Assembly: GCA_964448205.1 (NCBI GenBank)
Contig: CAYUVU010000129.1
Location: 1-50,862 of the forward strand
DNA: 50,862 nt
Direction: 5' to 3'
Source: an uncultured Acidobacteriota bacterium
GTDB taxonomy: Bacteria; Acidobacteriota; Vicinamibacteria; Marinacidobacterales; Marinacidobacteraceae
In this document: in pieces, positions 1 through 50,862 of the stretch
How the letters are laid out: every line of letters starts with the position of its first letter
Position numbering within the stretch: the stretch's first letter is position 1
Notes under the pieces: generated by a model
The model's database searches: none
What the model was told of the DNA's origin: nothing
Seen by the model: the letters and a program-made list of their open reading frames with translations, nothing else
Program-made: the position numbers and the translations under genes

Positions 1-510
1 CAGCAGGGCGGTCCGCCCCCGCTCCGCCTCGCAGCCGGACGGGTCGCTGAGAATCCGGACGCTCCCGCAGCGGACCGATGTCGCCGGGACTCCCGGCGAA
101 CCGTGCGGGAGCCCCGCGCCCAGGGTGGGGTCCCGACAGACCGCCCTACGGGAACTCATGTCCTCCAGGAACCGAATCTGCTGGAAGGCCGCGAGTCGCC
201 AGTGCACGAGGGGTTCACCAGACGCCGACTCCAGATTTCGGACCACCTCCCGGACCACGTCCTGGGCGACCGCGAACCGGCTCCGGCTTCCCATCGCGGT
301 CTCCATGGATTCCGAGGTGTCGAACAGGATCCAGACCCGTGGGCGGGTGGTGGTGCGCACGACCCCGAGGGGGTCCCGGCCTCCGTCAGCGAAGTCCTGC
401 ACTCCCCCCGCCGCCGACCGCGCCAGGGCGCCCGCCGGCGCGGCGGCAACGAAGAGCAGCACCAGCGCCAAACCGGCGCAAAGGGGTGGGCGGCTTTTGA
501 ATCGCTTCAT
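1..510 (-). CDS. PilY1-like von Willebrand factor A (vWA) domain protein, N-terminal part only (gene runs off the window edge)
   Basis: Absent from the ORF track because there is no stop in the window. Hand translation from ATG (rc of 508..510) stays open to nt 1 (170 codons). It reads MKRFKSRPPLCAGLALVLLFVAAAPAGALA (signal peptide) ... VWILFDTSESM, which carries a DxSxS MIDAS motif. AAGGAG Shine-Dalgarno (rc of 518..523) lies 7 nt upstream of the ATG. The gene follows two minor-pilin genes. Confidence 0.6.
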   Translation of the reverse strand, partial: MKRFKSRPPLCAGLALVLLFVAAAPAGALARSAAGGVQDFADGGRDPLGVVRTTTRPRVWILFDTSESMETAMGSRSRFAVAQDVVREVVRNLESASGEPLVHWRLAAFQQIRFLEDMSSRRAVCRDPTLGAGLPHGSPGVPATSVRCGSVRILSDPSGCEAERGRTALL

Positions 511-550
511 GAGCTTTCTCCTTTCGCGGGCGCTCTCGTCCCGTCCACGG

Positions 551-1393
551 TCATTCGCCGCGGTCCCCGGGACGGAGGCGCCGCTGCACCCAGGTCGTCA
601 GGCCGTCGCTGTAGTCGAGGTCCGCCACTTGGGGTTCCGCTGGACGCGGCGCGAGCCGCAGGGTCATTTCGAGCCGGCTGACCGCGTGGGGGTCCTGCGG
701 TCCGCGGGGCGGTGGATACCGCGCCTCGGCCGTGAGCACCGCGCGGTCGTGCGGCGCTCCGGCATCCCGGGCGCCCACCACCGGCCGCCGAATCCAGACG
801 GTGACCCCGGCGATGTCCGGGATGCCGTCGCCATCGAGGTCCGGCGCCCACGCGGCGGTCGGAGCCCGCGGGTCGAACAGCAGCGGGCGGCCGCCGACGT
901 CGCGCAGCACCCGGCCCACGTAGACGCGGGCGTTGTTACCCGCCATCGGCTCATCCCGGAACACCTCGTAGTCGCGGCAGCCCGGCGCCGCGGGGTCGCC
1001 GCAGGCGGCGCCGTCCGGAGGGCGGGCCCATCCCCGCGCGTCCCCCCCGGGGGCGTGGATCGAGGGGCGGACCGGCGGGAGAGCCCTCTCGAAGCTGCCG
1101 TGCGCCTCGACGTGGGCGGCGAGCACGACCTTGGCCAGCTCCAGCCCGGCCTCGGCCCGGGCCGCCGCCCCTGCCGTCCAGGCCTGGTTCCGCGCCGTCG
1201 CGCCGTCGGACCCCACCGACATCAGCACGACCGCCCCGATACCGGCAAGCGCCGCCACCAGCAGGAGCGCCAGGACGAGCGCCATTCCCCGCTCCGGCGA
1301 CCCCTTCGGGGCCCCCGCCGGAAGCGCGCCCGCGCTATTCACGGTTCGCCACCCGGATTGAGTCCAGCCGGACGACGGAACCCCGGCCGCCAC
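551..1393 (-). CDS. PilX-type pilus assembly / minor pilin-like protein
   Basis: ...KGSPERGMALVLALLLVAALAGIGAVVLMS matches the PilX N-terminal pattern: (Q/E)RG followed by a hydrophobic helix. A GTG start at 1393 keeps the ERG motif but overlaps the upstream gene by 59 nt. The alternative ATG at 1285 avoids the overlap. Confidence 0.6.
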   Translation of the reverse strand: MAAGVPSSGWTQSGWRTVNSAGALPAGAPKGSPERGMALVLALLLVAALAGIGAVVLMSVGSDGATARNQAWTAGAAARAEAGLELAKVVLAAHVEAHGSFERALPPVRPSIHAPGGDARGWARPPDGAACGDPAAPGCRDYEVFRDEPMAGNNARVYVGRVLRDVGGRPLLFDPRAPTAAWAPDLDGDGIPDIAGVTVWIRRPVVGARDAGAPHDRAVLTAEARYPPPRGPQDPHAVSRLEMTLRLAPRPAEPQVADLDYSDGLTTWVQRRLRPGDRGE

Positions 1394-1850
1394 CGACCGG
1401 CATCGCCACCACCTCGATGCGAAGCGCGGCGAGCCGGTCCCCGCCTCGCGGGGCGAGTTCCCGGATCCGCCAACGCACTTCGTAGCGCGCGGAACGGGGG
1501 TCAGCGGACTCCCCGTCCTCGTCGAAGTACGCGAAGTAGCCGGGCGCTCCGGCGCCTTCGATCTCGACCGTGCCGCCCGGGGCGGCCGCGGCGTGATATC
1601 CCGGCCAGGGCCAGCCTCGCCAGAAGGGCGCCGCCATCAGTTGCTCCATCCGCGCGCGGGCGATTCCCGCGGCGAGACCGGTATCGGCGGCGGCCTGGCG
1701 GGCCTGGGACGCCTGGGCCAGGGCGCGCACAAGCCCGCCGGCGGCGACGACCAGCACCAGGACGGCGAAGAGGGTCTCGACGAGCGAGAACCCGCCGTCG
1801 CCCGGCGTCCGCAGAGCCGGCCGGCTGGCGGTGTTCTGGTCCATGTCCAT
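1335..1850 (-). CDS. Type IV minor pilin / pseudopilin (PilV-like) with prepilin cleavage-methylation motif
   Basis: MDMDQNTASRPALRTPGDGG|FSLVETLFAVLVLVV is a class III signal peptide (G/FxxxE) followed by a hydrophobic helix. Length 171 aa. Confidence 0.75.
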   Translation of the reverse strand: MDMDQNTASRPALRTPGDGGFSLVETLFAVLVLVVAAGGLVRALAQASQARQAAADTGLAAGIARARMEQLMAAPFWRGWPWPGYHAAAAPGGTVEIEGAGAPGYFAYFDEDGESADPRSARYEVRWRIRELAPRGGDRLAALRIEVVAMPVGGGRGSVVRLDSIRVANRE

Positions 1851-1865
1851 GCTCTACACGGGGAC

Positions 1866-1926
1866 AGACGTAAAACGCCCCGATTTCTTCCCACTTTGGA
1901 GCCGAATGTGGAAAAGTCGAAGCGAA
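1866..1926 (-). repeat. Copy A of a 61-nt conserved block located 5' of T4P operons (candidate shared promoter/operator or 5' RNA element)
   Basis: Gap-free manual alignment with 19742..19802 gives 50/61 identical positions. Gene-strand sequence: TTCGCTTCGACTTTTCCACATTCGGCTCCAAAGTGGGAAGAAATCGGGGCGTTTTACGTCT. The block ends 15 nt before the ATG at 1850. Confidence 0.6.
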
Positions 1927-2018
1927 CGTGCACAAGGGGCCTGAATTTCCCGGCCCAAACCGCAGAAAACGCCGCGCGACCCCCACCCGCTCCCACCCTT
2001 GCGGGGGCGGCGGCCGGC

Positions 2019-2780
2019 TCAGACCCCCGTCGAGACCAGGAAGACGGCGCCCGCGCCCAGCGCGAGCAGGGTGCCGAACGGCAGCGGGGTGTCGCGCCGG
2101 ATTCGCCCGAGGAGCAGCAGCGGCCCGGCCACCAGCACTCCAAGCGCGGCGGCGAGGGCCACCGCGCCCAGCGCGGGCGCCGGACCCAGAAAGGCCCCGA
2201 TCAGCAGCAGCAGCTTCACGTCGCCGAGCCCGACCGCCTCGACCCCACGGAACCGCAACCAGAGCGCGCGGAGCAGGAAGAGCAGGCCGGCCCCGACCAG
2301 GGCGCCCGCGGCCGAGGTCAGGAGATCCAGATCGGACCGGGGCCCCGCGAGCGCGAGGCCCAGCACCGCCCCGGGAAGGGTGAGCGCGTCCGGCAGCACC
2401 ATCCGCTCCCAGTCGGTCACCGCCAGCGCCAGCAGGAGGCTCAGGAGCAGCACCCGGGAGACGGCGAGCGCGGGGTCCCCTCCCTCCGGCGCCCACCAGA
2501 AGAGCACCCCGGTCAGCAGTTCCACCAGCGGATAGCGCACCGGGATCCAGGCCCGGCAGTCCCGGCAGCGGCCCCCGAGCCGGAGCCAGGAGATCACCGG
2601 CAGGTTGTCCCGGACGCGGATCGGCGCGGCGCACACGGGGCATCGGGAACCCGGAAGGAACACCGATTCCCCCGCCGGGAGACGATGGATCACGACGTTC
2701 AGGAAGCTCCCGGCCGCGAGCCCGGCCACGAACAGCGCGAGAGGGAGCAACGGCCCGGAGAAGACCGTGTCAGGCGCCAT
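2019..2780 (-). CDS. pilD: Prepilin peptidase / N-methyltransferase (A24 family)
   Basis: CPVC...CRDC zinc-binding pairs are present. It is a multi-pass membrane protein with the GLGDVKLL motif. It is the last gene of the pilA unit. Confidence 0.9.
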   Translation of the reverse strand: MAPDTVFSGPLLPLALFVAGLAAGSFLNVVIHRLPAGESVFLPGSRCPVCAAPIRVRDNLPVISWLRLGGRCRDCRAWIPVRYPLVELLTGVLFWWAPEGGDPALAVSRVLLLSLLLALAVTDWERMVLPDALTLPGAVLGLALAGPRSDLDLLTSAAGALVGAGLLFLLRALWLRFRGVEAVGLGDVKLLLLIGAFLGPAPALGAVALAAALGVLVAGPLLLLGRIRRDTPLPFGTLLALGAGAVFLVSTGV

Positions 2781-2786
2781 TGCCGG

Positions 2787-3686
2787 TCAGCGCCCCGGAT
2801 GGCCGGCCAGCGGCGACTCGGGAGCGATTCCGGGAACTCCGTCCCGGCCCAGCCCGAAGGGCACCCCTGCCGGGTCGACCGGCGGGCCCGGCAGCAACCC
2901 GGCGGCGACCAGGTCTTCCCAGCCGCGGGGAGGTTGTCCCGAGCGGCGTTCGTAGGCGCGCACGACGGAGCCGAGTTCATCCAGCCGGTCGAGCGCCTCG
3001 AGCTGGAGCAGATGGGTGCGGGCGTTGGACCGCGCCCGTTCATCGTCCGCGCGTTCCAGCAGGACGCGCCAGAGCTCCCGCGCGGCGGCGCGGGCCCCGA
3101 CGCCCGTCAGGGATCGCGCCGCCACCGCCACGACCCAGGGCGGCGCGTCGTCCCGGGCGCTCGCCGCCTCCAGCAGGGTTGCGCCGGTCTCGGGATCCTC
3201 GAGATGCCAGGTGTGCAACAGGCTGCGGACCAGCACCGCGTCGAAGTCGCCGGGGTGCCGCCGCACCCAGCCGGCGAGAATGGCGTCGGCCCGCTCGGGT
3301 TCGCCGGCGCCGAGCGGAGGCGGTTCCGCGAGCAGCAACGCCCCCACGAGCGCGGCCGGGCGGAGACCCGGGTCGAGGCGCAGCGCCTGCTCCACGAGGG
3401 CGCCGAGGCCGGGGAAGCCGGACGAACCCTCGAGCCGCCGGTTCCCGTAGTGCTGGACGGCGAGAAACCACGAAATGTCGGCCACCAGACGCCGAACTGC
3501 GGAAGGGAGTGCCGCGACCCCCGCATCGCTGAGGTGGATCCCCGGAGGCAGGACGATGATCTCCGGTCCCGGCCGCGCCGCGGGCGCGACCCGCGCAGCC
3601 ATCCCGAGACACGCGAGCGACAGCGCGGCACCGGCGAGACGGCCGGCGCCGACGCCGCGGAAACCGGCCCGCCGGGGGTCCCGCAT
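2787..3686 (-). CDS. Hypothetical secreted alpha-helical protein (T4P-operon associated)
   Basis: The track ORF 2787..4304 was trimmed to ATG 3686, which lies 8 nt after the permease stop at 3695. The N-terminus MRDPRRAGFRGVGAGRLAGAALSLACLGMAARVA looks like a signal peptide. The rest is Leu/Ala/Arg-rich and helical. I recognise no family motif. Confidence 0.55.
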   Translation of the reverse strand: MRDPRRAGFRGVGAGRLAGAALSLACLGMAARVAPAARPGPEIIVLPPGIHLSDAGVAALPSAVRRLVADISWFLAVQHYGNRRLEGSSGFPGLGALVEQALRLDPGLRPAALVGALLLAEPPPLGAGEPERADAILAGWVRRHPGDFDAVLVRSLLHTWHLEDPETGATLLEAASARDDAPPWVVAVAARSLTGVGARAAARELWRVLLERADDERARSNARTHLLQLEALDRLDELGSVVRAYERRSGQPPRGWEDLVAAGLLPGPPVDPAGVPFGLGRDGVPGIAPESPLAGHPGR

Positions 3687-3694
3687 CCGCCCGC

Positions 3695-4471
3695 TCAGGA
3701 AGCCGGCGCCGCGGGCTGGCGGGCCCGCCACGGGAACACGGCGATCGCGGCGGCGACCATCGCGGCCGTGTACAGGAGTGCATGGGCGGTGGGGCCCACG
3801 AGCAGCGGCCCCACCTCGGAGAAGCTCCCGGGGAGGCCCCCCAGCGGCGCATCGAGCGCCGGGAGGTCCGGCAGGACGAACGTCGCGAGCCGGGTCACCG
3901 GCCCGAGGTAGGCGGGACCCGCAGCGGGAAAACCCGCCGCCAGCCATCCGGCCAGCGAGAAGAGCGCCGCAGGCACGATGGCCGCGGCTGGGCGGACGAG
4001 CGCCAGAAACAGCGTGGACACGGCGAGGATCACCAGCAGCCGCAGCCACAACAGCCAACCGGTCCCGAGCACCGCCGCCGTCGCCCCGCCGTGCGCGAGG
4101 ACAAGCCATGCCGAGAGCGTGGCGGTCACCAGCGCCACGTAGACGAACAGGCCGGCCGCTAGGCCGAGGAAGCGTCCGCCGAGCAGGAGGCCGGCGGAGA
4201 CCGGTCTCGCCAGCGCGAAGGAGCCGAGAACCCCGCGGCTGCCGGCGAGCCCCGCTCCGTGGACCAGGGCCATCGACCATCCGGCCACTTCGGCCAGAAC
4301 CCATGCCACGTTGGACTCGAAACGCCCCTCCCGGCCGAGCGACACGTCACCCAGCAGCACCCCGGCGCCGAAACCCGCGAGAACCAGCGCGAGAGCGGCC
4401 AGCAGGCTCCGCTCGGCGAGGAATCCGCGCAGCGCCACGGCGGCGGTAGCCGTGAGGGGAGCGACCGGCAC
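3695..4471 (-). CDS. ABC-2 type transporter permease
   Basis: About six hydrophobic segments. GTG start lies 6 nt after the stop of the ABC ATPase gene. High GC3. Confidence 0.65.
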   Translation of the reverse strand: MPVAPLTATAAVALRGFLAERSLLAALALVLAGFGAGVLLGDVSLGREGRFESNVAWVLAEVAGWSMALVHGAGLAGSRGVLGSFALARPVSAGLLLGGRFLGLAAGLFVYVALVTATLSAWLVLAHGGATAAVLGTGWLLWLRLLVILAVSTLFLALVRPAAAIVPAALFSLAGWLAAGFPAAGPAYLGPVTRLATFVLPDLPALDAPLGGLPGSFSEVGPLLVGPTAHALLYTAAMVAAAIAVFPWRARQPAAPAS

Positions 4472-4477
4472 CGGTGG

Positions 4478-5254
4478 TTACCGGACCGGGGGGCTCGCGC
4501 CGTTCAGCGCCGCCGCCAGCCAGCCGCCGCTCTGTCCGGGAGCGGACCGGTCCCGGCCGCCCTTCGCCACGAAGTCTCCCACCGGCCCGGCCGCGGCGAC
4601 GGCCCCATCCGCCAGGACGATCAGCCGGTCCGCGACCGACTCGATGGCGGCGGCCTCGTGAAGACTGAGGATGACGGCCGCTCCCTCCCGGGCCGCGGAG
4701 CGAATGGCCGCGAGGGAGCCGACCCGGGCCTCCGGGTCGAGTCCGGTGAGCGGTTCGTCCAGAACGAGCGCCAGGGGCTCGCCGAGCAGCGCCTGCGCCA
4801 GGGACACCCGACGCCGGACACCCCGCGAAGCGCGGCCGGCGGGGACCGCGAGCCACTCCGCCACCCCCACGGTCTTCGCCGTTCGCTCCGCCTCCCGACG
4901 AGCCCCGGCGCCGCGGTATCCGGCGAGCACCGCGGCGTAGCGCAGGGTGTCCCGCACGCTGAGACCCGCCGGAAACTCGTCCTCCTCCGCCACGTATCCC
5001 AGACGGCGGCGCGCCTCGCTGCGGGTGGCCGGCAGCTCTCCCAGCAGGGCGTCGCCCCGATCGGCGGGCAGGAGTCCGGCCAGCAGCCGCAGCGTGGTCG
5101 ACTTTCCCGAGCCGTTCTTCCCGGCGAGAGCCACCACCTCACCCGGCGCGACCGCGAAGCTGACTTCCCGGACGACCGTCCGGCGGCGGAGCGCCAGCCC
5201 GGAACGCCCGGCCGCCGGATAGGAAGCGCTCAGCTCGCGGGCGCGGATCTCCAC
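4478..5254 (-). CDS. ABC transporter ATP-binding protein
   Basis: Walker A is GKNGSGKST. Signature and Walker B lie in the region RRRVSLAQALLGEPLALVLDEPLTGLD. GTG start lies 18 nt after the pilA stop. Confidence 0.9.
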   Translation of the reverse strand: MEIRARELSASYPAAGRSGLALRRRTVVREVSFAVAPGEVVALAGKNGSGKSTTLRLLAGLLPADRGDALLGELPATRSEARRRLGYVAEEDEFPAGLSVRDTLRYAAVLAGYRGAGARREAERTAKTVGVAEWLAVPAGRASRGVRRRVSLAQALLGEPLALVLDEPLTGLDPEARVGSLAAIRSAAREGAAVILSLHEAAAIESVADRLIVLADGAVAAAGPVGDFVAKGGRDRSAPGQSGGWLAAALNGASPPVR

Positions 5255-5272
5255 GCGGACTCGGCCTGTCCC

Positions 5273-5929
5273 CTATTCGAGAAACGCGGTCGCCCCGGGC
5301 ACCGGGCAGGCGATTGGCGCTCCCGAGGGATCGTTGTAGATCGCTCCCGCGCTGGTCGCCGAGAAGGACCGCACTCCGGTGCGTCCCACGTCCGCCGGCT
5401 CCGAGTGGTAGCAGTAGTCGAGCAGGCTGTCGGGATCGCAGTGAGGCGGCACCGAGGTCGGGGTCCCGTTCGGAGCGAGCGTGCGGTTGTATCCCGCCTT
5501 CACGTAGGGACTGTTCCGGCCCAGGTCGGCGCCGATGAACTCGGGAGCGGCATCCGGGTAGTCGGGAATGCCGATGGTCCCGCCGCAATCGGCGCCGTTG
5601 CGGCAGAGGTTCGTCAGATCGGCGAAGAACCCGCAGTTGGAGGCCGCGTAGGTCTGCTGCGCCGCGATCACCGCGCGGGAGTCGCCGATCGCCTGGGCCT
5701 CGTTCGCGGACAGCCGCGCGCGCAACAACTGGGGGATGGCGATCCCCGCGATCACGCCGATGATCGCGATCACGATCAGGAGTTCGATCAGGGTGAAGCC
5801 GGCGGCGGCCGGGAACCGGGGCCGCGCGGAGCGGTCCCGGGGATTCTCCGTCCGCGGGACGGCTGGGCGGCTCGGTGGCGATTTCATTGGAGAATCCGGG
5901 GCCGGGCGGAGGGGGTCGCTGCGATTCAT
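5273..5929 (-). CDS. pilA: Type IV major pilin with unusually long leader peptide
   Basis: ...RPRFPAAAG|FTLIELLIVIAIIGVIAGIAIPQLL is a canonical type IVa N-terminus. The C-terminal domain has 6 Cys. The start was moved from 6052 to ATG 5929 because a perfect AAGGAGG (rc of 5940..5946) sits 10 nt upstream. Confidence 0.85.
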   Translation of the reverse strand: MNRSDPLRPAPDSPMKSPPSRPAVPRTENPRDRSARPRFPAAAGFTLIELLIVIAIIGVIAGIAIPQLLRARLSANEAQAIGDSRAVIAAQQTYAASNCGFFADLTNLCRNGADCGGTIGIPDYPDAAPEFIGADLGRNSPYVKAGYNRTLAPNGTPTSVPPHCDPDSLLDYCYHSEPADVGRTGVRSFSATSAGAIYNDPSGAPIACPVPGATAFLE

Positions 5930-5939
5930 AAGGATACGT

Positions 5940-5946
5940 CCTCCTT
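5940..5946 (-). promoter_or_regulatory. Shine-Dalgarno AAGGAGG of pilA
   Basis: The rc of CCTCCTT at 5940..5946, with a 10-nt spacer to ATG 5929. Confidence 0.7.
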
Positions 5947-6062
5947 GGGACAATGCGTGGAACGGGCGGAGGGGAAAACGGACGGGCGCCGCGCGCCCTC
6001 CGGGGGCGGCGCAACCCGGCTCGCGGCGGAAGGGGCGCGCACGTTGCCGCATCCACGGGCTG

Positions 6063-7190
6063 CTAGGCCAATCGGCCGACGAGCGTCCAGATCGGCAGGT
6101 ACATGGCGACCACGATGGCGCCGACCACCAGGCCCAGGACGAGGATCAACAGCGGCTCGAGGAGCGGCAGGATGGTCGCGGTCGTTCGCCTCACCTCCTC
6201 CTCGTAGAACTCGGCGACCTTCTCGAGCGAGACGTCGAGCTCGCCGGTCCGCTCCCCCACCCCGACCATTTGCACCACCATCGGCGGGAAGAGCCCCGTG
6301 GCCCGCAGCGGGCCGGCGAGCGACGAGCCTGCCTCCACCCGCGGGCGGACCTGCGCCATGACCGCTTCGAGATGCCGGTTCCCCACCACCCGGCGGGCAA
6401 TCTCGAGCCCTTCCAGTACGGAGACGCCGGCTTCCGTGAGGACGGACAGCGTCCGGCAGAAGCGGGAGATGCCCGCCTTCCGCCACAGGCCGCCGAAGAT
6501 GGGGATCCGGAGCACGAGGCGGTCGCACAGGGCGCCGCCGGCCTCCGTTCTCCGGAGGCGCGCGATCCCCGCGGCGCACCCGCCCAGCACGATCGAGCCG
6601 GCCAGCGCCCATCCTCCGAACGACCCCGAGACATCCACCACGATCCGCGTCAGCAGGGGCAGCTCGGCATCGAGTCCCGCATAGAGTTCGCTGAAGATCG
6701 GAACGACGCGCCACAGGATCACCGAGACCACCAGCACCCCGATGGCGGCCACCACCAGCGGATAGGCGAACGCTCCGCGCACCCGCTCGGTCACCGCCGC
6801 CGACTTCTCGAGTTCGGTGGCGAGGCGGAGCAGGCTCTGGTCGAGCCGCCCGCCGGTCTCGCCGATCGTGGTCATGGCCACCGCAAGCCGGCCGAAAGTC
6901 CGTGGATGACGATTCATGGCCGCCGCCAGCGAACTGCCGGACTCGACGTCCCGGGCAACCCGTTCCAGGGTGGTTCGAAGCCGCGGACCGTCTTCCTGGT
7001 GGCAGAGCACCGCGAGGCTCTCGGCAAGCGGCAATCCCGCACCCACCATGACTCCCAGTTGGCGCACCAGGAGGGCGACCTTGCGCCGGCTGACGGGAGG
7101 CACGAGGAACCCGGGGAACCGGCGTCGGCTCCCCCCGGCCTCCTGCCGGCCGGGCCGTTTCGGTCCCAAACGCCCGTTCCTCGCCCTCAC
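6063..7190 (-). CDS. pilC: Type IV pilus platform protein (GspF/PilC family)
   Basis: Two GspF-type repeats (LAESL...GSSLAAAM and VLEGLEIA...GSSLAGPL) and three TM segments. The track ORF 6063..8021 runs into pilT in another frame. The first in-frame start after the pilT stop is GTG 7190, and this start is uncertain. Confidence 0.85.
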   Translation of the reverse strand: MRARNGRLGPKRPGRQEAGGSRRRFPGFLVPPVSRRKVALLVRQLGVMVGAGLPLAESLAVLCHQEDGPRLRTTLERVARDVESGSSLAAAMNRHPRTFGRLAVAMTTIGETGGRLDQSLLRLATELEKSAAVTERVRGAFAYPLVVAAIGVLVVSVILWRVVPIFSELYAGLDAELPLLTRIVVDVSGSFGGWALAGSIVLGGCAAGIARLRRTEAGGALCDRLVLRIPIFGGLWRKAGISRFCRTLSVLTEAGVSVLEGLEIARRVVGNRHLEAVMAQVRPRVEAGSSLAGPLRATGLFPPMVVQMVGVGERTGELDVSLEKVAEFYEEEVRRTTATILPLLEPLLILVLGLVVGAIVVAMYLPIWTLVGRLA

Positions 7191-7204
7191 TGCCGGTTCC
7201 GGGG

Positions 7205-8332
7205 TCAGGCCCGGCCGTTCGTGGCCGATCCGAGAACGGCTCCCAGCGCTGCCGGTTCGTTGGACGCGGCGAGCGCGTCGCTCCGGGTAATGACTCCCCG
7301 CCGGCACAGCGATGCCAGCGCTTCGTTGAGCGACACGGAGGCGCCCCGGCCCGCACCGGCGTCGAGGACGGCGAAGAGCTGGTGCAGTTTGTCTTCGCGG
7401 ATCAGGTTCCGCGCAGCCGGTGTGGGGGCGAGTTGCTCCACGGCCACGACCCGCCCCCTCCCGTCGGCGCGTGGCACCAGCCGCTGGCAGTAGATCGCCT
7501 CCAGGGACGCCGACAGCCGGATCCTGGCTTGACGGTGCTGGGGGGCCGGGAACATCTCGACGATCCGGGTCAGCGCGTGAAGCGCCGAACGGGCGTGGAT
7601 GGTGGCCAGCGCCAGGTGTCCGGTCTCGCTGACCCGGAGCGCCGCGTCGACGGTGTCGCGGTCCCGGATCTCGCCGATCATCACCACGTCCGGATCGGAA
7701 CGCAGCACCGAGCGAAGCGCGTCGTGAAACGAAGCGGTGTCGCTGCCGACCTGCCGCTGCGTGACGAGGGCGCGCCGATTCCGATGGATGACCTCCACCG
7801 GATCCTCGATGGTGACGATGTGCGCCGCGCGGGTGCGGTTGATCCGGCCCACGATCGCCGCCATCGTGGTGGATTTGCCCGAGCCGACCGGACCGGCGGT
7901 GAGGACGAGTCCCGACGCGAGTCCGGCCAGCGCCGCCGCACTCGCCGGGAGACCGAGCGCATCGAGCGACGGCACCTCGCCGGGCACCACCCGGTAGACC
8001 GCCGCGAGTCCGCCGCGGCACCGGAAGACGCTGGCGCGAAACCGGGCAACCCCCGTCAGGGTGAACGAGAAGTCGGCCTCCCCGCCCTGCTCGAGCACTA
8101 ACCGCCGGCGATCCGGAATCCCGGCGGACACCATCGACTCCACGATTTCGGGCGACAACGGTTCGCCTTCCGCCTGGAGGAGCCGGCCGTCGATGCGCAG
8201 CCCGGGCGCGGCGCCGGGGCGCAGGTGCAGGTCGCTCCCCCCGCGGCGAACCATGTCTCTCAGGAGCCGCGCAAGTTCCTCTCGCGGGTCCGGCGTGGCG
8301 GCGGGCGGCGATGCGGGCGGTCCCTCGGGCAT
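7205..8332 (-). CDS. pilT: Twitching-motility retraction ATPase PilT
   Basis: Walker A GPVGSGKSTT, Walker B VVMIGEIRD, His box GHLALATIHA. The PilT-specific AARNLIRE motif is present. Length 375 aa, which is PilT size rather than PilB size. Confidence 0.9.
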   Translation of the reverse strand: MPEGPPASPPAATPDPREELARLLRDMVRRGGSDLHLRPGAAPGLRIDGRLLQAEGEPLSPEIVESMVSAGIPDRRRLVLEQGGEADFSFTLTGVARFRASVFRCRGGLAAVYRVVPGEVPSLDALGLPASAAALAGLASGLVLTAGPVGSGKSTTMAAIVGRINRTRAAHIVTIEDPVEVIHRNRRALVTQRQVGSDTASFHDALRSVLRSDPDVVMIGEIRDRDTVDAALRVSETGHLALATIHARSALHALTRIVEMFPAPQHRQARIRLSASLEAIYCQRLVPRADGRGRVVAVEQLAPTPAARNLIREDKLHQLFAVLDAGAGRGASVSLNEALASLCRRGVITRSDALAASNEPAALGAVLGSATNGRA

Positions 8333-8344
8333 ACCAAGAGGGTC

Positions 8345-8373
8345 AGACGAGATTTCCGCCCAATTCCGGTCAA
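8345..8373 (-). promoter_or_regulatory. Candidate pilT promoter (TTGACC-N17-TCGTCT)
   Basis: The rc of 8368..8373 is TTGACC and the rc of 8345..8350 is TCGTCT, with a 17-nt spacer. The -10 is poor. The CGTCTG element resembles the 3' end of the 61-nt blocks. Confidence 0.25.
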
Positions 8374-8598
8374 AGTTGTTCGGGAGCGAAGAAAGGGAGG
8401 CTGGCGGCCCGGAGGTTGCTTGCCTCCCAGGCCCGATCCGAAGCGGGCCGTGAGAAGCCGTACCTCGTGCAGATCGCTCAGTGGCTCGGCTGCGGATCCG
8501 ATGCCGAACAAGGCTGACTCGCGGCCCGCGGACCGCTCCTGCCGCACCGGCGCTTCGGGCGGCCCCGTGGCGCGGCGTCAGCCTGCCCCGGTGGGCTC

Positions 8599-8607
8599 TG
8601 GTAAACT
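8599..8607 (+). promoter_or_regulatory. Candidate extended -10 (TGGTAAACT) for pyrG
   Basis: TGnTAAACT lies 43 nt upstream of the pyrG TTG start. No good -35 is present. Confidence 0.3.
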
Positions 8608-8649
8608 CATGTCCCGCATGGCGGGCATCCGGGACCGGGCGGCAACGGC

Positions 8650-10314
8650 TTGAGCCTTCCCCCTCTCCCCGCCAAGACGCGCTTTCTCTTCGTCACGGGC
8701 GGAGTGATCTCCTCGCTGGGGAAAGGCATCGCGTCCGCCTCCATCGGGCGCCTGCTGAAGTCGCAGGGGTACTCGGTCACTTTCCTCAAGTTCGACCCGT
8801 ATCTGAACGTGGATCCGGGCACCATGAGCCCGTACCAGCACGGCGAGGTCTTCGTGACGCACGACGGAGCCGAGACGGATCTCGACGTGGGGCACTACGA
8901 GCGCTTTACCGGCAACGCGTTCTCGGCCCTCTCGAACGTCACCAGCGGCCAGATCTACGAGACCGTGATCGAGCGGGAGCGGCAGGGCGGCTACCTGGGA
9001 GCGACCGTCCAGGTGATTCCCCACGTGACCGACGAGATCAAGCACCGCCTGATCGCGGTCGCCGGCGACGCCGACGTGGTCATCGTCGAGATCGGTGGAA
9101 CCGTCGGTGACATCGAGGGGCAGCCCTTTCTCGAGGCGGCGCGGCAGTTCCGGCTCGACGTGGGACCGGCCCGGGTCTGTTTCCTGCACCTGACGCTCGT
9201 CCCCATGATCGCCACCGCCGGCGAATACAAGACCAAACCCACCCAGCACAGCGTCCGGGAGTTGCGGGCGATCGGAATCCAGCCCGACGTGCTGCTGTGC
9301 CGCGCCCGGGAGGGCCTCCCCGCCGAGGTCAAGGCCAAGATCGGACTCCATACCTCGGTTGCTTCGGACGCCGTCTTCACCGCGGTGGACGCGCGATCGG
9401 TGTACGAGGTTCCGCTCAACCTGGCGGCCGAGGGCGTGGACAGCCGGATCCTCGACCACTTCCAGCTTCCGTCCCGGGAACGGGACCTGACGGACTGGAA
9501 GGACCTGGTCCGGCGTCTCAGGACCGGTTCCCGGGATGTCCGGATCGGAGTGGTCGGGAAGTACGTCGAACTCGAGGACTCCTACAAGAGCCTCAGCGAG
9601 GCGCTGGTGCACGGCGGAGTTCCCCATGACGCGCGCGTCGAGATTCGCTGGGTGGAGGCCGAGAGCCTCCAGGACGGAGACCTCTCCCAACTCGACGACT
9701 GCGACGGCATCCTGGTGCCGGGCGGATTCGGATCGCGAGGCACCGAGGGAATGGCGCGGGCCGCTGGACGGGCACGCGTCGAGCGCGTGCCGTTCTTCGG
9801 AATCTGCTACGGATTCCAGTGGGCGGTGGTGGAGTTCGCGCGCTCCGAGTGCGGACTCGACGGGGCGAGCACGCAGGAACTCAACCCGGATGCGGAACAC
9901 CAGGTCTTCCAGTTGCTGCGCAATCTCGAAGGCGCGGAACCGATGGGAGGAACCATGCGGGTGGGGGCGGTGACCTGCATCCTCCGGGAGGGTTCGCTCG
10001 CCGCGCGCACGTACGGCAGCACCAGGATCAGCGAGCGCCATCGGCACCGCTACGAGTTCGAGCAGGGTTACACGGAAATCGTGGAGTCCCGGGGAATGAA
10101 GTTCTCCGGTTTCACCGAGGACGGGTTCTACGAAATCGCCGAGATTCCCGACCATCCCTGGTTCCTGGCCGTCCAGTTCCATCCGGAGTTCCAGTCGAAC
10201 CCGCTCCGCCCGCACCCCCTCTTCAGCGACTTCATCGGAGCGGCCCTCGAGAAGCGGGAGCAGCGCTCCCGGGCCCCGCTGCCGGCCTCGCCGGACGCCG
10301 TTTCGGCCGGCTGA
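8650..10314 (+). CDS. pyrG: CTP synthase
   Basis: FVTGGVISSLGKG synthetase N-terminus and GICYGFQ glutamine amidotransferase motif. TTG start. Confidence 0.95.
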   Translation: MSLPPLPAKTRFLFVTGGVISSLGKGIASASIGRLLKSQGYSVTFLKFDPYLNVDPGTMSPYQHGEVFVTHDGAETDLDVGHYERFTGNAFSALSNVTSGQIYETVIERERQGGYLGATVQVIPHVTDEIKHRLIAVAGDADVVIVEIGGTVGDIEGQPFLEAARQFRLDVGPARVCFLHLTLVPMIATAGEYKTKPTQHSVRELRAIGIQPDVLLCRAREGLPAEVKAKIGLHTSVASDAVFTAVDARSVYEVPLNLAAEGVDSRILDHFQLPSRERDLTDWKDLVRRLRTGSRDVRIGVVGKYVELEDSYKSLSEALVHGGVPHDARVEIRWVEAESLQDGDLSQLDDCDGILVPGGFGSRGTEGMARAAGRARVERVPFFGICYGFQWAVVEFARSECGLDGASTQELNPDAEHQVFQLLRNLEGAEPMGGTMRVGAVTCILREGSLAARTYGSTRISERHRHRYEFEQGYTEIVESRGMKFSGFTEDGFYEIAEIPDHPWFLAVQFHPEFQSNPLRPHPLFSDFIGAALEKREQRSRAPLPASPDAVSAG

Positions 10315-10340
10315 TCCGGCGCCGGGACACTCGGTCTCCC

Positions 10341-10931
10341 GTGCCCAGTGAGGACTCCGGCGGTTCCGCCGCGGGCCGGCCGGCCGCGGGGCGCGGGAGC
10401 GATCCGCTCTCCCGGCGGCTCGCCGCCATCGAGGCGGTCCTGCTCGACGTGGACGGCGTGCTCACCGACGGCACCTTCGAGCCGGGCGATGAGGACGCCG
10501 GAATCCCCGAGCGGAAGCGCTTCCATTCCCGGGACGGCCTCGGCCTCGTCATGGCGAAGAAGAGCGGCCTGCGCCTGGGTTTCGTGACCGGCCGCCGGTC
10601 GGGAGCGGTGCGAGGGCGCGCCTCGGAACTGTCGCTCGACTACCTCCGCGAAGGTTGTTTCGACAAGGGACCCGCTTTCGACGAAGCCTGCGCCACCTTC
10701 GGCCTGCTCCCGGAGCAGGTCGCCTTCGTGGGCGACGACGTGCAGGACCTGCCGGCGCTGCGGAAGGCCGGCTTCGCCGCCGCTCCCGCCGACGCCCATC
10801 CCGCCGTGCTCGAATGCGTGCACTTCGTCGCCGACGCCCCCGGAGGGCGGGGCGCGGTCCGCCAGATCATCGAGCGGATCCTGGAAGCGCGCGGACAGCT
10901 CGACGCCGCCCTCTACCGCTTCTGGGGCTGA
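10341..10931 (+). CDS. kdsC: KDO 8-phosphate phosphatase-like HAD-IIIA hydrolase
   Basis: VLLDVDGVLTDG (HAD motif I) and GDDVQDLPALRKAGFAAAPADA. The track ORF 9819..10931 was trimmed to the first start after the pyrG stop (GTG 10341). Confidence 0.75.
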   Translation: MPSEDSGGSAAGRPAAGRGSDPLSRRLAAIEAVLLDVDGVLTDGTFEPGDEDAGIPERKRFHSRDGLGLVMAKKSGLRLGFVTGRRSGAVRGRASELSLDYLREGCFDKGPAFDEACATFGLLPEQVAFVGDDVQDLPALRKAGFAAAPADAHPAVLECVHFVADAPGGRGAVRQIIERILEARGQLDAALYRFWG

Positions 10932-10932
10932 G

Positions 10933-11538
10933 TCAGGAGGCGGCGCGAGCGAGGAGTCCCTGGGCCACCGCGGCGGCGGCCGCCTCCGTCTCCTCCACAG
11001 TTCCCGAGGCATCCACCAGGTCGTCGGCGCGCCGGGCCTTCTCGAGTGGATCCATCTGGGCCGCGAGCCGGAGGCGCGCCTCCTCCACGCTCATGCCGGA
11101 TCGCGCGGTGAGACGCTCGAACTGCTGCTCGGGGCGGCAGACCACGACGACCAGCCGGTCGTAGTTGGCGGCGCTGCCGGTCTCCACCATGAGCGCGGCT
11201 TCGACGCCGGCAACCCGCCGGCCCTCCGCTTCGCGCTGCTCGAGGAATGTCGCGATCCGCTGCCAGATCCGAGGATGCACGACCCCGTTCAGCCATTCGC
11301 GCTCCGCCGGGTCCGCGAAGACGCGCGCGCCCAGTGTCTTCCGGTCGATTCCTCCGTCCGGATCGACCACCTCACTCCCGAAATGCCCGGCGACCTTATC
11401 CACGAGCTCCCCTCCCGGGGCGAAGAACTCGTGGGTCAGCGCATCGGCGTCGAGCATGGGGATCCCGGCGCGCTCGAACACCCGCCGGACCGTGGTCTTT
11501 CCCGAGGCGATCCCGCCGGTGAGCCCGATCCGAAGCAC
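10933..11538 (-). CDS. coaE: Dephospho-CoA kinase
   Basis: IGLTGGIASGKTT P-loop at the N-terminus. Length 201 aa. GTG start. Confidence 0.9.
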   Translation of the reverse strand: MLRIGLTGGIASGKTTVRRVFERAGIPMLDADALTHEFFAPGGELVDKVAGHFGSEVVDPDGGIDRKTLGARVFADPAEREWLNGVVHPRIWQRIATFLEQREAEGRRVAGVEAALMVETGSAANYDRLVVVVCRPEQQFERLTARSGMSVEEARLRLAAQMDPLEKARRADDLVDASGTVEETEAAAAAVAQGLLARAAS

Positions 11539-11548
11539 GGGAACCGTC

Positions 11549-12472
11549 TTACCCGGCGGACTGGCGCGCCACCGCCAGCGCGACGGTGTTCGCGAGCAGC
11601 ATCGCGATGGTGAGCGGCCCGACGCCGCCCGGCACCGGGGTATAGGCCGACGACCTTTCCCGCATCGCCACCGGATGGACGTCGCCGACCAGCGTGTAGC
11701 CGTTCCTGCGGAACCGGGCCAACCGTTTGTCGTCGTCTCCGAAGAAATCGCGCACCTGCTCTTCGGTCTCGGCGCGGTTCATCCCCACGTCCACGACGAC
11801 GGCACCCTCGCGGATGGCGTCCGCTCTCACCATCGCGGGCCGGCCGATCGCGGTGCAGAGGATGTCGGCCTCGCGGCAGACGGCGGGGAGGTCGCGGGTC
11901 CGCGAGTGACAGACGGTGACCGTGGCGTGCTGGTGGAGGAGGAGCAGCGCCAACGGCTTGCCCACGATGTCGCTTCTCCCGACGACCACCGCGCGGGAGC
12001 CCTTCACCTGAATTCCCTCACGGCGGAACATCTCCATGATTCCCGCCGGCGTACACGGGCACGGGCCGGGAAGGCCGGCAACCAGCCGGCCCACGTTCTC
12101 GGGGTGAAAGCCGTCCACGTCCTTCTCCGGACGAATCCGGGCCAGGAACTCCGACGCGTCGAGGCCGTCCGGGAGCGGGAGCTGGAGCAGGATGGCATCC
12201 ACCGCCTCGTCCCGGTTCAGCCGGTCGAGCAGGCCGGCCAGCTCGGAGGCCGTCGTGGTGGCGGGCAGGCGGTGGGTCTCGGAGGCGATCCCCGCTTCCC
12301 GCGACGCCTTGATCTTGCCCCGCACGTAGATCGCCGACGCCGGATCGTCGCCGACGAGCACAACCGCCAGGCCGGGCGGACGCCCCGAGCGCGCGAACTC
12401 CCGAGCCGCCTCGGCGGCGTCGGCCCGAATCGCGGCGCCGATCTTCTTTCCGTCCAGGATCCTTCCGGGCAT
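11549..12472 (-). CDS. folD: Bifunctional methylene-THF dehydrogenase / methenyl-THF cyclohydrolase
   Basis: ILDGKKIG...VVLVGDDPASAIYVRGK...ILLQLPLP are typical FolD motifs. The ATG overlaps the thiE stop by 1 nt (TGATG). Confidence 0.95.
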   Translation of the reverse strand: MPGRILDGKKIGAAIRADAAEAAREFARSGRPPGLAVVLVGDDPASAIYVRGKIKASREAGIASETHRLPATTTASELAGLLDRLNRDEAVDAILLQLPLPDGLDASEFLARIRPEKDVDGFHPENVGRLVAGLPGPCPCTPAGIMEMFRREGIQVKGSRAVVVGRSDIVGKPLALLLLHQHATVTVCHSRTRDLPAVCREADILCTAIGRPAMVRADAIREGAVVVDVGMNRAETEEQVRDFFGDDDKRLARFRRNGYTLVGDVHPVAMRERSSAYTPVPGGVGPLTIAMLLANTVALAVARQSAG

Positions 12473-13201
12473 CAGTTTCTCCTCAGGTCTTCGTTTGACG
12501 AATTCTCGCAGTCTGCCTCCGGCCGGGACCCGGCCGCGGCCAGCAAGGCCCGAGCCTGGTCCGCGATCTCGCGGGGCGAGTCGCCGGACACCGCCGCGAT
12601 CGCCGCGGCCGCATCGGCGCCGGCGGCGAGGACCGAACGGATCCGCGCCCGGCTGATTCCTCCGATCGCGATCAGCGGTCCTCCGTAGCGCGCCCGCGCC
12701 TCCCGGACGCCGGACAGCGACACCACCGGGGCGGAGTCGGCCTTGGTCGCGGTATCGAACACGGGTCCCACGGCGACATAGTCAGCCGGTTCGCGGCTGG
12801 CGCGTTCCAGCTCGGCGGGGGTGTGGGTCGAGAGGCCGATGACCGCGCGCGGTCCGAGCAGGCGGCGGGCCACCCGCACCGACACGTCGTCCTGCCCGAG
12901 ATGGACCCCGCCGGCGCCGGTCAGCAACGCAACGTCGGCGCGGTCATTCACCACGACGTGGACGCCGCACCCCGCGGCGCCGCGAACGCCCGCGGACACC
13001 CAGGACACGAAGGCGCCGGCGGGCAGTCCCTTCCCCCGAAGCTGGACGATCCGGATCCCGGCCGCTCCCAGCGCACGAAGCACCGGGCCGGGGTCCCGAT
13101 CGCCGAAGACGCCGGCGTCCACGATGGGATAGACCGGGCTGGCCGCCAGGAAGGGCCGGGAACACCAGGACGCGGCCGTCTCGAAAACGCTCGCGTCCCG
13201 A

Positions 13202-14536
<1,335 letters not shown>

Positions 14537-14572
14537 GTCAGCGGCCTGTGAACAGCGTCACGCGGCGCCCGT

Positions 14573-15034
14573 TCAGGCTGGCCGGATCGCGAAGAGCCGG
14601 TCGCCGAACTGGACCGCGGAGCCGTCCTCGGGGAGGATCTCGACGACCTCCCCGCTGTGCTCGGCCTCGATGTTGTTCATCAGCTTCATCGCCTCGATGA
14701 TGCAGAGCACCTGCCCCTTGCGGACGCGGTCTCCCACGCTGACGAACGGCTCCGCGTCCGGCCGCGGACGACGGTAGAAGGTCCCCACCATCGGTGCGGT
14801 CACGGTCTCCAGGCCGGACGCGGCCGCGTCCGCCGATCCATCGTCAACGGGCGCCGGGGGAGCGGCCACCGGGGCCGGGACAGCGGCGGCAACCGTTGCC
14901 GCCGGCCCGCGGGCGACGCGCAGACGGGCTCCGCCGACGCGGAGATCGACCTCGTGGAACTCCGTTCCGGCGAGCTGGTCCAGAGCTCCGAGCAGATCGG
15001 CGAGAGTGGGCTCTTTGGACGAAGATGCGGGCAC
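14573..15034 (-). CDS. accB: Biotin carboxyl carrier protein
   Basis: CIIEAMKLMNNIEA biotinylation motif, with an Ala/Pro linker. GTG start. Confidence 0.9.
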   Translation of the reverse strand: MPASSSKEPTLADLLGALDQLAGTEFHEVDLRVGGARLRVARGPAATVAAAVPAPVAAPPAPVDDGSADAAASGLETVTAPMVGTFYRRPRPDAEPFVSVGDRVRKGQVLCIIEAMKLMNNIEAEHSGEVVEILPEDGSAVQFGDRLFAIRPA

Positions 15035-15138
15035 GAACGGCAGCGGGGCTTGGCCCGCAACGCCCGGAACGGTAACACAACGCGGGCAACGCCCTGGCGG
15101 CCGGAAGCGCGTCTTCGGCCGTGCCCCAACCGATCCGT

Positions 15139-16914
15139 TCAGGGCGCCGGCCGGGACCCGTTGGCGGCGCGGATTCGCGGGGTGAGGAAGATGAGCAGTT
15201 CCTCATCCCGGTGGTTCCGCTCGCGCGACCGGAACAGGTGTCCCAGGAGGGGAATCCGGTGCAGGCCGGGAACCCGGCCGCGGTCCTGCGACTGCTGGCT
15301 GGCGAAGACGCCTCCCAGGACCGTCGTCGCCCCGTCGTCGACCCGGACCCGGGTCGTCGCCTGCTGGGTCAGGATGCTCGGGATGCCTCCCACCGCCTGA
15401 CCGAAGTCGAGCGCGTCGTTGCTGACCGTCAGATCGAGCAGGATCGTCCCTTCGGGACTGACCTGCGGCGTCACCGTGAGTTCGAGCACCGCGTCCCGGA
15501 ACTGCACCGTGACCGTGTTGTTGGCCACCACCTGGACCGGGAAGGTCACGCCCTGCTTGATCGTCGCGGGCCGCGCGTTCTGGGCGACGATCCGGGGAGC
15601 CGACAGGATCCTCACCTCACCCCGGCGTTCGGCGGCGCTCAGGGCCAGATCGAGATGGGCGGCGCCGTTCAGGGCTCCCAGCGCAAGCCCCAGCGCCCCG
15701 GCGGGAGCCCCGCTGATGGGGAGGTTGACGCCGTAGCCCCGCCGCTCGCCGTCCTGGTTCGCGGCGGCCGCCACTCCCCCGGCCGGCGCGCCGGTCGAAA
15801 ACGACGAGGTGGCGCCCCCGATGGCGTCCGCTCCGATGCGTACGGACTGCGGCAGCTTCTTGCCCGTGTGTTCGCGCACCAGTCCCCCGCCCCACTGGAT
15901 TCCCAGCCGGCTGGTCAGCGTTCGCGTCGCCAGCACGATGCGCGCCTCGATCTCCACGCCCGGTACCGGAATGTCGAGCAGGTCCAGCACCGACTCGATC
16001 TCGCGGACCCGGCTCTCCACGTCCGCCACCAGAACGGTCCCGGTGCGTTGATCGGCGATGAGGGAACCCCGCTCGCTCAGGCGGCTTTCGAGCATCTCCT
16101 TCACCTCCTCCGGACGCACGAACGCCAGGCTGCGGCTGAACGTCATCAGTTCACCGGCCAGTTCCCGCGCTTCCCGCTGCCGCCGCCGCTCGTCGATCTC
16201 GGCCGCCAGTTCGTCCGCCGGACCCACCCGTAGCACCCCGTCCTCGAGCGCGTGCCCGAGCCGCTGGGACCGGAGGATCAGCTCGAGCGCCTGTTCCCAG
16301 GGAATCTCGCTCAGCCGCAGGGAAACGCGGCCGGCGACGCCGGGTTGCAGCACGAAGTCGAGCCCGCTCACCTCGCTCAGGATGCGGAGGACGTCCCGGA
16401 GGTCCGCGTCCCGAAAATCGAGGCTGACCCGTGGTCCGGCCCCGGGCTCGGCGGGAACGTCCGGTTCGTCTTCTCCGGATGGCGCGGGCGGGGCCCGGCA
16501 GGCGACCTCCAGACCGCCTTCGAACAGGGAAGGCGTGCAGGTGACCCCCGGGGCGGCGACCACCTCGATGCCCTCGCTTCCGTCGGCGGAAACCCGCACC
16601 TCCAGGACTTCCGCGCTTCCCGTCCCCCAGGACCCCGCCACCGCCGAGAGATCGACACCGGGCATCACCACCCGGAACCGGTCCCGCAACGGCGCATCCG
16701 CCGGAGCGCTCAGTTTCCCGTCCGCGGTCAGCCGGAGAACGGTTGCCCCGGGGCCCGGATCCACCTCCAACGCGGTGACCGCCGGCCGGGACGCGGTCAC
16801 CAGGACCTGCGGGGGCTGGGACCCGGCCGCGGCGACCGGACGGGCCGGCGAGGCCGCGAGAACGGCGAGGACGCCGACGCAGGCGCTCCCCGCGAGCTTC
16901 TTCACTGGTTGCAT
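15139..16914 (-). CDS. pilQ: Type IV pilus secretin
   Basis: Signal peptide MQPVKKLAGSACVGVLAVLAA, an AMIN-like N-terminus, and a secretin C-terminus (...ILSAPRIVAQN...VPGLHRIPLLGHLFRS). The track ORF 15139..17448 was trimmed to ATG 16914, which overlaps the pilP stop (ATGA). Confidence 0.9.
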   Translation of the reverse strand: MQPVKKLAGSACVGVLAVLAASPARPVAAAGSQPPQVLVTASRPAVTALEVDPGPGATVLRLTADGKLSAPADAPLRDRFRVVMPGVDLSAVAGSWGTGSAEVLEVRVSADGSEGIEVVAAPGVTCTPSLFEGGLEVACRAPPAPSGEDEPDVPAEPGAGPRVSLDFRDADLRDVLRILSEVSGLDFVLQPGVAGRVSLRLSEIPWEQALELILRSQRLGHALEDGVLRVGPADELAAEIDERRRQREARELAGELMTFSRSLAFVRPEEVKEMLESRLSERGSLIADQRTGTVLVADVESRVREIESVLDLLDIPVPGVEIEARIVLATRTLTSRLGIQWGGGLVREHTGKKLPQSVRIGADAIGGATSSFSTGAPAGGVAAAANQDGERRGYGVNLPISGAPAGALGLALGALNGAAHLDLALSAAERRGEVRILSAPRIVAQNARPATIKQGVTFPVQVVANNTVTVQFRDAVLELTVTPQVSPEGTILLDLTVSNDALDFGQAVGGIPSILTQQATTRVRVDDGATTVLGGVFASQQSQDRGRVPGLHRIPLLGHLFRSRERNHRDEELLIFLTPRIRAANGSRPAP

Positions 16915-17363
16915 CACTCCTCCTCGGGAGCCGCCGGCTGCGCGAGCGGCCGATGGACGGGGCGGTCCGGATCGCCCGCCAGCCAGAAGACGACGCCATC
17001 CGCATCGATCCGCCCCACAACCCCGTCCAGCAGGCGAGCGCCGGGCGCCGCGACGAATCCCTCGCCGGTGGGGGACTCGAGAATCGCCCAGCCCGGCGAA
17101 CCGGGGCCGGCCTCGGGACGCGGACGGGTCCGGAGCCTCACGACGCCCCGAACCACGGCTTCGGTCACCCCGATACCGGCAAGCCCCGGCAATCGCGGCG
17201 CCGCGGGTCCGGCCCCCGACGCGCGGAACGGATCGCGCACCGATTGCGGCTCCCCCTGCTGCCCCGCCGGGAGAAGCCGGGCGCCGGTCGCGGCCGCCTG
17301 CCCGAGTCCGACGAATCCGGCCGCCACGAGGAACACCGCGCCCCCTGAACATCCACGCATCAT
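16914..17363 (-). CDS. pilP: PilP-like pilus assembly protein
   Basis: 149 aa with a signal/lipoprotein-like N-terminus (MMRGCSGGAVFLVAAG). It sits between pilO and pilQ. The ATG overlaps the pilO stop (ATGA). The call rests mainly on position. Confidence 0.6.
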   Translation of the reverse strand: MMRGCSGGAVFLVAAGFVGLGQAAATGARLLPAGQQGEPQSVRDPFRASGAGPAAPRLPGLAGIGVTEAVVRGVVRLRTRPRPEAGPGSPGWAILESPTGEGFVAAPGARLLDGVVGRIDADGVVFWLAGDPDRPVHRPLAQPAAPEEE

Positions 17364-17968
17364 CGCGCTGCACTCCCGGGCGGCGGCTCCTCCGGCCCGG
17401 CCCCGCCGGTGACGGAATCCTCCACCGCCCGCATGGTGACCGCGACAAAGCGACACTGGAGGAGATCGCCGGGCGTCCGTTCGAACGCCACCTCTTCCAT
17501 CAGGACCAGGTGCGGCGACAACGAGACCGCGTCGAAGAAACCAAGGAAATCGACGAATGCGCCCTCGGCGACGATCGACACGGCGCTCGCGAGGTATCCG
17601 TCCAGTCGGTACCCGGGCTCGGGCGCAAACCGCAGGAACCGGATTCCCGCCGCCGAGGCGGCCGCACCGAGCGACTCCAGGACGGCCTCCGACTCGCCGG
17701 CGGTGGCCAGGGTCCCGCGAAGCGCCGCGACGCGCTCCCCGACGCCCCTCAGTTCCCCGGCAAGGACGGCGGCCTCCCCGGCATCCGGCCCCGACGGCGC
17801 GTCCCTCCCCGCAGAGGCCGGCGTCGCCAACCGGGCCAACTCTTCCTCGACCCGCTGCGCTTCCCCGACGATCCCCGGCCGCACCCCGAATCGATACCCC
17901 GCGCAGGCAGCGGCGACCACCGCCAGGACCGACCCGGCGCCCGCCCACCGGAACGCGCGGCGCCTCAC
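17360..17968 (-). CDS. pilO: PilO-like pilus assembly protein
   Basis: 202 aa with one N-terminal TM segment (WAGAGSVLAVVAAACAGY), then a coiled segment and an alpha/beta domain. The GTG start overlaps the pilN stop (GTGA). The call rests on position and architecture. Confidence 0.6.
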   Translation of the reverse strand: MRRRAFRWAGAGSVLAVVAAACAGYRFGVRPGIVGEAQRVEEELARLATPASAGRDAPSGPDAGEAAVLAGELRGVGERVAALRGTLATAGESEAVLESLGAAASAAGIRFLRFAPEPGYRLDGYLASAVSIVAEGAFVDFLGFFDAVSLSPHLVLMEEVAFERTPGDLLQCRFVAVTMRAVEDSVTGGAGPEEPPPGSAAR

Positions 17969-18585
17969 CGGGACCTCTCGACGTGCCCGGGCAGCACTTC
18001 GATCCGCTCGAAGGGCTCCGGTTCCCGGGACTCGTAGCGGAGCGATCCGGCAAACGCGAATCGCTGTTCCGCGGAGCCCGCCGCCTCGCCGGCCCGCTCG
18101 ACCCAGAGCAGCTCCAGTCCCTCGGTCCTCTCGATCTTCCCGAAGGCATCCAGCGTTCTGGCGACCACTTCGGCCGAATCCGCCCGTCCGCTCACCCGAA
18201 GCTCCGAACCGTTCCGGCGCACCGCATCGAGGATCGCGGCGTCCGGGATCGCGGCCCCCAGCGCCCGGAGCAGTTCGGGGAGCAAAGACCGCTCCTCGTC
18301 CCAGCGGGCGAGGCGGGCTTCCTCGATCCGCAGCCGCCGGAGCCGGTCGCGGTCCCGCACGAGCCGTTCTTCGAGGCCGCGGCGTTCGGCCGCCAGGACC
18401 CGCAGGCGGTCCCGCTCGGTGCGCGCGGCCTCCAGACGCGTGGTGAGGAAGCGGACGTCCAGTCCCACGCCCGCCAGCGCGAGGCCGACGAGGAACACGC
18501 CACCCACTGCCCGAACGCGCCCCGGGACACCAGCGCGCCCGGCGCTCCGCCGGGACCGCGGGGCGTCCGCGGGCAGGAGGTTCAT
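17965..18585 (-). CDS. pilN: PilN-like pilus assembly protein
   Basis: MNLLPAD... conserved N-terminal peptide, a single TM segment (VGGVFLVGLALAGV) and a coiled coil. The ATG overlaps the pilM stop (ATGA). Confidence 0.65.
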   Translation of the reverse strand: MNLLPADAPRSRRSAGRAGVPGRVRAVGGVFLVGLALAGVGLDVRFLTTRLEAARTERDRLRVLAAERRGLEERLVRDRDRLRRLRIEEARLARWDEERSLLPELLRALGAAIPDAAILDAVRRNGSELRVSGRADSAEVVARTLDAFGKIERTEGLELLWVERAGEAAGSAEQRFAFAGSLRYESREPEPFERIEVLPGHVERSR

Positions 18586-19733
18586 GAGCGGAGCCCCCTT
18601 CCCGGTCCCGACCGATCGAGGATCGTCTGGTAGGCGAGGCCGGCGGCCACCGAGTAGGCCGGCCCGCACACCGCGGGATCGAGCCCCCCCAGCGGATCGA
18701 GCACCGCCGGCGCTCCTGGCGTGAACTCCTCGAGGCACCCGCAAACCGCCGGAGAAACGGCGCCGCCACCACTGAGCAGCAACCGGTCTACCTGCCCCAG
18801 CCCCGCCTCCCGGAACGCCTCCCGGGCAGCTGCCGCAACGCGGTGGTGAACGGCCTCCGTGCCGTCGCCGGGGCCCCCCTGCCACCGGGCCGGCGCCTGG
18901 CTCCCGGGAGGCCCCGGCGTGACCCCGGACTCCACGCCCGGTGGGGCTCCATCCACCGCCGGCGCCCCGGCGCCAAGTGCGGGAACGCTCGCGAGCAGGT
19001 CGGCCGGGACGCCCGCCCGCGCCTCGAGAGCCGCGGCCCGGTCGCGGATCGCGGGACCGTCCGGGCGCGCGTTCCCGAAGACGTGGACTCCGGAGCGGGA
19101 GGCTCCGATCTCCACGATCGCCAGCGCGCCGGAATCCCGATCCACTCCGGCAAGGCGGTCGGCCAGCCCCACCGCCGCGTGGAGTGCGTAGGGCTCGAGT
19201 TCGATCCGGGTCGCCTCCCGGCCCGCGGCTACGGCGGCCCGGCAGTGTGCGAGGACGACCTCGCGCGGCGCAGCGCCGAAGACGACCGCCGCCAGGCCCT
19301 CCCCCGCCGCCTCCCGGGCGACCGGCAGCGGGCCCTCGTAGTCGAACTCGAGGGATTCGAGATGGAACGGCACGTGGCGGGCCGCTTCCCGGGCGACCGC
19401 GTCGCGGAGACCCCCCGGCGTGCTCCCGGTCGCAACCGCTTCGGGAGGCACCGGAAACCTCTTGACGAGGACCGAACCGCCTCCGATGGCGAGGGTCAGC
19501 ACCCGGCACCGCACCCGTAGCGTGGCAAGGAGCCGTCCGAGCGCCGCGCCGACGGCGCCGGCGTCGCGCACCGCGCCGTCCCGCAGCGTTCCCGGCGCGA
19601 CCGGCTCGATTCCGGCCCCCAGAACCGTCAACTCTCCGCGATCCGCGGAGAGGGCGACCACCTTGACTCCGGAATATCCGAAATCGACTCCGACCGCGTG
19701 AAGCGGGCGTCTCCAATTGACGAAACGGCGCAC
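18582..19733 (-). CDS. pilM: Actin-like ATPase PilM
   Basis: VGVDFGYSGVKVVAL N-terminal phosphate-1 motif. Length 383 aa. GTG start. Confidence 0.85.
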   Translation of the reverse strand: MRRFVNWRRPLHAVGVDFGYSGVKVVALSADRGELTVLGAGIEPVAPGTLRDGAVRDAGAVGAALGRLLATLRVRCRVLTLAIGGGSVLVKRFPVPPEAVATGSTPGGLRDAVAREAARHVPFHLESLEFDYEGPLPVAREAAGEGLAAVVFGAAPREVVLAHCRAAVAAGREATRIELEPYALHAAVGLADRLAGVDRDSGALAIVEIGASRSGVHVFGNARPDGPAIRDRAAALEARAGVPADLLASVPALGAGAPAVDGAPPGVESGVTPGPPGSQAPARWQGGPGDGTEAVHHRVAAAAREAFREAGLGQVDRLLLSGGGAVSPAVCGCLEEFTPGAPAVLDPLGGLDPAVCGPAYSVAAGLAYQTILDRSGPGRGLRS

Positions 19734-19741
19734 CCTTCCCT

Positions 19742-19802
19742 AGACGTAAAACGCGCCGAAAAATTCCCACCACGGACCGAAATGTGGAAAAGTCGAAGCG
19801 AA
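19742..19802 (-). repeat. Copy B of the 61-nt conserved block, 5' of pilM
   Basis: Gene-strand sequence: TTCGCTTCGACTTTTCCACATTTCGGTCCGTGGTGGGAATTTTTCGGCGCGTTTTACGTCT. The block ends 8 nt before the pilM GTG. Confidence 0.6.
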
Positions 19803-19812
19803 GCGGCATAAC

Positions 19813-19833
19813 GGGGCCCTTCGACGGGGCCCC
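19813..19833 (-). terminator. GC-rich hairpin after the metalloprotease gene
   Basis: GGGGCCC-N7-GGGCCCC gives a 7-bp stem, 11 nt after the stop at 19845. There is no clear U-tract. A weaker GGGCC-N10-GGCCC hairpin (1937..1956) occupies the equivalent place next to copy A. Confidence 0.35.
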
Positions 19834-19844
19834 TCGCCGCCGCT

Positions 19845-21035
19845 TCAGGGCGAAGGCGTCTCGGACTCCTCTGCTTCCGCCGGGCGCGGAAGAAGACCGC
19901 AGCGCACCGGCCAGTCTTCGGAAGGAATGACCGGAAGCGGAGGATTCGCACCGGCGAGCCGGGGCCCGGCCATCGAGGCGGGTTCCCAGAACTCGCTGGC
20001 CGCGGTGTCAGGACAGTCGGCCCGCCCGTGCCCGAAGTAGTTGTCGCGGCCCGGGTCGATGGCCACCTCGTCGTGCCCGCCCCATTCGGGCCCGGCATAC
20101 AGGAGGTCCTCGACGCGCGTCCCCACGTGCGCGCTGGTCTCCAGCCGGTCGGGAGCGCACCCCGGCACCGCGCCGAAGACGTGCAGCAGTTCGTGCACCA
20201 TCACTGCCTCGTAGGTGGAGGCCGTCTCCCGATCGCCTCCCACCGGCCGCGGGCTGCACCCCTCCGCGTGCACGAAAGCGACGGCGACCCGGCCCTCCGC
20301 GGCGGCGCTGCCGCAGAGATCCCCGGAACGGCCGGCGTAGTAGACCGCATACGCCTTGCCGGACGACGCTCCGAACCGGTCCCGGATCGCGTTTTCGAGG
20401 GCTTCGACCAGCGAGGCGCCCCCTTCCTCGCCCTCCTGGGCCGTGAAGGGCAGGCGCAGGAACGTCACGTCGAGCCTGCCCCCGGCGGTGTCGAGCCGGA
20501 GGCGCTGGCCGATCTCGCCCTCCAGCCAGCGCTGGAGCGCGTCGAACGACCTCTCGATGTCGCCGTGGCGGTCCAGGTCTCCATCCTCCGCGTCGCTCGG
20601 GAGCGCATAGACGACATGGACCTGTGGACCCGCCAGGTCGTCCGGCTGGTCCCGGTCGTGCCGCGGGTTGGGTTCCAGCACCTCGAGCTCCAGCGAGTCC
20701 CCGAACTCCTCGAACGACGCCGAGACGGTGGCGCGTCCCACGGCGACGCCGGTCAGCGTTCCGTCCTCCGCCACCTCCACGACCGAGGGGTCCGACGACG
20801 TCCACGCGCTCTCCACGACTCCCGTCGTGCCGTCGTCGTAGCGGCCGTACGCGAGCGCCGGCCCGGTCACCTGGCCGACCCGGAGATCGTCCCGCGCCAG
20901 CGTGACCTCGAGGCCCCGCAGCTCCTTCGGGGAAACCCGGGGCGTGCCCGGGGTGACCGGGGTCTGATTGCCCTCGCCGCCGCCGCAGGCCAGACCCAGC
21001 AGCATCAGGGGTGCGGCCCACCGGGTCGGACTCAT
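19845..21035 (-). CDS. Putative zinc metallopeptidase lipoprotein with bacterial Ig-like (Big_2-like) domain
   Basis: LMLLGLACGG lipobox. SSDPSVVEVAEDGTLTGVAVGRATVSASF is Big_2-like. HELLHVFG is an HExxH motif. The start was set to ATG 21035 to avoid overlap with tag. Confidence 0.7.
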   Translation of the reverse strand: MSPTRWAAPLMLLGLACGGGEGNQTPVTPGTPRVSPKELRGLEVTLARDDLRVGQVTGPALAYGRYDDGTTGVVESAWTSSDPSVVEVAEDGTLTGVAVGRATVSASFEEFGDSLELEVLEPNPRHDRDQPDDLAGPQVHVVYALPSDAEDGDLDRHGDIERSFDALQRWLEGEIGQRLRLDTAGGRLDVTFLRLPFTAQEGEEGGASLVEALENAIRDRFGASSGKAYAVYYAGRSGDLCGSAAAEGRVAVAFVHAEGCSPRPVGGDRETASTYEAVMVHELLHVFGAVPGCAPDRLETSAHVGTRVEDLLYAGPEWGGHDEVAIDPGRDNYFGHGRADCPDTAASEFWEPASMAGPRLAGANPPLPVIPSEDWPVRCGLLPRPAEAEESETPSP

Positions 21036-21069
21036 CCGCGTGGGACTCGCGGGTCCGGCCCGGACGTTC

Positions 21070-21648
21070 TCACGGCCGCCCAACCTCCCGGTGCCGGAAG
21101 CAGGACACCAGGTGGTCGTTCACGAGGCCGGTCGCCTGCATGTGGGCATAGAGGATCGTGTTGCCCACGAAGCGGAAACCGCGGGCCTTCAGGTCGCGCG
21201 CCAGCGCCGCCGACAGCTCCGAGGTCGCGGGGACTTCGTCATCGCGCCGCCACCCGTTGACGAGCGGTTTCCCCCCCACGAAACCCCAGATGTAGTCGCT
21301 GAAGCTCCCGAACTCCTGCCGCACTTCGAGGAAACGCTGCGCATTGTTGACCGCGGCCTCCACCTTCCCCCGGTTGCGGATGATGGCCGGGTTTGCGAGC
21401 AGCCGCTCGACCCGGGCCTTCCGGAAGCGGGAGACCCGTTCCGGGTCGAAGCCGGCGAATGCCTTCCGATACCCCTCGCGCCGCTTCAGGATGGTGGCCC
21501 AACTGAGACCCGCCTGGGCGGATTCCAGCACCAGGAACTCGAACTGCGTCCGGTCGTCGCGCGCCGGAACGCCCCACTCCTCGTCGTGATAGCGGACGTA
21601 GTCCGGGAAGGTCCCCTCGGCCCACCCACAGCGCCGCCGCTCGCTCAC
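21070..21648 (-). CDS. tag: DNA-3-methyladenine glycosylase I
   Basis: YHDEEWGVP...LSWATILKRR motifs. Length 192 aa. GTG 21648 overlaps the leuD stop (GTGA). Confidence 0.9.
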   Translation of the reverse strand: MSERRRCGWAEGTFPDYVRYHDEEWGVPARDDRTQFEFLVLESAQAGLSWATILKRREGYRKAFAGFDPERVSRFRKARVERLLANPAIIRNRGKVEAAVNNAQRFLEVRQEFGSFSDYIWGFVGGKPLVNGWRRDDEVPATSELSAALARDLKARGFRFVGNTILYAHMQATGLVNDHLVSCFRHREVGRP

Positions 21649-22238
21649 GGGGTTTCGGCGCGGTCGTCCTTCCCCTGCTCGTGCCGGAGGATCGCCGATT
21701 CCTGCTCCAGCAGGAAGTCCAGCGGACCCCGCCCGGTGAGCAGGCATCGGCGTGCGAAAGGTGGCAACTCGAACCGGACCGAACCCCCCTCCGGGAGCGA
21801 CACGGTCCCGGCTCCCACGTCGATCACGATCTCCGCTCCGGGGTGGGAGAGGAGCTCCCGGTGGGCCGAGGGCTCGATCTCCACCGGGACGAGGCCGTTC
21901 CGGACCGCATTCCCCTTGAAGATGTCCGCGATCGAAGGACTCACCACGGCGGCGAAGCCGTAGTCGGTGAGCGCCCACGGCGCGTGCTCGCGCGACGAGC
22001 CGCAGCCGAAGTTGGCGCCCGCGACCAGGATGCGGGCCCCTGTCGCCTCCGGCCGGTTCAGCGGGAAATCGGCGCGCAGCTCCCCGGCCGCGTCCCGGCG
22101 CCAGTCGGCGAACAGCGAGACGCCCAGCCCGTCTCGCCGGGTGCCGGTCAGGAACCGGGCCGGAATGATCTGGTCGGTGTCCACGTTGTCGGCGGGGAGG
22201 ACGACCGTGCGGGAGGCGATGCGAACTACGGGCTCCAT
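21645..22238 (-). CDS. leuD: 3-isopropylmalate dehydratase small subunit
   Basis: DTDQIIPARFL and GANFGCGSSREHAPWAL motifs. A GGAGAC SD precedes ATG 22238. Confidence 0.95.
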   Translation of the reverse strand: MEPVVRIASRTVVLPADNVDTDQIIPARFLTGTRRDGLGVSLFADWRRDAAGELRADFPLNRPEATGARILVAGANFGCGSSREHAPWALTDYGFAAVVSPSIADIFKGNAVRNGLVPVEIEPSAHRELLSHPGAEIVIDVGAGTVSLPEGGSVRFELPPFARRCLLTGRGPLDFLLEQESAILRHEQGKDDRAETP

Positions 22239-22252
22239 GAGGTGTCTCCGCT

Positions 22253-23659
22253 TCAGTCCTGGAGGAAGGGCCGGGGATCGGCCACCGCGCCGGCGAGCGC
22301 CGAGGCGGCGGCGGTCACCGGCGAGGCGAGCACCGTTCGGCCTCCGGGTCCCTGCCGGCCCTCGAAGTTGCGGTTCGAGGTCGACACCGCGAGTTCCTTC
22401 GGCGACAGCCGGTCCCCGTTCATGGCGATGCACATCGAGCAGCCCGGCGCCCGCCACTCGGCCCCGGCGCTCCGGAACACCTCGTCGAGCCCCTCCGCCT
22501 CCGCCTGGCGGCGCACCTTCGCCGATCCCGGAACCACCAGCAATTGGGTGGCGGGACTCGTCCGGCGGCCGGCCAGCACCCGCGCCGCAGCCCTGAGATC
22601 GGAGATCCGGGCGTTGGTGCAGCTCCCGATGAAGACCACGTCGGCCGGCCGGCCGAGGAGCGGCCGCCCCGCCTCGATCCCCATGTAGTCGAGCGCCGCC
22701 CGCTCTTCGGCATCGGCCGGCGCCGGGACCGCTTCCGAGATCCCGCACGACATTCCCGGGTTCGTCCCCCAGGTGACCATGGGCTCGAGGGATCCCGCGT
22801 CGAACGACAGCAACCGGTCGAACGCGGCGCCCTCGTCCGTGGGCAACCGGCTCCAGCGGGCGACGAGGCCGGCGAAACCGTCCCCCGAGGGGACGTGCTC
22901 CTTCCCTTCGAGGTATGCGAAGGTCGTTTCGTCCGGGGCGATCAGGCCGGCGCGCGCTCCGGCCTCGATGGACATGTTGCAAAGCGTCATCCGCGCTTCC
23001 ATGTCGAGCGCCCGCACCGCCGCGCCCCGGTACTCGATGACGTGGCCCCGGCCCGCCGCGACGCCGAACCTCCGGATCACCCCGAGAATCAGGTCCTTGG
23101 CCGAGACGCCCGCCCCAAGCCGCCCCGAGATCTCGATGCCGAGCGTCCGGGGGCGCTCCTGCAGCAGGCACTGGGTCGCGAGCACCTGGGCGACTTCCGT
23201 CGTCCCGATCCCGAACGCCCAGGCGCCGAAGGCTCCGTGGGTGCTCGTGTGACTGTCGCCGCAGACGATGGTGCGTCCCGGTTGGGTGAGACCGAGTTCC
23301 GGACCGATGACGTGGACGATGCCCTGCCCGGGATCGCCCATCCGGAAGAGCGGGATTCCGTGCTCCTCGCAGTTCCGCTCCAGCGTCTCCACCTGGTTCC
23401 GGGTGGCCCGGTTCAGGTACGCGGGCCGGCCCTCCACGAAACGCGTCGGGATCGAATGGTCCACGGTGGCCCAGGTCCGGTCCGGCCGCCGGACCCGCAG
23501 CCCCCGTTCCCGGAGCAGGGCAAAGGCCTGCGGCGAGGTCACCTCGTGGATCAGGTGGGTGTCCACGTAGATCACCGCCGGATGGTCCGCGCCGGCCGGA
23601 ACGGCCTCGTGAGCGTCCCAGATCTTGTCGAAGAGCGTGCGCGGCTTCTCGACGGTCAC
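22253..23659 (-). CDS. leuC: 3-isopropylmalate dehydratase large subunit
   Basis: [22 protein letters not shown] and CNMSIEAG motifs. GTG 23659 overlaps the stop of the upstream ORF (GTGA). Confidence 0.95.
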
Positions 23660-24192
23660 TTCCCTTCTCCGTCTTCCCGGGCGCGCCGGGTTCGCGCCCG
23701 GTTCTCGGCGTCCTTGAGGCGCCAGCGGCGCTCGGCCTCGGAGGAGACCGCTACCAGGACCAGGCCGTTCAGCAGTCCCATGCGGGGCACCTCCGCCCAA
23801 CCGCCGCCGGGGTCGAGTTCGCCGAGGCGCTCGGCGAGCCGGCCCGGATCGCGTTCGCGCCGGACGGCCTCGAGCGCCTCGTCCGAAAACCCGGCCAGCG
23901 GCGAACCCCCGTCCACGAGGCCCAGCAGCCGGCTGCCCGCCCTCCCGAGCGCCCGCCGCTCGGCGTCCGAGAGCGTCGGCTCTCCGAGGCGCCGGGCGCG
24001 CGCCTCGGCCCGTTCGGCGACGAGTTCACGGGCGGCCTTCCGGTAGGCGGCGAAGGAATGCCGCTTCGCGACCAGGGGACCCAGCAGCCCCGGCAGCTCC
24101 GCGGGATCGTCCAGGCGGGCGAGTCGCGACAGGACCTTCAGCGGGCGTTTCGCGAGCGAGGCGCGGGGGCCGGCGGGCTTTTTCGGGGGCAA
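23656..24192 (-). CDS. Hypothetical protein inserted between leuA and leuC
   Basis: 178-aa Arg/Glu/Leu-rich ORF with strongly GC-biased third positions. The stop is coupled to the leuC start. TTG start with no obvious SD, so the start is uncertain. No motif recognised. Confidence 0.55.
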
Positions 24193-24267
24193 GCGGCGCG
24201 GAGCCTATACGACGGCGAGCCGGGGCTGGCGTCTTCCGCACCAATCCGAGGACCGCCCGCTGCCGGC

Positions 24268-25473
<1,206 letters not shown>

Positions 25474-25520
25474 GGTGGGTTTCCCCGGAAAGCACCGGAA
25501 CCGCGGCCGTTCCAGCGCGC

Positions 25521-25557
25521 AAGAAAAAGAACCCGGCGAGCCGCAGTTGGCTGCCGG
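25521..25557 (-). terminator. Hairpin plus U-tract between the M50 gene and leuA (terminator or leader attenuator)
   Basis: Gene strand: CCGGCAGCCaactgcGGCTCGCCGG followed by GTTCTTTTTCTT. Confidence 0.4.
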
Positions 25558-25572
25558 GATGCCGCTTTGGCA

Positions 25573-25601
25573 ACGGTAGACCCCGCGCGGGTCCGTGTCA
25601 A
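25573..25601 (-). promoter_or_regulatory. Candidate sigma70-type promoter TTGACA-N17-TACCGT upstream of leuA
   Basis: The rc of 25596..25601 is TTGACA and the rc of 25573..25578 is TACCGT, with a 17-nt spacer. It lies about 100 nt upstream of the leuA ATG and upstream of the hairpin/U-tract. Confidence 0.4.
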
Positions 25602-25632
25602 CGCGGACGCCACGGGCGGCCGCGGCCACCCG

Positions 25633-26613
25633 TCAGGAACCGAAGAGCATGCTCCAGTCCATCACCACCGGTTCGGGGGTGAAGCAGAGAGCGAAGGTGG
25701 CAACGCCCGCCGCGGCCAGGAACTGGCGGCGCCTGCCGAGCGGAGCGGCGTCGTCGAGCGTCGGCGGGTGCGGCCGCCGGGCGCCGAGCAGGAGGCAGAG
25801 GAGGCCCCACACGAGCCAGGTCGGCGACCACACGGCCAGCGGGAACATGAGCAGGTGCACCGTCCTCGAGAACCGCGCCGCGCGCCCCCGAAGCACCGCG
25901 TAGAGCGCGTGCCCGCCATCGAGCTGCCCGATCGGCAGCAGATTGATCGCGGTGACGAGCAGGCCGAACCAGGCGGCAAGTCCCATGGGGCTCAGATACA
26001 GGACCTGCCCGTCGGGAACGGCGGGACCGAAGGCCGACGCGAACCACTGGAAGAGAATCGGTTCGCCGAACTGGATGCCACCCGCTGCGAGCGGGCCGGG
26101 ACGCGAGGAGGCGACCCCCGCCGCCAGGATCGGCAGGCACACCAGGAAACCCGCGATGGGCCCGGCCAGCCCTACGTCGATGAGGGCCCGGCGGTTCGGG
26201 AACGGCGACCGGATCCGGATGAAGGCGCCGAGCGTTCCCACGATCGTGAACGGCATGGGCAGGAAGTAGGGGAGGCTCGCGTCCACCCGGTAGTAGCGCG
26301 CCGTGAGGTAGTGCCCGAACTCGTGGCACAGGAGGATGAAGAGCAGGGAGAACGAATACGGGATCCCGTAGCGGATCCAGAGCAGCGTCCACTCGAATCC
26401 GGACCGCGCTTCTCCCGGCGTTCGAAAGAGTTCCGGCGCCTCGGCGGCGATGCCCAGCGCCCCGCCCACCCAGAGCGTGGTCCCGACCGTGGCGACGAAG
26501 AGCGCCGCGGGAAGGAGGAAGCGCCGGGGTCCCGGCGCCGCCGCCGGCCGGCGTTCCCAGGTTTCCGGCGCTACCGCCGGCGCGGGGATTTCCTGGGCTT
26601 CGGCGCCGTTCAT
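25633..26613 (-). CDS. Site-2 protease family (M50) membrane metalloprotease
   Basis: HEFGHY (HExxH) and NLLPIGQLDGGH motifs in a multi-pass membrane protein. The ATG overlaps the upstream stop (ATGA). Confidence 0.85.
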   Translation of the reverse strand: MNGAEAQEIPAPAVAPETWERRPAAAPGPRRFLLPAALFVATVGTTLWVGGALGIAAEAPELFRTPGEARSGFEWTLLWIRYGIPYSFSLLFILLCHEFGHYLTARYYRVDASLPYFLPMPFTIVGTLGAFIRIRSPFPNRRALIDVGLAGPIAGFLVCLPILAAGVASSRPGPLAAGGIQFGEPILFQWFASAFGPAVPDGQVLYLSPMGLAAWFGLLVTAINLLPIGQLDGGHALYAVLRGRAARFSRTVHLLMFPLAVWSPTWLVWGLLCLLLGARRPHPPTLDDAAPLGRRRQFLAAAGVATFALCFTPEPVVMDWSMLFGS

Positions 26614-27869
26614 CGGTCCGGATAGAGGAGATGAGGGCTGCGTTCCTCGAGGAACTCGGCGACCGCGGCGGCTTCGGACGCCATCAGGTCGTCCACCGGG
26701 ACCCCGGCATCGATGCCCCGGCGAACGCGGTCGGTCCCGAGCAGCAGGTCCAGCCAGAAACGCTCCCCGCTCGCGCGCCAGGCGAAATCGCCGGGATGCG
26801 CGCGGCGGACCGCCTCGATCGCCCTGAGTCCGCTGCGCACTGGCCGGAAGGCCGCCAGGTCGGTGATCTCGACCCGCAGGCCGCCGCTCGCCTCATCGGC
26901 GAAGCGCGGATTCGGCGCCGCGGGCACCGCCCTCGGGGTGAAGCGCGTCTCCGTGAATCGGACCCCGGGAAGCGCCGCGCCTCCCTCGAGCTCCCTGATC
27001 CAGGCGGCGGCGTCCGCCCACGGCGCCCCCACCACCTCGAAGGGGGTCTCGGTCCCCCGGCCCTCCGACAGCATCACTCCCTCGAACAGGCCGAACCCCG
27101 GATACACCAGGGCGCTCTCGAGCGTCGGGATGTTGGGCGACGGCGGGCGCCACGGGAGCTCCGTCTCCCCCCAGCGGGTGCCGCGGGTGAGACCCTTCAC
27201 CGGCACCACCCGGACCGCCGCCCCCTCGCGGGCGGCAAAAAGCCGCGCCAGTTCTCCGACCGTCATCCCGTGGAGGAGCGGGAGCCGGTCCGTGCCCACG
27301 AAGGAGCGGAATTCCGGTTCGAGCATCGGTCCCTCCACCCGGTCGCCCCCGTTCGGGTTGGGGCGGTCGAGCACCCAGAACTCGATTCCCGCCCGGTTCG
27401 CGGCGAGGAGGGCGTTCCGCAGCGTGGAGATGTAGGTGTAAAAGCGCACCCCGATGTCCTGGATGTCGAACACGAGCGCGTCCAGGCCGGCGAGCGAGGT
27501 CGCGTCGGGACTGCGCCGCTCGCCGTAGAGGCTGACCACGGGCAGGCCGGTTTCCGGGTCCCGGCCCGACGCGACCTCCTCGCCGGCGGCGGCCGCCCCG
27601 GAGACCCCGTGCTCGGGCCCGAAGAGCAGCGCCACCTCCACCCCGGCCTCGAGCAGGGCGGCCGCCGCCGACTGACCGCCGATGGTGCGGCCGGTGTGGT
27701 TGGTGAGGAGTCCCACCCGCTTCCCGAGGAGGTCCCCCGGGCCCTCGGCGGCGAGCCGGTCGAGGCCGGGCAGGATCGGGAGCGGGAGCGGATCGTCCGC
27801 CGCCGGGCCGCAGGACGCCAGCACCGCGCACCCCAGCAGGATCGTCCGGGCGCGGGGTGCGCCACTCAA
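26610..27869 (-). CDS. DUF1343 family protein (NamZ/YbbC-like exo-beta-N-acetylmuramidase candidate), lipoprotein
   Basis: GLLTNHTG..., FGPEHG, DIQDIGVRFYTY and LDRPNP are DUF1343 hallmarks. TTG 27869 gives MSGAPRARTILLGCAVLASCG, a lipoprotein-type signal. This is the first start after the ilvE stop. Confidence 0.8.
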   Translation of the reverse strand: MSGAPRARTILLGCAVLASCGPAADDPLPLPILPGLDRLAAEGPGDLLGKRVGLLTNHTGRTIGGQSAAAALLEAGVEVALLFGPEHGVSGAAAAGEEVASGRDPETGLPVVSLYGERRSPDATSLAGLDALVFDIQDIGVRFYTYISTLRNALLAANRAGIEFWVLDRPNPNGGDRVEGPMLEPEFRSFVGTDRLPLLHGMTVGELARLFAAREGAAVRVVPVKGLTRGTRWGETELPWRPPSPNIPTLESALVYPGFGLFEGVMLSEGRGTETPFEVVGAPWADAAAWIRELEGGAALPGVRFTETRFTPRAVPAAPNPRFADEASGGLRVEITDLAAFRPVRSGLRAIEAVRRAHPGDFAWRASGERFWLDLLLGTDRVRRGIDAGVPVDDLMASEAAAVAEFLEERSPHLLYPDR

Positions 27870-27882
27870 ACTCTTCGGACGC

Positions 27883-28965
27883 TCAGAGGAGCCGGTCAAC
27901 CCAGCCGTACGGGTCGGGGCGCCGCCCAAGGCGGATGCCCGTCAGCCGCTCGCGCAGCTCGTCCTGAACCGGCGTCGCTTCCGGCAGGCGGATCTCGACG
28001 CCGCCCCCGGTGAGCCGCGCCACCGGGGTCACCACCGCGGCGGTGCCCACCCCGAAACACTCGCGGAGGTCTCCCGCCGCCGACGCTTCGGCGACTTCTT
28101 CGATGGAGACGGACCGCTCGTCCACTCCGGTCCCCATCTGGTCGCGCAGCAGGCGGATCGCGCTGTCGCGGGTGACGCCCGGCAGGATCGTCCCTCCGAG
28201 CGGCGGCGTCACGACCCGGTCGCCGATGACGAACATCATGTTCATCGTGCCGCACTCCTCGATGAACCGGTGTTCCTTCGAGTCGAGCCACAGGACGTTG
28301 TCGCAGCCGTGCTCCCGGGCTTCCTTCATCCCGTAGTAGCTGGCCGAATAGTTCCCCGCCGCCTTCGCCTCGCCGATGCCCCCTTCCGCGGCCCGGATCC
28401 ACTTCCGGGTCACGTAGAGGCTCACCGAGCCCTCGTAGTAGGCCCCGACCGGCGCGGTCATGACGTGGAAGCGGTACTCCCGCGAGGGACTCACCCCGAT
28501 GTAGGGATCCGCGGCGAACAGGAAGGGGCGGATGTAGAGCGAGCCGAACTCGTTGGGGGGAATCCACTCCCGGTCGAGCCGGACGAGTTCGCGGATTCCC
28601 CCCAGGAAGATCTCCTCCGGAATCTCGGCCATCACCATCCGGCGCGCCGACCGGTTCATCCGCCGCCAGTTTGACTCGGGCCGGAAGAGCACCGGGACGC
28701 CGTCGTCGGTGAGGTGGGCCTTCATGCCTTCGAAGATGGCCTGCGCGTAGTGGAGGACGGCGGTCGCGGGGTGCAGCGCGAGGTCGCCGAACGGAACGAT
28801 CCGGGGGTCCTCCCAGACGCCGTCGCAGCAGCGCGCGGACAGCATGTGGTCGCTGTAGACCCGGCCGAAGGCGACGTTCGCGAGGTCCACCTCCGGAAGC
28901 CGGGACTCTCGGGCCCGCTCGATCGAGATGGGAGTGGTCGGGGCGGAAACGGGCGGCGGACTCAT
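27883..28965 (-). CDS. ilvE: Branched-chain amino acid aminotransferase
   Basis: Fold-type IV long form with HYAQAIFEGMKA, GEAKAAGNYSAS and ILPGVTR motifs. Confidence 0.95.
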   Translation of the reverse strand: MSPPPVSAPTTPISIERARESRLPEVDLANVAFGRVYSDHMLSARCCDGVWEDPRIVPFGDLALHPATAVLHYAQAIFEGMKAHLTDDGVPVLFRPESNWRRMNRSARRMVMAEIPEEIFLGGIRELVRLDREWIPPNEFGSLYIRPFLFAADPYIGVSPSREYRFHVMTAPVGAYYEGSVSLYVTRKWIRAAEGGIGEAKAAGNYSASYYGMKEAREHGCDNVLWLDSKEHRFIEECGTMNMMFVIGDRVVTPPLGGTILPGVTRDSAIRLLRDQMGTGVDERSVSIEEVAEASAAGDLRECFGVGTAAVVTPVARLTGGGVEIRLPEATPVQDELRERLTGIRLGRRPDPYGWVDRLL

Positions 28966-29002
28966 CGGCGCCGCATCCTAGCAGCCCCCGGGCCTCCCGG
29001 CC

Positions 29003-29018
29003 CCCGCGGATCCGCGGG
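29003..29018 (-). terminator. 16-nt perfect palindrome after the HupE-like gene
   Basis: CCCGCGGATCCGCGGG lies 4 nt after the stop at 29023. No U-tract follows. Confidence 0.3.
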
Positions 29019-29022
29019 CAGG

Positions 29023-30366
29023 TCAGGTGGAGTGCGCCGCTCCGCCCGTCCGGCGCCGCCGCACCACGACGACCACCCAACCGGCGACCCCGGCGAGCGC
29101 GAGGGGCCACAGGAACCACGACCACGAGGGCGGCGCTCCACCGGAGATCGCCCAGGCCCGCGAGAGCTCGGAGAAGCGGGACTCGAGCAGGTGCCACGCC
29201 GCGTGACCCCCGACCACCGAGAGCAGCGCGCTCACCGCGAACCGGGACCGGTCGGTGCCCGAGAGGAGGTGCAGGATCGGGATGGCGGCGAGGACCACCG
29301 CGGCCTGCCCGGCCTCCACCCCCAGGTTGAACGAGAAGAGCGCGAGTGGCAGGTGGTCCCCGGCGAAGGCGAGGGACTCGCCGAGTGCGAACGCGAAACC
29401 GAAACCGTGGAAGAGCCCGAAGACGAACGCCAGCACGGCGCGGCGGACGACGCTCGCCGAAATGAGGTTCTCGACGGCGGTGTAGAGGATCGAGAGCGCC
29501 ACCACGCCCTCGACGAGGGGGACGAACCAGAGCGCCTCGGGGGCATGGCCGAGCGCCGCGCTCACCAGGGTCACCGAGTGGGCCACCGTGAACCCCGTCA
29601 CCATGATCAGCAGGTGCTTGATCCGGGAGAGCTGCCCGAAGGGAGCGATGAGACAGATCAGGAACAGCAGGTGGTCCCAACCCGTGAGGATGTGCTCGAC
29701 GCCCGAACGCCCGAAGGCGAAGAACGCCTGGAACGGCGAGGGGTCGAGCGCCACCCTGCCCTCCCGGATGCTGATGTGGTAAAGGTTGCTCTTCCACTCC
29801 GCTTCGTTCGCTTCCCGGCGCTCGTAGAGCACGTCGAGGGCCACCCGGTCGCCGAAGCCAGGCGCCACGTTGCACTCGATCTCGACGCTGCCGTCGGCGG
29901 GCGCCGGATAGGTCAGATAGAAGTCCAGGAAGCCCTGGTTCCAGAACACCTGGGTGTCGGCCGGCAGCGGGTCGGAGAGCACCGTCTCGCGCGCCGCGTC
30001 GAACGACGTGAACGTGCGGTCCCAAGGCAGGGCGACCCGGTACGCCTCGACGGTGGGCGGCAGCGGACTGCCGTTCGGATGGAAGAGGGGCGCTTCCGAA
30101 GCGAAGAGTTCCCCCGCCCGGCGCAGCACCGGATCCGCGCGCTCGAAGTCGAGATAGCCGGCGCCCCACTTGGGGACGTTCAGCGAGAGCAGCAGCAGCA
30201 GCGGAACCCGGGCGACGAGGTGCAGTTCGCCGTCCGCCTCCCGCACGAAGACCGGAATCCGGATCTCGTCGGGGATGTCGTGCGGCGCCGCCGGCCGGGG
30301 CGCCGCGGTCAGGGCGAAGAGGGAGAGGGCCAGCAGCGCGGCCACGCTCCGGGTGCGCTTCGCCAT
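29023..30366 (-). CDS. HupE/UreJ-family membrane protein with a large N-terminal periplasmic extension
   Basis: Signal peptide, then about 210 aa of soluble sequence. This is followed by GVEHILTGWDHLLFLICL..., FGLFHGFGFA and multiple TM segments (HupE/UreJ type 2 pattern). Confidence 0.75.
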   Translation of the reverse strand: MAKRTRSVAALLALSLFALTAAPRPAAPHDIPDEIRIPVFVREADGELHLVARVPLLLLLSLNVPKWGAGYLDFERADPVLRRAGELFASEAPLFHPNGSPLPPTVEAYRVALPWDRTFTSFDAARETVLSDPLPADTQVFWNQGFLDFYLTYPAPADGSVEIECNVAPGFGDRVALDVLYERREANEAEWKSNLYHISIREGRVALDPSPFQAFFAFGRSGVEHILTGWDHLLFLICLIAPFGQLSRIKHLLIMVTGFTVAHSVTLVSAALGHAPEALWFVPLVEGVVALSILYTAVENLISASVVRRAVLAFVFGLFHGFGFAFALGESLAFAGDHLPLALFSFNLGVEAGQAAVVLAAIPILHLLSGTDRSRFAVSALLSVVGGHAAWHLLESRFSELSRAWAISGGAPPSWSWFLWPLALAGVAGWVVVVVRRRRTGGAAHST

Positions 30367-30478
30367 GCTCCGATCAGTCCCTGGGGTGACGCCGGGCCAC
30401 GCGGGAACCCGGCGCCCGCGCAGCGCCGGGATTCCCGGAATCCGATCTGTGGTCAGTGACTGGTGATCGCGTCCGGAA

Positions 30479-31639
30479 TCAGTGGACGTGACCCGAGTGG
30501 TCCACCACGAACTTCTGCGCCCGGCGTCCCTGGTTCACCTCCGCCGTGTAGAAGTTGCCTTCCGAGTCCACGACGAGGTTGTGGACCCAGTGGAACTGGC
30601 CCGCGTTACGTCCGCGGCGGCCAAAATAGGTCTCGATCTCCAGGGAGGCCCGGTGGATGATGTGGATCCGCTGGTTCTGGCCGTCGGCGTTGTAGAGATC
30701 GACCTGATCGTCGTCCGGCGAGAGTTCGAGGTCCCAGGTCGAGCCGTTGCCGAGGCTGTTCCCCTCCACGATCATTTCGTCCACGTAGGTGCCGTCCTTC
30801 TCGAACACCTGGATCCGGTTGTTGACCCGGTCGGCCACGTACACCATGCCGTCGTTCGAGATCCGCACCGCGTGGACGGGCGTCCGGAACTGCTGGATGG
30901 GTTCCGAACCGGGAACGAACGGACCGGTGTCCTCGTCGGACGGCTCGTTTCCGTAGGCTCCCCAGTGGCGCAGGTACTCGCCCGTCTCGGCGTCGAAGAC
31001 GATGACGCGCTTGTTCAGGTACCCGTCGGCGATGTAGAGCTCGTTGGTCTCGGGGTCCACTTCCATGTCCGCGGGCTGGCCGAGGAACTCCGTGCTGTTG
31101 CTTCCCTCGGTGCGGCCCGCCTGTCCGATCTGAAGCACGAAGGTGCCGTCCCCGCTGAACTTGAGGACCTGGTGGTCGTCGGGCCCGTTGCCCGCGAGCC
31201 AGACGTAGCCCAGGTGGTCCACGAAGATGCCGTGCTCGCTGGCGGGCCACTCGTAGCCTTCGCCCGGATAGCCGGTCTGGTCTCCCCAACTGTCGAGGAG
31301 GTTCCCGTCAGCGTCGAACTTGAGCACCGGTGGAGCCGGGATGCAGCACGCGGAGAGCGGCGGATCCTGCACCAGCCCGGCTTCGTCCGCGTTCAGGCTG
31401 CGCGGACGCTGGACCAGCCAGATGTGGTCGTTCATGTCCACCGCGATTCCGGAGACCTCGCCTATCAGCCAGTCCTCGGGAAGCATGGGCCAGTGCGGGT
31501 CCACCTCGGGCGGCTCGGAGTGCTCGAGATGCGGGTCGGCGAGCGGCGCGCCGCTGGTCCGTTCGCCCGGGGCCTGACAGCCGACGGCGAACGCCATCCC
31601 CAGAACCAACAGCAACAGGGTCAGATTCTTGGTCTTCAT
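30479..31639 (-). CDS. NHL-repeat beta-propeller lipoprotein (peptidyl-alpha-hydroxyglycine alpha-amidating lyase-like), paralogue 1
   Basis: Lipobox FAVGC. NHL-type repeats are YIADGYLNKRVIVFD, VYVADRVNNRIQVFEKDG and FYTAEVNQGRRAQKF. A GGAGAAAG SD is present. Confidence 0.85.
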   Translation of the reverse strand: MKTKNLTLLLLVLGMAFAVGCQAPGERTSGAPLADPHLEHSEPPEVDPHWPMLPEDWLIGEVSGIAVDMNDHIWLVQRPRSLNADEAGLVQDPPLSACCIPAPPVLKFDADGNLLDSWGDQTGYPGEGYEWPASEHGIFVDHLGYVWLAGNGPDDHQVLKFSGDGTFVLQIGQAGRTEGSNSTEFLGQPADMEVDPETNELYIADGYLNKRVIVFDAETGEYLRHWGAYGNEPSDEDTGPFVPGSEPIQQFRTPVHAVRISNDGMVYVADRVNNRIQVFEKDGTYVDEMIVEGNSLGNGSTWDLELSPDDDQVDLYNADGQNQRIHIIHRASLEIETYFGRRGRNAGQFHWVHNLVVDSEGNFYTAEVNQGRRAQKFVVDHSGHVH

Positions 31640-31708
31640 CGCTTTCTCCCGGAGCCGCAGCCCCGACGGGTATCGGTTCCCGGCGCCGCTACGGCGCCAA
31701 ACCGAATG

Positions 31709-31736
31709 AGTGTACGGGAACCCCCGCCCGCGGCAA
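31709..31736 (-). promoter_or_regulatory. Candidate promoter TTGCCG-N16-TACACT for NHL paralogue 1
   Basis: The rc of 31731..31736 is TTGCCG and the rc of 31709..31714 is TACACT. The 14-nt GTTCCCGTACACTC box recurs upstream of paralogue 2 (33022..33035) at the same distance (70 vs 71 nt) from its ATG. Confidence 0.4.
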
Positions 31737-31765
31737 AACCGCGCGCCAGCGCCCGCAGCGCTAGC
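31734..31765 (-). terminator. Rho-independent-like terminator after NHL paralogue 2
   Basis: Gene strand: GCTAGCGC-tgcgg-GCGCTGGC, then GCGCGGTTTTG. There is one mismatch in the 8-bp stem and a short U-tract. Confidence 0.45.
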
Positions 31766-31803
31766 GGCGTGGTTCCGGCCCGGGGTTTCCCGCGGTCATC
31801 CCG

Positions 31804-32952
31804 CTAACGGCTCACCGCGAACTTCTGCGCCCGGCGGCCGGTGTTCACCTCGGCCGTGTAGAAGTTGCCCATGGAGTCCACCACCACGTTGTGGACCCAG
31901 TGGAACTGTCCCGAGTAGCGCCCGCGCCGTCCGAAGAAGGTCTCGACCTCCAGTGCGGCCCGGTCGATGACGTGGATCCGCTGGTTGGTTCCGTCGGCGT
32001 TGTAGAGGTCGGACTGCCCCTCGTCCGGCGACAGCTCGAGGTCCCAGGTGGAGCCGGCCCCCAGCGTGTTGCCCTCGACGATCATCTCGTCCACGTAGGT
32101 CCCGTCCTTCTCGAACACCTGGATCCGGTTGTTCACCCGGTCGGCCACGTACACCATGCCGTCGGTCGCGATGCGGACCGCGTGCACCGGGGTGCGGAAC
32201 TGCTGGATCGGTTCCATCCCGGGCTCGAAGGCGCCCGTGTCCTCGTCCGAGGGTTCGTTGCCGTAGGCGCCCCAGTGGCGCAGGTATTCCCCGGTCTCGG
32301 CGTTGAAGACGATGATCCGCTTGTTCAGGTAGCCGTCGGCGATGTAGAGCTCGTTGGTCTCCGGGTCGACCTCGAGGTCCGCGGGCTGTCCGAGGAACTC
32401 GGTGCTGTTGCTGCCCTCGGTACGGCCCGCCTGCCCGATCTGCATCACGAAGGTCCCGTCCCCGCTGAACTTGAGCACCTGATGGTCGTCCGGGCCGTTG
32501 CCCGCGAACCACACGTATCCCAGGTGGTCCACGAAGATGCCGTGTTCGGTGGCGGGCCACTCGTAGCCCTCGCCCTGGTAGCCGTTCGCGTCGCCCCAAC
32601 TGTCGAGCAGGTTCCCGTCGGTGTCGAACTTGAGCACCGGCGGCGCCGCGTTGCAACACGCCGAGACCGGCGGGTCCTGCGCGAGTCCCGTCTCGTCGGC
32701 GTTCAGGCTGCGGGGGCGATGAACGAGCCAGATGTTGTCGTCGAGGTCCACCGCGATCCCGCCGACCTCCCCGATCAGCCAGTCGTCGGGAAGCCGGGGC
32801 CAGGTCGGGTCGGCCACCGGGGTCGCGGCCCGCCCGCCTTCCGGATCGGAGGCCGTCGGCGCTCCGCCCGCCGTCTCTCCCGGCGGCTCGCAGCCGATGG
32901 CGGCCGCCAGCCCGAGAAGCATCAGTCCGGTCGTCAGCGTCTTCGTTTCCAT
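31804..32952 (-). CDS. NHL-repeat beta-propeller lipoprotein, paralogue 2
   Basis: Lipobox AAIGC. It is collinear with paralogue 1 and shares long identical peptide runs, e.g. GPDDHQVLKFSGDGTFV, GQAGRTEGSNSTEFLGQPAD and VYVADRVNNRIQVFEKDGTYVDEMIVEGN. Confidence 0.85.
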   Translation of the reverse strand: METKTLTTGLMLLGLAAAIGCEPPGETAGGAPTASDPEGGRAATPVADPTWPRLPDDWLIGEVGGIAVDLDDNIWLVHRPRSLNADETGLAQDPPVSACCNAAPPVLKFDTDGNLLDSWGDANGYQGEGYEWPATEHGIFVDHLGYVWFAGNGPDDHQVLKFSGDGTFVMQIGQAGRTEGSNSTEFLGQPADLEVDPETNELYIADGYLNKRIIVFNAETGEYLRHWGAYGNEPSDEDTGAFEPGMEPIQQFRTPVHAVRIATDGMVYVADRVNNRIQVFEKDGTYVDEMIVEGNTLGAGSTWDLELSPDEGQSDLYNADGTNQRIHVIDRAALEVETFFGRRGRYSGQFHWVHNVVVDSMGNFYTAEVNTGRRAQKFAVSR

Positions 32953-33044
32953 GTCTCCCTCCCCGGAGCCGTCCCCCGGCGGATGGGAGCGGCGGGAGCG
33001 GCTCGCGTTGCCTTGGCGAGCGAGTGTACGGGAACTGCCGGCGG

Positions 33045-35960
33045 TCAGCGACCGCCTCCCAGCGCCTCGATCACCGCATCGTGAAACGCCGGCCGGAGCC
33101 GGAAGATCCCGTTGTTCTCGCGCGTCGGAAAGACCCGGTTCGTGAGCAGGACCGCAAAGAGCTCGCGTTCCGGATCGACCCAGATCGAGGTGCCGGTGAA
33201 GCCGGTATGCCCGAAGGACGAGGCCGAGAAATGATCGCCCGCGGAGGACGGGCCGCCGGACGATGACCGGGACGGGGTGTCCCAGCCGAGCGCCCGGCTG
33301 CTACCGGGGGCGAGCCCCGCGCGTGTCGTGAACCGGGCGATGGTGCCCGCGCGGAGCAGCCGCTCCCCGTTCATGGATCCCCCGTTCAGGAGCATCTGGA
33401 GGAAGACCCCGAGATCGCCGGTCGTGCTGAAGAGACCCGCGTGCGCCGCCACTTCGCCCAGGACGACCGTGTTCTCGTCGTGGACCTGTCCCCGAACCAC
33501 CCGGCCGCGCCACGGGTTGTCCTCGGTCGGCGCGATGCGATCGAGCCATTCCGCCGGCGGCCGGTACCGGGTGGTCGTCATGCCCAGCGGATCGAAGATG
33601 CGCTCCCGGCCGAGAACGTCCAGCGCCTTGCCGGAGACCCGCTCGATGATCTCCCCGAGCAGCAGGATGCCGTTGTCCGAGTACACGGTGTCCGTCCGCG
33701 GTTCGTAGTCGGAGTCCGCCCCCAGGATCCGGTCGAAGACCATCCGGCGCGCGTCCCCCGGCGGCAGGCCCCGCGCCTCGGGATCGAACTCCAGGTAGAA
33801 CTGGATCCACGCCGGTAGCCCCGAAGAGTGGGCGAGGAGGTCCGTGACGGTGACGCCGGCCCTCCGCAGGCGCTCCTCGTCCGAAGGCGCCCGGTCGAGG
33901 AACTCGGGCAGGTAGGCGCTCACCGGAAGCGAAATGTCCAGGGCGCCCTCCTCCACCAGCATCATCACCAGGGTGGTGGTGCCGACGACCTTGGTCAGGG
34001 ACGCGAGGTCGTAGATCGTCTCCGGGGACACCGCGGGCGCGCCCTCGTCGTAGGTCAGCCGGCCGAAGCCCTCCTGGAGCAGCACCCTGCCCCGGTGCGC
34101 CACGAGCGCGCTCGCTCCCGGCGTCACGCCGTTCGCGATCGCCTCCTCGATCACCGCGCGGATGTTCTCGACGCCTTCGGGACTCATGCCGACCTCCCCG
34201 GGTTCGACCGGGCGGAGCCGCTGGCGCTCCGCCTGCTGGGAAACCCCCGCTCCCGCGGGCTGCCCCTCGAGCGGGACCGGCAGGCGTCCTTCCAGGGCGC
34301 TCTCCCCGAAGAGCGCCGCCGCCGCGGCTTCCTGGTTCTCCCGCGCCCCGTCCCAGGCGAGCAGGATTCCCGCCTCCGGGGGCGCGTTGCGGACACCGTG
34401 CGGGTTGCCGAAGGAGACGGCGAGGAGCTTCTCCGCGAAGGGGGTGACCGCATGCAGCAACTCCTCCGGCATCTCGAGGCCGTTCTTCCGGAAATCGGCG
34501 ATCACCACCGCGTCAGCCCGCTCGGCCTCCCGGGCGAACCGCGCCAGCGGCAGGGCGCCGTGGCGGGTCGTGGGAATCCTCGCCGCCAGCGCCCCGCGCC
34601 GCCGGAGCGCGCCGCGGAAGTGGCGGCGGTCCGGCTCGTAGGGCCCTTCCTGGTGGACCTCGACGAGGAGGAGTCCGGGGGTCCGCTCGGACCGTCCCGA
34701 GTTCGCTCCGGTGATCCGCGTGGACCAGGGAACGAGTCCCTCCGGGTCGCGCACCAGGGTCAGCCCGCGGGCGAAGAGCGGCGCCGCGAGGTCGCGGGCC
34801 GCCGGATCGCCGAACGCCTCGGCGAGCGGCTCGGGCGGAGTGCGGTCGTCGAACAGGCCGAGACGCGCCTTCGCCTCCAGCACCCGCAGGACCGCGTCGT
34901 CGAGACGCGCCTCCTCGAGCCGGCCCGCGCGCACCGCGCGGACGAGCGCTCCGTGCGCCACCACCGGGTCCCGGGGCACCAGGATCACGTCCACCCCGGC
35001 CCCGAGCGCGAGCGCCGCGACCTCTCCGTCGAAGCGGCCGGCGCGGGCGCCCTCCATCTCCAGGGCGTCGCTCACCACGAGTCCGGCGAAACCCATCTCC
35101 GAGCGGAGCACGCCGTCGAGGATCTCCGGCGACAACACGGCCGGCCGGTCGTCCCGGCCGTCGAGCGCCGGCACCGCCAGGTGCCCGGGCATGACCGCCG
35201 AGACTCCCGCCTCCACGGCCGCCCGGAAGGGAGCGAGGTCCACCGCCTCCAGGTGCGCCCGGTCCGCGGGCACGAGGGCGAGCCCGTGGTGGGAGTCCGT
35301 TCCGGTGCCGCCGTGCCCGGGAAAGTGCTTGGCGGTGGACAGCGCCCCGCCGGCTTCGACGCCGCGCAGGAACGCGACCCCGAGCTCCGCCGCGAGATCC
35401 GGGTCCGAGCCGAAGGAACGCGTCCCGATCACCGCGCTCGAGGCGCTCTGCAGGACATCCAGAACCGGGGCCAGGACAAGGTGGACGCCCACCGCCCGCG
35501 CCTCCCGCGCCACGATCCGGCCCTGCCGCTCGAGCGCCGCGGGATCGGGCGCCGCGGCCAACTGCATGGCCGGAGGGAACCGGGTGCCGCCCGCCGTGCG
35601 CATGGGAGTTCCCCATTCGTAGTCGGCGGCCACCAGCACCGGGAGCGGCGCCGCGTCCTGGAGGGCCGTGGTGATCTCGCGCGTTCCCTCCGGGCTGCCC
35701 GCGAACACCACCACCCCGCCCAGCCGGCCGGCCGCGGCCATCTCGAGCAGCTCCCGGCGCCCGGGATCGGCCGCGTTCGTGAACTCCGCCGGCGCCCGGG
35801 GCATCAGCACCTGCCCCACTTTCTCCTCGAGCGTCAGGCCCGGGAGGACCTGCCGCACCGTCTCGCGGGGTTGATCCCCACTCCAGGCAGGCGAAGCCAG
35901 CAGCAGGAGCCAGGCCCAGCCATGCCGGGCCAGCGCGCCGCCGCTCAGGCGCCGTTGCAT
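33045..35960 (-). CDS. Fusion protein: GH3 beta-N-acetylhexosaminidase (NagZ-like) N-terminal half plus beta-lactamase-fold serine hydrolase C-terminal half
   Basis: GH3 half: KHFPGHGGTGTDSH and VVSDALEM. Serine hydrolase half: ASLTKV (SxxK), YSDN (YxN) and GHTGFTG. Signal peptide MQRRLSGGALARHGWAWLLLLASPAWSG starts from ATG 35960. Confidence 0.85.
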   Translation of the reverse strand: MQRRLSGGALARHGWAWLLLLASPAWSGDQPRETVRQVLPGLTLEEKVGQVLMPRAPAEFTNAADPGRRELLEMAAAGRLGGVVVFAGSPEGTREITTALQDAAPLPVLVAADYEWGTPMRTAGGTRFPPAMQLAAAPDPAALERQGRIVAREARAVGVHLVLAPVLDVLQSASSAVIGTRSFGSDPDLAAELGVAFLRGVEAGGALSTAKHFPGHGGTGTDSHHGLALVPADRAHLEAVDLAPFRAAVEAGVSAVMPGHLAVPALDGRDDRPAVLSPEILDGVLRSEMGFAGLVVSDALEMEGARAGRFDGEVAALALGAGVDVILVPRDPVVAHGALVRAVRAGRLEEARLDDAVLRVLEAKARLGLFDDRTPPEPLAEAFGDPAARDLAAPLFARGLTLVRDPEGLVPWSTRITGANSGRSERTPGLLLVEVHQEGPYEPDRRHFRGALRRRGALAARIPTTRHGALPLARFAREAERADAVVIADFRKNGLEMPEELLHAVTPFAEKLLAVSFGNPHGVRNAPPEAGILLAWDGARENQEAAAAALFGESALEGRLPVPLEGQPAGAGVSQQAERQRLRPVEPGEVGMSPEGVENIRAVIEEAIANGVTPGASALVAHRGRVLLQEGFGRLTYDEGAPAVSPETIYDLASLTKVVGTTTLVMMLVEEGALDISLPVSAYLPEFLDRAPSDEERLRRAGVTVTDLLAHSSGLPAWIQFYLEFDPEARGLPPGDARRMVFDRILGADSDYEPRTDTVYSDNGILLLGEIIERVSGKALDVLGRERIFDPLGMTTTRYRPPAEWLDRIAPTEDNPWRGRVVRGQVHDENTVVLGEVAAHAGLFSTTGDLGVFLQMLLNGGSMNGERLLRAGTIARFTTRAGLAPGSSRALGWDTPSRSSSGGPSSAGDHFSASSFGHTGFTGTSIWVDPERELFAVLLTNRVFPTRENNGIFRLRPAFHDAVIEALGGGR

Positions 35961-35964
35961 CCGT

Positions 35965-37212
35965 TCAGGCCTTCTGCAGGAGCACCACACGGTTCGTGTT
36001 GGTGCCCTTCCGCCGGTTGTCGACGCCCCAGCAATTGGAGGTCTTGGTGAACTGCTGGTCGTTCACCAGCACCAGGCGCGGCTCGAGGCCCGCCTCGCGG
36101 GCCGCGGGCACCACCAGACTCTCGAGCAGCAGGCGTCCGCCCCGCACTTCTCCCACTTCGAAGGCCACCAGTCCGGAGGGAGCCAGGACCCGGCGCAACT
36201 CCCGAAAGACCCGCGTCATGGCCGTCTGCCAGTCCGCCGCGCGCGTCCAGTGCCACAGCGCCACCTTATCCCCATCCACCCCGTTGAACCAGCACCGCAG
36301 CCAGTTGTCGGCCCGGTAGTTCACCACGTCGAGAAAGGGCGGCGAGGTCACGACGAGCCGGACGGTCCCGCCGGCGATCGCCGGAGTCCGGTCCGCGGAA
36401 GCGCTGAGCAACCGGGGGCGGGCGCCCCGGAGCCGCTCCCGCTCGCCGGGTTCGAGGCGGGCCAGCAGCGAACGGGTCTTCCGGAGGATGAGCCCCGCGA
36501 CGTCCCGGTCGGGCGGGCGTTGCCGGCGGCGTTCGTTGATCCGGCGCTGCGAGCGGACCGAGGCCGCCTGGTTGGGGGGGAGCGTGTACACGGAGAAGAA
36601 CCCCGGCGAGTGCCCGGTGAGCCGGTTGGTCGCCACCATCTGGATCCAGCGGTCCACCCGGTCCATCGACCCTTCGTTCCGGCGCCGCAACAACTCGTCC
36701 CGGAGGTTGACGATCCGCTGGAGGGTGGCCGGGTGGTAGAACGCCAGGAGGTCTTCCGGAGCCTCGGCGCCGCGCTCGAGATCGAACGAAGCCAGGCGCT
36801 CCGCGACCTCCCCGAGTTCCGGCGGGTCGAAACGGGGCTCCAGCAGCCGCGTGCTCAGCGGGTTGAGGTCCGAGCCCAAGGCGCGCCGGCCGAGCAGCGC
36901 CGCCTCGAGCGGAGTCGTGCCCCGGCCCATGAACGGGTCGTGGACGAGCTCCTCCGGCCGCGTCAGCCGGGTGATGAAGAACCGCGGCAACTGGGGCTTG
37001 AAGCAGGCCCGGTAGGAAACCTCGTGGAGGGAGTGCGCCGCCCGCTGCTTCGAGGTCCAGAACTCGTTGACGTACACCGGAAGCCGGACCGCGGGATCGG
37101 GGAACGCCACCACCCGCGTCCGCCTGCCGAACTCGCAGAATTCCCGCAGCCCGGTTTCGAAGCCCGGGACATCCGCCGCTCCCCCGGCCACTGCCGCCGT
37201 GCGTTGCTCCAA
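35965..37212 (-). CDS. Site-specific DNA methyltransferase (SPPF type; motif I precedes motif IV)
   Basis: DPFMGRGTTPLEAALLGRRALGSDLNP is the AdoMet motif I region at about aa 93. VVTSPPFLDVVNY is catalytic motif IV at about aa 300. TTG start, uncertain. Confidence 0.8.
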   Translation of the reverse strand: MEQRTAAVAGGAADVPGFETGLREFCEFGRRTRVVAFPDPAVRLPVYVNEFWTSKQRAAHSLHEVSYRACFKPQLPRFFITRLTRPEELVHDPFMGRGTTPLEAALLGRRALGSDLNPLSTRLLEPRFDPPELGEVAERLASFDLERGAEAPEDLLAFYHPATLQRIVNLRDELLRRRNEGSMDRVDRWIQMVATNRLTGHSPGFFSVYTLPPNQAASVRSQRRINERRRQRPPDRDVAGLILRKTRSLLARLEPGERERLRGARPRLLSASADRTPAIAGGTVRLVVTSPPFLDVVNYRADNWLRCWFNGVDGDKVALWHWTRAADWQTAMTRVFRELRRVLAPSGLVAFEVGEVRGGRLLLESLVVPAAREAGLEPRLVLVNDQQFTKTSNCWGVDNRRKGTNTNRVVLLQKA

Positions 37213-37360
37213 GTCCCGGTTCCGTCGGGCGCGATGCCCGGCGGCGATGCTACCAATGCCCGCGCCGCCAGGCTCCGGAGAGCGCCGGCGCGGTGAACCT
37301 GGCCCCGGGTGTCGAAGGGTGGCGGGAAATGGCGTCCGCCGTCCTTATGATCCCGCGCCA

Positions 37361-40300
37361 ATGAGCACTCCCGTCGGCGAGCCCGAACCGTCGCGCTGGA
37401 TCGGGGTCCGGCGGTTTCCCGACTGGCGCCGGCTCCGCCAGTGGGTGGCGCGGCAGGCATCGCTCACCGGCCCCGAGCGCGCCGTGCAGCGGCTCCGGAT
37501 CCTGGTTCCGAGCGCGGGAGCGGCATGGGTCCTGGACCGGACTCTGCGGGAGTCGCTTCCTCCGGGCGGGTCGTTCCCGGAGATCCGGGTCGCATCCTCC
37601 GCATTCGACGACCTCCCGGGCGATCTGGAACCGCCACTGCTCCCCGCGCCGCCGCTCGTCCGGGAGATCCTGATGGAGGAGGCCCTCGTCGCCGCCGTCT
37701 CGGGGGAGGACGGTCTCGAACTGCCGGACTCCGGCGATCCCGCCCAGATCGCCGATCTCTTCCTGGTTTTCCTCGACGAAACGGCGGCGGACTCGCGCGT
37801 CAGCCCGGGCGCCGCGCCGTTCGAACGTTTCGCAGAGCGCACGCAGAGGCGTCTTCTCGAAGCCGGCGAGACCGACGCCGGCGCGCTGCGGCTGCTCGCT
37901 CTGGTCCGCTGGCTCCGTCGCGCCCATGCGCACTACCGGCAAGCCCTCGAAGACACGGCGCGCGGGGATCCGGGGAGCCTTCGCGAGCGGCTGATGGCGT
38001 CGGCCGGGACCTTCCGTCCGCGCTTCGCGGGGACCCGGGTGCTCGCCGTCGGTGAGGACGCCGTCCAGCCCGCCGACCTCCAGTTGCTCGGCTCGCTGCT
38101 GCCACCGGGCGCCGTCGTCTGGGCGGTCCCGGAGGGAGCTCCGCTTCCGGCGCCACCCGACGGGATCGCGTTCCGGCGCGACCCTGAAGACTCCGCAGGC
38201 GAGCCGGTCCTCTCCCGGGCCCAACCCACGCTCTTCTCCCGTCCCGACGCGTCTTCATCCACCCGGCGGAGCAGCCCGCCGGCGATCTTCGTCCCCGCGA
38301 CCGGGACGGACGACGCGGTCTTCGGGGTCTTCGAGGCCACCGACCGCGCGGCCGAGGCCCGCCTCGCGGCGGACCTCCTCGTGCGGTTCCGGGACGGTCA
38401 GGAGCGCAGCTTCCCCGGTTACCAGAGGTGCGCCATCCTCGCTCAGCAACCCCGTTCCTACCTGGACGCGGTGGAAAGCGCCCTCGCGGGGCACGGGATT
38501 CCGCTCGAAACCCCGATCCGGCCCGGCCTGACGCGGCACCCCTGGGTCGCCGCCGTCGCGGACGTCCTGGAGTTCGGCGCTTGTCCGGGCCGGCTCTCGC
38601 TGGGCCTGAACCTCCTGCGGACGCCCTTCCTGAGCCTTCCGGACCTTTCGCAGGCGCCGGCGCACACGGCCGATGTCCTCGCCGGTGAACTGCTCCGCGC
38701 CGGTGTCCGCGACACCCAGGCGCCCGAAGCACTGCCCGGAATCGCCTCCCGCCTCGAACACGATGCCGAGCGCCTGGCCCGGCCGGCGGACGGATTCCTG
38801 CGGGCCGGGACTGAAACCGACATCGAACCGCGGGCGGAGCGGTTCCGGAGGCAGGCCGCCCGCCTCCGCATCGCCGCCCGGGCACTGTCGCGGCTCTCCA
38901 TCCTGGCGGACGCCCTCCGCCCGATCCGTGACGAGGACGCCACCTTCGGAGGCGCGGTCGAAGCGCTGATCGGATTCCTCGAACTGCACTTCGAACCGCC
39001 CGCCGACACGAGTCCCGACGTCCGCGACGCGGTGCTTCAGGCGCTTCGCCAGGCTGCCGGAGCGGCGCCCGCCGAGGCGCGCGCCGGGGGCGGCTCCCGC
39101 TTCGTGCGCCGGATCCGCAGGCTTCTGAACCGCCGGACCGTCGCCGGCGGCGGCGGGCGCGGGGTCCATCTCGTCGCTGCGAACGACGCGCCGTTCGGCG
39201 ACTACGACTTCATCGTCCTTCTCGGCATGGTGGACGCCGACTGGCCGGGCCGGCGGCCCGGAAACATCTTCTTCCCCGCCCATCTCCTCGAAGACGCCAC
39301 CCGGGCCCGCCATTCCAGGAGCCGGGACCGGGAGGTCCGTCTCCTCCGCGCGCTGCCCGGGCTCCCGGCCGGCGCCGCGGCCTTCCTGCGTCCCCAGCTC
39401 GACGACGGTTTCCCGGTCGCCACGTCGGCGCTGGAGATCGAGCTGACCGAAGCGGTGCTGAACGCGGAGCCAGGGCACCCGCTGCTCCCGGCGCCGGACC
39501 GGGACCTCCCGGCGGCTCCGGTGGCGGCAGTCGAGCCCCTGCCCACGACGCTCGACCGTCACGCCTCCGCCGCCGCCGTGCTGGAACGCCCGCTCTCCCC
39601 GACGGCGCTCGACACTTACCGAAAGAGCCCCGCCCAGTTCTTCGCCCGCTACGTCCTCCGCCTGGACGAGGAGCGCCCCCTCGCCGACGTCCCTCCCCCG
39701 ACCGAACGCGGAGAACTGCTCCACGCCTTCCTGGAGCGGAGTTATACCGCGCTTCGGGATGCCGGGCTCGGGGTCTCGGAATCCACCCTCGAGGAGGTCC
39801 TCGCCTTCTTCCACCAGGAGTTCGAGCGCTTCGCGGCGGCGCGGGGACTGTCGGACACCGATCGGCGCATCGAGAAAGCGTGGCTCTTCGGCGGCGATGC
39901 GACCGCCCCGGCGATGGAGTGGTTCCTGCGCGAGGAAGCCACCCGGGGCGCGGCCACCCTGGACCGGGTGGAGAGCTGGATCGCGGGAGAGATCGAAGGC
40001 CTGCGCGTCCACGGGCAACTGGACCGGCTGGATCGGCTGGCCGGCGGGGGCCGGCGGGTCGTCGAGTACAAGTCCGGCCGTTTCTACGAGAAACCGCTGC
40101 AGGCGCGGCTCTACGCGCGCCTCCTGGAAGCCGGGGATCGGGTTCCGACCGCGGTTGTCATCCCCTACTTCGGCAGCCGGCGCTGGATCGGTCCCGAGGA
40201 TCCGCCGGACGATGCCGAACAGGACGCGCAGCTCGTTGCGATCCGCGAGGGGCTGGCCCGGGGGGACTTCTCCCTGCCCGAGGCGGACGGCGCCTTCGAT

Positions 40301-40396
40301 TTCCACCTCGTGGTCCGGCGGGACCTGCCGGACCGGGCCGTCCCGGCCACGGACCGTGGGCCGGATGAGGCGCGGGACGCCGGCGCGGAAGCCTGA
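37361..40396 (+). CDS. AddB-like PD-(D/E)XK nuclease subunit (degenerate helicase-like N-terminus)
   Basis: The C-terminal RecB-type nuclease motif is HGQLDRLDRL...RRVVEYKSG. I see no Walker A and no C-terminal Cys cluster. The track ORF was trimmed to ATG 37361 (MSTPVGEPEPSRW). Confidence 0.75.
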   Translation: MSTPVGEPEPSRWIGVRRFPDWRRLRQWVARQASLTGPERAVQRLRILVPSAGAAWVLDRTLRESLPPGGSFPEIRVASSAFDDLPGDLEPPLLPAPPLVREILMEEALVAAVSGEDGLELPDSGDPAQIADLFLVFLDETAADSRVSPGAAPFERFAERTQRRLLEAGETDAGALRLLALVRWLRRAHAHYRQALEDTARGDPGSLRERLMASAGTFRPRFAGTRVLAVGEDAVQPADLQLLGSLLPPGAVVWAVPEGAPLPAPPDGIAFRRDPEDSAGEPVLSRAQPTLFSRPDASSSTRRSSPPAIFVPATGTDDAVFGVFEATDRAAEARLAADLLVRFRDGQERSFPGYQRCAILAQQPRSYLDAVESALAGHGIPLETPIRPGLTRHPWVAAVADVLEFGACPGRLSLGLNLLRTPFLSLPDLSQAPAHTADVLAGELLRAGVRDTQAPEALPGIASRLEHDAERLARPADGFLRAGTETDIEPRAERFRRQAARLRIAARALSRLSILADALRPIRDEDATFGGAVEALIGFLELHFEPPADTSPDVRDAVLQALRQAAGAAPAEARAGGGSRFVRRIRRLLNRRTVAGGGGRGVHLVAANDAPFGDYDFIVLLGMVDADWPGRRPGNIFFPAHLLEDATRARHSRSRDREVRLLRALPGLPAGAAAFLRPQLDDGFPVATSALEIELTEAVLNAEPGHPLLPAPDRDLPAAPVAAVEPLPTTLDRHASAAAVLERPLSPTALDTYRKSPAQFFARYVLRLDEERPLADVPPPTERGELLHAFLERSYTALRDAGLGVSESTLEEVLAFFHQEFERFAAARGLSDTDRRIEKAWLFGGDATAPAMEWFLREEATRGAATLDRVESWIAGEIEGLRVHGQLDRLDRLAGGGRRVVEYKSGRFYEKPLQARLYARLLEAGDRVPTAVVIPYFGSRRWIGPEDPPDDAEQDAQLVAIREGLARGDFSLPEADGAFDFHLVVRRDLPDRAVPATDRGPDEARDAGAEA

Positions 40397-40400
40397 ACCC

Positions 40401-43070
40401 ATGTCCGAGGCCGGTTTCCGCCCCTCCGACGCCGCCGCGCGGGAGGCCGCCGCCGACCCCCGCCGCAACGCGGTCCTGCGCGCCTCCGCCGGCACCGGCA
40501 AGACGACGGTCCTCACCAACCGTTACGTGCGGCTCGTGGAAGCGGGGGTGCCGCCCCGGAACATCCTGGCGCTGACCTTCACCCGGAAGGCGGCGCAGGA
40601 GATGAAGGACCGCATTCTCCAGGAACTGACCGCGTCGCGCCGCCGCCGCACTCTGCCCGAAGGCGCCGACATCGCCGAGGTGAGCATCTCGACGCTCGAC
40701 GCCTTCACCCTCGGCCTGATCCGTGAGTTCCCCCTGGACGCGGGAGTCAGTCCGGGCATCGAAGTCCTTGACGAGCGCTCCATGCCCGTATTCCGGGCCG
40801 AAGCGAGCGACCGCGTCTTCTCCGGCGTCACCGGCTTTGACCGGGAGGTCCTCGCTTCGCTGCCGCTTCTCCTCGGCCGTTCGCCGAGCAAGATGAGGGA
40901 AGCGGTTCACGAGTATCTGGAGCGGCGGCTCGCCTGGCGGCGGCTGTTCGAGGCGAAGGCCGCCGCGCGGCGCGGCCGGCCGGGGCCGCCTCCACGTCTC
41001 CAGCGGTTTCTCCGTCCCGTGGCGGACTCCTGCCGGCGCCTTCGGGAGGCCGCCGGGGACGGCTCGGCCGGGTTGGAGATCCCGTTCGCCGTGCGGCTCG
41101 CGCTCCGCGCCGAGGAGCAGGGAAGCAGCCGGGACGCCCTCGACCGGGAGGCTCTGGAGGGCTACTTCCGCACCGACCTCAAGAACCCTCCCAGGAACGT
41201 TCCCGGGCCGCTCAAGGCGGACTACGCCGCCGTCACCGCGAAGGTCAGGGAGTTCCGCTCCCGCTGGCTGGACCACCTGAACGAACACGCCTTCGGACCG
41301 GTCTGGGAGCTCTTTCAGGCGGTGGAACGGGAGTACGACCGGCTGAAGCAGGAACGCCGGGTCATGGATTTCGACGATCTCACGCTAGCGGCCACCAGGC
41401 TCCTGCAGGAACTGGGGGAGTTCTCCGCGAGCCGCTTCCGGCTGGAGGCGCGCTACCACCACCTGCTGCTCGACGAGTTTCACGACACGAGCGATCCCCA
41501 GTGGGAACTCCTGCAGGCGATCATCGCCCCCTGGGCCGCCGGCGAAGGGCTGGTGTCCGAAGAAGTGCGCCGGGTGACCGGGGGCAAGCTCTCCCGGCCC
41601 ACGATCTTCGTGGTCGCGGACCACAAGCAGTCGATCTACCGGTTTCGGGACGCTCGCGTCGAGATCCTGAGCCAGGCCGAGAACGCGATCCAGGTGCTCG
41701 CGCAACCGGGCGATCCCCCTTCGCCGAAGCTCGTGTTGCGGTGGAACTTCCGCTCGAACCTCCGGCTGCGGCGCTTCGTGAACAGCGCCGGGGCGGAGAT
41801 CGCGAAAGCGTCCAGCGCGGCTCCGGATTCGGACTGGGCATTCCGGTACGACCCGGAGGACCACTTTCCCGCCGACGGCAACCCGGAGGACGAGCCGCCC
41901 GCCCTCGCCGTGGCGGTCGCGGGCAGTCACGAGGAAGTCGCCTCCCGCATCGCCGCCCGGATCGAGGCGCTGCTGCAACACGACGGGGTGCGCCCGGAAC
42001 AGGTTGCGCTGCTGGCCCGGACCAGCACGAACCTGGCGGTGTATCTCGATGCGCTGAAGCGGCGCGGGATCCCCACCTTCGTCTTCAAGGGCGCCGGGTT
42101 TTTCGACACCAGCGAACTCCGTGACCTGAGGGCGCTGTGCCGCTATCTCGCCCGGCCGCACTCCGACCGGCGTGCCGTGGAACTGCTCCGGTCCCGCTTC
42201 TTCGCGCTCCCGGGAAACGATTTCGCCCGGCTCCGGCGAGCCAGCGACTCCGCCACTCCCTTCGCCGAACTCCTGCTGACCGAAGGAGACGGGCTCCCGG
42301 AAGCGCTGCCCGCGACAACCCGCCTCCGGCTGCAACACGCGGGGAACGCCGGCGGACCGTGGATCCGTCTCGCCCGCCGGCTCGCGCCCTCGCGCGCGGT
42401 CGCTCACATCCTCGAAGAGACCGACTACCTCCGCCGCTCCGAAGCCGCGGCGCAGGCTCCGTACGAGGCCGCGCAGCAGGCGGCGAACATCGCGAAGGCG
42501 CTCCAGATGCTGCGGGGATTCGAACGCGACGGCTTTGTCAGCTTCGAACGGGTGTCCGAGGCGCTCGAAAGCGCCGCGAACGGCGACGCGACCCAGGCGC
42601 CGCTGGAGGCGAGGGGCGCCGTGCAGGCGCTTTCGATCCACGCCGCCAAGGGCCTGGAGTTCGATCACGTGTTCCTCGTGGACTGCGGCGGCCGGGGGAA
42701 GCAGGACACCCGCATCCCCCGGGTGGTCGAGAGCGCGGACGGCGTCTGGAACATCGCCCTCGTCACCCGGGGCACCGCCTGGCAGACGACCGACGGGGGA
42801 CGCGCGGAGTCGGAGGAGCGCCGCTGCCTCTACGTGGCGATGACGCGCGCCAGGATGAGCCTCACCCTCTCCTGGAAGACGCGGATCACGAACGCCGGAA
42901 AGCCCCACGGCGCGGACCGGCCTCAGTACCTCCCGGCCGATCTCGCCACCCTGGCGTCCCTGACGATGCTCCGTGACGTCACTTCCATCGCCTGGGCCGG
43001 ACATGACATCGACGTGCTGCCGCCAGCCGGATCCCCCGCGGAGGAGCAGGCGGCCCCGGAATCGGGGTGA
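40401..43070 (+). CDS. UvrD/Rep-family (AddA/RecB-like) helicase without a C-terminal nuclease domain
   Basis: ASAGTGKTTVLTNRYV (Walker A), LLLDEFHDTS (motif II) and LYVAMTRARMSL (motif VI). The ATG lies 4 nt after the AddB-like stop. Length 889 aa. Confidence 0.85.
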   Translation: MSEAGFRPSDAAAREAAADPRRNAVLRASAGTGKTTVLTNRYVRLVEAGVPPRNILALTFTRKAAQEMKDRILQELTASRRRRTLPEGADIAEVSISTLDAFTLGLIREFPLDAGVSPGIEVLDERSMPVFRAEASDRVFSGVTGFDREVLASLPLLLGRSPSKMREAVHEYLERRLAWRRLFEAKAAARRGRPGPPPRLQRFLRPVADSCRRLREAAGDGSAGLEIPFAVRLALRAEEQGSSRDALDREALEGYFRTDLKNPPRNVPGPLKADYAAVTAKVREFRSRWLDHLNEHAFGPVWELFQAVEREYDRLKQERRVMDFDDLTLAATRLLQELGEFSASRFRLEARYHHLLLDEFHDTSDPQWELLQAIIAPWAAGEGLVSEEVRRVTGGKLSRPTIFVVADHKQSIYRFRDARVEILSQAENAIQVLAQPGDPPSPKLVLRWNFRSNLRLRRFVNSAGAEIAKASSAAPDSDWAFRYDPEDHFPADGNPEDEPPALAVAVAGSHEEVASRIAARIEALLQHDGVRPEQVALLARTSTNLAVYLDALKRRGIPTFVFKGAGFFDTSELRDLRALCRYLARPHSDRRAVELLRSRFFALPGNDFARLRRASDSATPFAELLLTEGDGLPEALPATTRLRLQHAGNAGGPWIRLARRLAPSRAVAHILEETDYLRRSEAAAQAPYEAAQQAANIAKALQMLRGFERDGFVSFERVSEALESAANGDATQAPLEARGAVQALSIHAAKGLEFDHVFLVDCGGRGKQDTRIPRVVESADGVWNIALVTRGTAWQTTDGGRAESEERRCLYVAMTRARMSLTLSWKTRITNAGKPHGADRPQYLPADLATLASLTMLRDVTSIAWAGHDIDVLPPAGSPAEEQAAPESG

Positions 43071-43654
43071 CGGCCGAGGGACGCGCGATGGCTTCCCGCG
43101 GCCGCGCGGCGACCGCCACGCGCGTACTCGCCCACCGGATCGTTCACCGGGCGTGTCACCGGGGAGACCAACCGGACCTCGACGCCGCCGTCCGCCTCGC
43201 GGACGAGCGACTCGTTCCTTCGGCGGCCGCCCGCCGCGCGGTCGCCGCCGAGGCGCTACGGCTTGCGGTTACGGTGCTCGAGGCGCGGAGGCCCGGGGGG
43301 CCTCTCGAGGGGGCGTTGCGCGCCAACGTTCGGGTCGGCCTGCGCCAGCGCGACGGCAGCGCCCGCGTGGTGTTGATCCCGACTCTGTTCCTGCCAGACG
43401 GGACGGGGGTGCCCCGGGTGATCGCGGTGCAGGACGGCGACGCCGAGTCGGCGATGCGCCGAGCCCGCCGCTACCGGCACGCGGCCCGCGTCCTGTTGGG
43501 CCGTCCCGTACGGGCGTTCGTGGTTCGGGCCGGCGGAGCGCTCGAAGAGTTGCCGCCGGGCCCCGTCAGTCGCAGCGGACCGCGCGGGGCGGCGTATCCA
43601 GGCAGAGAATGTTCGCCGTCCGGCCGTCCGCGATCCGGGCGCAGGCCCCGGTAA
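43067..43654 (+). CDS. Hypothetical protein, start coupled to the helicase stop
   Basis: GTG 43067 overlaps the TGA of the helicase gene (GTGA). GC3 is high for the first ~165 codons. The last ~30 codons overlap the convergent small gene and look less coding-like. Confidence 0.4.
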   Translation: MTAEGRAMASRGRAATATRVLAHRIVHRACHRGDQPDLDAAVRLADERLVPSAAARRAVAAEALRLAVTVLEARRPGGPLEGALRANVRVGLRQRDGSARVVLIPTLFLPDGTGVPRVIAVQDGDAESAMRRARRYRHAARVLLGRPVRAFVVRAGGALEELPPGPVSRSGPRGAAYPGRECSPSGRPRSGRRPR

Positions 43655-43841
43655 CCGCGGCGCGGATCGCGTCGGGCTCGGTGGCGCCCTGGGCGGTCAC
43701 CGTGGCCTGCCGGCCCGCCATCTCCATGGTTACCTCGCACCGCGCCTGGCCCATGGTGAGGGTCGAATACATCAGGAAGACGACCAGCAGCGCGAAGAGC
43801 CCGAAGACGAGCCAGCCGATCCGCCGGATCCTGGGGTTCAT
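43566..43841 (-). CDS. Small single-pass membrane protein (91 aa, 4 Cys)
   Basis: MNPRIRRIGWLVFGLFALLVVFLMYS is a TM helix. The ATG overlaps the DDAH-like stop (ATGA). Confidence 0.5.
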   Translation of the reverse strand: MNPRIRRIGWLVFGLFALLVVFLMYSTLTMGQARCEVTMEMAGRQATVTAQGATEPDAIRAAVTGACARIADGRTANILCLDTPPRAVRCD

Positions 43842-44746
43842 GAAGCCGCCTGCCGGACCAGCGGCCGGGTCAGGCAGGTGGGACCTCCCGAGCCGTTCTG
43901 GCTGATCTCGCCGCCCTCGTAGGTCAGCACGTCGAAGCCGGCGTCCCGCAGCCGGGCGTTCGTTTCGCGGTTGGCCGCGATGGCCAGCAGGGTCCGTTCC
44001 CCGAGCGCCAGCACGTTGGCGGCCATCGTGGAGCGCTCGGCCTCGACGATGGGGATGAACTCCCAGCCGCGCGCCTTCAGCATCTCGAAGGTCGGCACAC
44101 CGAGAAACCGGAGATCGGCCACCATCGTGCGCCGGTCGAGCACGCTGATCAGCGACATCAGGTGGAGGCAGCAACGGGGCCCGTCGCCGAACGGCAGCGG
44201 CACGGGCACGACCTCGACCCCGTCGGTCGCGAGGATGCCGGCAAGCTGCGCGATTCCCGCCGCGTTCGTGCGATAGCCCTCCCCCGCGAGCAGGGTGTGC
44301 TCGTCCAGCCACACCAGGTCGCCGCCCTCCGCGAGCCCCGGCGCTCCGACGACGCCGATCACCGGGATCCCCTGCCTTTCGTAGATCCGGGCGTGCGCCG
44401 CGGGTTCCCCGCTCCGGTTCTCCTTGCCCATCCGCATGAGGACCATGCCCCTCGGAGTCGGGAACGAGGCATCGTGGCAGTAGACGGCGTCGGGGGTCAG
44501 TCCCGGCAGAAGCCCGTCCGGCTCCACGACGTCAACGCCGCACCCGAGCAGCAGCGACCGGATCCGCTCGTGCTGGCGGGCGGCCAGTGTCTCCTCGGGC
44601 GGATGGAGGTACCCGAGGTCCCGCCACGACGCACCCGCGTTCCAGCCCACGGCGCCGGGGTCGATCAGGAGCGAGCGCACGAGCTTCCCGCACATGCTGG
44701 GAGGCCCGAGGCCGGCCGCCGCCGGCGCCGACGTCGCGCTCGTCAT
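43838..44746 (-). CDS. Amidinotransferase-fold enzyme (dimethylarginine dimethylaminohydrolase / arginine deiminase-like)
   Basis: The C-terminal catalytic Cys motif is GGGPTCLTRPL (as ...SGGPTCLTRPL). The region ...LHLMSLISV... is typical of the DDAH family. Confidence 0.8.
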   Translation of the reverse strand: MTSATSAPAAAGLGPPSMCGKLVRSLLIDPGAVGWNAGASWRDLGYLHPPEETLAARQHERIRSLLLGCGVDVVEPDGLLPGLTPDAVYCHDASFPTPRGMVLMRMGKENRSGEPAAHARIYERQGIPVIGVVGAPGLAEGGDLVWLDEHTLLAGEGYRTNAAGIAQLAGILATDGVEVVPVPLPFGDGPRCCLHLMSLISVLDRRTMVADLRFLGVPTFEMLKARGWEFIPIVEAERSTMAANVLALGERTLLAIAANRETNARLRDAGFDVLTYEGGEISQNGSGGPTCLTRPLVRQAAS

Positions 44747-44805
44747 GGGACCGGAACGCTAGCAGCCGGCGAGCGGCTCTCTGGTATCTCTGTGGAGGCC
44801 CGGAG

Positions 44806-44813
44806 TGATATCA
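44806..44813. promoter_or_regulatory. Perfect 8-bp palindrome TGATATCA: candidate operator overlapping an extended -10 (TGaTATCAT) for the MNT/HEPN operon
   Basis: It lies 13 nt upstream of ATG 44827. No SD is present in between, so the mRNA would have a very short leader. Confidence 0.4.
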
Positions 44814-44826
44814 TCCGTCAACGACC

Positions 44827-45396
44827 ATGACATCACCGGCTGAGACCCGCGGATCGGGCCGGTTCCTGCTTCGAATGCCGCCGACCCTGCACGACACCCT
44901 CCGCTCCGCGGCGCGGGCGGCGGGGCTGTCGCTCAACGAGTACTGCGTGCGGCGGCTCGTCACCGGCAGTGTCGTCCACGAGAATGCCGCGGTGCTCGTT
45001 TCCCGGGCCGCCGCGGTGGTGGGAGACGCGCTCGCCGCCGTGGTGCTGCACGGATCCTGGGTTCGCGGTGACGCCGGCTCCGGGTCCGATGTCGACGCGG
45101 TGATCGTGATCGACCGGACCGTGCCGCTTCGCCGTTCGCTCTACCGCAAGTGGGACGAGCAGTCCGTCACCTGGAGCCATCGTCCAGTGGATCCCCATTT
45201 TGTCCACCTTCCCGCGGACGCGAGACTGAGTGGGCTCTGGGCCGAGATCGCGACCCACGGATTGATCGTTTTCGACCGCGACGGTGACCTCGGGGCCTGT
45301 CTGGCCCGGGTTCGCGGGGCGATCGCCGACGGCCGGCTGCGCCGCCGGACAGCGCACGGCCAGCCCTACTGGACCGAAGCGCCAGCGTTCCCGTGA
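44827..45396 (+). CDS. RHH (HicB/CopG-like) DNA-binding domain fused to minimal nucleotidyltransferase (MNT-type antitoxin)
   Basis: GRFLLRMPPTLHDTLRSAARAAGLSLNEYCVRRL has a ribbon-helix-helix pattern. HGSWVRGDAGSGSDVDAVIV carries the GS...DxD pol-beta NTase motif. Confidence 0.8.
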   Translation: MTSPAETRGSGRFLLRMPPTLHDTLRSAARAAGLSLNEYCVRRLVTGSVVHENAAVLVSRAAAVVGDALAAVVLHGSWVRGDAGSGSDVDAVIVIDRTVPLRRSLYRKWDEQSVTWSHRPVDPHFVHLPADARLSGLWAEIATHGLIVFDRDGDLGACLARVRGAIADGRLRRRTAHGQPYWTEAPAFP

Positions 45397-45809
45397 TGCG
45401 AAACCGGACCCTCGCCGACGACCATTTGCGCCGCGCCAGGGCCCGGCTCACCGCACTGGATGCGCTGTATGACGCGGAGAGTTGGGCCGATGTCGTCCGC
45501 GAGTCCCAGGAAACCGTCGAGTTGGCGCTCAAGGGCCTGCTACGCGCCTGTGGGGTGGACCCCCCGCGAGTCCACGACGTGGCGGGCGTGCTCGAGGCCG
45601 AACGTGACCGGCTTCCGGCAACGCTGATTCCCGACCTGCCGCGCCTTGCCGCCGCCTCCCGCGCCCTGCGGCGGGATCGGGAACTCGCGTTCTACGGCGC
45701 CGAGGATCTGACCCCATCGGAGTTCTACCGCCGGGAAGATGCCGCCGAGGCCCGCGCTGCCGCACGCTTCGTGGTCGAGCGCGTGGCCCCCCAGGTGCTT
45801 GGCGGGTAG
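45393..45809 (+). CDS. HEPN domain protein (toxin partner of MNT)
   Basis: All-helical 138 aa with ...VELALKGLL...HDV...RELAFYG..., resembling HEPN proteins paired with MNTs. The start overlaps the MNT stop (GTGATG; either GTG 45393 or ATG 45396). Confidence 0.75.
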   Translation: MMRNRTLADDHLRRARARLTALDALYDAESWADVVRESQETVELALKGLLRACGVDPPRVHDVAGVLEAERDRLPATLIPDLPRLAAASRALRRDRELAFYGAEDLTPSEFYRREDAAEARAAARFVVERVAPQVLGG

Positions 45810-45872
45810 CGCCTCCCGGTCCCGGCAGCCGGCGTCCGGCCCGGATATGCTCGGGCGCTCGGGAGGCCCCCC

Positions 45873-47183
45873 ATGACCAGTTCCCAACCGAAGCGCTTTC
45901 CTCTCGCTCCGCTCGCGATCGGCGCCCTGATCGCCTTCAGCGCGTGCGGTTCCGAACCGCCGCCGCTGCCCGGAGTGACCGCGTTCACCGGCGCCACCGT
46001 CTGGGACGGAACCGGAAACGCCGCAGTCGAGAACGCGGTGATGGTGGTGGACCACGGAAGGATCGCTGCCGTGGGACCGGTCGACGAAGTGGAAGTGCCG
46101 CCCGGCGCCGCGGTGGAAGACCTCGCGGGCAAGACGGTCGTTCCCGGCTTCATCAACGCCCACGCCCACGCCAGCGACGTCATGGGTCTGGAGACGGGCC
46201 ACTACACCCGGGAGAACCTGATCCGCCAGCTCGGCCTCTACGCCCGCTACGGGGTCACGAGCGTCGCCTCGCTCGGCGGTGACGGCCCCGAGGCGGCGCA
46301 GTTGCGCGACGAACAGGACGACGGCCTCGACCGCGCCCGGATCTGGATCGCCGGCGAGGTCATCGCGAGCGGCACTCCCGAGGAGGCCGCCGAATCGGTG
46401 GCCCGCAGCCTCGCCCTGCCCGCCGACTTCCTCAAGATGCGGGTGGACACCAACCTCGGCGCGAACGAGCGCGTGTCGTCCGAGACCATCGAGAAGGTGA
46501 TGGAACTCGGCCGGGAGGCCGGAAAGATGGTCACGACCCACATCTTCTATCTCGACGACGCCAAGGAGGTGCTGCGCCTGGGATCGGGCCTCATCGCCCA
46601 CAGCGTGCGGGACCAACCCGTGGACGAGGAGTTCCTCGAGCTGATGAAGGAGAAGGACGTCTGCTACGTCCCGACCCTGGTGCGGGAGATCTCCACCTAC
46701 GTCTATTCCGAGGTACCCGAGTTCTTCGAAGACCCGTTCTTCCTGAAGGACGCCGATCCCGCGGTGCTGGAGCAGCTGAAGGATCCGGAGCGCATGGAGC
46801 GGGTGGCCAACAGCAGTTCCGCGCAGGGCTACCGCGAGCACTACCCCATCGCGATGGCGAACACGAAGGCGGTGGCCGATGCCGGCGTAACGATTGCGTT
46901 CGGCACCGATACCGGACCGGCGGGCCGCTTCCAGGGCTACTTCGAGCACATCGAGGCGGGAGAGATGGCCGAGGCCGGCCTCACCGCCGAGGAGATCCTG
47001 ATGTCGGCGACGGGCGACGCGGCGGCCTGCCTCGCGCTCGATGGCGTCGGCACCCTCACCGCCGGGAACTGGGCCGACTTCATCGTGCTGAACGAGAGCC
47101 CGCTCGAGGACATCGCGAACCTCCGGTCCATCGACCGGGTGGTGGTGGCCGGGAACACCGTCCCCGGCAGCAGCGCCGAATAG
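45873..47183 (+). CDS. Amidohydrolase-superfamily metallo-hydrolase, lipoprotein
   Basis: Lipobox IAFSAC. PGFINAHAHA is the HxH metal motif. A GGGAGG SD lies 7 nt upstream. Confidence 0.85.
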   Translation: MTSSQPKRFPLAPLAIGALIAFSACGSEPPPLPGVTAFTGATVWDGTGNAAVENAVMVVDHGRIAAVGPVDEVEVPPGAAVEDLAGKTVVPGFINAHAHASDVMGLETGHYTRENLIRQLGLYARYGVTSVASLGGDGPEAAQLRDEQDDGLDRARIWIAGEVIASGTPEEAAESVARSLALPADFLKMRVDTNLGANERVSSETIEKVMELGREAGKMVTTHIFYLDDAKEVLRLGSGLIAHSVRDQPVDEEFLELMKEKDVCYVPTLVREISTYVYSEVPEFFEDPFFLKDADPAVLEQLKDPERMERVANSSSAQGYREHYPIAMANTKAVADAGVTIAFGTDTGPAGRFQGYFEHIEAGEMAEAGLTAEEILMSATGDAAACLALDGVGTLTAGNWADFIVLNESPLEDIANLRSIDRVVVAGNTVPGSSAE

Positions 47184-47237
47184 CCGGCGGGACCCGCCGC
47201 CCGGCGGGGCGCGGCGGTCAGCCGGTAGCGGTCCGCC

Positions 47238-48734
47238 TCACGCGCCGGCGTCCGCCGGGCAGAACCATCTTCCCGCCTCGGCGGACGCCCGGCCCTCGCG
47301 TTCCAGCTTCATGAGACCCGAGGTCAGCGCCACCTCGGCCAGCCGGCGGACCGGGCCCCGGCGCGGAACTTCGCTCGTCGGATAGACCCGGAGCCCGATC
47401 GCCTCGAGCGTCGCGGGCTCGGTGTCGAGAGCTTCCAGCAGGCTCCTTTCCCGGGCTTCCCGGTGTCGCACCTGAGCCCGCAGCAGGTCACCGCCCGCGA
47501 CCACCGGCACCCCGTGGCCCGGGTAGACCATCCCCCGGCACTCGGCGGCGAGCCGCCGCAGGGACTCCATGTACTGCCCGAGGTCCCCGTCTTCCGGCGC
47601 AATGATGATGGAAGACAGCGAGGACACCATGTCCCCGACCACCATCGCGCCGTAGCGGCTCTCGACGAAGGCGAGGTGGCCCGGCGCGTGGCCGGGCACG
47701 AACCGGACTTCGAGCGTCCAGCCCGGCGATCCATCGGGCGCCTCCCCCAGGTCCAGGGTGTCCCCCTCGGCGAGCGGTCTCGTCCCGCCGGGCGCCGGCG
47801 GGATCCGGGCGAGGGTTTCCGGGTGCGCGCCCACCGCGACTCCGTAGCGCGACGAGGCCGCCGCGACCGAGCCGATGTGATCGGGATGATGATGGGTGAC
47901 GAGAATCCCGGCCAGCCGCTCGCCGGGGCCGAGCAGCCGGTCCACCATCCCGAACAGCATCTCCCGTTCGGCCGGCGCTTCGGCCGCGGGGTCCACCAGG
48001 TAACGGCGCGAGATTCCGATCAGCACCGCGTTCGTGTGCGTGGCCGGCGGCAGGGTCCGCGTCCGGCAGGGAACGACCGCGATCCCGGGGGAATAGCGGA
48101 CCGCCGGCCGCAGCCGGCCCTCTTCCCGGTTGCGGGCGCGAAAGACGCCGTTGTCCGGAGACCAGCGCTCGAGGAGTCCGATGATGGGCGGGGCGAGCGC
48201 CATCTCACCGCCGCGCCAGCGGGCGAGCGCCGTCTCCGGGCTGAGCATCGCCTGGTCAACGATCTCGCCCGGCCAGACCGACGGTTCGGCGCCGCCGGGC
48301 AGTGGCAGCCGGTAAAAGCGCGTGGCGAAGCGGTACGGCGCCGATTCCGGAGTGGTGAGCGCCTCGACCTCGGAGAAGCGCGAAGCATCGATGCCCGCCT
48401 GGAAGCTGTCGAGGACCTCCCGGAGTCCGATCGCGCCCGCGAGCAACCGCCGGCGCAGGTCGTCCCGTTCGGTTGTGGCGACACTGCGTCGCGCTGTGCC
48501 GAGGAAGACCCCGGTCTCCTCGAAGACCTCGCGCACCCCGGCCGCGACGCGCGCCGCGGTTTCCGGATCCGGGGCGCCGCTCACGGGGATCTCCGCATCC
48601 TCCGCCGACACCGTCCCGCCGGGGAAGGCCCACAGATTCGCGAAGGCCCGGAGCCGCGGCGAGCGCCGCACGAGGAGCACGTCCTCTCCACGCGTGAGCA
48701 TGACGGACACGGCGGGACGCGGGGGCGATGCCAT
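47238..48734 (-). CDS. NUDIX hydrolase fused to MBL-fold metallo-hydrolase
   Basis: N-terminal half: GGTV...REVFEETGV, a Nudix box with an insertion. C-terminal half: ILVTHHHPDHIG (HxHxDH). The track ORF was trimmed to ATG 48734 (MASPPRPAVSVML). Confidence 0.8.
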   Translation of the reverse strand: MASPPRPAVSVMLTRGEDVLLVRRSPRLRAFANLWAFPGGTVSAEDAEIPVSGAPDPETAARVAAGVREVFEETGVFLGTARRSVATTERDDLRRRLLAGAIGLREVLDSFQAGIDASRFSEVEALTTPESAPYRFATRFYRLPLPGGAEPSVWPGEIVDQAMLSPETALARWRGGEMALAPPIIGLLERWSPDNGVFRARNREEGRLRPAVRYSPGIAVVPCRTRTLPPATHTNAVLIGISRRYLVDPAAEAPAEREMLFGMVDRLLGPGERLAGILVTHHHPDHIGSVAAASSRYGVAVGAHPETLARIPPAPGGTRPLAEGDTLDLGEAPDGSPGWTLEVRFVPGHAPGHLAFVESRYGAMVVGDMVSSLSSIIIAPEDGDLGQYMESLRRLAAECRGMVYPGHGVPVVAGGDLLRAQVRHREARERSLLEALDTEPATLEAIGLRVYPTSEVPRRGPVRRLAEVALTSGLMKLEREGRASAEAGRWFCPADAGA

Positions 48735-48747
48735 CGCGGGGAATTTA

Positions 48748-49653
48748 GTGGGCGTCTGCTGCGAACATACCGGCGTGCACGAACCCGCCGGAATCCCTCT
48801 CGGGGGACTGCTCGCGTCCCGGGCGGACGCCGAGCGGGCCCCCGCCTCGCTCCTCGGCGTCATGGACGCCACCCAGTCCACCTACCGGAACCGCTGCGCC
48901 GAAGCGCCGCCCGCCATTCGGGCGGCCTACGACGGGGCCTGCTACAACACGGTCTCGGAAGCGGGCGTGGACTGCGCCGGCAGCGTCGCCGACCTCGGCG
49001 ACCTGCGCCCGGAGGCGGGCGGCTTCCGGGACAGCGCCGCGCGCTACTCCGCCGCCGTCGAGGCGGAGCTGGCGCGGGGCCGGACGCCCTTCATCCTGGG
49101 CGGCGACCACGCGATCACCCCTGCCCTGGTGGCCGCCTATGCCGGCCGGGGTCCCGTCCACGTGGTGCAGTGGGACGCCCATCCCGACATGTACCCCGAC
49201 TTCGAGGGCAACCGCCACTCCCACGCGTGCGTCGCGGCGCGTCTTCTCGAAATGCCGCACGTGGCGACCGTCACCCAGATCGGGATCCGCACCGAAACCG
49301 CGGTGCAGCGCGGGATCCGGGAGGCGGCGGGCGGGCGCGTGACGCAGATTCCGGCGTGGGAGGCGGAGGCGTGTCCGGCTTTCCTGTCGCACCTCCCCGA
49401 CGCCGCCGCGGTCTATCTCACCGTGGACATGGACGGGTTCGACCCGGCTTGCGCCCCGGCAGTGGCCCACCCGGTACCGGCCGGCCTCTCCGCTCGCGCG
49501 GGGCTTGAACTCGTCAAGGAGATCGGCGCACGCCACCGGCTCGTCGGGATGGACGTGGTGGAAGCCTGCCCGGACGAACGGGACAACCGCACGCTGGTCC
49601 TCGCCGCGCGCCTCATCCACGAAGGGGTGGCCACCGTTCTCGCGCGCGGCTGA
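48748..49653 (+). CDS. Arginase/agmatinase/formiminoglutamase-family ureohydrolase
   Basis: GGDHAIT, WDAHPDM and TVDMDGFDP are Mn-binding motifs. The start must precede ...ASLLGVMDAT. Candidates are GTG 48748 and GTG 48775. Confidence 0.85.
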   Translation: MGVCCEHTGVHEPAGIPLGGLLASRADAERAPASLLGVMDATQSTYRNRCAEAPPAIRAAYDGACYNTVSEAGVDCAGSVADLGDLRPEAGGFRDSAARYSAAVEAELARGRTPFILGGDHAITPALVAAYAGRGPVHVVQWDAHPDMYPDFEGNRHSHACVAARLLEMPHVATVTQIGIRTETAVQRGIREAAGGRVTQIPAWEAEACPAFLSHLPDAAAVYLTVDMDGFDPACAPAVAHPVPAGLSARAGLELVKEIGARHRLVGMDVVEACPDERDNRTLVLAARLIHEGVATVLARG

Positions 49654-49685
49654 GGAGCTGCAACGCGCCGCCGGCCGGGGGGCCG

Positions 49686-50862
49686 TCAGGGCGAGGCGAT
49701 CAACGCCTCGATCTCGTCGTCGGTGAGGAGCCGGCGCGCCTCCTTGGCGGCGCGGAAGATCCGGTGCTTCAACTCGTCGGTCGGTTCGTGGCCGTGCTTT
49801 TCCAGCCAGTAGACGACGTTCGAGAGGCCGCTCATGGGGCCGACCTCGACCTTCTGGTGCAGCCCGTAGTCTCCGGCGGGGACGCCCGAATAGACGCGGT
49901 CGGCGAGCCAGTCGTCGCCCTTCGCCATCGCCTTGATGATGGCGGCGGCGTGGACCCCGGTGCCGGTCCGGAAGGCGTCCTTGCCGACGACGGGATAGCC
50001 GACCGGGATGCGAGTCCCCGTGGCCTCCGAGACCGTGCGGCAGTAATCCGCGAGGGGCGTGAGGTCGTTGTCGATCCAGCCGAGCAGCCGCAGGTTCACG
50101 AGCAACTGGTCCATGGGCGTGTTGCCGCAGCGTTCCCCGATGCCGATCGCGGTCCCGTGGACGCAGTCGGCGCCCGCCTCGATCGCGGTGAGGCTGTTCG
50201 GGACGGACAGTCCGCGATCCCGGTGCCCGTGCCAGTCGAGCTGCACGTCCTCCCCGGTGTCGGCGATGACCTCCCGGACGAACTGGAGAAGCCGCGTGAC
50301 GCCGTCGGGGGTGGCGTGCCCCACGGTGTCGCAGACCACGACCCGCCGGGCGCCGGCCTCGATGGCGACCGTGTAGAGCCGGCGAACGCTCTCGGGCCGC
50401 GCCCGCGTGGTGTCCTCGGTCACGTACATCGGGGGCACGCCGTGGGCGACCGCCCATTTCACGGCCTTCTCGGTATGCCGGAGCAGCAGATCGAGGTCCC
50501 AGTCCTCGGCGTACTGCCGGATCGGGCTCGACCCGATGAACATCGCCACCTCGATCGGCATGCCGACCGCATCGGCCACCCGCGCGATCGGCTCGATGTC
50601 CGAGATCACTGTCCGCGCGGCGCAGTTCGGACGGATCTTCATCCGGTTGTCCACGATTTCCCGGGCGAGGTGGAGCACCTGCCGTTCCACATGAGGGCCG
50701 GCGGCCGGGAGACCGATGTCGGCGGAGTCGATGCCGAGCAACTCCATCAGGTGGAGCACCTCCGCCTTCTTTTCGAGCGTCGGGGACACCACCGAAGGAC
50801 TCTGGAGTCCGTCGCGCAGCGTCTCGTCGTTCAGTCTTACGGGCTTCGGAGGGAACCAGGCG
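49686..50862 (-). CDS. Second LeuA/homocitrate/citramalate synthase-family (HMGL-like) enzyme, N-terminus beyond the window
   Basis: The frame stays open to the window end. Hand translation of the last codons gives AWFPPKPVRLNDETLRDGLQSPS, followed by HGHRDRGLSVPNSLTAIEAGA. The protein ends after ~390 aa with no LeuA regulatory domain. Confidence 0.85.
   Translation of the reverse strand, partial: AWFPPKPVRLNDETLRDGLQSPSVVSPTLEKKAEVLHLMELLGIDSADIGLPAAGPHVERQVLHLAREIVDNRMKIRPNCAARTVISDIEPIARVADAVGMPIEVAMFIGSSPIRQYAEDWDLDLLLRHTEKAVKWAVAHGVPPMYVTEDTTRARPESVRRLYTVAIEAGARRVVVCDTVGHATPDGVTRLLQFVREVIADTGEDVQLDWHGHRDRGLSVPNSLTAIEAGADCVHGTAIGIGERCGNTPMDQLLVNLRLLGWIDNDLTPLADYCRTVSEATGTRIPVGYPVVGKDAFRTGTGVHAAAIIKAMAKGDDWLADRVYSGVPAGDYGLHQKVEVGPMSGLSNVVYWLEKHGHEPTDELKHRIFRAAKEARRLLTDDEIEALIASP

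Follow-up and report, generated by a model that had tools for sequence, protein, structure and literature searches.

A 61-nt block that precedes two type IV pilus operons in the 50,862-nt stretch of Acidobacteriota DNA analysed here (the window) belongs to a family whose copies are most likely three-part promoters of marine, largely sponge-associated Acidobacteria. Regulon-specific promoters are a familiar kind of element, of which the block is most likely an undescribed example; its obligatory long upstream box is unusual. It most likely marks a regulon and not a pilus-only switch, because most of its targets in the closest clade are small coiled-coil proteins. The Acidobacteria that carry it are known from metagenome-assembled genomes alone, many of them from sponges, and we found no published account of gene regulation in them. 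Full-text literature searches on the box sequences, and on ECF promoters together with pilus genes, likewise returned no description of the motif. The earlier note on this DNA, which did not recognise the block as a described motif, is borne out to the extent that the box sequences are absent from the searchable literature.

Two related blocks precede pilus operons in the window

Pairwise alignment of the two segments, 19802..19742 and 1926..1866, both on the minus strand, gave gap-free identity at 50 of 61 positions, reproducing the manual alignment of the earlier note, and extra matches (CCCnTTnTGC) lie just 5' of the aligned 61 nt. Exactly two matches exist in the 50.9-kb window for the 22-nt box TTCGCTTCGACTTTTCCACATT, and as many for the 13-nt box GCGTTTTACGTCT, all on the minus strand; two matches to either box occurred in 0 of 100 shuffles. 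An nhmmer search with the family profile found no third copy in the window. The proposal that the block is shared only by these two flanks is therefore correct inside the window and fails across genomes, where the block is a dispersed family.

The copy before pilM contains three boxes on the minus strand. Box1 (19781..19802, about -68 to -47) is the exact 22-mer, with weaker conservation 6-9 nt further 5' (19803..19811). Box2 (19759..19770) reads GT-GGGAA-TTTTT, with GGGAA at 19768..19764, a -35-like element followed by a T tract. Box3 (19742..19746) is CGTCT, a -10-like element 17 nt after GGGAA, so that GGGAA...CGTC spans 19743..19768. The copy before the minor pilins, also on the minus strand, has the exact 22-mer as Box1 at 1905..1926, GT-GGGAA-GAAA as Box2 at 1884..1894 (GGGAA at 1892..1888) and CGTCT as Box3 at 1866..1870. 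As had been claimed, the first block ends 8 nt before the pilM GTG (19733) and the second 15 nt before the first ATG of the pilV-like gene (1850). An alternative in-frame ATG of the latter at 1844, 21 nt from the block, is the start chosen by gene callers in a 93%-identical relative (169 aa vs 171 aa).

The pilM copy heads a pilM-pilN-pilO-(pilP-like)-pilQ operon (15139..19733, minus strand) defined by gene calls and by Pfam matches to PilM_2, PilN, PilO and Secretin. An exact-sequence look-up of the window PilM gave no database record. Upstream lies a Big_2 lipoprotein-like gene (Pfam; 19845..21005), and after its stop codon the GC-rich hairpin that had been noticed there is present on the minus strand at 19843..19803, with a folding energy of -28 kcal/mol and z = -2.72. 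This hairpin is likely a terminator or insulator ahead of the promoter, and further hairpins are found between pilD and the minor-pilin copy of the block. The second copy precedes the pilV-like minor-pilin gene (1335..1850, minus strand), whose N_methyl Pfam match is weak, followed by another minor-pilin gene (551..1342, minus strand; gene calls). In relatives this operon runs on into a PilY1-like gene (T4P_PilY1, weak Pfam matches). By Pfam, pilD lies 5' of the minor-pilin copy, with pilT, pilC and pilA further upstream, and matches to prepilin peptidase, T2SSF and T2SSE were also obtained in the window.

The pilT-pilC-pilA-ABC-pilD cluster was considered as a further target and rejected. The region upstream of pilT (window positions 8340-8400, minus strand) has the sequence CTTCGCT...TTGACC-N17-TCGTCT, in which fragments of the motif recur without its architecture; thus pilT, pilC, pilA and pilD are not under the block here. 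Other features of the window were recorded in passing. Two ORFs between pilA and pilD (3695-5254) resemble an ABC ATPase and a membrane protein. Behind pilQ, on the same strand and separated by short gaps, lie ORFs that resemble accB and accC, as judged by N-terminal sequence only (13202-15034), and, as judged by eye, two adjoining small ORFs on the plus strand (44875-45809) resemble a nucleotidyltransferase (MNT)/HEPN toxin-antitoxin pair.

The block is a three-box unit found across related Acidobacteria

A pattern search of the window and of related genomes, with the following genes tabulated as the earlier note had suggested, returned 62 exact copies and recurrent gene classes. These 62 occurrences of the exact 22-mer come from the window and 12 MAG assemblies (classified as Acidobacteria, Vicinamibacteria or 'Ca. 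Marinacidobacterium'), in which 57 loci carry it and each genome has between 1 and 10 copies. Relaxing the pattern added about 24 variant members from metagenomes, and viral contigs contained no copy of the exact 22-mer.

Box1 can be written as (GCAY)-cTTSRC-N3-GACTTTTCCACA. The earlier view that the 22-nt distal box is invariant applies to the closest clade; relatives vary in its 5' third, which reads CTTCAC, CTTGAC or CTTCGC. The invariance within the clade is itself partly a selection effect, because most copies were found by searching for the exact 22-mer. Box2 consists of RY-GGGAA and four or five A/T. GGGAA is invariant or nearly so across the 62 copies, the two bases before it are GT in 26, AC in 16, GC in 15 and AT in 5, and the base after it is A in 40, G in 15, T in 7 and C in none. 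Distant orthologues carry GGGAC, GAGAA, GGGCA or GGGAT in its place. Box3 is WTT-N-CGTCT; within CGTC, the C, G and final C are present in 62/62 copies and the T in 61/62 (CGCC once).

The distances between the boxes are nearly fixed. Of 75 unique copies, 69 have 15 nt between CCAC of Box1 and GGGAA and the other 6 have 26 nt; between GGGAA and CGTC, 71 have 17 nt and 4 have 16 nt. The difference between the 15- and 26-nt spacers is 11 bp, about one helical turn. Between the boxes, aligned copies vary freely in sequence. In the 722 kb of DNA examined, all 79 matches to the Box2/Box3 pattern have Box1 upstream; the three boxes form one unit. Copies before pilM always carry GGGAATTTTT and a T tract, those before pilins carry GGGAAGAAAT, and orthologous copies are more similar to each other than paralogous copies are.

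Genes downstream of the block

With the exception of a class next to rsmD, each copy faces the next ORF, at a distance of 8 to about 120 nt from CGTCT to the start codon. The downstream proteins (n = 80) were clustered and Pfam was run on representatives. The largest group, 49 of the 80, consists of small coiled-coil proteins of about 100-250 aa that form one loose family with weak matches to CCDC90-like/DUF1640 or DUF948. Minor pilins follow 8 copies (clustering, with a weak N_methyl match), pilM follows 5 (PilM_2) and a further 3 that are cut off by locus ends, and pilB follows 5 (T2SSE and MshEN). Two copies precede comM (ChlI, Mg_chelatase and Mg_chelatase_C), and six, located between rsmD and coaD, run antisense into rsmD. 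The proposal of a dedicated element of the pilus regulon is thus upheld in part: the block is a conserved cis-regulatory element of both pilus operons, and it is not dedicated to them, as most copies precede small coiled-coil proteins and others precede comM or run antisense into rsmD.

The small proteins share a Pro-rich N-terminus, a conserved helix (LFxALLxAG...AYTA) and a variable number of tandem coiled-coil repeats, and most end in a C-terminal membrane helix. Their genes often stand in arrays (L005, L010, L032, L044), and up to eight of them per genome are preceded by the block. The family has only 77 relatives in 5.8 billion proteins, all unnamed or hypothetical, and is a lineage-specific expansion. 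We also observed that leaders of these genes, 50-120 nt long, open with a conserved hairpin, GGAGGACGCCGCGTCCTCC (L010 1395-1440, L005 2100-2140 and many others), in which an SD-like sequence is paired with its complement; the real SD (AGGAG) comes after it. This hairpin may be a layer of translational control.

The two comM genes (ComM/YifB family) have an ATG exactly 8 nt after CGTCT, the geometry seen at pilM. As both copies have a variant Box1 and come solely from two redundant metagenome contigs (L067 5479-5551, minus strand, and L090), membership of comM is not established for the window's own clade. The rsmD class comprises six orthologous copies with the 26-nt spacer (L011 4728-5463; L008, L017, L023, L028, L039). 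In these, CGTCTAG overlaps the rsmD stop codon and the predicted transcript would run antisense across the whole of rsmD, towards a gene of 370-402 aa without a Pfam match and a small coiled-coil gene. By analogy, this layout resembles an excludon.

The block is conserved before orthologous pilus operons

Orthologues of the two pilus operons were picked by protein similarity only, and the upstream DNA was inspected afterwards. For PilM at 55, 53, 52 and 45% identity, the three boxes and both spacings are kept, with the GTG exactly 8 nt after CGTCT, and the Box1 core CGA[CG]TTTTCCACA is retained in these protein-selected pilM loci (L096-L099). At 40% identity a degenerate form, TTTTCGACA-N14-GGGAT-N16-CGTCA, is found. 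The block is likewise kept before minor pilins at 69, 67, 63 and 60% identity (L101, L102, L103, L105), and only a trace of it is seen at 54%. The conservation in relatives on which the earlier note had staked its reading is therefore present, down to 45% identity at pilM and 60% at the minor-pilin/PilY1 operon. Neutral intergenic DNA at such protein distances would be randomised, and the spacers are indeed randomised at those distances. Since the boxes persist between randomised spacers, and since orthologous copies are the most alike, the sequence comparison points to vertical descent with purifying selection and away from a recent spread.

One of the distant pilM loci may bear on the order in which targets were acquired. 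In L099, three tandem CCDC90-like genes (1300-2900, minus strand) adjoin the block-bearing pilM operon and are divergent from it; they lack the block and share another upstream repeat, about 200 nt long. Because the CCDC90-like genes of this distant genome are without the block, the pilus operons may be its older targets. We also noted that many of the clade's PilM database entries (P0078, P0089, P0092-P0099) align to no more than about 93-94% of the window protein; this is consistent with a start called downstream of the GTG that lacks an SD.

A probable promoter with an ECF-like core

Taken on its sequence features, the block is probably a promoter, and we have moderate confidence in the fuller proposal that it is a regulon promoter with a core for an alternative, ECF-type sigma factor and an obligatory upstream site. 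That the sigma factor reading it is of the ECF type is, judged separately, an even proposition. According to the proposal, the cassette of about 70 bp would be complete, strand-specific and read as DNA. GGGAA with its A/T tract and CGTCT 17 nt further on would be the -35 and -10 elements of a sigma factor of ECF (group 4) type, and transcription would begin at the purine 9 nt after CGTCT. Box1, centred near -60, would be an obligatory site at which an activator binds or the holoenzyme makes an additional contact with DNA; the 11-bp spacing variant, a single evolutionary event, is what a class-I activator site or an upstream holoenzyme contact would tolerate. The cassette would co-regulate pilMNOPQ, the minor-pilin/PilY1 operon, pilB and comM; each genome of the closest clade would add several small coiled-coil proteins that are tail-anchored.

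Several observations bear on this proposal. The ECF-like geometry GGGAA-N17-CGTCT, pointed out from the two window copies, turned out to be the best-conserved feature of the family, and a CGT(C/T) -10 element at a fixed spacing, 16-17 nt from AAC, which serves as a criterion for ECF promoters, is found in nearly all copies (CGTC in 61/62; 17 nt in 71/75). The -35 element expected of such promoters contains GGAAC, and in the block GGGAA is followed by A, G or T. Downstream of CGTCT, 50/75 copies carry T at position 8 and 60/75 carry a purine at position 9, in DNA of about 72% G+C. Y(-1)R(+1) is the usual pattern of transcription start sites, and this conserved pyrimidine-purine step at +8/+9 fits the expectation that transcription starts almost at the start codon. 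In the minor-pilin copy the predicted start is 1857, a G with a T before it. In the pilM copy it coincides with the GTG start codon itself (19731..19733, minus strand), at +9 after CGTCT. The pilM GTG falls on position 9 in all readable loci, namely five with the exact 22-mer, the window included, and four selected by protein, and the N-terminal PilM peptide RRFxxWRRP is conserved in frame with it. Among the aligned copies, no conserved SD was found at the pilM and comM starts; the remaining targets have SD-like sequences in leaders that are 13 to about 120 nt long. As the start codons of pilM and comM lie at the predicted +1, their mRNAs are predicted to be leaderless.

Other sigma factors were also considered. 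A promoter and terminator scan found no sigma-70-type promoter at the pilM copy, and readings for sigma-54 (GG-N10-GC), sigma-28, SigH-type and sigma-70 promoters were rejected by eye, as the required positions are unconserved or the spacing is wrong. In the DNA examined, no sigma factor gene lies behind any copy of the block. A tblastn search of this DNA with RpoE and SigW found one ECF gene, near a copy (L030 5271..5810), and its upstream sequence is unrelated and free of the motif. ECF sigma genes are usually autoregulated and usually accompanied by an anti-sigma gene, and no ECF promoter is known to need an upstream box of 20-30 bp. The missing C of the canonical AAC, the sigma gene without the motif, the upstream box and the antisense rsmD copies count against a textbook ECF promoter. 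An undescribed promoter class, in which an ECF-like pair works only with an upstream box of 20-30 bp, is a possibility that we hold tentatively.

Alternative readings of the block

The earlier note had suggested that the inverted repeat TTTCCAC/GTGGGAA could act as an RNA hairpin. In such a case the block would be transcribed and would work as a 5'-leader hairpin, UUUCCAC/GUGGGAA, or as another cis-regulatory RNA. A 7-bp stem can be drawn, it extends in some copies such as that before the minor pilins, and the block is always 5' of a gene. However, RNAalifold found 0 consensus pairs over 50 distinct copies. Four pairs of the stem never vary, and the other three break in 4, 24 and 16 of the 50 copies without compensatory change. 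Folding energies are no better than those of shuffles (z = -0.46 to +1.20), Rfam gave no match at the gathering threshold over the whole window or at E <= 10 around the block, and no promoter was seen 5' of the block. A second stem, in which the spacer pairs with sequence 3' of the A tract, appeared credible in L001, L006 and L019, yet it failed a permutation test: native complementarity was -7.88 kcal/mol vs -8.10 kcal/mol for cross-paired segments, and 1538 of 2000 permutations were at least as good. The hairpin suggestion is thus not sustained, the block is unlikely to be an RNA element, and we give this alternative very little credence; TTTCC/GGGAA may still be an inverted repeat that is read as DNA. 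Equally improbable is a REP- or MITE-like dispersed repeat, or a site at which recombination shuffles or switches paralogous genes for small surface proteins, with an incidental link to the pilus. The many copies per genome, mostly before a multigene family with variable tandem repeats, and their occasional occurrence in arrays (L005, L010, L032) would fit it. Against this, exact copies number only 1 to 10 in a genome and face gene starts except in the rsmD class; terminal inverted repeats and target duplications are lacking; orthologous copies are more alike than paralogous ones (GGGAATTTTT in pilM, GGGAAGAAAT in pilin); the copies hold syntenic positions before single-copy operons across 45-69% protein identity; and the 22-mer is missing from viral contigs. 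A generic REP-like repeat, which had been named as the finding that would overturn the original reading, is not what these few, gene-oriented and syntenic copies represent.

An operator in place of a promoter core deserves more weight than either of these, although we consider it unlikely. Here a dimeric or multimeric factor would bind TTTTCCAC-N13-GTGGGAA, and possibly CGTCT too, and would activate or repress a promoter of the housekeeping sigma factor. The inverted repeat is present in all copies and its TTTCC/GGGAA part never varies, the half-sites of the rsmD class differ in spacing by about one helical turn, and Box1 exceeds a simple UP element in both length and conservation. However, there is no sigma-70-like -35/-10 pair in or beside the block, and the 8 nt between block and start codon at pilM and comM leave no room for a downstream promoter. 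In addition, the outer two bases (RY) of the 3' arm vary freely, the block has a strict direction relative to the gene, and the best-conserved element, CGTCT, has no symmetric partner.

Comparison with known systems

The closest parallel to the core comes from Streptomyces coelicolor, in which S1-mapped promoters of the ECF factor sigma-E have the form GGGAAC-N17-CGTCT (PMC6767563). The block resembles these promoters in GGGAA-N17-CGTCT, with a one-base tolerance, and in the A/T tract after the -35-like element. It differs in that the canonical C of the AAC is never present in the 62 copies and the spacer after GGGAA is one base shorter. Its regulon differs as well, being made up of pilus or competence machinery and small coiled-coil proteins and not of envelope stress genes. 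As in ECF promoters generally, the inferred start lies a few bases past CGTCT and the regulon spans multiple operons; unlike them, every copy seen comes with an upstream box of 20-30 bp, and no sigma gene bearing the motif was found.

The arrangement of Box1 recalls the CRP-S sites of Pasteurellaceae, Vibrionaceae and Enterobacteriaceae. These Sxy/TfoX-dependent sites of about 22 bp lie about 60 bp upstream of the start, are palindromes (TGCGA-N6-TCGCA) read by CRP with sigma-70, and are common to the com operon homologous to pilMNOPQ, pilin genes and comM. In both systems a single box of about 22 bp near -60 ties pilus machinery to comM. Box1, in contrast, has no dyad symmetry, and by eye its likeness to a CRP half-site is confined to CCACATT at the right end; the core promoter next to it is not sigma-70-like. 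Since Box1 is not a palindrome, it lacks the defining property of CRP-S. A second parallel is found in Pseudomonas aeruginosa, in which the ECF factor AlgU reportedly acts through the LytTR regulator AlgR to control the fimU-pilVWXY1Y2E minor-pilin operon. In both cases, as proposed for ours, a minor-pilin/PilY1 operon has its own activator-dependent promoter, tied to an ECF sigma circuit and separate from that of the major pilin. AlgR binds 9-bp sites of the CCGTTCGTC type, and pilMNOPQ of Pseudomonas is not under the same site. Unlike in that system, no AlgR-type repeat pair is evident in Box1.

Biological meaning

The motif of about 70 bp makes a regulon computable that covers pilus assembly, comM and a large family of membrane proteins, and it is a handle for tracing the sigma factor or activator responsible. 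It would introduce no new principle unless the reader of Box1 proves unusual. The block may help to correct PilM gene starts in databases. The predictions of start sites, including those for leaderless pilM and comM, are precise and testable with existing sponge metatranscriptomes. If the block does represent an undescribed promoter class, these bacteria would possess a sigma factor and an activator dedicated to it, or a sigma factor that reads DNA through an additional domain, and their regulon would take in leaderless pilM and comM together with an antisense, excludon-like arm over rsmD. It would also mean that pilMNOPQ, the minor pilins with PilY1, pilB and comM are wired together with an expanded family of tail-anchored coiled-coil proteins, a pattern that would point to a host-contact or competence programme.
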